Assembly (NCBI GenBank): GCA_963829055.1
Contig: CAWHHI010000006.1
Coordinates: forward strand, 1 to 64,000
Source of the DNA: an uncultured Gemmatimonadaceae bacterium
GTDB lineage: Bacteria > Gemmatimonadota > Gemmatimonadetes > Gemmatimonadales > Gemmatimonadaceae
DNA: 64,000 bases
Direction of reading: 5' to 3'
Shown here: positions 1 to 64,000 of the stretch, piece after piece
Layout: the number at the start of each line of letters is the position of its first letter
Numbering within the stretch: position 1 is the first letter of the stretch
Translations under genes and position numbers: made by a program
Notes under the pieces: model-generated
Seen by the model: only the letters and a program-made list of their open reading frames with translations
Database searches by the model: none
What the model was told of the DNA's origin: nothing

Positions 1-5
1 CGACT

Positions 6-206
6 ATGAAGCGGGAACTGATCGACACCGGCAGGGACACGCGGTATGCCAAGCGGGCCGCCGATGGCACCTGGACCGAGATGGATGATGTGGGGACATC
101 GCTGCGTGTCGATCGCGCCCGTGCGGCGAAGACCGCGGTGAAGCCCGGACACGGTGACCAGGGCGATCGAAAACGCGCCACGAAGAAGGCTGCGAAGAAG
201 AGGTAA
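6..206 (+). CDS. small basic conserved hypothetical protein
   Basis: 66-aa ORF (KRELIDTG..RY..R..DG...E.DDVG.SL..D....AKT.VKPG.GD.GD) matching a small uncharacterised family as I recall it; K/A-rich tail. Confidence 0.7.
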   Translation: MKRELIDTGRDTRYAKRAADGTWTEMDDVGTSLRVDRARAAKTAVKPGHGDQGDRKRATKKAAKKR

Positions 207-219
207 GGAGGTGGGCAGA

Positions 220-564
220 ATGACATCGCCCGACGACAGCAAGATGGACGGAGAGCGCAAAGCGGTCGCCCTGTTTCTCAACCGCATCCGTTCGCTCGCC
301 CAGTACAAGGACGCCATCCAATGTGCGGAGGAGCGCCCGCCGAAGGGCCAGCCAGGTCGCGCGATCCGCAGTCGGTTCGATGGCTTCCTGCACTCGTTCG
401 TCATTCCCGAAGGCGCGGGTCTCGATGAAGCCATCGAGTACGCCCGCTTGTTCGAGTGCTTCGTGCAGGAAGGCGCGGTCAGGAAGGACACGGTGGCGCT
501 GCTGCGAGCGCGCATTCAGCGCAGTCTCGCGGCCGTGGAACAGCGCGAGGGTAGTCAGGGCTAG
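220..564 (+). CDS. hypothetical protein
   Basis: Strong RBS AAGGAGGT before ATG at 220; its TAG stop lies within the CTAG target site of the IS. Confidence 0.6.
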   Translation: MTSPDDSKMDGERKAVALFLNRIRSLAQYKDAIQCAEERPPKGQPGRAIRSRFDGFLHSFVIPEGAGLDEAIEYARLFECFVQEGAVRKDTVALLRARIQRSLAAVEQREGSQG

Positions 565-1993
565 TACTACTTTGTCAGATTCGATGATCGATCTCGATTG
601 CTAATGGATTCGATCTGTTATTTGCGCTGGTCGTCGGAGGGCGCCGTCGGTACGCTGCCCTGCAGTGCTGCCGCGCAACGCCCCCGCGTGGTTGGATCGG
701 TTGAGCACGTGGCTGGAGCCGTTCGAGGTGTGCTTCGGTCACGTCGCGCAACGGGGGGCGTTCCGTCGCTATCTGCTCGGGTTGCTGAGCGACAGCCGGC
801 GCAAGTCGATGAGCGCGATGCTCGCGCGCGTCAGCGATCCCGGCAGCTATCAAGCCTTTCAGCATTTCATCACCGACGCGCCGTGGACGGCGACCGTGGT
901 GTGGCGCCACCTGCGGGCGATGCTGCCCGATCGCGCGGGCGTGCTGATTCTCGACGGCACCAGCTTTCCCAAGCAGGGCCGCCACTCGGTGGGCGTGGCG
1001 CGCCAGTACTGCGGCACCTTGGGCAAGACGGCCAATTGCCAAGTCGCGGTGACGGCGGCGTTGTGGACGGGCGCCCGCGCCTGGATGGTCGGCGCGCGCT
1101 TGTACCTGCCCGAGACCTGGCTCACCCCCGAGTCGCGGCGGCGCGCGCGGATCCCGGCCACCGTGCGCTTTCAGGAGAAATGGCGCCTGGCGCTGACGCT
1201 CGTGCAGCAGGTGCGCGCGAGTGGCCTGACGGTGACCGCCGTCGTGGCCGACGCCGAGTTCGGCAACAACGCGACGCTGCGGCGCGCCCTGCATCGCGCG
1301 CAGCTCCCGTATGCGCTCGGCGTGGCGTCGGACCTGAAGGTGTTTCTTGGCACGCCTGCGCTGCACGTGCCCGCCGCCCGCTCGCGCACGGGGCGCCCGC
1401 GCACGCGGCCGCAGTTGCCGCCGGGGACGGCGGCCGTCGAGGCCCGGGTGTGGGCCGCCACCCAACCCACACGCGCGTGGCGCCTGGTCTCGTGGCGCAA
1501 TGGGACCCAGCCGCCGTGGCGCGCCCGCTTCTGCGCCACGCGCGTGACTCCGGCCCACGACTGGCGCGAGCGCCGGCTCGCGCCCGAGGTGTGGCTCCTC
1601 TGCGAACGCGACCTCGGCGCAGCGCCGCGCACCAAGCATTACCTGGTCCACCTGCCGGCCACGGCCTCGCTCCGGGATCTGGTGCACCTGGCGCATCAGC
1701 GCTGGGCGATCGAACAGCAGTACCAAGAGCTCAAAGACGAACTCGGCCTCGATCATTTCGAAGGCCGCTCGCTGCCGGGGTGGGACAAGCACGTGGTGCT
1801 GACGGCCCTCGCGTACGCCTGGCTGCAACACGAACGCGCGGCGCCGCGGCGCGCGACTGCCCACGTTGCCGATCGCGCGGGCGGTCATCACCGAGATTCT
1901 CACCGCCCACTTCTTCGTCACACATCCGCACTATCTGGACACCATGCTGAAATTGCGGGATGTCCAACTGCGGATCTAACAAAGTAGTACTAG
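561..1993 (+). mobile_element. IS701-family insertion sequence
   Basis: Terminal IRs TACTACTTTGTCAGAT (565-580) and ATCTAACAAAGTAGTA (1974-1989) match 15/16; flanked by a CTAG duplication (561-564, 1990-1993). Confidence 0.93.
665..1979 (+). CDS. IS701-family DDE transposase
   Basis: Motifs ILDGTSFPKQGRHSVGVARQYCGTLGKTANCQVAV, VADAEFG, RWAIEQQYQELKDELGLDHFEGRS; probable indel near 1850, so the true C-terminus is likely LPTLPIARAVITEIL...LRI* ending inside the right IR. Confidence 0.92.
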
Positions 1994-2621
1994 GTGCGTG
2001 GTCGGAAGTAGGTTTGCGACTGTCGCGCTCGGATGGCGGCGACGATGGCGGGCACGCCACACCGAGGTACTGGCATCGCGCCTGTCCACGCCGTCCGTTC
2101 AGTCCACCCAATTCACCCTGTTCCCCCAATGACCTTGCTTTCTCACCTGGGAGTGAGGAGATCGGACGGACTGGACGTTCTGGACGGCCATGGTAGTCAG
2201 CCTCCATCGCGATTCTTCCGCCTCAGTCCACTCGTTTCCTGCCAGCCTCGACCCACCAGAGGCCATCGGCCTGCCTGTCCAGCCGTTCAGGAAGCGCCCT
2301 GGAGTGGGGCTGCATCACGGCACCCGAGTCCTCCCGCTGCCGCAGGCGCTATCGCGTTCGCGGCAGGTACTCGCTGACAGCTAGGCACGGTTCCCGGCGT
2401 GCTCTTCGCCCAGCAACTCGCGCTCCTAACAATGGTAAGTCGTGCTGCCCCCATGTCCGAGCGTGTTGGGTATTGGCGCCTCGCGGCTCGAACAGATGAG
2501 CTTATGATGCGTCACGGCGCAGGCTGGACGAACCAGTCGCAGGCCGGACAACTCTGGGAGCTGAGAGGTGAGCTGCCATGGCGAACCCCACAACGTCGAT
2601 CAACTAAGAAAGAACGATCAT

Positions 2622-3347
2622 TTGACGAGAACACGGGCACTGAGCACGATCTTGGCTGGTTGCGCACTGGCGGCGGGCGGAGGCACCCTTCTCCTTTCAG
2701 CACACGGCGGCGACACCACTCTTATCCACGCCTGCGTGGACAGCAAAGGCGCGTTGAAAATCATCGCGGCGAGTGCCATGTGTAAGGCGGGCACAACGTC
2801 GCTGGACTGGAGCATCGTCGGACCTCCCGGTACGCCTGGAGTTCCCGGTACTCCTGGTGCGCCCGGGACGCCTGGTATTGCAGGGACAGCAGGAGCGGAC
2901 GCTCCATTGGAGGCGCTGGGACGGGTCGCTTACGGTACGGCGAGGCTCGGGTTTGTCGGTATCACGCCGAACCCTCAGGAGGTGACCAGTGCAACCATCG
3001 TCGCGGGCGGTGCCCCGGGCGAGTGGTCGTTCGTGAAGGTCGATGCGACCCTGCACGCGGCCAACAATCGCAGCGAGCGCGTTGCGTTTGTCGTCACTCG
3101 CGACGGGAGCACCGACACCTCAATCTACCAACAAATCTCGGTTGACCCCTATACCGGCACTTCGGCGAGCGTGTCGTGGGTGGTTCGCCTCCCGGCAGGA
3201 ACCCAGGAGACATTTCGCCTGAAGTATGAGTTCACGCCGTATAGCCCGACATGCGAAACCTCCAACTCCTGCACGCGCCACGACCTGGACGGAGTCATCA
3301 CGGCGACGGCGATGCCCTTCGGCTCGACTGGCACGACGGACTGGTAG
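2622..3347 (+). CDS. secreted collagen-like (Gly-X-Y repeat) protein
   Basis: Signal-peptide-like N-terminus from TTG 2622, IHACV..G.LKII....C motif, then GPPGTPGVPGTPGAPGTPGIAGTAG and a beta-rich C-terminal domain. Confidence 0.7.
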   Translation: MTRTRALSTILAGCALAAGGGTLLLSAHGGDTTLIHACVDSKGALKIIAASAMCKAGTTSLDWSIVGPPGTPGVPGTPGAPGTPGIAGTAGADAPLEALGRVAYGTARLGFVGITPNPQEVTSATIVAGGAPGEWSFVKVDATLHAANNRSERVAFVVTRDGSTDTSIYQQISVDPYTGTSASVSWVVRLPAGTQETFRLKYEFTPYSPTCETSNSCTRHDLDGVITATAMPFGSTGTTDW

Positions 3348-3579
3348 AGCCCAAACAGGGTGCCCTCCAGAGAATCTGGAAGTTGGGTGAGTTGCCGCTG
3401 GCGGTCCTGCCGTTTGCCTGACTGAACTGCAAACTGCAACTCACCTGCAATTCTCTGCATCTCCCATCCGACACCCTTACTGCTGCAACTACACCCTCCC
3501 CCGTAGGGGGAGGTGTGCAGCAGGAGTCCAGCAGTTCAAATGACAGGGAGGAGCGGGACTGGGGGCCTACAATATCCGG

Positions 3580-3798
3580 ATGATCCCAGACATCCAAATC
3601 TACGCACGGAAGGGGCTGGAGACCGAACTCGCGCGACTCAATGCCGAGCGCGAGCGGGTGAGGGAGTTGCTGGCGTCGCTCGATGGCGCATCGACGAAGG
3701 CTGCGACGACCAGCGCGGCTCTCGCCAAGCGCCCCCGCCAGATGTCCGAGGCCGGGAGACAGGCAATTCGAGAGGCGGTGAAGCGGCGGTGGGCGTAG
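3580..3798 (+). CDS. small coiled-coil, basic-tail putative DNA-binding protein
   Basis: 72 aa; heptad-like ETELARLNAERERVRELLASLDG followed by MSEAGRQAIREAVKRRWA basic helix. Confidence 0.65.
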   Translation: MIPDIQIYARKGLETELARLNAERERVRELLASLDGASTKAATTSAALAKRPRQMSEAGRQAIREAVKRRWA

Positions 3799-3861
3799 GC
3801 GCGGGCAGCGGCTGCCACTCACGCTTGCGTAAAACTGGCGACCTATTCAAGACTACATGGC

Positions 3862-5540
3862 GTGATCTCCGCCTGCAGTTCAAGTTCGGAATTGGCCCCG
3901 GGGTTCCCGCTGAGCCTTTGACCCTTGCGCCCGTGACCGTGTTCGTAGGTCCGAACAATTCCGGTAAGAGCAAAGTGCTCGCCGAAATTTACCATTTCTG
4001 TCAAACCGGCGGAAAGAACACGCAGGACGTGATCTTGGAGTGGCTTGAGTTCTTGCCTTTTGACGCCTCGTCGGCATCGGCGGCGATAACGCACTGCCAG
4101 CTTCCGCTTCGACCGGCCGAGACAATACAACCGGGCAACATAATAGTAGGGCGGCGAGGGCAGCGCATCAACGTAAGTCAGAACGAACTACTGGCCTATC
4201 TTCAGAACCCCGTCGCAAACATTCAAGCATTTTGTCAGCGGTTCGCGTCGTACAACACTCTGATGCTGGATGGCGCGAGTCGGATTGGACTCGTCAGAGA
4301 GCAAGATGCTGGCGACCTACAGCTGGAGCCGCACAGCAGTTTCCAGGTTCTCTTTCGAGACAACGAGAAGCGGGCAGAGATTCGGAGGATTGTCTCGGAA
4401 GCAATCGGGTCAGTCTTCGTGATTGATCCGACACACCTTGGCAAGCTCCGCGCAAGGCTGTCATCTCGATTGCCGCGTGAAGAAGCCGAGGAACGAGGCA
4501 TCCACGATGAGGCTGTGCGCTTTCATGCATCGGCACAACCGATCGAGCAGTCCAGTGACGGTGTGAAGGCATTTGCGGGGATCGTTACTGAGCTGATCGC
4601 TGGCGATCCAAGGGTAGTGTTGATCGATGAACCTGAAGCGTTCCTGCACCCGTCTCTGGCATTCAAGCTAGGATGGGAGGTCTCATCTCTCGCCAGTCGG
4701 TCGCAAAAGCGACTACTAGTCTCCACTCACAGCCCCAATTTTGTTATGGGCTGCATTCAGTCTGGCGCACCTGTCAATATTGTAAGACTGACCTATCGCA
4801 ACTCCGTGGCTACGTCACGTGTCCTACCCAGTGAGCACCTCTTGGAGCTGATGAGGAATCCACTTCTTCGCTCAACGGGTATGCTCAGCGGCCTTTTCTA
4901 TGAGTTTGTCGTCGTTACCGAATCGGATGCTGATCGCGCGTTTTATCAGGAGATCAACGAGCGCCTACTCAAGCACAAGCCGGAATGGGGCATCCCCAAC
5001 TGCCTCTTTCTGAACGCCCAGAATAAGCAAACCGTACAAACCATCATCACGCCCTTGCGCCAGCTTGGCATCCCGGCGGCCGCCATCGTTGATGTAGACA
5101 TCGTCAAGGAAGGGGGCTCTGTCTGGAGCGGCTTTCTCTCCGCGGGATGCGTGCCAGCAGCATCCGCCAGTGCCTTGGCCACGCTGAGGTCAAATATCAA
5201 GACGGCGATGGACTCCTCGGGAAAGAACATGAAGCGGGATGGCGGAGTCGAAGTTCTATCTGGCGACTCCCGCCGGTCAGCTGGCGACCTTCTCGACCAA
5301 TTAGCCAAGTACGGCCTGTTCGTTGTTCCTGGTGGCGAGTTGGAGTCTTGGTTCAAGCTGTTGGGCGTGAGTGGCCACGGCCCCGGCTGGCTCGTAGCTA
5401 TGTTTGAGCGACTCGGGGCCGATCCGAGTAGCGAGGGGTACGTTAGGCCATCGGACGACGACGTGTGGGCGTTCATGGCCGCTGTGAAGGAGTGGTTGGT
5501 GGATCCACGTAGGGCGGGTATCCCCACCGGCACGAGTTGA
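3862..5540 (+). CDS. OLD-family/AAA_21 ABC-type ATPase fused to TOPRIM-like nuclease (putative anti-phage protein)
   Basis: Walker A GPNNSGKS, signature-like SSDG, Walker B/D-loop LIDEPEAFLHP, H-loop STHSP, TOPRIM-like VVTESDAD and DVD; visibly lower GC; start approximate (GTG 3862 needs one indel). Confidence 0.8.
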
Positions 5541-5557
5541 GCAGCTGAGCAGTGCTC

Positions 5558-5590
5558 GTCAATGTGCTCTGGAACGGGGGGCACATTGAC
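5558..5590. terminator. hairpin between convergent genes
   Basis: GTCAATGTGC...GCACATTGAC perfect 10-bp inverted repeat after the ATPase stop. Confidence 0.45.
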
Positions 5591-5780
5591 ACGAATCCAG
5601 CTATGCTTAATGAACTTCGACCTTCGGTGTGCGTCAGACCCTTCCGGGCCTGTCACGGTCGTCCGCGGCTCGGTCTGTAGGTAAATGAAGACCCGAGCAG
5701 TGTCCGGTGCGCCAAAGCGCGCGGTTCATGGGCACGCGTACGGGCCGTTCACCGGGAGCGTCTACTCCCGAACGCCGCGC

Positions 5781-5907
5781 TCAAAGGCTGTCACACCGGT
5801 TCCCCTTGCACTCATCCCGGAGGCTCTCGTAGAGCCCCGCATAGGTCAGGAGGATGTCCTTGAGCCTCTGACGTATGCGGTCGGAGTTCAACGCCTGCGT
5901 ACTCATG
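5781..5907 (-). pseudogene. hsdR: type I R-M HsdR extreme C-terminal remnant
   Basis: MSTQALNSDRIRQRLKDILLTYAGLYESLR resembles the C-terminus of HsdR proteins that accompany this HsdM type (recalled, not searched). Confidence 0.6.
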
Positions 5908-6288
5908 GTGACCGCCGCTGACACAAGCGCGGCTCTACGTTCTTGCAAGAGGGTAATTGCGCGGCCTGCCTCGGCCCTGAGCGACTCAATGGACCCCACG
6001 CGGTTGGTGATCCACCTGGCGATCTGCTCTTGTTCGTCAAGTGGCGGCGTTGGAATCGACGCGCGTTTTAGATCGAAGATGTTCACGCCGCGCACAGCAG
6101 CACCAAGGCTGCCACTAGCTAGCGCCTCTCGTACCGGGCTTGAGAGCAGAGCCCAACGCAGCCAAGCGCCGTGGACTCCACTTGCGGGCGCAACCCGGGC
6201 CACGTCCTGAGTGATATTGGCTCCAGTGAGTTCCTCCGGAACGATCCGCAGTCCCCGATTGACCCCCGGATCGAGTACACCAGGTCGC
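5908..6288 (-). pseudogene. hsdS: type I R-M HsdS C-terminal fragment
   Basis: [15 protein letters not shown] motif, IPTPPLDEQEQIA and LLQERRAALVSAAVT conserved HsdS repeats. Confidence 0.85.
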
Positions 6289-6774
6289 CGGATCAGCTCC
6301 TCGAACACATGCCCCATCCGCGCGTTGCTGACACGCGTCGGGTGGAGGTCGATGTTGGCGAACTTCTCGGTGACCAGGTAGAGCAGCCCGGCCTTGGCGA
6401 GGCGGTCGATCTGCGTGTGGAAGTCGAAGCGCTCGAAGATGTCGCGCACCGCAGGCGAGAACGCCTGCATGTAGGCGCGGAGGTTCTCGCCGATGTGGTC
6501 CTGGTCGCCCATGCAGCTTCTTCAGGTCGAGCGGCGAGGTGTTGTAGAAGAGCTGGCCGCCGCCTTGCAGCAGGAAGGGCTCGGGGTTCAGCCCGGCCTT
6601 CTGGCGCTTCGCCAGTTCGGCCAGCACGGCGGCCTTCGTCGGCTCCAGCACGCAGTCGAGGCGGCGCAGGACGGTGAACGGGAGGATGACCTTGCCGTAC
6701 TCGGATTGCTTGTAGTCGCCGCGCAGCAGGTCGGCGACGGACCAGATGAAGGCGGAGAGATTCGTGTCGTTCAT
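6289..6774 (-). pseudogene. hsdM: type I R-M HsdM N-terminal fragment (no methyltransferase domain)
   Basis: [38 protein letters not shown]...[10 protein letters not shown]; ends before the SAM-binding and NPPF motifs. Confidence 0.9.
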
Positions 6775-6823
6775 TGACGGCGCTGAGTATATTCGGCGGC
6801 CCGATGATCGCAGACGGTCTCGG

Positions 6824-7198
6824 CTAGCTAGAAGGCGTGTCTGTTTCCTTCGGTCCTAACCGCCACTTCTCAAGCGCCTTGTCGAACTCGAAGTGCGGGC
6901 TCCCGCGCAGGACGACGTAGACCGCGGTCACCAGCCGTTTGGAGGCTGTTCGCACACCCCGCCGTCGCATCTCATCGGCCAGTTCGCGTGAGGACATCGG
7001 CTCGCCGCGCTCTCGCAGGAGCCTGCGAGCAGCGGCGACTATGCCGAGGCTGGTCCAACTCCCTGGCTGGTCGGCGCTCTGTTCGCCATCTAGCGAAGCG
7101 AGGCCCGCGAGGGCGGTGTCAATCCGCTCTAGCTCGGCCGCTAGTGCACTGCGTCGGCTCTGCAGTTCCCGGCGGACGGAATCGAACGCCTTGCTCAT
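6824..7198 (-). CDS. coiled-coil + winged-helix (HARE-HTH-like) protein
   Basis: N-terminal coiled coil, then [26 protein letters not shown] wHTH and terminal KWRL. Confidence 0.65.
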
Positions 7199-7508
7199 GC
7201 CCACCTAGCGATGCCCCTAGCCATGACGGGGAGGAGCATAGCACCAACAATAGGTAGCGCCACCATGTTTAGAGGGGAGATTAAGCATTGGATTTCGCCG
7301 GTGGCACTATGACACGCATTGACTAACTGTATGTATATCAATAGGTTGCCAAAGCAAGGCCTACCTATAGTAATGGCTATGCATACGGCTATGTATGTGT
7401 GCAAGTACGCGAATTACATTGCCAAACACATAGCCTCTCCCGCAAAGTTGTGTCAGGGCAAATGAGACGGCCATCCTGGCCTGACATTGTTCCTGGAACG
7501 AGTTTTCG

Positions 7509-8516
7509 ATGAAGTCCATCAATGAGACCCTCACCCCCGCTGCCGACCCAGAGGCGGCTCCTTCGTATACGCCCGACGACCCGACCCTCGTGGCGCGGAT
7601 CCTCCTCGACCAGTGGGCCACCGCGACCGGTGAGGACACCGTCCGTCGTTGGCGCGGTCGGACATGGAGCTGGGAGGGCCAGTCGTACTCGGAGGTGAAG
7701 CAGGACGCCTTCCGGAACCGGGTTCAGTTGGCCATGCAGCCGTACTACGAGCAAAACGTGTTCGACCGGCACGGCAACGTGGTGCATGTGACGCCGCACC
7801 GGGTCAACGCGGTGATCGCGGCGATCAACTCACAGGTCGCGGTGGATGACGCGATCGAACAGCCCTGCTTGCTCGACAATCTCGGCGCACCGCTCGATCT
7901 GCCTGGAGTCCGGCATGGGTTCCTGGCCTTCGAGAACGGGATCCTCTTGCTCGACCGGACGCTGGCCGGACTGCCGACGTTGTTCCCCCTTCACCCGAGG
8001 TGGTTCAGCCAGGTCGTCCTGCCGTACGCCTACGACAACAACGCGACGTGCCCGCAGTGGACGCAGTTCCTTGCCGAGATGTTCGAGGGAGACGCGGAGG
8101 CGCAGAAGTTCGCACAGGAGTACCGGATGCACACCAACCCGGCACGCACGTTCCTCTCGGATGCGTACGAGGTGGGGGCGGGGCGATTGCCTGTCACGGA
8201 GGTGTATGGGGACTATTGCGCATTCGCCACGGAATTGGGTGCCGAGCCGGTATCGGCGCACGCCTTCGGACTGGAGGTGAGCAGCGCCTTCGGCAAGGCG
8301 GTCAAGCGCAAGCGCCTCGGTCAAGGCAATCCCCGCCCCTACGTGTACGTCGGCCTCCAGCGCACGTCCGTCCGTCCTGGCGAAGTCGAAGATGAATTGA
8401 ATATGGAGCGTGAGGAGTTGGGAGGAGAGAGCGAGGCCCAGGACGGCATGGACGCCGGGACGTACCTGCTGATCGAAGGCGACACCACGGGAGACTCGGT
8501 GGAGTGGGGCGAGTGA
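7509..8516 (+). pseudogene. phage/plasmid P4-family (D5) primase-helicase with internal deletion of the SF3 helicase
   Basis: D5_N-like FENGILLL...LPYAYDNNATCPQWTQFL joined directly to C-terminal YR...NP..FL...EVYGDYC.FA wHTH; no Walker A. Confidence 0.75.
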
Positions 8517-8528
8517 TGACGCGATTCG

Positions 8529-8837
8529 GTGAGCATCACAAGCAGGGCGGGGGGGGCGAAAGCCCCCCTGCTGTCCTTCGGCAAGCACGCGCAGCTGACG
8601 GCCGGTCGCGAACGGGAGCAGATTCGTTCCACGGAGCCGCCCAAGCTGCTCACCGTGAATGAGGCCGCCGAGTACCTACGGCTGAGCCGAACGCGGTGTA
8701 CGCGCGTGTGGCACGGGGACAATTGGCGTGCCTGCGGATGGGTGTCGGGAAGCGCGCCGATCCGGTTCACCTGGGCCATGCTGGTAGACTCCCTCCGCCA
8801 CGAGTCCAGCACCATCACCACCGAAAGGGCCGCGTGA
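8529..8837 (+). CDS. excisionase-like HTH protein (frameshifted)
   Basis: LLTVNEAAEYLRLS then shifted VYARVARGQLACLR; directly upstream of integrase. Confidence 0.7.
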   Translation: MSITSRAGGAKAPLLSFGKHAQLTAGREREQIRSTEPPKLLTVNEAAEYLRLSRTRCTRVWHGDNWRACGWVSGSAPIRFTWAMLVDSLRHESSTITTERAA

Positions 8838-9983
8838 TGGGTGTCACCGTCGTCGAGATACCGCCGGAGCACGCGGCGGGTGGAGGTGGAGTCCGCGTCC
8901 CGGTTCCGGGTGCAAGGCGAACCGCCAAACGCAAGCAACTCAACTCCAGGTCAGGCCGAAACCTGGGCCGCAACGTGAGTTGACGGGAGCTCACGAGCGA
9001 GATCGGGTTGGGACGCTGGCAGAAGCAAGCTGCCAGGCCCATGTCCCGGCGCTCTCCGAGTTCGCACCACGTTCGTGGCCGAGGCATACGGTCGCGCAAA
9101 TCAGCATAAGGCGAGCGGGGTGCTGTCCAAGGAGAGTCGATTCTGCGGGCACCATCTCGTGCCGACATTCGGCGGACGAGCGTCTCGACCGAATCGACGA
9201 CCGCTCGGTGTGCAGCGTTGAAGGCCAAGCTGCTACGAGCCGATCGGCGTCCGAAGACGGTCAACAACGTGCTCTCGGTCCTGCGAAAGCTGCTGACGGT
9301 GCGGTCGAGTGGAACTAATCGACCGTCTGCCTTGTAGGATTTCGTCGTGCCCGGGACGCGGTGCGCAAAGACGCCCGCAGGCTTTTACGACGACGAGTAG
9401 GCCGAGGTTTCGTCACCGAGCCGAGCGGCGGGAACGGGACCCTCACCTCGTTGCGTTGCTCGGTAGTGACGCCGGGCTCCGGTGCGGGCGAGATGACGGG
9501 CTTCGAGTGGCGGGATGTGAAATGGCCCGCCGGTCACCTTGTGGTGGAGCGGTCGAGTTGGCGTGGGCAGACTGTGCTGACCAAGCACCGACGGGGGATA
9601 CGTGCCTCTCACGGACCGTGCCGGTGACCGTCCCTGCATGCCGCACTGTCGAGGTACGGGGTGCGCGGGCCGGTGCTGCGCGGCCGACATCCTGGCAACA
9701 TGATGACGAAGTGGCGCGGTCCGTTAGACCGGCTGCGCCCGGTAGCGCTGCGGGAGTGTACATACGGGGTCCACGTACTACGTCACTACGTTTTGTTCAC
9801 GTCTGGCGGCATGCAGGGGCGGCGACCACAAGCAAATTCAGGCACTGGCGGGCCAGAGACCTCGCAGCAACGGAGGGCTATATGCACTTGGCCGCGGGCG
9901 GCCGGGAACTGGCCATCGCGCTTCTGAACCCTCCCGCCGCGGGTGCGGCGGGAGCAACAGGCGAGCAGCAGCCTCAGCCTTGA
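8837..9983 (+). pseudogene. int: tyrosine recombinase/phage integrase, heavily frameshifted
   Basis: Fragments across frames: PKTVNNVLSVLRKLL, DAGLR.GE..GFEWRDV, GVHVLRH, RDLAATEGYMHL; ends about 35 bp from the tRNA 3' end. Confidence 0.85.
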
Positions 9984-10017
9984 CAGCGGTAAGTTGTTGA
10001 TTTAGAATGGACTTGGG

Positions 10018-10091
10018 TGGAGCGGGCTACGGGAATCGAACCCGTCTGACTGGCTTGGGAAGCCAGGACATTACCACTATGCTAAGCCCGC
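10018..10091 (-). tRNA. tRNA-Gly (CCC)
   Basis: GCGGGCTTAGCATAGTGGTAATGTCCTGGCTTCCCAAGCCAGTCAGACGGGTTCGATTCCCGTAGCCCGCTCCA: acceptor stem, CTGGC/GCCAG anticodon stem with CCC, GTTCGA T-loop, encoded CCA. Confidence 0.97.
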
Positions 10092-10299
10092 TCGCAGCCT
10101 GCGATTATCGGGGCGGGCGTCGAGCGCGTGTCAATGCCGCGCTGCCTCGAGAACTGATGAACCGTCATCGAGTGCGACGGCCGACCACGGGACGCTGCCT
10201 CGCCATATCGGACAGTTGGAAAGCCGTCCCTGCCCCCCTGCCACGACAGCCAGTTGATGGTTGCGGTCTTCCAAATCTTGAGCCGTGATCCTCGGGAGT

Positions 10300-10390
10300 T
10301 GAGCGTCTAGCCTCCAGCCGCCAGCCTCGAGGCTTGCGCCCTGAGCCTTGAGAGTTTGAGGCCTGAGCCTTGCGGCCTGAGACCTGCCCG
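10300..10390. repeat. degenerate heptamer tandem repeats (GCCTGAG/AGCCTCC-like)
   Basis: tagcctccagccgccagcctcg...ccctgagccttgagagtttgaggcctgagccttgcggcctgagacctg. Confidence 0.55.
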
Positions 10391-10686
10391 GGACCTGCCG
10401 CCGAGGCTGACCCTGAAACTGCCGCTACAGCCACTCGTAAGCTGAACCGCCATGCCCTGATGTGTCCGTTTGCACGTACCTGTAGGCGCGAACTACAGGT
10501 TTTCGCGCCTATCTTCGCCGCATCCACGCTCGCGCGTGCCAACCTCCTCGCACGCGTCTTCGGTCCGCTTCTTGCCATGACACAGAAGCATGGAAGGCGG
10601 GCACGGCGCTCGCCGTGAACCGCAACCGCCCGGCCGCTTCTGGCGGCGGGCGATGAACCGTTGCATGACGACGGAGGAAATCAGCA

Positions 10687-11512
10687 ATGAAGCGCACATT
10701 CCATTGGGCGACAGCGTTTACCGTGGCGGCGAGCATGACGGCACTGGCCCAACACGCAGGGCTCGCCCTCGAGCTCCACGACCTCGGGGCCTTCGCAAGG
10801 TCAGACGGTCACGCTGCAGGGGTGCCTGCAATCGGGCACGGCGATGAGCAGCGAGCACCACCTCCTCGACCAGTAGCACCGGAAGCACGGCGACGGGCAG
10901 CACCAGCACCGGCAGTACCGGCGCAGCCGGCAGCACCAGCGCCGACGGCGGGCACGCAGGGCGCGACCGCGCAGAGCGGACAGGCCGCGGGCGCTGGCCG
11001 TATGGGCGGCTACGCCAGCAGTGCGGCTGCCAGCATGTACACGCTGCGCGTGACGGATGGTGGCGGCGCGTCGCGCACCGGCATGCCGTCGACGGCAGGG
11101 CAGGCCGATGAACGGTCAGCGGCCGGCCAGCAGGGTGGTCGCGTGTACCACCTGATGGCCGACTCGTCCACCGATCTGTCCAAGCACGTCGGCCACCAGG
11201 TCGAGGTGACGGGCACGCTGTCCTCGGCGGGCGCGGGCGGCCACCACGGCATGTCCAGCAGCGCCAGGCTCGACGGGCAGCACGGCGACGACGGGCAGCG
11301 GCGCGGCGGTGGCGGCAGCGGCAGCACCGGCTACACGGGCCAGGCGACGTCGGGCAGCGGCAGCACCGGTAGCGGCGCGGCTGGAGGCACGGGCGCGACC
11401 GAGCGCCGGCAGCACCTCGACGATGGGGTCGATGGCGTCGCAGGCGCAGGCCGCCATGGGCGGCATGCTGCACGTGACCAACCTCAAGATGATCGCCTCG
11501 ACCTGTAAGTAA
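10687..11512 (+). CDS. secreted Gly/Ser/Thr-rich low-complexity protein (frameshifted)
   Basis: RBS GGAGG, signal peptide, TLQGCLQ, DLSKHVGHQVEVTGT and LHVTNLKMIASTCK motifs separated by low-complexity linkers. Confidence 0.7.
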
Positions 11513-11536
11513 CAGGTCACGCAGCGCGAACGAAGA

Positions 11537-11573
11537 AGGGCCGTCCGTCGAGCAGGGACGCTCGGACGGCCCT
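11537..11573. terminator. probable bidirectional terminator hairpin
   Basis: AGGGCCGTCCG...CGGACGGCCCT between convergent genes. Confidence 0.55.
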
Positions 11574-11639
11574 CGCTTGTTATCCGGCGTGACCTCGGCG
11601 CAGCCTGCAGGCTGCAGGCTGCAGCCTGACCTGTGTCCG

Positions 11640-13007
11640 CTATCCCCGAATCATCCCCAGCACCTCGTCGCGGCGCTGTTCCATGATCTCGCTCGTCACG
11701 CCTTCGAGGTTGAGCCGCAGCAGCGGTTCGGTGTTGGACTTGCGCACGTTGAGGTGCCAGTCCGGGTACTCCACCGACACACCGTCGAGGTGGTAGACGT
11801 GGCCGTCGGCGTACCGGCTCGTGATCTCGGCGATCTTCGCGTCGGCCAGTTCCATGCTCGCGAGCTTGGTGTTGATCTCGCCGGAGATGAAGTACTTCTC
11901 GCGCAGCGGCGCCAGCAGTTCGGCGAGCGTCTTGCCCTTGCGTGACATCAGCTCGAGGATCAGCAACACCGGAATGAAGCCGTTGTCGGCGAAGAAGTTG
12001 TCGCGGAAGTAGTAGTGCCCCGTGACTTCGCCGCCGAAGATCGCGTTCTCGGCCCGCATCCGCTGCTTGATGAAGGCATGGCCGACGCGGCTCATCAGCG
12101 CGGTGCCGCCGTACTGCGCGACGATGTCCTTGACCGCGTAGCTCGCGCGCACGTCGTAGAGGATCTTCTCGCCCGGGTACTTGATCAGGAACGCCTCGGC
12201 GAGCAGCGCCGTCACGAAGTCGCCGGCGACGAAATCGCCGGTGCCGTCGATGAAGAAGCAGCGGTCGGCGTCGCCGTCCCAGGCGATGCCGATGTCGGCC
12301 TTCTCGTCGAGCACGCGCTGCGTGACGGTGCGGCGGTTCTCCTCGATGAGCGGATTGGACTCGTGGTACGGGAACGTGCCATCCACTTCCATCGCCACGT
12401 GCGAGGTCTTGCAGGGCAGGCGCGCGAAGATCTTCGGCCCGATCAGGCCGCCCATGCCGCTGCCGGCATCGAGCACGCAGTTGAACGGCTTGATGATCGA
12501 CGGGTCGATGAACTTGAAGATGTGCTCGAGATAGTCCTCGACCACCTCGCGGCGCTCGTAGCCACCCATCGCCGGCTTGCTCGGCGGGAGCTCGCGCGCC
12601 ATGATCATCTCCCTGATCTCCTTCAGGCCGACGTCGCCGCTCAGCGGCTTGGCGTCCCTGGCGACCAGCTTGACGCCGTTGTATTCCTTCGGGTTGTGCG
12701 ACGCCGTGATCTGCGCGCCGCCGTCCAGCCCGTCGCGGCACACCGCGAAGTACATCACGTCGGTCGGCAGCATGCCGTAGTCGATGACGTCGCATCCCTG
12801 CTGGCGCGCGCCCTCGATGAACGCCTCGGCCAGCCCCGGCGACGACGTGCGCATGTCGCGCGTCACGGCGATCCGCTTGGCACCGAGGTAGGTCACGAAG
12901 CCGCCGCCGATGTCGTGCGCGGCGGTCTCGTTGACCTCGGACGGGTAGAGGCCCCGCACGTCATAGGCCTTGAAGATGTTCGGGTTCACGACGTTCACGT
13001 CTGCCAT
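11640..13007 (-). CDS. manB: phosphomannomutase/phosphoglucomutase
   Basis: FKAYDVRG, ITASHNP, DGDADR, GGEVTGHYYF, RKSNTEPLLRLNLE. Confidence 0.95.
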   Translation of the reverse strand: MADVNVVNPNIFKAYDVRGLYPSEVNETAAHDIGGGFVTYLGAKRIAVTRDMRTSSPGLAEAFIEGARQQGCDVIDYGMLPTDVMYFAVCRDGLDGGAQITASHNPKEYNGVKLVARDAKPLSGDVGLKEIREMIMARELPPSKPAMGGYERREVVEDYLEHIFKFIDPSIIKPFNCVLDAGSGMGGLIGPKIFARLPCKTSHVAMEVDGTFPYHESNPLIEENRRTVTQRVLDEKADIGIAWDGDADRCFFIDGTGDFVAGDFVTALLAEAFLIKYPGEKILYDVRASYAVKDIVAQYGGTALMSRVGHAFIKQRMRAENAIFGGEVTGHYYFRDNFFADNGFIPVLLILELMSRKGKTLAELLAPLREKYFISGEINTKLASMELADAKIAEITSRYADGHVYHLDGVSVEYPDWHLNVRKSNTEPLLRLNLEGVTSEIMEQRRDEVLGMIRG

Positions 13008-13065
13008 GCGTCAGTCCCAGGCGCCGGCGCCCGCAGGCCCGCCGCGCGAAATGCCCGCGAGGGCG

Positions 13066-14118
13066 TCAGAGCCTGCTGTAGTCGGTCACGGTGCTGCGAT
13101 CGCCCAGCATCCGGCCGTCGCCGACGACGGTGTTGCGGCCGATGTGGCAGTTGCGCCCGACCAGTGCGCCCTCGACGACGGCATCGGCGCCGACCACGGA
13201 GTTGGCCCAGATGACGGCGTCGCGCACCTGCGCCTGCTCGTCCACCTGCACCTGGCGGCCGACGACCGCGTACGGCCCGAGCCGCGCGCCGGCCTTGATG
13301 ACCGCGCCTTCGTCGAGGAAGCACGGCCCCTGGATGTGCACGTCCTGTTCGATGCGCGCACCGAGGTCGACGATCCCGCCGGCGCGGTCGAGGAACGGCG
13401 CGGCGTGGTACCGGCCGTCCATGATGTCGCGGTGCACCTGCCGGTACTTCTCCGGCGTGCCGATGTCGATCCAGTAGCCGTCGTTGACATAGGCGACGAA
13501 CGTCTCGCCATTGGCGACGAGCGACGGGAAGTACTGCCGCTCGATCGAGTACGCCTCGTTGTCCGGGATGCGATCGAGCGTGTCCGGCTCGAGCACGTAG
13601 ACGCCGGCGTTGATCGTGTTGACGGTGATCTCGTCCTGGCCCGGCTTCTCGAGGAAGCGCTGGACGTTGCCGTCGGCGTCGGTCTCGACCAGTCCGTAGG
13701 CCGAGGGATTGTCGACCGGCGTCAGCACGATCGTCGCCTTGGCCTTGGCGGCCCGATGACGCGCGATCACGGCTTGCAGGTCGATCTGCTGCAGGACGTC
13801 GCCGTTGAGCACGATGACCGAGTCCTGCACGGTCTGCGCCGAGAACTTGATGGCGCCGCCGGTACCGAGCGGCTGCGGTTCCACCGCGTAGGAAATCTTG
13901 ATGCCGAGCGCCTCGCCGTTGCCGAAGGTCTCCTCGATCCGCCTCGGCTGGTAGTTCAGGCTGAGGATCACTTCGGTGATCTCCGGCACCTGGCGCAGCT
14001 GATCGAGCTGATACATCAGGAACGGGCGGTTGAAGATCGGGACGATCGGTTTCGGGGTATTGAGCGTGAGCGGTCGCAGGCGCGTGCCCTTGCCACCTGC
14101 CAGGAGTATGGCCTTCAT
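13066..14118 (-). CDS. NDP-sugar synthase (mannose-1-phosphate guanylyltransferase-like) with left-handed beta-helix
   Basis: ILLAGGKGTRLRPLT..PKP, EPQPLGTGGA, YWIDIGTP, hexapeptide repeats. Confidence 0.92.
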   Translation of the reverse strand: MKAILLAGGKGTRLRPLTLNTPKPIVPIFNRPFLMYQLDQLRQVPEITEVILSLNYQPRRIEETFGNGEALGIKISYAVEPQPLGTGGAIKFSAQTVQDSVIVLNGDVLQQIDLQAVIARHRAAKAKATIVLTPVDNPSAYGLVETDADGNVQRFLEKPGQDEITVNTINAGVYVLEPDTLDRIPDNEAYSIERQYFPSLVANGETFVAYVNDGYWIDIGTPEKYRQVHRDIMDGRYHAAPFLDRAGGIVDLGARIEQDVHIQGPCFLDEGAVIKAGARLGPYAVVGRQVQVDEQAQVRDAVIWANSVVGADAVVEGALVGRNCHIGRNTVVGDGRMLGDRSTVTDYSRL

Positions 14119-14189
14119 GTCAGCAGGGAATGATAGCGCAGACCCCTCGTCCGGACCGGCTGCCGGTACAATGGCGCCGCCTCCCCTCG

Positions 14190-14749
14190 ATGCTCAACCT
14201 TCCCAACACGCTCTCGGTTCTCCGCATCGTGCTGGTGCCGTTGCTGGTCGTGGTGATGCTCACGCCGCCCCACAGCTGGGAGTGGACCGGCGTGCAGAGC
14301 GACTTCCTCGGCGCGTTGATCTTCGGGCTGGCGTCGCTGACCGACCTGCTCGATGGGTGGCTGGCGCGGCGTCGCCGGCAGATCACGGTCGTGGGGCAGT
14401 GGCTCGATCCGCTGGCCGACAAGCTGCTCGTGCTCGGCGCGCTCATCTCGCTGGTGCAACTCGAACGCGCGCCCGCCTGGATGGTCACCATCATCGTCGG
14501 TCGCGAGCTGGCGGTGACCGGGCTGCGCAGCGTCGCCACCGCACGCGGCGTGGCGATGCCGGCCTCGGAGCTGGGCAAGCGCAAGATGGCGGCGCAGGTC
14601 ACCGCCATCCTCGGCCTGCTGCTGGCGCCGAGCGTGCCGTTTCCCCTCAACTGGGTCGGCACCATCGCGCTGTGGGTGATGCTGGCGCTGGCGCTGTGGT
14701 CGGCGTACGACTACTACCGACGGTTCAGCGACGTACTGAAGGCGAATAA
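14190..14749 (+). CDS. pgsA: CDP-diacylglycerol--glycerol-3-phosphate 3-phosphatidyltransferase
   Basis: NLPNTLSVLRI, DLLDGWLARR....T..G..LDPLADK; 3' end approximate. Confidence 0.9.
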
Positions 14750-14756
14750 AGCGCGA

Positions 14757-14845
14757 AATGCCGGAATGCCGGAATGCCGGAATGTCGAGACCAAATGCCG
14801 GACTGTCGAGTCACCGCTCTCGACTTGCCGCATTCGGCATTCGGC
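14757..14845. repeat. inverted tandem-repeat element (AATGCCGG x3 ... GCATTCG x2)
   Basis: Octamer array facing its near reverse complement, with inner GTCGAG/CTCGAC stem. Confidence 0.7.
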
Positions 14846-15808
14846 GTCTGCCGGCCGGTCGCGGCTGCCGCTCGATGGCGGCTTGGCGTCGACCGTGCGG
14901 TCGCGTCGGCGCGGCGGGACGACCGTGCCTGTCGCCGTGGCCGCGGGCGTGCGTCGGGGCCGCGGGGGCGTCCGCCCGGTCGTGGTGCGGACTGCCCTCG
15001 GGCGTGCCCGGCGTACGCGCGGCCAGCGTCGCCTGGACGCGCGCCTTGAGTGCCGCGCCCTGGTGCCAGGAACTCGCTCTCGACGAATTCGGCCTCGAGC
15101 TTCTCGAGCAGCGGCAGCGCCTCGGCCTCGAGTTTCACGGTGACCAGCGCGTCGGCGAGGTAGTAGTAGACGGCGTCGCGGCTGGTGAACTGCGGGTCCT
15201 CCTGCAGCACCTGCCGGAACCGCGAGATGCCGCCCGGATACCAGCGCGCCTTGTAGTAGAAGTAGCCCACCTTGTAGATGGATTCGCTCAGGCGATCGCG
15301 CGCGATGCGTTCCTTCTCGAGGACCTCGGGCAGCAGCGTGCTGTTGGGGAACTTCTGGCGGAACGCCGCGAACTGGTCGAGCGCGGCGCGTGTCTCGGTC
15401 TGATCGCGCTCCGGCCTTCGGCATCTGGTCGAAGTGCGTCATCGCCAGCTTGAACTGCGCGTAGTCGGCGCGCTGGTGCGTGGGGAAGTACGACAGGAAC
15501 TCCTGGAACTCGCGTTCGGCGCGCAGCTTGCCCTCGGTCGAGCCGTCGTTGAGGTACGCATCGCCGAGCCCGAGCTTGGCATCGGCTCGCAGCGGGCTCT
15601 GTGGATAGCTGTCCACGAGCTGCTGGAAGTACTCACGGGCGGTGAACCACTTCTTGTCGTTCATCGCCGCCGTGCCCTGCTCGTACAGGTACTTGTCGGG
15701 TTCGGTGACGCCGGTGGGAATGTTGCCCTTCTTGGTCGCGCACGCGGCCGCCACCATCGTCACCAGGACGACGAGGGCGATGCGGGTCAGCCCACCGATG
15801 CGGCTCAT
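14811..15808 (-). CDS. bamD: outer membrane protein assembly factor BamD (frameshifted)
   Basis: Lipobox AAAC, TPR motifs AREYFQQLVDSYPQS, FLSYFPTHQRADYAQF, GYFYYK..WYPG.ISRF; 3' end uncertain. Confidence 0.85.
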
Positions 15809-16747
15809 GCGCGTTCGCTGCGTAGCCATGCGTATTCTTCTGCCAGTCCCTGCTCGAGGGTGACCGACGGCGCGAATCCCAGATCGGCCGCCGCCCGACT
15901 CGTGTCGGCGTAGGTGTCGCGCATGTCGCCCTTCTGGGGCGGCTGCTGGTCGATGGTCACCGGGCCGACGAGCCGGCCGATGATCTCGAACACGTGATTG
16001 ACCGTGACGCGCGATCCGCCGCCGATGTTGTAGACGCGCCCGGGCACGCCCTTCGTGCCCGCCGCCATCGTCGCCGTGACCGCATCGGCCACGAACGTGA
16101 AATCCCGCGTCTGCTCGCCATCGCCGTAGCGTGCGAGCGGCCGTCCGTCCATGGCTGCCGTCAGGAAGCGATGAAAGCCCATGTCCGGTCGTTGCCGCGG
16201 CCCGTACACCGTGAAGTACCGGAGCGCCACGAACGGCACGCCGTGATTCACGTGGTACAGGTGCCCGAGGTGCTCGGCGGCCAGCTTCGACACGCCATAC
16301 GGCGACAGCGGCTGCAGCCGCTGGTCCTCCCGCATCGGGATCGCCGCCTCGTCGCCATAGACGGAAGACGTCGAGGCATAGACGAAACGATCGAGCGGCC
16401 GGCCGTGCACAGGCCTCGAGCAGCCGCTGCGTCGCCGCGATGTTGTTGCTGACGTAGACGCTGAAGTCGCGGCCCCAGCTCTTGCGCACGCCGGCCTGTG
16501 CCGCGAGGTGGAAGATGTGCGTGACGCCGTCGAGCAGCGTCGTCGAGGTCCGCGTCCAGCAGGTCGGCGTCGACGAACCGGAAATTCGCGGCGACTGCCG
16601 GGCCGCGGCGAGGTTGCGCTCCTTCAGCGACCGCGGGTAGTAGTCGGTGAAGCAGTCGATCCCGACCACCTCGGCGCCCTGCGCCAGGAGCCGGTCGGTG
16701 AGGGTCGAGCCGATGAACCCGGCCGCCCCGGTGACGAGTGCCTTCAC
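15805..16747 (-). CDS. NAD-dependent epimerase/dehydratase (UDP-sugar epimerase)
   Basis: VTGAAGFIGS, HLAAQAGVR, SPYGVSK, LRYFTVYGPRQRPDM. Confidence 0.92.
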
Positions 16748-17142
16748 GCGAAAATCTCCCTCAACGTCCCCGGGAGGCGGCACGGCCGCCCGTCCCGGGT
16801 GACGGGTACATGCAGGGTCCGGGCGGTGGCCAGCACGCGGGCGTCTGCCATCCGGACCAACTCGTACGTGAACTCGACCCGGACGGCGCTCGCCATGCGA
16901 CCCACCGTGCGAATCTCCAACTCGTCATCGTACCGCGCCGGGTGCCGGTACTGGCAAGTCGCCTCGATGACGGGCAGGCTCACGCCGTCCTCCTCGAGGG
17001 TCTTGTAGCTCCACCCGGCCTGGCGCAGCAGTTCGACGCGCCCGACCTCGAACCACGCAAAGTAGTTGCCGTGGTAGACCACGCCCATCTGGTCGGTTTC
17101 GGCGTAGCGCACGCGGATCTGGGCCGTGCCCGAGACGGTCAT
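16744..17142 (-). CDS. acyl-CoA thioesterase (4HBT/YbgC family)
   Basis: RVRYAETDQMGVVYHGNYFAWFEVGR. Confidence 0.92.
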   Translation of the reverse strand: MTVSGTAQIRVRYAETDQMGVVYHGNYFAWFEVGRVELLRQAGWSYKTLEEDGVSLPVIEATCQYRHPARYDDELEIRTVGRMASAVRVEFTYELVRMADARVLATARTLHVPVTRDGRPCRLPGTLREIFA

Positions 17143-17825
17143 CGTCGCGAACGGGCCTGCCAGCCGCGCTGGCCAGCCGTGCGCAGCGCGGCGATGGCCC
17201 CGGCCGGGATCGGGCGCGCGCAAACACGGCCGCGCCGGCCACCAGGACGTCGCCGCCGGCCTCGACCACGGCCTCGGCGCGTGCCGGGTCGACCCCGCCG
17301 TCGACGGTGATGGTCGCCGCGGAGCCGGTGCGATCCAGCAGGTCGCGCAGCCGACGGAGCCGGTCGTAGGAGCGCTCGATGAACGTCTGGCCGCCGAAGC
17401 CCGGGTTGACCGACATCAGGATCACGATGTCGAGGTCCGGGGCAATGTCGGCCAGCGTGTCGAGCGGCGTGGCCGGATTGATCGCCACACCCGGACGGGC
17501 GCCGGCCTGCCGGATGCGGTGCACGAGCCGGTGCAGGTGATCGGTCGCCTCGACATGAACCGACACCGACGCGGCGCCGGCCTCGACGAACGCGTCGACG
17601 TACGTCTCCGGCTCCACGATCATCAGGTGCACGTCCAGCGGCAGCGGCGAGACCCGGGCGAGGGCCGCCACGACCGGGATGCCGATGCTGATGTTGGGGA
17701 CGAACCGGCCGTCCATCACGTCGACGTGAATCCAGTCGGCGCCGGCGTGCCGCCACCATCCGCACGTCGTCGCCGAGCGCGGCGAAATCGGCGCTGAGCA
17801 CCGACGGCGCGATCCGCACGCTCAC
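17139..17825 (-). CDS. rpe: ribulose-phosphate 3-epimerase
   Basis: IAPSVLSADF, MDGRFVPNIS.G, DVHLMI, MSVNPGFGGQ, VDGG. Confidence 0.93.
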   Translation of the reverse strand: MSVRIAPSVLSADFAALGDDVRMVAARRRRLDSRRRDGRPVRPQHQHRHPGRGGPRPGLAAAAGRAPDDRGAGDVRRRVRRGRRRVGVGSCRGDRSPAPARAPHPAGRRPSGCGDQSGHAARHAGRHCPGPRHRDPDVGQPGLRRPDVHRALLRPAPSAARPAGSHRLRGDHHRRRRGRPGTRRGRGRGRRRRPGGRRGRVCARPIPAGAIAALRTAGQRGWQARSRR

Positions 17826-18558
17826 CGGCTCACCTCGAGGGAAATGGCGTTGCCGGGCGCGATCTGGAAGCCGCCGAGCGGCGACTGGCGCAAGACGATG
17901 CCGGGGGGCACGCCGGGGTAGGGCTGCTCGGCGACGAGGGCGACACGGAAGCCGCGGACGCGCAGCACTTCGGCGGCCTGCTGCGGCGTTGACGCCGATG
18001 AGGTCCGGCATCACGTACGTGGTGCCACGTTCGCCGCGGTTCACGAGCAGCGACACGGTGTCCGCGGCGGCGCCGGCGGCAGGGTTCTGCGCCACGATGA
18101 TGCCGGCCGGGAAGGCCGAGGATCGCACGGCCGCGAGGTTCGCGAATGCCGACGCCTTCGCCTTCGAGCCGCAACTGCGCCGTCCGTTCGGTGAGGCCGA
18201 CCACCGCTGGCACGCGACTGACCGTCGGTCCCGCGCTCAGCCACACCTTCACGCTGCGCGGCCGTCGCGCCGTACTGCCGGACACCGGGTCCTGCGCGAG
18301 GATCAGCCCGGCTGGCACCTTCGGGTCGGACCGGCGCGATTCCTCGACCTTGAGCGGCAGACCGAGTTCGGTGAGCGACGTGCTCGCCTGATTGACGGTG
18401 CGGCCACGCAGCTCGGGCACGCGCACGTCGCGCGTCCGCAGCGCGAGACGCATCGCCATGCCGAACGAGGCCGCGTAGGTGACGCACAGCAGGGCCAGCA
18501 GCATGACCAGCTTGCCCGCGCCCCACACGCGTCCCGTGAATCCCCGCCGAGCCTCCAT
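17822..18558 (-). CDS. PASTA-domain membrane protein
   Basis: N-terminal TM helix and three PASTA-like repeats (VPELRG...ILAQDP; VPAVVG; MPDLIG). Confidence 0.85.
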
Positions 18559-18578
18559 CAGCCGTTGATCTTACAGGC

Positions 18579-18683
18579 GCAATTTCACAATTTCAGAATT
18601 TCACGAACACCGACCTGCCGACCGCCGAACGTCGATGGAGCGCTGAGTGACCGACGTCTGAAATCCTGAAATTCTGAAATTGC
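18579..18683. repeat. AT-rich inverted octamer-repeat element
   Basis: GCAATTTCACAATTTCAGAATTTCA (18579-18603) vs TGAAATCCTGAAATTCTGAAATTGC (18659-18683): 23/25 inverted match. Confidence 0.85.
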
Positions 18684-18689
18684 CCGTCT

Positions 18690-20088
18690 CTACGCCTGGC
18701 TGAGGACGACCGCGAAGAACGCGTCGAGACCGTGCACGTGCGGCCACGTCCGCAGCGCGCCCTCGTCGGTCAGCAGCGGGGTCATCGACGGCGGCAGGCG
18801 CTCCTGCCGCAGGTCGAGCCGCCGCAGGTCCGGGCGCTCCTGCAGCACGGCCGCGACCAGGTCCTCGTTCTCCTCGGGCTCGCTGGAACAGGTGGCGTAG
18901 ATCGAGCCGGCCGCCGGGCGCGAGGGCGCGCAGTCCCTCGTCGATCAGCGCCCGCTGCGTCGCGACGAAGGCGGGCAGGTCGGCGGCGGTGCGCCGCCAG
19001 CGCACGTCGGGATCGCGCCGCAGCGTGCCCAAGCCCGGAGCACGGCGCATCGATCAGCAGCGTGTCGATGGACCGGTCGAACGGCAGGTGCGTCGCGTCG
19101 CTGCGCACGATCGGAATGCGGTCGCGCCGGACGCGCGGGCCAGCGTTGCGGCCAGCAACGCGACGCGACGGACGCGCATGTCGTTGGCGACGAGCCGCGC
19201 ATCCGGCGGCAGCCACGGCCGCATCGCCAGGCTCTTGCCGCCCGGGGACGCACAGGCGTCCAGCACGCGACCACGCCCGACCGTGCCGGCGACGACGCCG
19301 ACCGCTGCCGACGCTTCGTCCTGCGCGTACGCGGAACCCGCCGCGCAGGTGCGGCAGCGCATCGCGTCCGCTCGCCAGCACGATCCCGCCAGGCACGAAC
19401 CGCGTCGGCGTGCCTTCGACGTCGCCAATCCGCATCGCGGACTCGCGATCCCGACTGCCCGACTCCCGACTCCCGACTCCCGATTCCCGATTCCCGCCGC
19501 GCCAGCGGCCACACCGTCACGTCGGCCGGCGTGTTGTCGTAGCGCACCCACGCTTCGGTCGCCTCGAAGCCGAAGCGATCCAGCCAGCGCTCGACGAGCC
19601 AGGCGGGATGCGAATGCGTGATCGCGAGCCACGCCAGCGCCTGCGTTCGCCAGCGAGGATCGTCGACCGGCACGCGTGGCGCCTCGGGCAGCATCGGCGG
19701 TCCCTCGCGGACGACGCGACGGAGCACGGCGTTGACCATGCCGGACGCGCTTCGCGTCGGCCCGCGCTTGACGATCTCCACCGCGTCGTTGACCACCGCC
19801 GACGCCGGGATCCGCGTGGCATGCTGCAACTGGTACAGCCCGAGCCGCAGCGTCGCGCGCACATCCGCGATCGAGGTCGGCCGGTTGTCGCTTCGTCAGC
19901 GCGTGAATGGCGAAGTCGAGCGCGAGTTTCCAGCGCTGCACACCGGTCGCCAGCTCGGTCAGCAGTGCCCGATCGCGGGCGTCGGCCAGCGACGGGTGCA
20001 CCTGCGCCAGGGCGGTCGCCAGATCCCATCGGCCCGCATCGACGGCCGCGAGCACCTCGGTGGCCGCGCGCCTGGCCGGCGCGATCAT
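18690..20088 (-). CDS. rsmB: 16S rRNA m5C967 methyltransferase RsmB/Sun (frameshifted)
   Basis: NusB-like LRLGLYQL/VNAVLR, SHPAWLVERW, QDEAS, VLDACASPGGKS, IDAPCSGLG, YATCS..PEEN. Confidence 0.9.
19449..19496. repeat. TCCCGA(C/T) heptamer tandem array inside rsmB
   Basis: About 7 units; the same unit occurs intergenically at ~33015-33050. Confidence 0.85.
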
Positions 20089-21044
20089 GGCGCGCCGCTC
20101 GCGCGCAGCGGCGTGTCGGCGCGCCGCCCGAGACGCCATTCGCGCGCCGTCATCACGCGCTTGCCTTCAGGCTGCACGCGCACGACGCGCAACGTCGTGT
20201 CCTGCCCGCACGCAAGGACGATGGCGTCGCCGTCGAAGGCGACGACGCCGCCAGGGTCGACGCCGCCTGCCGGCGGCGCGTCGTCGACTGTCGCCTCGCG
20301 CACCATCGAGGCGCTGCCCGTCGACGAACGTGAACGCGCCTGGCCACGGCTGCATGCCGCGCACATGACAGTCGAGCGCGTGCGCAGGGCGCGTCCAGTC
20401 GATCAGCCCTTCCTGCTTCTCGATCTTCGGCGCCAGCGTGGCCAGCGCGTCGTCCTGCGGCTCTTCGATCACGGTCTCGCCGCGACCGAGCCGGTCGACG
20501 ACCTCGCGCAGCAGCAACGCACCGGACACCGCGAGGCGCTGTTCGAGCGAGCCCGTCGTGTCGTCCGGCTCGATCGGCACCTCGACACGGGCCAGCATCG
20601 CCCCGGCATCGAGCGCCAGCACGACCCGCATGATGGTCACGCCGCTGACCGCATCGCCATTCAGGATCGCGCGCTGAATCGGCGACGCACCGCGCCAGGC
20701 CGGCAGCAGCGACGCATGGACGTTGAGCAGGCCGAGCGGCGGGCAGATCCAGCAGCGCCTGCGGCAGCAGACGACCATACGCGGCGACCACGCCGAGGTC
20801 GGCGTTCCAGGCGCGGAATGCGTCGAGGAAATCCGGATCCTTCAGCTTCAGCGGCTGCAGGATCGGCACACCCGCAGCGGTCGCTCGTGCCTTGACGGGC
20901 GAGTCGGACACGTGCTGACCGCGTCCGCGCGGCGCGATCCGGCTGCGTGACCACGCCGACCACCTGGTGGTGCGAGGCCAGCAGCGCATCGAGTGTCGGC
21001 ACGGCGAACGCCGGCGTTCCGAAGAAGGCTATGCGGAGTGGCAT
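20085..21044 (-). CDS. fmt: methionyl-tRNA formyltransferase (frameshifted)
   Basis: [44 protein letters not shown]. Confidence 0.93.
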
Positions 21045-21061
21045 CGACGAGGCTCCGTGGT

Positions 21062-21572
21062 TCACCACTTGCCGGCGCGACGCAGGCGAGAGATGCGGCG
21101 CGTGAGTGCCCAGCGGTAGACCGGCCGCAGGCGATCGAGGAACAGGATGCCGTTCAGGTGATCGACCTCGTGCTGGATCGCGCGTGCGAGCAGACCCTCG
21201 GCGCGAATCTCCCGCACGTCGCCGTCACGATCCTGGGCCCGAACGGTCAGCCGCAGCGGCCGCGGCACCGTCGCCTCGATGCCGGGGACGCTCAGGCAGC
21301 CTTCTTCCTTGAGCTGGAGACCGTCCCTCTCGATGACGTCAGGGTTGATGAGCACGAGGAGTTGGTCCGACGCGGCGGCCTGCCGACAGATCGACGATGC
21401 AGACCTGCAGCGACTCACCGATCTGCGGCGCCGCCAGCCCGACGCCGGCCGCGCCGTGCATCGTCTCGCGCATGTCGTCGATGAGCGCGTCGATCTGCGG
21501 CGTGACGGCGGCGACGGGTGCGGCCCGCGTGTGCAGGACGGGTGCGCCGTAGCGCAGGATCGGCCGGCGCAT
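21062..21572 (-). CDS. def: peptide deformylase
   Basis: [27 protein letters not shown]. Confidence 0.95.
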
Positions 21573-21576
21573 GGCG

Positions 21577-22798
21577 TCACGCCTCGGCGGGTGCGGGGTG
21601 GAAACGCTGCTGCACCCGGGCCTCGGCGCGCGCGATCGCCGCCTTGATGTCGTCGAGCGTGTCCGCGCCGAAGCGCTCGAGCACGGCATCGGCGAGGACG
21701 AACGCCACCATCGCCTCGGCGACGACCGCTGCCGCCGGCACGGCACAGACATCGCTGCGCTCGATGGCGGCCGGTGACTCCTGCATGGTCTGCAGGTCGA
21801 CCGAACGCAGCGGCTTCATCAGCGTCGAGATCGGCTTCATGTAGCCGCTGATGCGCAGGTCTTCGCCGTTGGTGACGCCGCCTTCGAGGCCGCCGGCCCG
21901 GTTGGTCGGGCGGGCGACGCCCATGATGCGTGCCTCGCCACCGGCGGCCGGCAGGACGATCTCGTCGTGCACCTGCGACCCCGGCACCGACGCGACACCG
22001 ACGCCCTTGCCGATGCCGACGGCCTTGATCGCCGGGATCGACATCACGGCCTGCGCGAGGCGCCCATCGAGCTTGCGATCCCACTGGACGTAGGAGCCGA
22101 GCCCGGGCGGCAGGCCTCGCACGACGACCTCGAACGCCCCGCCGAGGGTGTCGCCCGCGGCGCGCGCGGCGTCGATGGCCTCGATCATCTGCTGCTGCAC
22201 CGCCTCGTCCACGCAGTGCAGCGCCGCCTCATCGTCGATCGCCGCGATCTGTTCGTAGGTCACGACGAGCGGATCGCCCAGGCGTCACCGCACCGAGCGT
22301 GAACACGTGACTGACGACGTGGATGTCGAGCGCGGCGAGGAACTGGCGGGCGAGCGCCCCGGCCGCGACGCGTGCGGCGGTCTCGCGGGCACTGGCGCGC
22401 TCGAGGATGTCGCGCATGTCGTCGCGGTCGTACTTCAGCGCGCCGGCGAGATCGGCATGTCCGGGACGCGGGCGGGTCACCGGAGCGCGCCTGGCGCCTG
22501 TCGCCTCGGCAGGCGCCTCGGCGCCGACGTGCATCGTCTGCTGCCAGTTCTTCCAGTCGCGATTGCGGATCAGCATGGCCACCGGGCTGCCGAGCGTGTG
22601 GCCCTTGCGCACACCGCTCAGGATCTCGGCCGTGTCCATCTCGATCTGCATGCGGCGACCGCGGCCGTAGCCGAGTTGCCGACGACGAAGGTCGCGGGCG
22701 AGGGCGTCCTGATCGATGGGAAGGCCGGCCGGGAGGCCTTCCACCGTCGACACCAGCGCCTGTCCGTGTGATTCACCTGCCGTGAGAAAACGCAGCAT
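21577..22798 (-). CDS. aroC: chorismate synthase
   Basis: [54 protein letters not shown]. Confidence 0.96.
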
Positions 22799-22982
22799 CA
22801 ACCGCCGATTCTACACGCGCCACAGCGTGGTGCTCGCGGTGCGGCGCGCGGTGGTACTTCCTGCGCCGCGCGGACCGCGGCGTCCTGCGCAGAATTCGCA
22901 CTCGCACGGCGCGTGCGCGCGCGAATCGCGCCGGATTGCCCTCGTCGAGCGTCTGGCGAGGCGCTTGCTCGGAACCGGCGGC

Positions 22983-25137
22983 ATGACACGGCCCGGCCGT
23001 CCGGTGCCGTTCGGCGCGCTCCGCTGCGGGCGGCTGCTCGAGACCGCGACGGGCCTGGTGGACCTGGCGACGGGGCGGCCTGCGCTACTGGCGAGCCGGC
23101 TGCTCGACCGGGACGGCGGCATCGGCGATGGACGCGCGCCCGCGCCGGGCAGTCGTCAGCTGACACGCAGGCACGTCGTGCTGGACGCCTGGCTGACGCA
23201 GGACTGGCTGGGCCGATGGATGGAGCGGTCGGTGACGATCGCGGCTGCCGAGCCAGCCGTGGGCGCCGCGGCTCCGCACCAGCGCCGGACGTGGCCGGAG
23301 CTGTCGCCCGCTGCCATCGGCGTGACGCGGACGACTGGCGCGGGCGGCTGGTGCCGCCGTGCCGCCGCCGCGCGCGCCGGCGGCTCGTGCCGGTGCTGGC
23401 GCCGATGGCTCGGCCGTGCTCGGCGCTGCGCCGGCGGCGCAGTGGCCGCCGCTGCTGATTGGCGGCACGGACGCGTCGCTGGCCGCAGACGCAGCGAGCG
23501 CGGAGTCGTGGGTCGAAGCGCGGCGGTCGGGTGTCGATGCTCGCCATGATCGAGCGGCCTCCCGAGGCCTGGATCGCCGACACGCCGCCGTCGCCTCGTC
23601 TGTCGCACACCGATGTGCGCGCCACGGCCGCACGTGGTCGAGCGGCCCACGCGCGACAACTGCGTCGTGCCCTGCGCGCGCTCGCACCGCGCGCCCGCGC
23701 TGTCCTTCGTTCGTCGCCATTCCGCCGTCTGCTGGAGGTCGTGATCGCATGACCCATCTGGAACTGCTCGACGTCAGTGCGCAGCTCGAGGAGGTTCGGC
23801 GCGACGAGGACGCGCTCGTCGTCGCCTGCCGGGCCGTGCGCCAGCACACGCAGGCCGACCACGCGGCCATTCTCGTGGCGCGCAACGACGAGACCGCGCC
23901 TGCTGGCGAGCGATGGGCCGCCGGGCGACTCGATCCTGGCCTGGCGGCAGCTCTGCCGGGCCGACGCGCCCGAGGCGCTGGCGTCCGCACGCGGATGGCA
24001 CGCGGCCGGCAAACACGCACTCGAGCACGACGCGTGCGTGTACGTCTGCGCGTGTTGGCCCAGTCGCGACGCCGGGCAGTCACGCCAGTCGCTGCTGACC
24101 GGTGTTCGCCAGGCTCGTGGCCGGTCGCGTCGACGTGCCGGCGCCGTCGTCCCGCGCCGCCGCACCGGGCCTCGAACAGACGCTCGTCGGCGACAGCGTC
24201 GTCATGCGCGACGTCCGCGCGCAGATCGCACTGGCGGCGCGCGCGCCATTCCCGGTGCTGATCCGCGGCGAGAGCGGCTGCGGCAAGGAACTCGCGGCGC
24301 GCGCGATTCACGCGCTCGGGCAGCGTCGCCACCGGCGGTGTGCGGCGATCAACTGCGCGGCGCTGCCCGACGAGCTGATCGAGTCGGAGTTGTTCGGCCA
24401 CGTGCAAGGGCGCGTTCACGGGCGCGGCTGCCGATCGCGCCGGGCTGTTCGACGAAGCGGATGGCGGCACGCTGTTTCTCGACGAGGTGGGAGAACTCGG
24501 TGGACGTGCCCAGGCCAAGCTGCTGCGCGTGCTGCAGGACGGCGAGGTGCGGCGAGTGGGCGAGAACCAGGCCCGTCGCGTCGACGTGCGGATCATCGCC
24601 GCGACCAACGTCTCGCTCGAAGAGGCCGTGCGCCGCGGCACCTTTCGGGCCGACCTGTTCTACCGCCTCGACGTCGTGCGGGTGCGGATGCCGGCACTGC
24701 GCGAGCGGCGCGACGACATCCCGATGCTGGCACGGCACTTCTGGCACGACTGCACCGCGCGCGTCGGCAGTCGGGCCCGCCTCGACGCGCGCGTCCTCGA
24801 GGCGCTCGCGCGGCATGACTGGCCCGGCAACGTCCGCCAACTGCAGAACACGCTGGCGGCGCTGGCGGTGCGCGTGCCGCCGCGCGGACGCGTCGCCGTC
24901 GACGACCTTCCGCCAGACGTCCGCGGCCCGCAGCCCTCGTCCTGCTACGCGGACCGGTCCGGCCTCGACGCCGCCCGACGCGAGTTCGAGGCAAGCTACG
25001 TTCGCGAGGCCCTGACCCGCGCCGGCGGACGCTCGTCACTCGCGGCCCGCGACCTCGGGCTGACGCGCCAGGGCCTCAGCAAGCTGGTGCGCCGGCTTGG
25101 CCTGGACGAGGAGGAGGCGGGCTCTCGACTACCATAG
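22983..25137 (+). CDS. sigma54-dependent Fis-family transcriptional activator (frameshifted; long unassigned N-terminus)
   Basis: [21 protein letters not shown], split [32 protein letters not shown]-terminal HTH. Confidence 0.85.
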
Positions 25138-25146
25138 CGGCCGCCC

Positions 25147-26107
25147 ATGCTGCGTTTCCTCACCCGGCGGTTGCTGCTCACCGTCCCCGTGCTGCTCGGG
25201 GTCGCGACGCTGGTGTTTGCGCTGATCCACCTGGTGCCCGGGGACCCGGCCGTGTCGATGCTCGGCGAGGCGGCCACGCCGGCCGACGTCGCCGCGCTGC
25301 GCGCCAAGCTGGGCCTGGACGACCCGCTGCCCGACGCAGTACGGCCGCTTCCTGTCCGATGCCGTGCGCGGACGTCTCGGCCAGTCGCTGCGGACCGGGC
25401 GCCCGGTGACGACCGAACTGTCGGAGAAGCTCGGCGCGACGGTGCTGCTGGCCGTGACGGCGATGGTCGTGGCGCTCGTCGTGGCGGTGCCGCTCGGCAT
25501 CATCGCGGCGGTGCGCGCCAACACGTGGGTGGACAACGTCGCGATGGCCCTCGCGCTGGTCGGGGTGTCGATGCCGAACTTCTGGCTCGGCCCGCTGCTG
25601 GCGCTGTTGTTCGGCGTCTACCTGGGCTGGCTGCCGATCTCGGGCCGCGGGCCGTCGGCCGAGTTCCTGATCGGGTCGGTGCCGCGCGTGCCACCGGCGT
25701 ACCTCGTGCTGCCTGCGCTCACGCTCGGCCTCGCGCTCGCGGCGATTCTGGCGCGGATGACGCGGGCGAGTCTCGTCGAGGAACTGAAGGAACTGTACGT
25801 GCGTGCGGCGCGGTCGCGCGGACTGTCCACGCGCCGGACGGTGTTGCGGCACGCGCTGCGGAACGGCCTGATTCCGATCATCACCATCGTCGGCCTGCAG
25901 TTCGGCGCGGTGCTGACCGGCACCATCATCACCGAGACGATCTTTGCGTGGCCGGGACTCGGCCGCCTGCTGATCCAGTCGATCCAGTTCCGCGACTACC
26001 CGATGGTGCAGGGCTGCATCCTGCTGATCGCCGTGACGTACGTGGCGGTCAACCTGCTCACCGACCTCGCGTACGGCCTGGCCGATCCGAGGATCCGCTA
26101 CGAATGA
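25147..26107 (+). CDS. peptide/nickel ABC transporter permease (DppB/OppB-like)
   Basis: IHLVPGDP, LGLDDPL, SMPNFWLG, RHALRN, ETIFAWPGLG, RDYPMVQG. Confidence 0.92.
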
Positions 26108-26901
26108 ACCTGCGGATCGGGCTCACGCTGGTGGTCGCTCGCCCTCGCGGCGGCGGTGCTCGGGCCGTGGCTCGTGCCTGCCGATCCGCGGGCGCAGGAG
26201 CTGGCGCTCCGCCTCGCCGGCCCGACGCTGGGCGCATCCGTTCGGCCTCGACGAACTCGGGCGCGACATCCTGGCCCGTCTCGTCGCCGGCGCGCGCGTC
26301 TCGCTGATCGTCGGCGTGTCGGTGGTGTCGGTGTCCGCGCTCGTCGGCCTCGTCGTCGGCGGCATCGCCGGCTACGCAGGCGGGTGGGCCGACACGCTGA
26401 TCGGACGCGTGATCGACGTGCTGATGGCGTTTCCCGGGATCCTGCTGGCGATCGCGCTCGTGGCGGCGCTCGGCCCGAGCCTGCGCAACGTGGTGATTGC
26501 GCTGGCGACGATCGGCTGGGTGGGCTATGCGCGCCTGGTGCGCGGCCAGGTGCTGAAGGCGCGCGAGTTCGAGTACGTGCAGGCGGCGCGCAGCCTCGGC
26601 GCCTCGGCGCCTCGCGTCCTGGTGCAGGCACGTGCTGCCGTTTGCCTATCCCGCCGTGCTCGTGCAGGCCACGCTCGGGATGGCCGGCGCGATCGTCGCC
26701 GAGGCGTCGCTGAGCTTCCTCGGCCTCGGCGTGCAGCCGCCGACGCCGAGTTGGGGCGCGATGCTCGACGCCGGCCGCAGTCACCTGATCGATGCGCCGC
26801 ACCTGACCATCTTCCCGGGCCTGGCCATCGCCCTGCTGGTGCTCGGCTTCAATTTCCTCGGCGACGGCCTGCGGGACCGGATCGACCCGGCGCCGAAGTG
26901 A
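26104..26901 (+). CDS. peptide ABC transporter permease (DppC/OppC-like)
   Basis: FGLDELGRDI, YARLVRGQVL, EASLSFLGLG..PPTPSWG, FNFLGDGLRD. Confidence 0.92.
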
Positions 26902-27028
26902 GCCGACGGTGCCGGTCCGGCTAGTCCAGGATGTCCGCTCCTGCCAGCGGAACAATTCACCAGTTGCGGTGTCCAACCTGACATCGGTACGCTCAGGAGG
27001 TGACTGCAGGGTGGCAGGGGAACTTTCG

Positions 27029-27622
27029 ATGAAGCCCGTCACGCTCGATTGGGCCGGCGTCAGTGACGCCGAGGCTGCCCTCGTCTCGCGATGCCTTGCC
27101 GGCGACGAACCGGCGTGCACCGAACTGGTCGAGAGCCATCAGCGCATGGTGTACCAGCTCGCCTTCCATCTCCTTGGCGACAAGGAGGAGGCGCTGGACC
27201 TGTCGCAGGACGTGTTCCTGACCGTCTTCCGGATGCTCGATCGGTTCCGCGGCCAGTCCGCCCTCCGCACCTGGATCTACCGCATCGTCGTCAACCAGGC
27301 ACGCAACCGGCAACGCTGGTGGCGCCGGCGCTTCCAGTCGGCGCAGGTGCCGCTCGACGTGCACGTGTCCGAGCACGGCGAGCTCGCGTCGCCACGCGAC
27401 GACTGCGGACCGGAGCGGTTGCTGCGACAGAAGGAACAGGCCGATCGCGTCTGGCAGGCGTTGCGCGACCTGCCGTTCGATCAGCGGACGGCCCTCATCC
27501 TGCGCGAAATCGACGGCCTCAGTTACGAGGAGATCGGGTACTCGCTGAACGTGGCGGTGGGAACGGTCAAGTCACGGCTGGCGCGTGCGCGCCAGCTGCT
27601 TCGGGCGGAGTTGCAGCAGTGA
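27029..27622 (+). CDS. ECF RNA polymerase sigma factor
   Basis: DLSQDVFL, TWIYRIVVN, LREIDGLSYEEI, GTVKSRLARAR. Confidence 0.93.
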   Translation: MKPVTLDWAGVSDAEAALVSRCLAGDEPACTELVESHQRMVYQLAFHLLGDKEEALDLSQDVFLTVFRMLDRFRGQSALRTWIYRIVVNQARNRQRWWRRRFQSAQVPLDVHVSEHGELASPRDDCGPERLLRQKEQADRVWQALRDLPFDQRTALILREIDGLSYEEIGYSLNVAVGTVKSRLARARQLLRAELQQ

Positions 27623-28424
27623 CCAGCCTGGATTCCTGTACGACCATCAAGGAGCAGTTGTCGGCGTTCCGCGACGGCGAGCTGCCTGTCGCGGAGAACC
27701 TCGACGTCGGCACAGCACCTGAATCACTGCGCGTCCTGCCGGCGCGCGCTCGACGAACTCGACGAACTCGGGCAACTCCTGCGTCACCAGGCGGCGGTGG
27801 TGTCGGCGGCCGTCGGCGACGAGCCGGTCGCGCACGGACTCGCCGGCGCGGTCGTGAGCCGCGTGCTGGCCGAGCAGGAGCAGTCGTGGCCGGTGCGGGT
27901 GCGCGACGCCTTCGACGACATGCACCTCGTGTGGGCGGGCCTGTGCGCCACGGCCGCCGTGGTCGTGTGCGCAGGGCTGGCCGCTGGCATCGTCCTGCTG
28001 GCCCCGGCCGCCGAACGCGCCGACTCGCTGCGCGCGATGGTGACGACGATGGCGATCGCCGGGCACCGACCTCGAGCCGTTGCCGCTCGCGCCAGGTATG
28101 GAGGCTCCGCGGGTGTCGGCCGAGGCGGTGATGCCGCTGATGCTCGCGAGCGATCTCACGCTGGCCACCGACCAGGACGTCGAACTGGCGATCTCCGGGG
28201 TCGTGACCCGCGAAGGGCGTATCGAGCAGACGCAGCAGCTCGAGGGCACGCCGAACCTGCAGCTGGTGCAGTCGCTGGAGGACGCCGCGCGCTTCCATCC
28301 GGCGAGTCGCGCCGGCAGCCCGGTGGCCGTGAGCCTGGTCTGGCTCGTGAGCCACACGACCGTGCGTCCGCCGATCATCAAGCCGCAGTCGGCGCACCGG
28401 GTCGCGCCCGACATCTCGACCTAG
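27619..28424 (+). CDS. zinc-finger (HxxxCxxC) anti-sigma factor with TM helix and TonB-C-like tail (frameshifted)
   Basis: LSAFRDGEL...HLNHCASC, TM segment, C-terminal VVTREGRI...ARFHPA...GSPVAV; overlaps sigma stop. Confidence 0.75.
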
Positions 28425-28442
28425 GCGGCGCGGCCGGTCCGG

Positions 28443-30679
28443 CTAGTTGCGCGGCTGCCGCGCTTTCTGCGCGCGCACTTCCAGCGTCGCGAGGTTGCCG
28501 AGGCTGTCGGTGGCCCGCAGCACGACCGGCCCGTCACCCAGCGTCGCCAGCGGAATGCTGAAGCGCTCGCGCAAGTCCGTCGAGTGCGCCGTCCACCGGG
28601 AACACCGGTCGCCACTGTCCGTTGCCGAGGAGTACGTCGACCCGGTCGAGAGTCGACGCTGCATCGGTGACCTCGAACGCGAGGTTGGCGCTCGACGCCG
28701 CTGTCCCGTCGTCGGCTGACCTGCACGGTCGGCGGCGTGTTGTCGATCGTCAGCGGCCCGCTCTCGCGCTCGCCCTGCAGGGCGGTCGCGTCCGGATTGG
28801 CGCGGTTGTCGGCGGCGATCACGCGCACGACGTAGCGACCGTCCGGCAGCAGTGACGTGTCCCACGCGTAGACCGTCCCCACCAGTTCGCGTGCCAGCAC
28901 GCGCCAGTCGTCGGCACCGACGCGACGCACCGCGACTTCGTAGCGCAGGTCGTCCTTGTCGGGATCGGTGGCTTCCCACTGGAAGGTCTGGAAGCCCTTC
29001 TGGTACAGCCGCCGGCCGACGGGCGCCGCCGTGGCCGTCGGCGTCGCCGCGGCGATGGCCTGATCGCGCGCCGGCGCCGGCGTCGTGGACAGGTATCCCG
29101 CGAGGTCGGGCGGTTCCTGCGTGGCATAGGGCTGCTGGAACACCACGCCCGGCGGGTGGATGGTGAGGCTGGTCAGGCGCGGCCGCTGGTTCCGCGGCAG
29201 GTACGTGAGCGTCACGTGATCGAGCACGGGCGCGCCGGCCAGATCGACCTTCCATTGCAGGTACCGCGCCGGTGGGCTGGCGATGCGCTGGACGCCTTCG
29301 TCGTCGCGGACCGGCACCCAGTCGGCCCACGTCTCGTCTGGCGTCGACGTGTTGCCGCTGCGTGTCGCGAAGGCGACGGTGCTGCCGGCCGGCCGCGTGC
29401 CTTCCCAGCGCAGCAGCCCCCAACTGGCGCCGGTCGTGGCGTCCTTGACCTCCGACGTGTAGCTGCCGGTCGGCGCCGCCGTACCCGCGAGTTCCAGGAT
29501 CTTGCCGGGGTTGGACGCCGTGACGAGGAAGCGGTCGCCGCGCGGCAGGATGCGCGTCAACTGCCGGCCCGGCACCTGCGCGATGCGAGCCGTGCGCACG
29601 GGGTCGCCGTCGAGCGCGTAGACGACGCCGTTGTCGGCCGACACGAGCAGGCGCCCCGACGCCGTCGGCAGCAGGTCGAACGGCAATTCGCCGGTCGCCT
29701 CCCAGTACGTGTCCACCAGGCCGTCGGCGCCGAGGCGGTAGACGGCGCCCTTGGCGCCACTGCCGCTCGCGCACTGAGCGAACTGCTGACGCTGGCCGCG
29801 GGCGACGCACTCACCGACGTCGAGTCGCCGATGGCGACGACGGTCACCTCCGTGCTGACCTGCGCGGTCGGCGTGGCGCTCGCGGCGCGTGGCGGGGCGA
29901 CGGCGCCGACGGCGTCGCGCCGGGCGAGACCGCCAGGATCCACGTCGTGCCGTTGGCGCCGGGCCGGATCGCCTGGACCTGCGAGTACGGGCCGTCGAGC
30001 AGGGCGAACGGCTTGCCGCCTGCGGGCACGCGATAGAGGCGTCCCGGGCTGTCGGTGCCGACCAGCACGTCGCCGGCGTCGTTCACCGACAGCGCGGTCA
30101 CGTTGGCCGCTGCGCTCTCGAAGATCCTCGTCGGCAGTGCCGCCGGTCCGCGGCAGCCGATAGACGCGCCCCTTGCCGCCGGTGGCCACGTACACCTGCT
30201 GCTGGCGGTCGACCGCGATCGCCCACACGTAGGTCTCCTCGGGATCGAAGAACACCGTGGCGGTGCCGTCCGGCGTGATGCGATACACCTTGCCGTCGGG
30301 CGACGTGCCGGCGAGCAGCGCGTCGCCGTGCCATGCCAGCGCGTGCACCTGCAGTTCCTCGCTGTCCCAGAACACGCGCGTCTTGTCGCCCGAGATCGCC
30401 ATCACCTGGCCATCGTTGCCGGTGCCGACGTAGAGCGTGCCGTCGGGCGCGGTCGTCGCCGTCCAGAGCGCCGGCGACGCGTCCTCGTGCAGCACCCGCA
30501 CCGCCGGACCGAGCGTGAGCCGACCATCGCGGGTCACCGCCACCTGCTCGCCGCGGCCGGCCATCCACTGGTCGCTGCTGCTGACTTCCCAGCGCGACGG
30601 GCCGGCGGCGCGCACGGGCAGCGAGACGACCGCCGCCACGGCGGCGATCGTCATGGAACACTCTGGACACATATGTCAT
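28443..30679 (-). CDS. secreted beta-propeller + FN3-like protein (frameshifted)
   Basis: Repeats DGTLYVGTGNDG, LLAGTSPDGKVY, YVWAIAVD; TRSGNTSTPDETW, PARYLQWK, DPDKDDLRY, LPDGRYVVRV, IDNTPP. Confidence 0.75.
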
Positions 30680-32574
30680 TTAGCGCTTACGGAACGATGG
30701 GAGTGATGGCGATGGTGCGCTGCCCGGTGGCGACGGCGTCGGCGGGGAGTTCCCACTCGCCGAGGACGTCCTGGTCCAGCGTGGTCGCGACCACGCCGGG
30801 AGCGGCGCCGAGCACCTGCATCACGCTGCCGGGCAGGGCCGGGAAGATCGCGGCCGTTGACGACCGAGCCCTGGGCCTGGCGGGTGAGGCGCACGTACCA
30901 GCGATCGCCCCGCCTGGCCTGGTTCAGCAGGCCGACGAGTTCGTCGACGCTGCGCGCCTGTTCCAGCGAGCGGCGTCGTCCCTCGAGCTGGGCGAGCGTC
31001 GTGCCGTCGATGACCTGCAACTGCAGCGTGCCGGTGGCGGTCGCCGGAATCGGCACCTGCAGCCGCTGCACCTGCGGCGCGCTGCGGAAGCTGCGCGTCT
31101 CGGTCATCAACGTGACCGTGTCGCCGGCGCGCGGGCGCGGCTCGGCGATCCAGGCGCGATCGAGGCGCGTCGATCGCTGCCGTTCGTCGGTGTCGACGTC
31201 GAGCGTGATCCGCCCGATCCTCGGCGTGCCGAGGTCGCTGCGGAGCACCGCGGCCAGCGGCGCGGCCAGTGACGCCGAGGCGGTGACGACGGCGCTGTCG
31301 CCGCCGAAGACGTTGTCCATGCGCAGCGTCGACGCGCCGATTTCGGCCGTGCCCTTCAGGCGGATGGTGGAGACGCCCACTTCGCGCTGGTAGGACTGCA
31401 GCACGTTGGCGACGGCGGCAAAGACGATCAGCGGCGAGAACAGCTGGTCCTCGGCGACCTCGAACGCGAACGAGCGCGACGTGCCGCCGTTGGCGCGCAT
31501 CGCGACGGTGAGCGGAATCGTGCGCGGCGCAGCGCCGAGCGTGCCGGCGATCGCCGTGGCGCGATCCTGATCCATCACGCCCATCACCTCGCCGAGCTGC
31601 GCGAGCTTGATGGAGTTGAGCAGGCTCGGAATCACCGCGACGACGTGCGCGCGCGTCATCGGCAGCTGCGCCGGGCCGAGGTTGAAGAAGGGATGGCCGA
31701 AGGCGAGCACGCGCGTGCCCTCGACGCTCGTCACCGTGCCGGTGGCGCCGAGCGACAGGTCGCCGCTCACGAGGCTGACGCCGATGGCATCACCGGGCTG
31801 CAAGCGGGGCAGCGGTCGCTGCGGCGCGCGCGGCTGCGGCGTCGGCCGTACGCCATGCCCGCGCCGCCCGACACCGGCGCGAAGCCGGCCGCCGCGAACG
31901 TGTCGGACAACCACGAACCGACCGGGGTGGAGAAGCCCGCCATCGACAGCGGCGTGGCGATCGGGCGAAGGACAGGGCTGCTGACCGTGTCGAGACCCAA
32001 TCCGCGCATCGAGGCAGGCGAGACGTTGACGCCGTCGCGGCCGGGCATCGACGCCAGGAACGCGTCGCGGAGCGCCTCGGCGGTCAGCGCCGTGTCGAGG
32101 GGCAAGGCGGCGACGCGGCGCGGCGCCGCCGTCGCGGACGCGGCCGTCGCGTCGGCCATCTCGGCGATCGGAGTGATGCCGGCGATGGGCGCCTTGGCGA
32201 ACTGGCCCATCGAGTACGCGACGGCGCCGACGAGGCGGCCGTCGATGTAGACCGGGCTGCCGCTCATGCCGGCGATCACGCCGGTGTTCTCGAGTCCGGC
32301 ACCTTCGAGACGCGCCAGGATGACCTGTCGCTTCGGCCCGATCACGCCGTCGAGCACGCCCAGGATGTGCGCCTTGAACGTGACGCGCTCGCCACCGTCC
32401 ATGCGCGTGACGCCCTCGGCCGACCTGTCCACGGCGAATCTCGGAGACGGGGAACGTCGTGCCGGCGGCCCTGACGGCCGTCGCCGAGACGGGCAGGTGC
32501 GCCGACCACGGCGCGCCGCAGAGGGCCAGCGCCAGGCTGGCGGCGAAGACGCCACGGAGCAGACGAGCAGTCAC
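30676..32574 (-). CDS. SpoIVB peptidase S55 domain protein (frameshifted)
   Basis: TGVIAGMSGSPVYIDGRLVGAVAY, AGITPI, GATGTVT, LAFGHPF; signal peptide. Confidence 0.85.
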   Translation of the reverse strand: MTARLLRGVFAASLALALCGAPWSAHLPVSATAVRAAGTTFPVSEIRRGQVGRGRHAHGRWRARHVQGAHPGRARRRDRAEATGHPGASRRCRTREHRRDRRHERQPGLHRRPPRRRRRVLDGPVRQGAHRRHHSDRRDGRRDGRVRDGGAAPRRRLAPRHGADRRGAPRRVPGVDARPRRRQRLACLDARIGSRHGQQPCPSPDRHAAVDGGLLHPGRFVVVRHVRGGRLRAGVGRRGHGVRPTPQPRAPQRPLPRLQPGDAIGVSLVSGDLSLGATGTVTSVEGTRVLAFGHPFFNLGPAQLPMTRAHVVAVIPSLLNSIKLAQLGEVMGVMDQDRATAIAGTLGAAPRTIPLTVAMRANGGTSRSFAFEVAEDQLFSPLIVFAAVANVLQSYQREVGVSTIRLKGTAEIGASTLRMDNVFGGDSAVVTASASLAAPLAAVLRSDLGTPRIGRITLDVDTDERQRSTRLDRAWIAEPRPRAGDTVTLMTETRSFRSAPQVQRLQVPIPATATGTLQLQVIDGTTLAQLEGRRRSLEQARSVDELVGLLNQARRGDRWYVRLTRQAQGSVVNGRDLPGPARQRDAGARRRSRRGRDHAGPGRPRRVGTPRRRRRHRAAHHRHHSHRSVSAK

Positions 32575-32667
32575 GGCTGAGGAGGCGGGCAAGATGGCTC
32601 GGTTATGACACGCGGTCCGAAGGGGGTCAAGCGAGCGCATGGCTCGCGTCATACCGTAGGACGATCG

Positions 32668-32697
32668 TTGACGCCGTTCGGACGACTCTGGTACGGT
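32668..32697 (+). promoter_or_regulatory. sigma70-type promoter of the aromatic amino-acid operon leader
   Basis: TTGACG (32668-73), 18-nt spacer ending in TGn, TACGGT (32692-97); 9 nt before leader ATG. Confidence 0.65.
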
Positions 32698-32706
32698 CTG
32701 CTGCAC

Positions 32707-32820
32707 ATGCGGGGCTGTGCCGCGTTCTCCTTCGTCTCTGGACCTGCCATCGACCGTGCGCCGTTTTCGGCGCGCTATTGGTGGTGGTATGGGTCCACAG
32801 CCGAGGGGGCGGCCGTCTAG
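32707..32820 (+). CDS. trpL: aromatic amino-acid (Trp/Tyr/Phe) attenuation leader peptide, 37 aa
   Basis: MRGCAAFSFVSGPAIDRAPFSARYWWWYGSTAEGAAV*; TAT-TGG-TGG-TGG-TAT at 32776-32790 upstream of trp/aro genes. Confidence 0.85.
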   Translation: MRGCAAFSFVSGPAIDRAPFSARYWWWYGSTAEGAAV

Positions 32821-32858
32821 CCGCGCACTGACCAGTACCGACTCGAAACGAGTACCTG

Positions 32859-32898
32859 GCGCCCCTTCGGCCACCTGCCGACGGGGCGCTTTTGTTTT
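32859..32898 (+). terminator. attenuator intrinsic terminator
   Basis: GCGCCCCTTCGGC-CACCT-GCCGACGGGGCGC (12/13 bp) + TTTTGTTTT; 5' arm alternatively pairs with GCCGAGGGGGCG (32800-32811). Confidence 0.88.
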
Positions 32899-32899
32899 C

Positions 32900-33052
32900 A
32901 CCGACGAACGCTGAACGCCAGACGCCGAACGCTCAATGCAACGCCACGCCTGACGCCAGCTAAGCCCTGAAGCCGTAAGCCGTAGCCGAGCCGTAGGCCG
33001 TAGCAGGCCACCGAGCTCCCGACTCCCGACTCCCGACCATCCGACTCCGATG
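32900..33052. repeat. mosaic of short tandem repeats (GAACGCY, AGCCGT(A), CTCCCGA)
   Basis: gaacgctgaacgccagacgccgaacgct; aagccgtaagccgtagccgagccgtaggccgtag; ctcccgactcccgactcccga. Confidence 0.7.
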
Positions 33053-33066
33053 TCGACCCCGCCCCC

Positions 33067-34543
33067 GTGAAACTCGTGGCCACCCTGGCCGACCTGACCG
33101 CCGAGGCGTTGCCGGCGGCGCGGGCGGAGGCGTTGCGTGTGGCCGACCTCGTGGAGTTCCGGCTCGATCGGCTGCCGGCGCTGCCGCTGGCGGACGTCCT
33201 CGGCGAGGCCGCGGCGCCGGGCCGTCGTGACCTTCAGGCCGATGCGGGAGGGCGGGCTGTTCGAGCGGCGAGGAGGCGACGCGGGAGTCAGCGGCTCCGC
33301 GAGGCGCTGGCGACTCGGGGCGGCGTTCGTCGACGTCGAGTGGGACGCCGACGTTCGCCGACGCCGTGATCGCGGCGCATCCCGGGCGGGTCGTGCTCTC
33401 GCGTCACGACTTCGTCGGCGATGCCCACGCGACCTCGCCGGCCTCGTCCGCGCGATGACGGCCCGTCGTCCGGCCGTCGTCAAGCTCGCGGTGACGCCCG
33501 CGCGGCTGACCGACCAACTGACGTTTCCGGACGCGGCTGCCGCTGCCGCCGGCACGCCGGTGGTGCTGATCGCGATGGGCACGGCCGGCCTGCCCTCGCG
33601 CATCCTGGCCGGACACGTCGGCTCGTGCTGGACCTACGCCGGCGCCGCCATCGCGCCCGGTCAGGTGCCGCCGGAGCTGATGCGCTCGCGCTACCGCGTC
33701 GGGCAGCACACGGCCGACACGCAGGTGTTCGGCGTGGCCGGACGGCCGATCGGTCATTCGTGGTCGCCGACGCTCCACAACGCCGCCCTGCAGGCCCTCG
33801 GCATCGACGGCGTCTACCTGCCGTTCGAGGCACAGGACATCGACGACCTGCTCGCCACGCGCGGCGGCGCTCGACGTGCGCGGCCTCAGCGTCACGGCGC
33901 CGTTCAAGCTCGATGCGCTGGCGCGCGCGTCCGTCGACGCCGATCCGCTGGCGCGCCGGCTCGGCGCGGCCAACACGCTCACGCGGACACCTGACGGCTG
34001 GGTCGCGCGCAACACCGACGTCGAGGGCTTCCTGCATCCGCTGCGCTCGCGGCTCACGCTGGCCGGCGCCCGCGCGTCGGTGCTGGGCGCCGGTGGCGCC
34101 GCCCGGGCGGTCGTCGCCGGCCTGCATGCCGAAGGTGCGCGCGTCACCGTGCACGCGCGGCGTCGCGACCAGGCCGAGTCGCTGGTGCCGCTCGGGCGCG
34201 ACGGTGGGGCAGTGGCCACCGCCGCCCGGCAGCTGGGACCTGCTCGTGAACACCACGCCCGTGGGCACGGCGCCGCACGTCGACGACACGCCGCTCGAGC
34301 GCGGAGTCGCTCGCCGGCGGCGGGCTCGTGTACGACCTGGTCTACAACCCCGGCCGGACGCGCCTGCTGCGCGACGCCGCGGCCGCCGGCTGCGAGACGC
34401 TCGGCGGCCTCGAGATGCTGATTGCCCAGGCGGCGGTGCAGGTCGCCACCTGGTTCCCCGTCGAGCCTCCCGTCGACGCGATGCGCGCTGCCATCCACGC
34501 CGAGGCGCCGCAACTGGCGCTGGAGACCTCATGTCCGCGATGA
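33067..34543 (+). CDS. aroDE: bifunctional type I 3-dehydroquinate dehydratase / shikimate dehydrogenase (frameshifted)
   Basis: VEFRLD, VDVEWD, SRHDF, VVKLAV, IAMG..G..SRI; then [47 protein letters not shown]. Confidence 0.88.
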
Positions 34544-36047
34544 CCCAGACCACCTTCGACGAATTCGTCGACCTCGCCCGCCGCGGCACGTTCGTGCCGG
34601 TGTGCCGCGAACTCCTCGCCGACCTGCTCACGCCGGTGTCGGCCTTCCTTCGCGTCGCGGAACATTCCGATTACGCGTTCCTGTTCGAGAGCGTCGAGGG
34701 CGGCGAGCAGGTGGCGCGCTACTCGTTCCTCGGCAAGGACCCGTTCCTCGTGCTGCGGGCGCGCGACGGCAAGGCGGTGATCGAGCAGGGCGGCCAGACC
34801 GCCGCGCTCGACGAGAGCTTCGTCGCGGCGCTGCGTCGCATCATGGCCGAGTACCGGTCGCCCTTCGTCCCCGGGCTGCCGCGATTCACCGGCGGCGCCG
34901 TCGGGTTCTTCGGCTACGACGCGGCGCCGTGGTTCGAGCCGGCCCTCCAGGACGTGTGGCAGAAGTACGAGGGCCAGCAGGACCCGCGCGACGAAGCGGC
35001 GTTCATGCTGTTCGACACGGTGCTGGCGTTCGACCACGTCAAGCACCGGATCCTGCTCATCGCCAACGCCCGCATCTCGCCGTCCGACGACCTGGCGTCG
35101 CTGTACCAGTTCGCCAATGCGCGGCTCGACTTCCTGCAACGGGAGCTCGAACAGGCGCACGCACAGCCGATTGCCGGCGGCGCGCCCGGCTCCGAGCCGC
35201 CGGCCGTCCGCGCGCTCACGAGCCGCGAGGACTTCGAACGCAACGTCCGCATGGCGCAGGAGTACATCGCCAGGGGCGACATCTACCAGGTGGTGCTGTC
35301 GCAACGCTTCGAGGTCGACCTCCAGGCCGACCCGTTCACCGTCTATCGCGCGCTGCGCCACGTGAACCCGTCGCCGTACATGTACTTCACGCGCGTCGGC
35401 GAACTGTCGATCGTCGGCTCGTCGCCCGAGATGCTCGTCCGCGTCGAGGGCGGCCAGGCCGAGACCCATCCGATCGCCGGCACGCGGCCGCGCGGCAGGA
35501 CGCACGAGGAGGACCTGCGCCTCGGCGAGGAGCTGAAGCGCGACGAGAAGGAACGCTCCGAGCACGTCATGCTCGTCGACCTCGGCCGCAACGACCTCGG
35601 CCGCGTCTGCGCCTACGGCTCGGTGCGCGTGCCCGCAGTTCATGACGCTCGAGCGCTACTCGCACGTCATGCACCTGGTCTCGCGTGTCGTCGGCACGCT
35701 GCGCCGACGATGCCGATCGGCTCGACGCGCTCGTGTCGTGCTTCCCGGCCGGGACCGTGTCGGGCGCACCGAAGATTCGCGCCATGGAGATCATCGCCGA
35801 GCTCGAGGGGCGCCCGCGCGGCGTCTACGCCGGGTCGGTGGGCTACGTGGACTTCGCCGGCAACCTCGATTGCTGCATCGCCATCCGGACCGTGTGGATG
35901 CGCGATGGTGTCGCCTACGTGCAGGCCGGCGGCGGCATCGTCGCCGACAGCCATCCGGCCGCCGAGTACGAAGAGAGCCTCAACAAGGCGCGCGCGGTGC
36001 TGCGTGCGCTCGAACTCGCCCATTCGCTGGGGCACCACGCCGGGTAG
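34531..36047 (+). CDS. trpE: anthranilate synthase component I
   Basis: [65 protein letters not shown]. Confidence 0.95.
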
Positions 36048-36049
36048 CC

Positions 36050-37639
<1,590 letters not shown>

Positions 37640-37643
<4 letters not shown>

Positions 37644-38474
37644 GCGCGCCCGTGCCGTCCGTGCTCGACTCCATCGTCGCGGCCGCATGGAAGCGCGTCG
37701 AAGTGGCGCGCGAGCGGCGCAGCCTCGCGGACCTCGAGCGCGCGCATCGCGGACCGGTCGCGGACGGTGCCGACGGCACCGGTTCATGGCGTCGTTGCGC
37801 CAGCCGGGCATCCGCGTCATCGCCGAATGCAAGCGCCGGTCGCCGTCGAAGGGCGTGTTGCGGCCGCAGTACGACCCGGTGGCGATCGCCGGCCAGTACG
37901 CGACGGCCGGTGCCGCCGCCATCTCGATCCTGACCGAGCCCGGCTTCTTCGACGGCGCGCTCGATCACCTGGTGGCCGTCCATGCGGCGCATCCGGGCGT
38001 GCCGTTGCTGCGCAAGGACTTCACCGTCGACGAGTACCAGATCGCCGAGGCGGCGCTCGCGGGCGCATCCGCGGTGCTCCTGATCGTGGCGGCCCTCGAG
38101 CAACCGGTGCTCGTGCGCCTGCTGGCGTACGCGGCGCAGGTGCGGCATCGACGTGCTGACCGAAGTCCACGACGAGGACGAAGCGCATCGTGCCATCGAC
38201 GCCGGCGCCACCATCGTCGGCGTCAACAACCGCAACCTCAAGACGCTGACGGTGTCGATCGACACCTCGCATCGCGTGGCGCCGATCATCGCCGTCGGCG
38301 CGTGTGCGGGTCGCCGAGAGCGGCTTGCGGACCGGCGCGGATCTGGCGTCGCTGCACGCAGCCGGCTATGGCGCGTTCCTCATCGGCGAGCGCTTCATGA
38401 CCGAGGCCAACCCGGGCGAGGCACTCGCGGCGGTGATCGGCGACGCGCGCGCGGCACTGGAGGCGCAGGCGTGA
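37640..38474 (+). CDS. trpC: indole-3-glycerol phosphate synthase
   Basis: [39 protein letters not shown]. Confidence 0.93.
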
Positions 38475-39101
38475 CCCGCATCAAGATCTGCGGGATGACC
38501 AGCGTGGAGGACGCGCTGATGGCTGTCGAGGCCGGCGCCGACGCCATCGGGCTGATCTTCTGGACCGGCAGCAAGCGGGCCGTGGGCGTCGAGCGCGCGC
38601 AGGCGATCACGCGCGCGCTGCCGCCGCTGGTCTCGACGGTCGGCGTGTTCGTGGACGAGACACCGGATCGCGTTCGGACCGTGGCCGATGCCGTCGGGCT
38701 CTCCGGCGTGCAGCTGCACGGCGACGAGGTGGTCGCGGACTGGGCGCGGTTTCCGCGTCCCGTCCTGAAGGCGATTGTCGATCGAACGGTACGCGACCAG
38801 CCCGTGGAAGACCGCCCGGGCGGCCATCCTCGTCGATGCGCACGATCCGGTCACGATCGGTGGCACGGGACGCACGATCGACTGGGACGCGGCGCGCGAG
38901 ATCGCGGCGACGCGACCGCTGGTGCTGGCTGGCGGGCTCAGGCCCGAGAACGTCGCCGAGGCAGTGACGCTGGTGGCGCCCTGGGGCGTCGATGTGGCCT
39001 CGGGCGTCGAGCAGGCGCCTGGCGTCAAGGATCCGGCCCGCGTGCGGGCCTTCGTGCAGGCAGTGCGTGCGGCCGATGCCGCGCGGGCACGGAAACAATG
39101 A
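38471..39101 (+). CDS. trpF: phosphoribosylanthranilate isomerase
   Basis: [37 protein letters not shown]. Confidence 0.93.
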
Positions 39102-39107
39102 GACTGA

Positions 39108-39137
39108 GGGCAGGGCCGGCTCTCCGAGCCCGGCCCA
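39108..39137. repeat. REP-like palindrome
   Basis: GCAGGGCCGGCTCTCCGAGCCCGGCCC; related GTAGGGCGCGTTCTCCGAACGCGCC at 41556-41580. Confidence 0.5.
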
Positions 39138-39158
39138 CAGGGACGCAGGGAACAGACG

Positions 39159-40395
39159 ATGACGATGGCAGCGCAGGAACGGACGGGACGACCCGTGTTC
39201 GGGCGTCGCGACCCGGACGCCCGCGGGTACTTCGGCGAGTACGGCGGACGGTTCGTGCCCGAGACGCTCGTGGCTCCGATGGAGGCGCTCACCGAGGCGT
39301 ACTTCGCGGTGCGGCAGGACGAGGCGTTCATCGCCGAATTCGAGCAGCTGCTGCGACAGTTCGTCGGGCGGCCGACGCCGCTCTACGAGGCGCGGCGGCT
39401 CTCGGAGGCGTGCGGCGGCGCCACGATCCTGCTGAAGCGCGAGGACCTCGCGCACACCGGCGCGCACAAGATCAACAACGCGCTCGGCCAGGCGTTGCTG
39501 GCCCGGCGCATGGGCAAGTCGCGCATCGTCGCCGAGACCGGCGCCGGGCAGCACGGCGTCGCGACCGCGACCGTCTGCGCGCTGCTCGGCATGCAGTGCG
39601 TCGTCTACATGGGCGTGGACGACATGGCGCGGCAGGCGCTCAACGTGTTCCGCATGCGCATGCTCGGCGCGGAGGTGCGCGGCGTCGACTCGGGATCGCG
39701 AACGCTCAAGGACGCGATCAACGAGGCGATGCGCGACTGGGTCGCGACCGTGCAGGACACCTACTACCTGCTCGGGTCGGCACTCGGGCCGCACCCGTAC
39801 CCGGTGATGGTGCGCGAGTTCCAGTCGGTCATCGGTGAGGAAGCGCGCGTGCAGTGCCTGGCGGCCTACGGACGGCTGCCCGATGCCGCGTTGGCGTGTG
39901 TCGGCGGCGGCAGCAACGCCATGGGCCTGTTCGACGCGTTCGTGGCCGATCGCGGTGTGCGACTGATCGGCGTCGAGGCCGGCGGCGAGGGCATCGAGGG
40001 CGGCAGGCACGCGGCGAGGTTCGCCGGCGGCACCCCGGGAGTGCTCCAGGGCACGCGGACGTTCGTCCTGCAGGATGCCAACTGGCAACATCGAGCTTAC
40101 GCATTCGGTGTCGGCAGGACTCGACTATGCCGCCGTCGGCCCGGAGCATGCCGACCTGCTGCAGCAGGGTCGGGCGGAGTACCGGTATGCCACCGACCCC
40201 GAAGCGCTCGCGGCCTTCGCGAGGCTCGGGCGGCTCGAGGGCATCCTGCCCGCGCTCGAATCGGCACATGCGATCGCGGCGGTGGAGCAGGTCGCACGCG
40301 AGGTGGGCACGGACGGCCTGGTCCTGGTGAATCTGTCGGGACGAGGCGACAAGGACGTGCAGAGCATCCAGGAACTGCTCGGAGATCAGGCATGA
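39159..40395 (+). CDS. trpB: tryptophan synthase beta chain
   Basis: [64 protein letters not shown]. Confidence 0.96.
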
Positions 40396-41194
40396 GCACA
40401 CGGCTCGAAGCGGCGTTCGCCAGCATGAAGGCCGAGCAGCGCACGGGGCTCGTGGCGTTCGTGTCCGGTGGGGACCCGACGCTGGAGCGTTCGGCCGACG
40501 TGATTCGCGCCGTCGACGAGGGCGGAGCCGACGTGATCGAGATCGGCGTGCCGTTCTCGGACCCGTTGGCCGACGGTCCCGAGATCCAGCGATCGTCGGA
40601 GCGCGCGCTGCGAGCCGGCGCGACGCTGCGCGGCGTCCTCGATCTGGTCGGCGGACCTCCGGAAGGACGTCGCCGCACCGCTGGTGTTGTTCAGTTATGC
40701 CAACCCGGTCGTGCGCTTCGGTGTCGAGGCGTTCGCCGCCCGCGCGGCGGAGGTCGGCGTCGACGGCGTGCTGCTGCTCGACCTGCCGCTCGAGGAAGCG
40801 GGGCCGACGCGCGACGTCCTGGTCGGCCGCGGACTGGCGCCCATCTTCCTGGTGAGCCCGACGACGACGGGCGCGCGGGTGCGCAAGGCGAACGACCTGG
40901 GCAAGGGCTTCCTGTACGCGATCTCGCGGCTCGGCGTGACGGGCGTCCGCGACCAGGTGGCTGGACGACGCGCGAGCGCTCGTCGACCGGCTGCGCCAGG
41001 ACGCGACACTGCCGATCGCGCTCGGGTTCGGCCTGTCGCGGCCCGAGCACATCCGCGACGTCGGCAAGTACGCCGACGCGGCCGTGGTGGGCAGCGCGCT
41101 CGTGGCGCAGGTGGCAAGGCACGGGCAGTCGCCGGCGCTGGCCGACGAGGTCAGGGGGTTCGTGCGCTGGCTGCGCGAGGGAGCGTCGGCATGA
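40392..41194 (+). CDS. trpA: tryptophan synthase alpha chain
   Basis: [44 protein letters not shown]. Confidence 0.95.
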
Positions 41195-41504
41195 CCGACC
41201 CGGACTGGCGGATGCGGGAACTGCGCGAGCGCATCGACGCGCTCGACGAGCAGATCGTCGCCTGCTCAACGAGCGCGCCGGGTGCGCGCTGCAGATCGGT
41301 GAGATCAAGCGCGAAACGGGCATGCCGATCTACCAGCCCGGTCGCGAGCGCGACGTGCTCGAGCACGTGCGGCGGGTCAATGGCGGGCCGCTCGACGGCG
41401 ACGCCGTGATGCGGTTGTTCGAACGGATCATCGACGAGGCGCGCCGCCTCGAGCGCGAGGTGCAGAAGGCGCACGACGCGGGCAGGACGGAAGCGGATAC
41501 GTGA
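41191..41504 (+). CDS. chorismate mutase (AroQ type)
   Basis: [22 protein letters not shown]....[16 protein letters not shown]. Confidence 0.88.
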
Positions 41505-41607
41505 CCGTGGAACGGGATCGGGAAGGCCGATCGGGAAGGCCGGGACCGCGTGAAGGTAGGGCGCGTTCTCCGAACGCGCCGATCTGGATACGAAAGCGAG
41601 CAGTGAC

Positions 41608-42657
41608 ATGGTCGTGGTGATGGAGGAACGCGCGAGCGAGGAGCAGATCCAGCGCGTGGTGGCCCAACTGGTGCAAATGGGCTTCGACGTGCACCGCTCC
41701 ACCGGATCGCTCCGGACGGTCATCGGCGCCGTCGGCGGCGAGGGCAAGCACGACCCGCGCCTGCTCGAGGTGCTCGACGGGGTGCACGAGGTGATGCGGA
41801 TCACCGAGCCCTACAAGCTCGCGAGCCGCACGTTCCGCAGCGAGGACACCGTCATCACCATCGGCGATCTCCGGATCGGTGGCGACGAGGTCATCGTGAT
41901 GGCCGGCCCGTGCTCGGCCGAGAACGAGGCGCAGGTGCTGAGCACGGCCGCGGCGGTGCGGCGGGCCGGAGCGAAGGTGCTGCGCGGCGGCGCCTTCAAG
42001 CCGCGCAGTTCGCCGTACAGCTTCCAGGGGCTTGGCGAAGAGGGCCTGAAGATGCTGCGAACCGGTGCCGACGCGCACAACCTCAAGCTCGTCTCCGAGG
42101 TGATGGACGCGAACCAGATCGCGTTGATGGACGGCTACGTGGACATCTACCAGGTCGGCGCGCGCAACATGCAGAACTACACGCTGCTGCGTGAACTCGG
42201 CAAGGTCCGCAAGCCGGTGCTGCTCAAGCGCGGCATCTCGGCGACGATCGAGGAATGGCTGCTCTCGGCCGAGTACGTGCTCGCCGGCGGCAACACGGAC
42301 GTCATCCTCTGCGAGCGCGGCATCCGGACGTTCGAGAGCTACACCCGTAACACGCTCGACATCTCCGCGATCCCGGTCGTGAAGAAGCTGAGTCACCTGC
42401 CGATCGTCGTCGACCCGAGCCATGGCACCGGTCGTCGCGACAAGGTGGCGCCGATGGCGCGCGCGGCCGTCGCGGCCGGCGCCGACGGATTGCTGATCGA
42501 GGTGCACTGCGATCCCGACAACGCGATGAGCGACGGTGCGCAGTCGATGTACCCGGGGCAGTTCGAGCGGCTGATGGCCGAACTGCGGATCATCGCGCCG
42601 GCCATCGGCCGCAGCATCTGCCAGGAACCGGTGGCGCGGCGCGGTTGGGGCCAGTGA
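41608..42657 (+). CDS. aroF: DAHP synthase type I-beta with N-terminal regulatory domain
   Basis: [56 protein letters not shown]. Confidence 0.95.
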
Positions 42658-43530
42658 GCGAGCCGGCGCCGTTCGAGCGCGTCCTGCTGGTGGGGTGTGG
42701 CCTCATCGGCGGATCGCTCGGCCTGGGCATCCGTGCCGTGTGGCCCGAGGTCGCCGATCACGGTGCTCGATCCGGCCGCCGATCCGCGGGTGAAGGATCA
42801 CTTCACGCTGGTGTCGTCACCGGCGGCGGCCGGAGACGACGGATCTGGTGGTGCTCGGCGCGCCCGTGCTGGAGAACCTGCGGTTGCTCGATGCGCTCGC
42901 GCCGTACGTCGGCGCCCACACCGTCGTGACCGACCTTGGCAGCACCAAGGGCGCGATGGTGGCGCACGCGCGGCGGCATCGCGGCGCTCGCGTTCGTCGG
43001 CGGGCATCCGATGGCCGGCAGCACCCACAGCGGCTTTGCCCACGCCGACCCCGGGCTGTTCGTCGGCCGCCCCTGGATCCTGACGCCGGACACCGACGGC
43101 CGTGTGCCCGCCGCGGTGGTCGGGACCGCGCTGGCACGGATGACGCAACTGGTCGTCGGCATCGGCGCGCGCCCGGTGGTGATGGGCGCCGACGAGCACG
43201 ACCACGTGATGGCGTACGTCAGCCACCTGCCGCAGATCGTCAGCAGCACGCTGATGGCCGTGGCGGGCAAGGCGGTGACGAGCGATGGGCTGCAGTTCGC
43301 GGGGCCCGGGCTTGCCGACACGACGCGCCTGGCTGGCAGCGCACCCGCGCTCTGGCTCGACATCCTCGCGACCAACGCCGCGCACGTCGGCCAGGCGCTC
43401 GACACGTTGCGGGCGATGCTGCCGACGCCGTCGATGCTGTCTGGACGACGCCGCGCCGATGCAGCCGTTGCTGCAGGAGGGCCGCCGCTGGCGATCCGAC
43501 ATTCGACGGCCAGCGTCCGCCGCGGTCCGT
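42654..43530 (+). CDS. tyrA: prephenate dehydrogenase (frameshifted; may be fused to downstream GNAT)
   Basis: GCGLIGGSL, TDLGSTKG, FVGGHPMAG, EHDHVMAYVSHLPQ, DTTRLAGS...LWLDI. Confidence 0.88.
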
Positions 43531-43554
43531 CATCGCGCCTGCTGCATCGGCCGG

Positions 43555-44067
43555 CGACGCGGACGTTCCTCGAGATGCGGTCGTCGTCGCAGGTCGTGCC
43601 GTTCGCGTTTCCCGACGTCGGCGCTGTCGTGCGGCGTCTCGACGTGGTGCCGGGCTCGCTGTACCGCTATCTGTACCGGGAAGTCGGGCCGCCCCTGGCA
43701 CTGGCTCGATCGCTGGGACTGGAACGACGCGCGCGTGGCGGAACACCTCGCGTTCGGGCGGCATCGAGATCTGGCTGCTGACGGTGGCTGGTACGCCTGC
43801 CGGCTACTTCGAGCTGCATCGCACCGCGCACGAGGTCGAGATCTGCTACTTCGGCCTGTTGCCCGAGTTCATCGGTCGGCGGCTCGGGCCGGCATTGCTC
43901 ACCGTGGCAGCGCAGCAGGCGTGGGGCAGCGGTCCCGAATCGCGTCTGGCTGCACACCTGTTCGCTCGATCATCCGGCGGCCGTCCGGCAACTACCAGCG
44001 CGTGGGCTTCGTGCCGTACCGCGAAGAGCAGTACGACGCGAAGATCCCGGTCGATCGGACCGTGTGA
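43555..44067 (+). CDS. GNAT-family N-acetyltransferase domain
   Basis: RTFLEM, YRYLYREVG..WHW.DR, PAGYFEL, EICYFGLLPEFIGRRLG, VWLHTCSLDHPAA..NYQR.GF. Confidence 0.82.
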   Translation, partial: RRGRSSRCGRRRRSCRSRFPTSALSCGVSTWCRARCTAICTGKSGRPWHWLDRWDWNDARVAEHLAFGRHRDLAADGGWYACRLLRAASHRARGRDLLLRPVARVHRSAARAGIAHRGSAAGVGQRSRIASGCTPVRSIIRRPSGNYQRVGFVPYREEQYDAKIPVDRTV

Positions 44068-44154
44068 GCTCCGCATCGGACTCCGTCACGTCGGGTAACA
44101 GTACCCGCTGCGGTAGCGGCGTCCCAGCCCGTCGGCCCTTATACTGCGATACGC

Positions 44155-44879
44155 ATGAACAAGCAGATCGCGAGTGCAGACGCGGCCGTCGCCCTCATCC
44201 CGGACGGCGCCACGATCATGATGGGCGGCTTCGGGCTCTGCGGTATTCCCGAATCCCTGATCGCCGCGCTCCATCGCCGCGGCACGCGCGACCTGACCGT
44301 CATCAGCAACAACGCGGGCGTCGACGACTTCGGCATCGGCGTGCTGCTGCGGGCTCGGCAGGTGCGCAAGATGATCGCGACCTACGTCGGCGAGAACAAG
44401 GAGTTCGAGCGGCAGTTCCTCATCGAAGGAACTCGAGGTCGAACTGATTCCCGCAGGGCACGTTCGCGGAACGGATCCGCGCCGGCGGCGCCGGCATCGG
44501 CGGCTTCTTCACGCCCGACCGGCTACGGCACGATCGTGGCCGAGGGCAAGGAGACACGCGAGATCGACGGCGTGCACTACGTGCTCGAGGCGCCGCTGCG
44601 CGCCGACTTCGCGTTCGTGAAGGCACACACCGGCGACACCCACGGCAACCTGCGTCTACCGGCACACCGCCCGCAACTTCAACCCGGTGATGGCCACCGC
44701 CGCGCGAGTGACGATCGCCGAGGTCGAGCATCTCGTGCGGCCCGGGCGACATCGACCCCGACACCGTCGTGACGCCGGGCATCTACGTCGCGCACATCCT
44801 CATCGGCGGGCCGTACGAGAAGCGGATCGAGAAACGCATCGTTCGACAGAGTTCGGACGCGTCATGCGATTGGGCCTGA
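44155..44879 (+). CDS. scoA: 3-oxoacid CoA-transferase subunit A
   Basis: [52 protein letters not shown]. Confidence 0.9.
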
Positions 44880-44981
44880 AGGCCATAGGGGCCGCCCAGC
44901 CGCTCGTCAGGGATGACACAGCGACTGGGATTCCGACGGCCGAAGGCCCAATGACGAAGGCCGTCAGCGAAGCCGAGACTC

Positions 44982-45631
44982 ATGGACAAACGCGAACGCA
45001 TCATCCGCCGCGTGGCGGCCGAGTTGAAGGACGGCGACTACGTGAACCTGGGCATCGGCTTGCCGACGCTCGTGGCCAACTACGTCCCGCCCGGCATCGA
45101 CATCGTCCTGCACTCGGAGAACGGCCTGCTCGGTGTCGGACCGTATCCGACCGAGGACGAGGTCGATGCCGACCTGATCAATGCCGGCAAGGAGACCGTG
45201 ACGGCGTTGCCGGGCGCGGCGTTCTTCAACGGCGCGGAGTCGTTCGCGATGGTCCGCGGCGGACATATCGATCTCACGGTGCTGGGCGCGCTCGAGGTCG
45301 ACGAGCAGGGCAATCTCGCCAACTGGATGGTGCCAGGCAAGATGGTGAAGGGCATGGGCGGCGCGATGGATCTCGTGGCCGGGGCCAAGCGCGTCATCAT
45401 CGCCATGGAGCACGCGACGCGGGACGGGCAGCCGAAGATCGTGCCGCGATGCACCCTGCCGTTCACGGGGCTTGCGCGTCGTGCATCGCATCGTCACCGA
45501 GCTTGCGGTGATCGACGTGACCGCCGCACGGACTGGTGCTGCGGGAACTGGCCGAGGACACCACGCTCGACGACGGTTCGCGCGGTGACGAGCGCCGCGT
45601 TCAGCGTCGCCGATCCCCTGGAGCGCTTCTG

Positions 45632-45632
<1 letters not shown>
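44982..45632 (+). CDS. scoB: 3-oxoacid CoA-transferase subunit B
   Basis: [39 protein letters not shown]. Confidence 0.92.
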
Positions 45633-46827
<1,195 letters not shown>

Positions 46828-46864
46828 CCGACGGCAGGTACGTCGTCCGCAACGGGCCTGCGAC

Positions 46865-47325
46865 CTACTGGGGCGGCTCGCTGGCGTCTCGGATGCCCGG
46901 CCGCACCTGGACCACGGTCGCGTTGCCGCCGACCGTCCGGTCGCCCTTCTTCATCCGGAAGCGCACGTTGTAGCGGCCGGCCATCTGGTAGGTGTGCGTG
47001 CTGCTGTAGTAGCGGCGGATCTCGCTCTGGCCCGGTTCGTACGGCGGGCAGTCGGGCGTGTTCTCCGACGTGGTGCCGTCGTCCCAGTCCCAGACGATGG
47101 TGTTGCAGTAGAACGGCTCGTAGTCGACGCGCGCCGCCCTTGAGCTCGGCGCGGACCGAGATCTTGGCTGGCGAGAACGCGATGAGCGGCGACACCTTGA
47201 GCCCGATTTCCGGGCGCGCCTCGTCTTTCGGCGCCTTCGCCGTCCTTCTCCTGCACGGGCGCCTGCGCGGCCGCTGCCACGCTCCACACGCCCACCAGGA
47301 TTGCTGCCCGCCACATGCGCGTCAT
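46865..47325 (-). CDS. secreted PKD-like beta-sandwich protein
   Basis: Signal peptide; [28 protein letters not shown]-like pattern. Confidence 0.6.
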
Positions 47326-47421
47326 CGCTGTTCCTTGCTCGAAAACCGCCGATATCCCGGCATCGTAGCATCCCGCTGCGGTGCGCCGTGCCCGCGGACC
47401 CGCGGTATACAATTCGGGGTC

Positions 47422-48933
47422 ATGCCGTCGCACGAGTTCTACACCACGCCCACGCTGCGTCTGGTGGTCGGGCCCACCGCCAGCGTCGACGCGGACGTGT
47501 TGGTGATCCCCGTCTTTACCGACACCGACCCGACGACACTCGATCTTCCAGACGACGTGACGCAGGGAATGGTCGCGTTGCGCGGCACGCAGGAACTGAA
47601 GGGCGAGCCCTACGAGCAGCATTGGCTGCGTGCTGACGGGGTGGCGGCCGGACGGGTGTTGCTGCTCGGCGGTGGGCCGGCGGCAGTGCCTCCGCCGACG
47701 CTGGCGCGCCGGCTGGGAACCGCGGCCGGCCTGGCCACGCGTACGCGCGGGCCAGGGCCGGGTGGCGATCGTGGCGCACGGCCCGCTGCAGGGCGAGGCC
47801 ACCGTGCGGGCGCTGGCCGAGGGCGTGACACTCGCGGCCTTTCACGTCGACGCCTACAAGACGCGCGATCGCAAGCTCGCCGATCTGCATTCGGCGGCCA
47901 TCGTCGTCTCGACCGGGCGGCGCCGAGTCGCTGGCCGACGCGGTGGCGCTCGGGTCGGTGCTGGGCGAGGCCGTCAACGTCGCGCGCGCCGTCGCCCACG
48001 AGCCGCCCAACGTCCTCACGCCGGCCGTGCTCGCCGATCGCGCGAAGGCCCTGTTCGCCGGGACACCCGTGCAGGTGGACGTGCTCGACGAGGCGCAACT
48101 GCGCGAGAAGCACATGGGCCTGCTGATCGGCGTGGCCCAGGGCAGCGTGCACGCGCCACGCATGATCGTGCTGACCTACGAACCGGCGGAGGCCGTCGGG
48201 CCCGGTGCTCGCGCTGGTGGGCAAGGCGGTCACGTTCGACACCGGCGGCATCTCGATCAAGCCGGCCGACAACATGGACAAGATGAAGTACGACATGTGC
48301 GGGGGCGCCGCCGTGCTCGGCGCCTTCCACGCCATCGCCCGGACCGGCGCACCAGGCAAGGTGATCGGCGTCATCCCGTCGGTGGAGAACATGCCGAGCG
48401 GTGCGGCATTCCGTCCAGGCGACGTCCTCACGGGTGCGAGCGGACTCACCGTCGAGATCACCAACACCGACGCCGAAGGCCGCCTCATCCTCGGCGATGC
48501 CTTGTGGTACGCCAGGCAACTGGGCGCGACGCACCTGGTGGACATCGCGACGTTGACCGGCGCATGTGCGGTGGCGCTCGGCCGTGTCGCGTCCGGCCTC
48601 TTCGGCTCGCCCGACACATGGCGCGACACGGTGCAGGCGGCCGGCGTGCGTGGTGGCGACTTCCTGTGGCCGCTGCCGATGACCGACGACTACAAGGAGC
48701 TGCTCAAGAGCGACATCGCCGACATGGTCAACGCGGCGGGCACTCGCTATGGCGGCGCCATCAGCGCTGCGCTGTTCCTCAAGGCCTTCATCGGCGACAC
48801 CTCCTGGGCGCATCTCGACATCGCTGGCACGGCGTGGGCCGACGAGCCGAAGCCGTACCAGCCGAAGGGCCCGACTGGCGTCGCCGTTCGGACGCTGATC
48901 GAGCTCGCGCGGTCGTCGGCGAGCTGGGGCTGA
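47422..48933 (+). CDS. pepA: leucyl aminopeptidase M17
   Basis: LVGKAVTFDTGGISIK, MKYDM.G, ENMPSG, NTDAEGRLIL.D, DIATLTGA, WAHLDIAG. Confidence 0.94.
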
Positions 48934-48937
48934 CAAT

Positions 48938-48968
48938 GCCTGTCCGCCGTAGCCTTGGCGAAGGCGGA
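48938..48968. repeat. REP-like intergenic element
   Basis: GCCTGTCCGCCGTAGCCTTGGCGAAGGCGGA with TCCGCC/GGCGGA stem, right after the pepA stop. Confidence 0.5.
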
Positions 48969-49138
48969 TCGCAGGCTCCCGCGCAGCCGAAGTCGGATGC
49001 GCCGCCGCCGGCCCCACCGACTCCGCCGCGACGCGACGAAGGACCATCCCGCGACTCAGCCGGCGATGCCTTCCGGCCCTCCCGCGGGCACGGGCATCCT
49101 GCGCGCGCCTGGTGTGCCGCCGCAGCAACGTGCCCCTG

Positions 49139-49375
49139 ATGTCGATCCAGAAGGACGCGCCGGCAGGGACACGCGTGGAGGTCGGGCCGATCACGCCGGC
49201 CAAGGGCGTGGCCGACGTCCTGATGGGCTCCATCGGCATCGTCTTCATCGCCGTGCTCGCGTCGGTGCTGCTCGGGGCCGTGCTCGGCGGTGTCCTCGTG
49301 CTGGTGAAGCACCGCCTCGGATGGGGCGGTCCGGAGAAGGACGCCGAGCAGCACATCTCGCTCACGGAGAGATAC
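49139..49375 (+). CDS. small single-TM hypothetical protein
   Basis: Hydrophobic IGIVFIAVLASVLLGAVLGGVLVLV segment; stop not clearly seen. Confidence 0.4.
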
Positions 49376-49537
49376 GGCAGGCGTCGGACTCCCAACGAAT
49401 CGCCCAGAGGGATCACTGCAGCGCGGACTCAACACCGTACGCCGGACATCGGCGCCTCGCGGACAGCCCGCGCAGACCGTCACGGACGCGCCGGCGGTGG
49501 CACTGGCACTCTTGCCATTGTGCAAGTGCGGCCGAGT

Positions 49538-51540
49538 CTACTGCGTCCGCGACGCCGTCGTGTTGCCCTTGAGCGATCGCTGGTAGCGGATCACCGCATC
49601 GCGAAGCGCTTCCGCGATCTCCTGCCGATACTTCGAGGTCTTCAGGCGCCCGCCTTCGTCGGGCGTGCTCACGAAGCCGATCTCGGCCAGCACACTCGGC
49701 ATGGACGCCCCGATGAGCACCACGAGCGGGGCCTGCTTGATGCCGCGATCGGGCAACTCGCTCTCGCTCTTGCGCAGCCGCGACACGAGGTTGCCCTGGA
49801 CGATCTCCGCGAGGTCGCGCGACTCGTCGGCCTTGTTGTTCAGCGTGATCGCCTTGACGATGTCGGGGAGCTGTCGCATCGAGCCCTTGGCGATGGCGTT
49901 CTCGCGCGCCGCCACTTCCTCGGCGTCACTCGTGTTGGCGAAGTTGAGGATGAACGTCTCCACGCCCTGCGCGGTCTTCTTCCGGCTGGAATTGGCGTGA
50001 ATCGAGAGGAACATGTCGGCGTTCTGCCGGTTGGCGATCCGCGTCCGTTCCTCGAGTTCGATGAACTCGTCGGTCCGACGCGTCATCACGACATCGATGC
50101 CCGCCTCCTGTTTCAGCAATTTCTCCACGCGGAGGGCGACGTCGAGCACGAGTTCGGCTTCGCGGATGCCGTCGCCGAGCGCGCCGGTGTCGTGGCCGCC
50201 GTGGCCGGCGTCGATGACGATGCGCGAGACACCGAGGCCCAGCTGACGGGCGAGTGAGTAGTTGCCGGAGCTGTTGGATTCGGGTGCCGTCGGCACCACG
50301 GCGACATTCGGGCCGGCAGGCGCGGACCCGTATTGGCGCGTCTGTCGCACGCGTCGTCTCGGCGACCGGCGCGGGTGGCGGGAGCGGGCGCGCCGGCGTC
50401 GTGTTCTTCGGCACGAGCGCGTCGCTACCGGCAGGGCGCGGCCCGGAGGCGACGGCCGTTGGCGCAGACGTCGGCCCCTTCTGCGTCAGTGCGCCGGGCT
50501 CGCGATACATGTCGAGCACGAGCCGGTAGGGGTTGTAGAGCGTGAACAGGCTGTGCCTGGCGACGCCGCGGGTATCGATCACCACGCGCGCGACACCGCC
50601 GGGATGTGTGCCGATGCGAATCTCGCGGACGATGTCGCCGTCCGTGAAGGTCCTGACGCCTTCCTCGATCGCGGGTGCGAGGCTGGCGCCGGTGAGATCG
50701 AAGAACAGGCGTGACGGATTCTGGAGCGCTTCCTCGTGATAGGCGACCTCGCCGTCGAGTTCGATCGTGACACGTACCACTTCCGGCAGGACGACGCGCT
50801 TCACGTCCCGCACCACGACCTTGCCGGCGACGGCCGGCCGTGTCGGGACGTTCGGCATGGCCGGCACGGGCTTGGGCGCCGGTGGGGGAGTGGTGGACGT
50901 ACGGCTTGCCGCGGTGGCTGCGGCCGACGAGGCCGCGGGGCTTTCGTCCACGGTCGCGTCATCGGCCGCCGTCGGTTCCGCCTCGGCGGTCCGGATGTTG
51001 GCCTTGGCGAGTTCGGTGGCGGCGGGCGGAGGCGCGGAGCGCTCGGCCCGTGCGCTTCGCGTGCCGGCGTCTGCCTTGGTCGTCTTTGGCGCCGCCGCCG
51101 AGATCTTGCGCAGGCGCGTCTGGGCGTCGCGCGCGAGCGAACTCGACGGGTACTCCTTCACCAGCCAGCGCAGCATCTCCATCGCGCTGTCGCGCTCCTG
51201 CTTGGCGCCGTAGGAAATGTTGGCGTCGTAGGCCAGGTTGGCGCCGTTCCAGAGGGCGTTGTCGGCGTACCCGCTCGTGGGCCACCTGCGGGCGATTGCC
51301 TCGTAGTCCTCGATCACGGCCCGCATCTGCGAGAGCGGCGCCTGGCGGCGCGACGTGCGCAGCGTGCGTTCGCGCGCCAGCGTCCGATCGTAGGCGCTCC
51401 TGGCAGTGCTCGCGGTCCGAGACGTTGCCGCAGGCGCCGTCTTCGTGGAACCCGGCTTCTTCTTCTGCGCGCCATCCACCGGCGCGACATATGGCCAGGG
51501 CGAGCGTCGCCGCGGCGATGATGCGTAAGCTGCGTCGCAT
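49538..51540 (-). CDS. N-acetylmuramoyl-L-alanine amidase with TPR and AMIN domains (frameshifted)
   Basis: IVIDAGHGGHDTGA, FLSIHANS, MPSVLAEIGF; AMIN NPSRLFFDL/NPYRLVLD; N-terminal TPR. Confidence 0.9.
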
Positions 51541-51549
51541 AGGAAGTCC

Positions 51550-53105
51550 TCAGCGCAGTTGCGCGTCCACCTCGTCGAAGTAGTCCTTGGGCACGAGCAC
51601 CTCGCGGGCCTTGCCGCCCTGGCCGCTCGAGACCAGCCCTTCGGCCTCCATCATGTCCACCAGGCGCGCGGCACGGCTGAAGCCGATGCGCAGCCGTCGC
51701 TGCAGGTAGCTGATCGATGCCTGCGCGCTCGACACCACGATGCGCGCCGCCTCGTCGTAGAGGTCGTCCTTCTCGAATCCGCCCGCCATCGTCTCGCCCG
51801 ACTTCTCCTCGTCGGTGATCGATCGGTCGTACGACGGCTGGCCCTGCTTGCGCAGGAAGCTCGCCAGTCGCGCGCTCTCCTGCTCCGAGATGTAGGCGCC
51901 ATGCAGGCGCATGACGCGCGAGGACGCGGGCGGCAGGAAGAGCATGTCGCCCTTGCCGAGCAACTGCTCGGCGCCGTTGGCGTCGAGGATCGTCCGTGAG
52001 TCGACCTTGGACGACACGCGGAAGGAGATGCGCGACGGCATGTTGGCCTTGATCAGGCCGGTGATGACGTCCACCGACGGACGCTGCGTCGCGAGGATCA
52101 GGTGGATGCCGACCGCACGCGCCATCTGCGCGAGTCGGCAGATGGATTGCTCGACCTCGCTCGAGGCCACCATCATCAGGTCCGCGAGTTCGTCGATGAC
52201 GACGACGACGAACGGCAGCGGCTTGAGGGCTTCGCCGGTCTTCGAGTCGGTCCGCACCTCGCCGGCGTCGATCGACGCCTTGAGGTTGCGGTTGAACTGC
52301 TCGATGTTGCGGACGCCGAACGCGGCCAGCGTCTTGTAACGCTCTTCCATCTCCCGCACGGCCCAGCGCAGCGCATTGGCCGCGAGCTTGGGCTCGACCA
52401 CGACCGGCGTGAGCAGGTGGGGGATGTCCTCGTACATGCCGAGTTCGAGGCGCTTCGGGTCGATCATGATGAAGCGCACCTGATCCGGCGTGGCGCGGTA
52501 GAGGATGCTCGTCAGCATCGCGTTGAGGCCGACCGACTTGCCCGTGCCGGTCGACCCGGCGATGAGCAGGTGCGGCATCGTCGCCAGGTCGCTGACGTAG
52601 GGCTCGCCGTGGATGGTCTTGCCGAGCGCGATCGCCAGCTTGGAACTGGACTTCCGGTACGGCTCCGACTCGAGCAGTTCGCGCAGCGAGATCGACTCGC
52701 GGACGGGGTTCGGGATCTGGATGCCGACGGTGCTCTTGCCAGGAATGCGATCGATCAGCACCGACTCGGCACGCATGGCCAGGGAGAGATCCTCGGACAG
52801 CCCCGTGATCTTGCTGTACTTCACGCCCGCATCGGGCTTGAACTCGTAGGTCGTGACGACCGGTCCCGGCAGGATCTGGACGACGGTGCCTTCGACGGAG
52901 AACTCGCGGCACTTGTCCTCGAGTTGTCGCGCCGAATCCATCAACTCCCGCTCGTCCACCTTGCGCTCGGCCTGGGCCGGGTCGAGCAGCGCGAGCGGCG
53001 GCAGCGTGTAGCCGCCGGCCTTGCGCTCGGCGGGCGCCTTCAACTCGGACTCGTGCTCGGCCAGCGACGTGGGTGTTGGCGTCGGCGAGACGCGCACGGG
53101 CTGCG
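51550..53105 (-). CDS. ftsK: DNA translocase FtsK, motor and gamma domains only (5' end missing)
   Basis: PHLLIAGSTGTGKS, IDPKRLEL, VIDELADLM, LATQRPSVDVITG, GAEQLLGKGDML, LQRRLRIGFSRAAR; no N-terminal TM domain. Confidence 0.92.
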
Positions 53106-53129
53106 GGCGAACGCGGCTACCGCGGTTAC

Positions 53130-53188
53130 ATAAGCCACTGTAAAGCCACTGTAAGTGCTGGCCAATCCTCCCATAAGCACGAGGTAAG
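53130..53188 (+). promoter_or_regulatory. 11-bp-phased TAA(G) direct-repeat array (putative SARP/BTAD-type operator)
   Basis: AAGCCACTGTA tandem; TAA at 53141, 53152, 53174, 53185. Confidence 0.55.
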
Positions 53189-53257
53189 AGCGCCCTCACA
53201 GTTTCCTGCGCGTCGCCGGCACGGTGCCGGCGAGGGCGATCACAATCGGAGGCATTC

Positions 53258-54222
53258 GTGCTGGCGACTCGCGACGACGTGTACCAGAACTTCCCGTCCA
53301 CGGCTCCCACCCGCTACGAGACGCTCTCGGCGGCCCAGTCACTCGCCTCGCTCGAGCGTGCCCTCCACACCCTGCTTTCTCCCTTCGATTACTCGAGCGC
53401 CGGCGAGTGGCTCGACGCCGCCTGTACCGCCATGGGCGAGGTCACCGGCAGCGAGTTCCGCATGCCGACCGTCACGTCAGGCGAAACCGCCTGGGACGCG
53501 ATCGAGCGTGCGCTCGACGCGTACGCCGCGCGTGTAAGCGCCGACGCCACGGCCCGGAGAATCTGCAGCGAGCCGCGATGATCCGCGTGCTCGTGCCGCC
53601 CGTTCAAGGCTGGCGTGTCGGAATGGCGTCGTCTCGCGGCGCGTCGCACCGAGCTCGCCGCGCTGCTCGACGCGATCCCGGAGCCGGTGCTGATGTACGA
53701 CGGTGCGGGCGGACTCGTTCACGCCAATCCCCGCGCGGCCGAGTTGTTCGGCATGCCGGGCGCGGCCGGGCCGGGCGCTCAGGTTCGCACCGAAGCGCAG
53801 CGCATGGCCTGGAGCCTGGCCGCCGCGGCGCAGCGATCGGTCGAAGGATGCGGCGAACGAGTCGAAGGCCACCAACACGCCGGCGCTTCGCGAAGTCCGA
53901 GCCGACGGTCGGGTCTACCGCCTGCGCGGCACGCTGGCGACGGGCTGGATGCCGGGCGGCGAGGCCGGCGTGCTCGTGACGGCCGCGTTCGAGCTCGTGA
54001 ATCCGCTGACCGACCTCGAGCTGCCGTAGCCGCTACGGCCTGAGCGCGCGCGAAGTCGAGGTCGCGCGTCTCGTCGCGACCGGCTTGTCGAACCAGGAAG
54101 TCGCTGAGCAGTTGGGCGTCAGCTACTTCACCGCGCGCAACCACGTCGAGCGCGTGCTGTCGAAGCTCGGCGTCGGCAACCGTTCGCGCGTGGGTGCGGT
54201 GCTGCGCAACGAGGCCGCGTGA
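53258..54222 (+). CDS. PAS + LuxR-type HTH transcriptional regulator (frameshifted)
   Basis: RBS GGAGG; LLDAIPEPVLMYD...LVHANPRA PAS; GLSAREVEVARLVATGLSNQEVAEQLGVS..TARNHVERVLSKLGV. Confidence 0.85.
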
Positions 54223-54315
54223 ACGCGGAGCTGGTAGCGGCGATTCAGGCGATGCGGAATCGGCAATCGAGCCTGCCAGCTGACCGAGCTCTGATCGCTC
54301 CGATCCCGCTCCCGC

Positions 54316-57233
54316 TTACGCCGTCACCGCCTTGATCTCGTCGTGCAGCTCGCGGGTCTCTTCCTCCGGCTCGGCGTCCAGCTCCTTGCGAAGCCGCTCA
54401 CTGAATCGCTGATAGAGCCGCAGCGCCTGCGCTCGCTCGCCGACGCGAGCATAGCACCGCATCAGCGCGCGCGTCGCGTCCTCGTTCAGGTCGTCGCGCG
54501 CGAGCAGGCGACGATACGCATCCGCCGCTTTCGCGTTGCGCTCCTCCTTCGCGTGCCGGTCGCCGAGCTCCATCAGCGCGTCGACGAACAGGCGCTGCAG
54601 CCGATCGCGATGCTCGAGCTGCCAGTCGCCCGCCGGCTCGCCGTCCAGGAAATCGCCGCGGAATCGCGCGACCGCGCGCTCGAGTGCCGCAACGGCGCCG
54701 TCTTCCCGACGCTTCAGCGCCCGCCGCGCCGCGACGATCTCGCGCTCGAACTCCGCGACGTCGAACTCCGCGACCACTTCCGGATCGACTCGGTAGCGGT
54801 CGTTCGACGAGCGTGATCCAGTCGGGGTTGCGCAGCGCTTTGCGCAGGCGATGCAGCGTGACGTGGAAGCTGTTGCGGAGCTGCGTCGGACGACGCCTCC
54901 GGCCAGAACGCGAGGCCGACCTGCTCCTTCGTTCGACCGTCGGGATGCATCAGCAGATAGACGAGCAGCTCGCGCGGCCGCGCCGATCCCCACACGGTCG
55001 TGTCGATCGCCTCGTTGCCGACGAAGACCTGCAGCGGGCCTAACGCGAGCACGCGCAGCGTGTCCGTGGCGGGCGGAGCGACCGGCGGCGTCACGGGCAC
55101 GTCGCCGAGTACGGGCACCCGGTATTCCGCGGTCTGCATGCCGCCGGCGTCGCTCGCGATCTGAGCGACCTCCTCCATCGGCATCGTGCGGCCCTCGTCG
55201 TACATCCGCTCGTAGTAGCCGCCCAGCTGCTCGCGCGCGATCGTCGACGAGTCGCTCGCGCTCGCCGCGGTCCGACGCCGGCAGCGCGATCGCGACGCGC
55301 TCGCGCAGCGCGTCGACCGCACCCATGAGGCGAACGCCATCCGCGTATCGCTCGCGGCGATCACGAGGCCGGCGAGTCCCTCGAGGTCGAGCGCGAGTCC
55401 CCAGCCATCGCCGATCTCGAGGTGCACGCGGAGACCATCGCTCAGTCGAGCGTACGCCTCGTCGTACTCGCCCAGCTTGCAGAGCACCCTGCCGAGCATC
55501 GCGCACGAGTGCGCGAATGACGTGCGATGGCTGATCTGCCTGCCGAAGCGAACACCGTCCTCGAACATTTCGCGCGCGAGCTGGAGCTCGCCGCGCACGA
55601 CCGCGCCCCATCCGCGCCAGAAGCGGATGAAGGAGTGCAGAATCGAAAGCGGCAGCGGCTTCGCGAGCTCGTACGACTCGTCGAGCAGCTGACCGGCGAG
55701 CGACGTTGTCGCCGAGCATGATGTACGTGGCGCCGAGCTTGGAGAGCACGAACGCGATCGACGACGACGTCGCCGTGGGCTCGGAACAGCGCCAGGCTCT
55801 CCGCGAACGACTCGCGGCGACTGCTCGTAGTCGCCCTGCGCGAGCGCGCTCAGTCCGTCGGCCGCGAGCGCTCGCGCGCGCAGCAGCGGATCGACGTCCG
55901 GCGCGTTCGCGAGCGCGCGGGCGATCTGCTCGCGCGCCTGCGTGAAACTGTCCCGAGCCGTACCAATACCCCGTGCCGTACCAGTACCAGAACAGCGCAT
56001 CGGCGAAGCGCAGCGCCTCCTCGGCGCGCGACGGATCGTTCGCAGCCCACGCGGACGCGTCGCGGAGGTTGTCGTGCTCGACGGCAATGCGCGCGAGGAG
56101 TCCGGGCTCGTGTTCGCCGCCGATCAGCAGCGGCGCAAAGCGCTCGGCGAACTCGAGATAGTGGCGCGCGTGGCGCTCGCGGTAATGCGCGACGGCGCTC
56201 TGCTGGTTCAGGAGCGTCGAAGCCGTACTGCCGCACCGTCTCGAGCAGGCGATAGCGCGCGACGCCGTCGCCCGGCTTCCATGACGACGAGCGACTTGTC
56301 GACGAGCGCGGCGACGCCGTCGAGAATGTCTTCCGCCTCGAGCGGATCGCCGACGCAGACGGCTTCCGCTGCCTCGAGCGAGAAGCTTCCGGCGAAGACC
56401 GCGAGTCGGCAGAGGAGCGCCTGCTCGCGTCGATCGAGGAGCCCGTAGCTCCAGTCCATCGTGCCGCGCAGCGTTCGCTGGCGCGGTAGTGCCGTGCGAC
56501 TGCCGGTAGTGAGCAGACGAAATGCGTCGTCGAGCCGCGAGGCGATCTGCTCCGCGCGACAGCACGCGAACGCGCGCCGCGGCGAGCTCGATGGCGAGCG
56601 GAATGCCATCGAGTCGGCGGCAGATGTCGCGAACCGCGTTCGCATTCGCGTCCGTCAGCTCGAACGACGGCATCGACGCCTGCGCGCGCTCGACGAACAG
56701 CTGAATCGCTTCGGCGCCGCCGAGCGGCGGAACGAGCCACGCCGTTTCGCTCGGGATGCCGAGCGCTTCGCGGCTCGTCGCGAGGATGCTGAGCTTCGGG
56801 CATGCGCGAAGCAATTGCTCCACCAACTCGGCCGCCGCGTCGACGAGGTGCTCGCAGTTGTCGAGGACGAGGAGCATCGCGTGTCGCCGATCGTCGCGAT
56901 GAGCGCTTCCGCCGGGCGGCCGCCGCGATCGGGGATGTGGAGCGCGGTCGCGACCTCGCGGGCGAGGGTCGTCGGGTCGGCGATCGGAGCGAGGTCGACC
57001 CATCCGATTCGCGCGTATCGGCCTGCCTCCGCGGCGGCGACCTCGCGCGCGAGCCGCGTCTTGCCGCTTCCGCCGGCACCGGTCAGCGTGAGGAGACGGG
57101 TGGCGCCGATCAGGCGTCCGAGCTCGGTCAGCTCATGGCCGCGACCGATGAACCGCGTCAGGTGGACGGGTAGATCGGCGCTTGGGGACTGGTTCGAGAG
57201 GAGCGGTGGAGACGGCGGGGCAGACGTCGACAT
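54316..57233 (-). CDS. STAND (NB-ARC-like) ATPase-TPR regulator with C-terminal wHTH-BTAD (frameshifted)
   Basis: [50 protein letters not shown]-terminal [41 protein letters not shown]. Confidence 0.88.
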
Positions 57234-57396
57234 CCAGAGGGCGCTGCGAGGGGGCGGGCGACTTCGATGGGACGGCAACGATAGGAAACGGACCGCTCGT
57301 ACTCAAGCGATCTGTCCCAATTTCGTCGCGGCCGATCACTGTGCATCTCCGACTCATCGGCGACGATCGCCGACTCGGGAACACGGTCGGGGAATT

Positions 57397-57948
57397 TTAG
57401 CGCGCGGTTGGCGCGATGCCGAGACTCGCGTTGAGCGCTCGTGTGCCGCCGTTTGCGCTGCCGTTCGTCTCGCCGAGGAACGCCTCGGTTCGCCGGAGCG
57501 AGTCCGCGGGCGACCATTCGGGCAGGATCCACAGTGTGCGATCGCTGGCCGGCTGGCCGCCGTTCGAGGTTGTCGTCAGGAGGATGAGGCGGCGTACCGT
57601 GAAGTCGTCGGTCGTCGCGAGGTCGAGCGCAGCGCTGAACGCGGCGTCGCCGGCAATCAGGACGATGGACGATACGCCGATGCCCTCGATGAACCCGCGC
57701 AGCCACACGCTGACGTCCGCGTCCGCAGTGGGTGGAGGCTGCGGGACGAACACGCGGTGTGAGGTGGCGAGCCACTCGACCAGGGGCGTCCAGACCGGGC
57801 TCGCGTGGGTGTCCGCGCCGACGACCACGACCGCGGGCCCGCTGCCGCGCCGGACGTAGCGCGTAACGTGCTCGCCAACACGCACTTCGGCGCAGGGGCC
57901 GAGTGACGTGGTCGAGTTCGTGGTGCAGAGGTCGAGGAGGTTGCTCAC
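57397..57948 (-). CDS. degenerate alpha/beta-hydrolase-like hypothetical protein
   Basis: RYVRRGSGPAVVVV...HRVFVP...FIEGIG....LIA resembles a hydrolase N-terminal fold without a GxSxG nucleophile. Confidence 0.5.
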   Translation of the reverse strand: MSNLLDLCTTNSTTSLGPCAEVRVGEHVTRYVRRGSGPAVVVVGADTHASPVWTPLVEWLATSHRVFVPQPPPTADADVSVWLRGFIEGIGVSSIVLIAGDAAFSAALDLATTDDFTVRRLILLTTTSNGGQPASDRTLWILPEWSPADSLRRTEAFLGETNGSANGGTRALNASLGIAPTAR

Positions 57949-57971
57949 GGGATGGAAATTCGCCGCGAGCG

Positions 57972-57987
57972 CTTACATGCTGCTTAC
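57972..57987 (-). promoter_or_regulatory. GTAAG-N6-GTAAG direct repeat
   Basis: CTTAC at 57972 and 57983 (11-bp period), ~24 nt upstream of the minus-strand gene. Confidence 0.45.
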
Positions 57988-58566
57988 GGAACCGCTGCCG
58001 GGTTTGAGGATTTCGCGAAATCTTTCGCGCGTGAGGCGAGGCCAAGCGTTCCGGGGTCGTCGCGACCTGGAAGCTCTCTCCCTCCTGTTCTTCGCGCTGC
58101 TGAGGCTTCGGGGATCCTGCCGTGGTCTCTGCGCCGGCGAGCCACGCCGGAGGGGCACCGCAACGACTTGGAAGTTTTCGCCAAGGTCGATCGACGGTCA
58201 GGCCTAGTCGAGCGTGTAGAGTGTTGCCGAACACGTCCCCTACAATGCCATCCGTAACCCCATCCGTACATCATGTCTGAGTACAGCCGGCTCGGCGTTA
58301 GGCCATGCCGGCGAACTCCGCCATTTCGGGTCTGCAATGGCTGAGTGGGCGTTAGGCACCGCCGCAACGCCGCGGCGGTGGCGCGACAAGGCGACGGTGA
58401 GATTCAGGCTCGTCGCTGTCATGCCGGTCCGTCGCTTGCAAACCGTCCGCAATCCTGCTCGAGAGGTCCAGGGCACAGCAGTGCTCGGCCTCACCAGACC
58501 ACGGTCTCGTAGGCGGTTCGTTTCGGAGCCGTGGATGAAGAGGATGCACAGCAGATGGAGGTTCGC

Positions 58567-59499
58567 ATGCGGTATTCACCACTCTCGAACTACCAGGACG
58601 CACAATTTCCGGAAGGCATGTCGGACGTACGCGGGTTCGAAGTTCGGACCCGTGATGACGAGAAGGTCGGCAAGGTGAGCGACCTGATCGCGTCTGACGA
58701 CGGGCAGATCCGTTATCTCGACGTGGACCTCGGCGGGATCTTCAATCCTCGCCACGTCCTCCTTCCAGTCGGCGCCGCTGAGGCCGATGCGCGGCGCGAC
58801 GTCGTGTGGATCTCGGGAATGTCGAAAGACGAGATCAAGGCGCTGCCGGATTACACCGGAGACGTGAGCGCGCTGACCAACGACTACGAGTCCCGCGTTC
58901 GCGGCGTGTACGCGGGCCGCATGACGGATAAGGACCTCTACGACCAGGGGAGGTTCTATGCGAACCGGGGCGGCAAGGCGGCCCGCGAGGCGCGCCTAAC
59001 GCTATCCGAGGAACAGCTCTCGGTCGGGAAACGCCAGGTCCAGGCCGGTGAGGCCGCGATCCGTAAGACAGTCGAGACCGAGCACGTGCGGAAGACGGTC
59101 CCGGTCGAGCGCGAGGAGGTCGTGGTCGAGCGCCGGCCGCTCTCGGCAGACGCCAATGCCAACGTGGACATCGGCGAGGACGAGATCCGCATTCCGCTCA
59201 TGCGCGAGGAGGTCGTCGTCGAGAAGCGCGCTGTGCCGGTCGAGGAGGTCGTGGTGCAGAAGCGCGTCGTGACAGAGGAACAGCAGGTCGAGGCCGACTT
59301 GCGCCGCGAGCGCGTCGACGATCGCTCGCTGAACAACCTCGCAGACCGCGAAGTCAGCGCCGCCGACGACGTGGGCAGCACGACCCGACGCGGCTCCAGA
59401 AAGGTCGCGGACAAGCTCGACGACATGAAGGACCGCATCGACGGGAACCCGGCCTCGAAGCCGGGCCCTGATCCGACGGATAGGCCTGAGCGCCGCTAA
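58567..59499 (+). CDS. PRC-barrel + DUF2382 (YsnF/AvaK-like) protein
   Basis: RBS GGAGG; DVRGFEVRTRDDEKVGKVSDLI..IRYLDVD; LSEEQLSVGKRQVQAGE, PVEREEVVVERR. Confidence 0.9.
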   Translation: MRYSPLSNYQDAQFPEGMSDVRGFEVRTRDDEKVGKVSDLIASDDGQIRYLDVDLGGIFNPRHVLLPVGAAEADARRDVVWISGMSKDEIKALPDYTGDVSALTNDYESRVRGVYAGRMTDKDLYDQGRFYANRGGKAAREARLTLSEEQLSVGKRQVQAGEAAIRKTVETEHVRKTVPVEREEVVVERRPLSADANANVDIGEDEIRIPLMREEVVVEKRAVPVEEVVVQKRVVTEEQQVEADLRRERVDDRSLNNLADREVSAADDVGSTTRRGSRKVADKLDDMKDRIDGNPASKPGPDPTDRPERR

Positions 59500-59514
59500 C
59501 AGACCGACGTCGCA

Positions 59515-59557
59515 CGAATGGGGCGGCCACCGGAAATTTCGGTGGCCGCCCCATTCG
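59515..59557 (+). terminator. strong hairpin after the PRC/DUF2382 gene
   Basis: CGAATGGGGCGGCCACCG-GAAATTT-CGGTGGCCGCCCCATTCG, 18-bp perfect stem. Confidence 0.7.
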
Positions 59558-59631
59558 CATCGAACGCCCCACAGGTGTACGTCGCCTGGAGCCGGTCGTA
59601 AGATTCCGCTCAACCCGTTACCCCGCCGCTC

Positions 59632-61722
59632 ATGCGCCGACTCGCTCTCGTTTCGCTCATCCTCGCGACTGGGCTCGATGCCCGCGCTCAGGCTACCGCT
59701 CAGGCTCCAACCGATCGCCGCGGCATCACCGCGGAGGACTACTTCGGGTTCGTGTTCGCGGCGGATCCGCGGCTGTCGCCGGACGGGAGTCAGGTCGTCT
59801 ACGTGTCGTCGCGCGTCGACCGCGCGCGGAATCGCCGCGTGCCATCCATCTGGATCGTCCCGACCGACGGCAACGCGCCGCCGCGAATGATCGTCGACGA
59901 GGCGTTTTCAGCGAGTGCGCCTCGCTGGTCGCCGGACGGGAAGACGATCGCGTTCACGTCGGGGCGCGTCATCGCCGACAGCACCGGCACGACGGGAACG
60001 CAGCAACCTGCACCGGGACGCGCGCAGCTCTGGACCGTCGCCGCAGGCGGCGGCGCGCCACGACGGATCACGAATGTCGCGAACGGCGTGTCGGGCTGCT
60101 CCTGGTCGCCTAACGGCGCGCAGTTCGTCTGCCTCGCGCGAACCGGACCGAGCGACACGCTCAACACGGGACCCGAGCGCAGCGACGTGCGGCACTACAC
60201 GAGCCTCACGTACAAGTTCAACGATACGGGTTGGTACGACGACAAGCGCTCGCATCTCTGGATCATCGACGCCAGCAGCGGTGCGGCCCGTCAGATCACG
60301 AGCGGCGATTCGTGGAACGACACGGACGCGCAGTGGTCGCCGGACGGGTCGCGCATCGCGTTCGTCTCGGACCGTACCGGCATGGAGTTCGACGAGGGGC
60401 ACAACAGCGACATCTGGACGATCCCGGCTTCCGGCGGGAGCCTGACGAAGATCACGCCGAGCAAGGAGCGTGATACGTCGCCGGTGTGGTCGCCTGACGG
60501 GAAGTCGATCGCGTTCGTGAGCGCGGAGGACGAGGACGCGCCGCCGCAGCTCTACATCACCGAGAGCAGTGGCACTGGAACGCCTCGGCTCGCGGCCAAG
60601 TCGCTCGACCTGCTGCCCGGCAATCTGCAGTGGGCCGAGAACGGTCGCGCGCTCTACTTCGACACGGGCGTCAAGGGTGAGCTGCACGTCTTTCGCGTTG
60701 ACGTCGCCACCGGGGCGCGTCCGTCAGGTGACGACCGGCGCGCGCGGCGTTCGTGCCTCGGACGTGAGCCCGACGTTAGGCAGGATGGTCTACCTCGCCA
60801 ACGACTTTCAGCATCTCGACGACGTCTACTCGGCCACGCTCGACGGGAAGGGCGAGCGGAAGCTCACGGACGTGAACGCGGCGCTCTGGAAGACGCTCGA
60901 CGCTCGCGCCGGTGCAGCGCATGACGTTCAAGGGCGCTGACGGCTGGGACGTCGACGGCTTTCTCGTCAAGCCGTTAGGCTGGACCGCCGGCACGAAGTA
61001 CCCGATGATCCTGAGCATTCACGGCGGGCCGTCCGGCCAGTACGGCGTGGACTGGTATCACGAGTTCCAGGTCTACGCCGCGAAGGGGTATGCCGTGTTC
61101 TTCACGAACCCGCGCGGCTCGACCGGCTACGGGCGGAAGTTCCAGCGCGGCATCGAGCTGCAGTGGGGCGGCAACGACTACATCGACATCATGAACGGCG
61201 TGCGCGCGGTCGACCGCCGCGAACCCGTGGATCGACACGACGCGCCTTGGCGTCACCGGTGGCAGCTACGGCGGCTACATGACGAACTGGATCGTCGGCC
61301 ACACGGGGCTGTTCAAGGCGGCGGTGACGCTGCGCTCGATCTCGAACTTCATCAGCGACGACGGCACCCGTGACGGCGCGTACGGCCACAAGGGCGATTT
61401 CGGGGGAGACATCTTCCAGAAGTACGATCTCTTCTGGGATCGCTCGCCGCTCAAGTACGTGCAGAACGTGACGACGCCGATTCTCGTGCTGCACTCCGAC
61501 AACGACTATCGCGTGCCGATCGAGCAGGGCGAGCAGTGGTTCCGCGCGCTGAAGCATTTCGGGAAGACGGCGGAGATCGTGTTCTTCCCGCGCGAGAATC
61601 ACAATCTGACGCGGACGGGCGAGCCGCGGCACATCGTGGAGAGCATGAACTGGCAGCTGTATTGGTTCGATCGATACTTGTTAGGCAATGCCAACGCGGT
61701 GGCGCCGGATCACCGTAAGTAG
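59632..61722 (+). CDS. S9-family (dipeptidyl aminopeptidase/acylaminoacyl) peptidase, secreted (frameshifted)
   Basis: Signal peptide, WSPDG repeats, IHGGP, NPRGSTGYG, GGSYGG, HSDNDYRVP, PRENH. Confidence 0.93.
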
Positions 61723-61744
61723 ATCTGCGCGGACCGTGCGGCTC

Positions 61745-62084
61745 GGATCATCGCGCCGGGGTCGGTGAGAACTACGATTGGGCGGATCTGTACGGCGAAA
61801 CTACCGGATACGGCTTTGCATTCAGGCATCATCGCGCCGCGGCCTGGGGAACGGCGATCTCGCGGATGACGCGGAAGAAGCAGGATAGCGCTCCGAGGTC
61901 GGCTCCGCTCGCCACGAGCCGGGATTTCTTGGGAACGGCCGCTCGGGAGACTCACTGCGTCCCGAGCGGCCGTTCCCATTTTCTAAGAGTCCGGCGAGAG
62001 CCAGCGTCAGTGCAAAGCCGTATCCGGCCGTTTTGCAGTTCATCCGCCCAATCGTCGTTCCCACCGGCCCCGGCGCGATGATCC
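61745..62084. repeat. 340-bp element with ~75-bp terminal inverted repeats and internal hairpin
   Basis: 61745-61820 vs reverse complement of 62011-62084: 40/43 then 17/17 identity around a diverged 14-16 nt block. Confidence 0.85.
61930..61983. terminator. probable bidirectional terminator
   Basis: TGGGAACGGCCGCTCGGGA...TCCCGAGCGGCCGTTCCCA + TTTT, between convergent S9 peptidase and kup. Confidence 0.7.
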
Positions 62085-62091
62085 AGACAGG

Positions 62092-64000
62092 CTAGAGCTC
62101 GATCTCCGCGCCCATCTCCACTACTCGGTTCGGCGGAATCCTGAAGTAGCGCGTCGCTCGGCGGGCGTTGCGCGCCATGCGTGCGAACAATCGCTCTCTC
62201 CATATCGCCATCCCCGGACGGTCCGTCGCCAGCAGCGTCTCGCGGCCCACGAAGAACGTCGTCGTCGCCAGGTCGATGTCCAATCCCTTTCGCGCGGCAG
62301 CGTTCGCACCACGCCAAGGATCTCCGGATCCTCGGCGAAGCCGTGCCGCGCCGTGACGCGATAGACGTTAGGCGAGAGCGTCTCGATCATCACGCGATCG
62401 TCCGCCGCGACGTAGGCGTACGCTTCCGTGAACATCGCCAGGAACACGATACGCTCGTGCAGCACCTTGTTGTGCTGCAGGTTGAGCACGAGCGCGTGCG
62501 GCACGAGGTTCGGATCGCGCGTCAGGTAGACCGCCGTTCCGGGCACGCGCATCGGCGCTGCACGTCTCGATGCGCTTCGGCAGCTCGGCCGTCGACAGCG
62601 CCGACTCGGACAGACGCTCGGCGAGAATCGCGCGCCCGCGCTTCCACGTCGTCATGATCGTGAATACCACCGCCGCGATCACGAGCGGGAACCAGCCGCC
62701 GCTCGGAATCTTCGTCACGCCCGCGGTCCAGAAGCCGAGGTCCATGACGAGAAATGCCGCCGCCAGCGCGACGGTGGCCGGGATGACTCCAGTTCCAGCG
62801 CGTACGCGCCACGACGGCGAACAGGATCGTCGTGAACACCATGTCGGTCGTCACCGCCACACCGTACGCCGCCGCCAGGTTGCTCGACGAACGGAAGCCC
62901 GACGACGAGACCGACGCACGCGATCATCAGCAGCCAGTTGAGCCCGGGGATGTAGATCTGGCCGATGTGCGTCGACGACGTGTGCTCGATGTCCACGCGA
63001 GGCAGATAGCCGAGCTGCACTGCCTGACGAGTGAGCGAGAACGCGCCGGAGATCACGGCCTGCGACGCGATCACCGTTGCGAAGCGTCGTGAGAACGACG
63101 AGCGGGATCAGCGCCCACTCCGGCGCCAGCTGAAAGAACGGATGCTCGGCCGCTCTGGGATCGGCGATGACGAGCGCGCCCTGGCCGAAGTAGTTGATCA
63201 GCAGCGCCGGCAGCACGAGCACGAACCACGCGAAGCGGATCGGTCGCTTGCCGAAGTGGCCCATGTCCGCGTAGAGCGCCTCGCCTCCGGTCACCGCGAG
63301 GAACACGGAGCCGAGCACGAGGAAGCCGGCGACGCCGTTGCGCGCGAAGAATCTCACGGCGTGCAGTGGATTCACCGCCGTCAGCACGGACGGGTGCGCG
63401 ATGATGTGCGTCACCCCTAACGCCGCGAGCACGAGCGAACCACAGCAGCATCACCGGCCCGAAGATCGACCCGATGCGCGCCGTCCCGCGACTCTGCACG
63501 GCGAAGAGCACGATCAGAATCGCGATCGTGATCGGGACGATGTACGGCCGAAACACCGGCGTGGCGACCTCGAGCCCTTCGACGGCGCTCAGTACGGAGA
63601 TGGCCGGCGTGATCATCCCGTCGCCGTAGAGCAGCGACGCACCGAACAGCCCGATCAGGACGAACGACGCTCGGCGTCCCGACGGTTTGTCGCGCGGCGG
63701 CGAGACGAGCGCCGTGAGCGCGATCATGCCGCCTTCGCCGCAGTTGTCCGCGCGCATGACGAACGCGAGGTACTTGACGGAGATGACGAGGATGAGCGCC
63801 CAGACGATGAGCGACAGCAGCCCGAGCACGTTCTCGGGCGTCGGCGTCAGCCCGTGCTTCCCGTGAAGCGACTCACGGAGCGCGTAGATGGGGCTCGTGC
63901 CAATGTCGCCGTAGACGACGCCAAGCGCGGCGAGTGACAGTCCGGCGAGCGCCTGCCCGCTGGGCTTCTCGTCAGGCGCGTGGTGATTGGGGTCGTGGCT
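62092..64000 (-). CDS. kup: potassium transporter Kup (KUP/HAK/KT); start beyond window; frameshifted
   Basis: [80 protein letters not shown]. Confidence 0.96.

Follow-up and report, generated by a model that had tools for sequence, protein, structure and literature searches.

Positions 32668–32898 of the window, the 64,000-nucleotide stretch of DNA analysed here, almost certainly hold a ribosome-sensed transcription attenuator, judging from sequence comparison. The complete explanation, in which a leader peptide rich in Trp and Tyr codons attenuates an operon for aromatic amino acid synthesis, is in our view likely to be right: RNA polymerase would read through into the operon under a shortage of charged Trp-tRNA or Tyr-tRNA. 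Every element given in the initial annotation is present at its position, and all features described below lie on the plus strand unless otherwise stated.

The TrpE encoded in the window is 62–79% identical to records from Vicinamibacterales, Vicinamibacteria and Acidobacteriota, and only 41–44% identical to TrpE of the genus under which the assembly (G000) is listed. Up to ~53,100 the window is syntenic with G126, a Vicinamibacterales sample, at 88–96% DNA identity, and from ~53,140 onward it tracks the listed genus at 78–84%. Along the contig (C6) a G126-like composition is found at both ends only, reappearing beyond ~580 kb, and rpoB of the assembly sides with the listed genus. Given this identity switch, the composition of the ends and the placement of rpoB, the contig is most likely an assembly chimera with its junction at window ~53,100–53,140, and the attenuator is part of the Vicinamibacterales portion. 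Findings reported here are thus not assignable to the taxon of the bulk assembly, and genome-wide statements on that assembly do not apply to them; G126, a close relative in a single contig, was used as a stand-in for genome-wide questions. When 61 genomes listed as relatives were searched at the DNA level, only short matches due to chance or repeats turned up; these genomes are kin of the bulk assembly and not of the stretch under study. The only Rfam match of the window is a tRNA gene at 10021–10091 on the minus strand.

Downstream of the attenuator lies the operon that it would control, of eleven genes in the order aroDE-trpE-trpG-trpD-trpC-trpF-trpB-trpA-chorismate mutase-aroF-tyrA (33050–43500, end approximate), where aroF encodes DAHP synthase and tyrA prephenate dehydrogenase; a GNAT gene follows, to 44064. 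Single-base indels are frequent in window genes and most genes between 33050 and 45600 are frameshifted. The frameshifts are absent from the corresponding locus of G126 (L169), an independent assembly 92–95% identical to the window, and are probably sequencing errors. Gene content was accordingly read on L169 and mapped to the window, which bore out the aromatic gene set named in the initial annotation. The aroD start is probably the ATG at 33050, with an indel, and gene spacing together with conserved order suggests that the operon is co-transcribed. On the minus strand, a divergent gene (30676–32600) with a GMSGSPV motif, which may encode a SpoIVB-like peptidase, keeps its head-to-head arrangement with the operon in the majority of close relatives; its frameshifted ORF in the window gave no Pfam match.

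In order to examine conservation we used 301 genomes from the order to which G061 belongs, 286 of which have an AroD match. From the 150 matches listed we took 139 AroD loci (11 with short flanks were left out) and added that of G064, giving 140 loci, each with 13 kb downstream. The gene order of the operon is conserved wherever contigs permit. A nucleotide profile of the attenuator matches 137 of these 140 aroDE loci as well as the window; 131 of the matching loci were the profile seed, and among the nine non-seed loci the profile found six, one only partially. At 9 of 140 loci the hairpin finder had found nothing or chosen the wrong hairpin, and these were rechecked by the profile. After removal of L219 and L176, for which no terminator was called, and of three loci lacking the element, 136 loci remained, and collapsing them at 75% identity left 92 representatives. 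The profile also matched 20 of 80 loci selected by TrpE, each of them from the nearest relatives that carry aroDE; it had no match in the 60 more distant TrpE loci, and no such leader was found at six more distant Acidobacteriota aroDE loci. By sequence, the element is a conserved family in Vicinamibacterales. At L176 (G173) the leader is intact and the 5′ arm of the terminator is deleted, through either an assembly error or a constitutive mutation. Four further loci (L193, L262, L242 and L267) have trpA-tyrA operons lacking a chorismate mutase/aroF match and leaders that retain Tyr codons; no close aroF match was found anywhere in G272 and G118.

The leader ORF (32707–32820) encodes 37 amino acids (MRGCAAFSFVSGPAIDRAPFSARYWWWYGSTAEGAAV) in the same frame as in L169 and has no Shine-Dalgarno match. 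Upstream are a putative −35 hexamer, TTGACG (32668–32673), and an extended −10 element of the form TG-n-TACGGT (here TG-G-TACGGT, 32689–32697), with the ATG at 32707 placed 9 nt past the −10 box, an arrangement which agrees with that first proposed and whose pattern is kept in relatives. A simple consensus scan of the locus returned neither a promoter nor a terminator; the −10 box agrees with TATAAT at three of six positions, and the terminator stem has an internal mismatch. Since the scan scored neither element, the identification of both rests on conservation. A pattern search found a TTG-type −35 and a TAnnnT −10 in 87 of the 92 representatives, the commonest −35 variants being TTGACA (58), TTGACG (17) and TTGACC (9), and the TG extension is present in 80 of the 87. 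A start codon lies 6–13 nt after the −10 box in the frame of the Trp codons in 53 of 87 leaders, whereas the two remaining frames have one in 11 and 2 (31 versus 1 and 1 for ATG alone), and none of these 53 leaders has a Shine-Dalgarno-like match. Spacing from the −10 box to the start is at least 20 nt in 19 representatives, and leaders range from 18 to 58 aa. It seems reasonably likely from these patterns that translation starts near the 5′ end of the RNA in the absence of a Shine-Dalgarno sequence. Judging by the spacing, the 5′ UTR would be a few nucleotides long and need not be zero, so that the peptide originally suggested as apparently leaderless may have a very short 5′ UTR. Gene callers had been expected to miss this ORF, and the exact peptide is absent from the collection of called proteins.

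An intrinsic terminator follows the leader at 32858–32898, with a 5′ arm at 32860–32871, a 3′ arm at 32877–32888 and a U-tract at 32890–32898; its fold (−26.6 kcal/mol, z −5.16) was equalled by none of 200 shuffles. The 5′ arm can alternatively form 12 bp, one of them G-U, with an antiterminator box inside the ORF (GCCGAGGGGGCG, 32800–32811, segment 2) that begins 9 nt past the Tyr-Trp-Trp-Trp-Tyr (YWWWY) codons. These two exclusive pairings had been pointed out in the initial annotation, as had the need to look for covarying stems and conserved Trp/Tyr codons upstream of aroDE in relatives, and both helices covary. In an alignment of 90 of the 92 representatives, built without fitting to structure, 84% of cells in the antiterminator helix are paired, compared with 36–56% in slid controls, and 94.7% of cells in the terminator helix, with two-sided changes at 7 of 11 pairs in each; the relatives are not independent, and relatedness limits the shuffle controls for pairing. 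In the 15 leaders where position 4 of the arm is C, its partner in the box is G in every case. The arm forms a stronger duplex with its own box (−17.0) than with swapped ones (−14.7 ± 0.25, 0 of 1000 swaps as good), and leader pairing exceeded that of all 13 control windows in 72 of 91 loci, in a test where the box was placed by best pairing, which inflates its pairing. The spacer between terminator and operon (32899–33049) is made up of imperfect short repeats (ACGCC, GCCGTA, CCGACT) and is not conserved in length, and the distance from terminator to aroD is highly variable among relatives. Imperfect tandem repeats of 5–7 nt occur in this and other intergenic stretches (window 32899–33049, L300 and L169); they differ per site and recur in the genus-level group.

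Folding of a partial transcript under a ribosome-footprint constraint, a check proposed at the outset, adds a further element to the switch. In the window leader without a ribosome the box pairs with codons 5–10, and the probability of pairing between antiterminator and arm, P(anti:arm), is 0.01. This segment 1 (32719–32734), which in partition-function folds is a predicted anti-antiterminator pairing with 32802–32813, was overlooked in the initial annotation; in the predicted fold Phe9 is paired and Phe7 bulged. MFE folds also predict an inner hairpin (32739–32797) in which the Trp/Tyr codons are contained and whose loop includes Phe20. When a ribosome is moved along the window leader, P(anti:arm) is 0.89–0.98 with the A site at codons 2–29, 0.17 at codon 30 and 0 beyond, a collapse which makes Tyr28 almost the last codon where a pause still permits read-through. 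In this model any pause at codons 2–29 would suffice, so that the aromatic codons are not distinguished by folding from the others. On partial transcripts of relatives P(anti:arm) exceeds 0.5 in 84 of 87 with the ribosome at the last Trp and in 0 of 87 at the stop; with no ribosome the antiterminator still forms in 50 of 87, and segment 1 is thus not general. At equilibrium of the full-length RNA the probability of the terminator in the window is 0.98–1.0 even with a stall on Trp/Tyr, and the antiterminator persists at the last Trp in 13 of 87 relatives. The expectation that the box is freed by a stall and masked once the ribosome has reached the stop thus holds in the partial transcript and fails at full-length equilibrium. 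Because the finished terminator wins at equilibrium, the switch must be kinetic, as it is in other attenuators too.

In the proposed mechanism, RNA synthesis would start a few nucleotides before the ATG from a promoter of the sigma-70 type, and a ribosome would initiate without a Shine-Dalgarno sequence. If the leader is left untranslated, codons 5–10 are predicted by folding to pair with the box and the terminator would form. With a ribosome pausing anywhere up to codon 29, the box would remain accessible and pair with the 5′ arm ahead of synthesis of the 3′ arm, resulting in read-through; a ribosome that has passed codon 30 would mask the box and let the terminator form. The switch would rely on kinetic trapping of the antiterminator. 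What comparison of relatives shows is conservation of the Trp and Tyr codons, of the register between these and the box, and of the two helices.

The sensor codons of the window, at 32776–32790 (Tyr24 to Tyr28), are the sole run of at least four Trp/Tyr codons in any of the six frames of window 1–53,000, and one of two runs of five in the 7.78-Mb assembly, which is mixed. For comparison among relatives, we defined a sensor zone from four codons ahead of the first Trp through the antiterminator box; the leader frame was chosen on Trp, so the Trp count holds partly by construction, and Tyr/Phe served as a tie-break once. Across the 92 representatives, in-frame and the two off-frame counts are 251, 9 and 13 for Trp, 126, 2 and 7 for Tyr, and 63, 18 and 12 for Phe, with no enrichment of His (9, 6 and 29) or Cys (22, 28 and 29) in the zone. 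Tyr enrichment has a z of 32 against shuffles that retain the Trp codons. Tyr is found in the zone of 86 leaders, Phe in 53 and neither in two. In 80 of 92 the box keeps its register modulo 3 relative to the last Trp. An attenuator of the multivalent kind selects more than one codon type in step with operon content; this is seen for Tyr and more weakly for Phe. Trp is very probably an input, given these patterns, and Tyr is a likely second one, in keeping with the original proposal of both codons acting in one leader.

The role of Phe is less clear. The Phe codons further upstream show a milder in-frame excess (87, 50 and 48), with an excess in 47 versus 24 of 92 loci, which favours the suggestion that they too are sensors; against it, Phe9 of the window also sits in the segment 1 helix, so that Phe sensing cannot be read cleanly from the upstream Phe codons of the window. 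We regard the chances that Phe is a third input as evenly balanced on this sequence evidence. The pheA gene is located outside the aromatic operon, and no Phe-run leader was seen ahead of it by eye in four genomes; control by Phe at the steps of chorismate mutase and DAHP synthase would then make sense.

A natural experiment on codon identity is provided by genomes in which the operon is split. At three aroDE loci (G120, G213 and G072) the element is absent, and aroDE there has no trp genes behind it or is cut short; a promoter-like sequence stands directly ahead of aroD at these loci, and G302 is alike. In G120 and G213 the trpA gene is located at another place in the genome; none was found in G072. 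Of the 301 genomes, 178 have the terminator pattern, almost all of them at a single site, but G120, G213 and G302 have it at two separate sites. The copies at trpE read SWWWWSTS (G120), SSWWWRNTIH (G213) and SSWWWRNSIH (G302), with Trp as the only aromatic residue in the sensor zone, and those at chorismate mutase-aroF-tyrA read GYAYYAPH (G120) and FGYAFTYWGWFTTH (G213, F-G-Y-A-F-T-Y-W-G-W-F), the G302 copy at aroF being truncated by the contig end. Tyr is the sole aromatic residue of the second G120 copy, and the G213 copy keeps two Trp. The trp block of G120 holds a second aroF, yet its leader has no Tyr codon. G133, the nearest unsplit genome, has YSYWWWYSIH, with the IH-stop ending of its split relatives, and G191, which has lost aroDE and still has aroF-tyrA behind trp, retains Tyr codons. 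Both aroF copies share the sequence from promoter to start, which indicates that the split was probably one evolutionary event involving three genomes; in a TrpE+TrpB tree G133 is nested among the split genomes with mixed support. Trp-only copies at trp and Tyr-rich copies at chorismate mutase-aroF-tyrA support Tyr as a real second input. A broader idea, to which we give slightly less than even weight, is that one mini-gene lacking a Shine-Dalgarno sequence reads Trp, Tyr and Phe tRNAs for the whole supraoperon throughout Vicinamibacterales, its copies re-tuning their codons upon fission to match the genes that each controls. If true, this would be regulatory subfunctionalisation through few codon changes.

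The main alternative to a Trp/Tyr sensor is a classical attenuator that responds to Trp alone, with Tyr and Phe codons carried along as passengers of RNA pairing or through mutational closeness to TGG. Trp does predominate, zone Tyr is missing in 6 of 92 leaders and both Tyr and Phe in two, Phe9 is paired within segment 1, and in the part of PMC11802643 available the Tyr codon of the AroR leader is reported as non-sensing. Mutational closeness would apply to Cys as well, which is also one change from Trp and is unenriched in the zone. The passengers would moreover have to account for the in-frame excess of Tyr, its variable position and the equal use of its two codons (TAT 64, TAC 64; 571 and 2050, or 78% TAC, in the operon genes), and for its disappearance from the trp-only copies when it is the one aromatic residue left at chorismate mutase-aroF-tyrA of G120. 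We consider a Trp-only attenuator unlikely.

Other explanations dispense with charged tRNA as the signal. Nascent-peptide arrest of the TnaC kind, with aromatic residues acting in the exit tunnel to sense the free amino acid, would fit an aromatic cluster conserved 7–17 codons before the stop and a C-terminal EGA/EEA-like motif that looks conserved. This motif is the translated RNA box, the stop lies in or before the box in several leaders, and the fixed residues at a fixed distance to the stop that characterise TnaC are not seen, the 92 representatives having 67 distinct W/Y/F patterns in leaders of very different length. Such diversity is easier to reconcile with sensing of tRNA than with peptide arrest, and the locus has an intrinsic terminator for which an alternative helix exists; arrest is very improbable. 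Alternative terminator and antiterminator helices are common in systems where a protein or a tRNA binds the RNA, so that TRAP or T-box antitermination, or a repressor, could be envisaged with the ORF as an incidental feature. It would leave unexplained the selection of start codons and register in the Trp frame, and the locus has no Rfam match; TRAP and TrpR were each found in 0 of 5 genomes and a T-box in 0 of 2, the close relative G126 included, in searches that detected their positive controls. We give this scarcely any weight, and no more to a constitutive terminator with complementarity and ORF arising by chance. GC-rich DNA does yield chance pairings, and all 13 control windows were beaten in no more than 72 of 91 loci; conservation across the order, covariation, and duplication with a matching codon change when the operon split all speak against chance.

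Ribosome-sensed attenuation with Trp and Tyr as inputs resembles several known systems. The leaders of thrL (Thr/Ile) and ilvGMEDA (Leu/Val/Ile) are multivalent attenuators, and the present element is like them in having several kinds of sensor codon in one leader of a branched pathway; it differs in its aromatic set, Trp+Tyr(+Phe), for which no description was found in the literature searched. The locus has the hallmarks of a classical attenuator, namely an upstream ORF with codons for the end products, an intrinsic terminator and a covarying exclusive antiterminator, so that the geometry of E. coli trpL recognised in the initial annotation is present in its testable defining features. With E. 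coli trpL (PMC11802643; Rfam Trp_leader RF00513, PMC4046766) the element shares a short ORF with Trp codons and an intrinsic terminator and, as predicted for the window, segments 1–4 and control by charged tRNA. Here, in contrast, the ORF of 37 aa has Tyr (and Phe) codons in addition to those for Trp, contains the box and starts near the promoter with no Shine-Dalgarno sequence, and shikimate, trp and Tyr-branch genes are jointly controlled, with no TrpR found in five genomes. The region 32400–33200 had no Rfam match at E up to 5, which places the element outside every Rfam family, including Trp_leader.

The aroR-aroF leader of C. glutamicum, as far as PMC4046766 and PMC11802643 are available, likewise has mixed aromatic codons before a DAHP synthase gene, and AroR (Phe-Tyr-Phe) responds to Phe and not to Tyr (PMC11802643). 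The accessible text gives C. glutamicum separate leaders for aroF and trp, whereas here one covers both; the split clade reaches the two-leader layout secondarily, a likeness in layout and codons. Mycobacterial leaderless polycysteine short ORFs also lack a Shine-Dalgarno sequence and start from the mRNA 5′ end, and in the portion seen they act on translation initiation of the next gene (bioRxiv 10.1101/834739), unlike the intrinsic terminator found here. Comparative genomics has predicted trp attenuators in Streptomyces and Corynebacterium (PMC1262725) and, for Acholeplasma, uORFC-13-1 upstream of aroF (PMC8632094), similarly from leaders, terminators and repeated complementary boxes; in the parts of these papers seen, the predictions are for other phyla and single amino acids, with no Acidobacteria among them. 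We found no description of an attenuator of this kind in Vicinamibacter or Acidobacteriota, as the initial annotation had supposed, in a search that left subscription journals mostly outside its scope and saw PMC4833913, whose leader-gene tables could list some, only in part.

The mechanism itself is textbook attenuation; the Trp+Tyr combination, which we did not find described in the literature searched, and the scope over an aromatic supraoperon set this element apart. The element adds an uncatalogued family of cis-regulatory RNA for an abundant and barely studied soil order. The YSYWWWY leader, which is of the ancestral type, and the WWWW and YAYY copies derived from that type share one RNA scaffold and so constitute a ready-made series on codon identity and position in multivalent attenuators, which also bears on whether translation lacking a Shine-Dalgarno start keeps pace with RNA polymerase.

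Two other sequences were noticed near aromatic genes. Before aroF-pheA, at ~557,620–557,770 of the same contig (G000:C6, L304), there is another aromatic leader (MSNRAAATYYYFSYW...), also followed by a terminator, that looks unrelated; it lies in a part that resembles the bulk assembly and does not match the attenuator profile. A conserved non-coding block, GCATGATTGCCTAACGAATATAACTTTGACTT, is located ~60 nt before pheA in both G126 and G150 (L301, L300); in G126 it appears to head a pheA-ilvD-ilvB run (genes named by eye) and may be a promoter or a regulator site.
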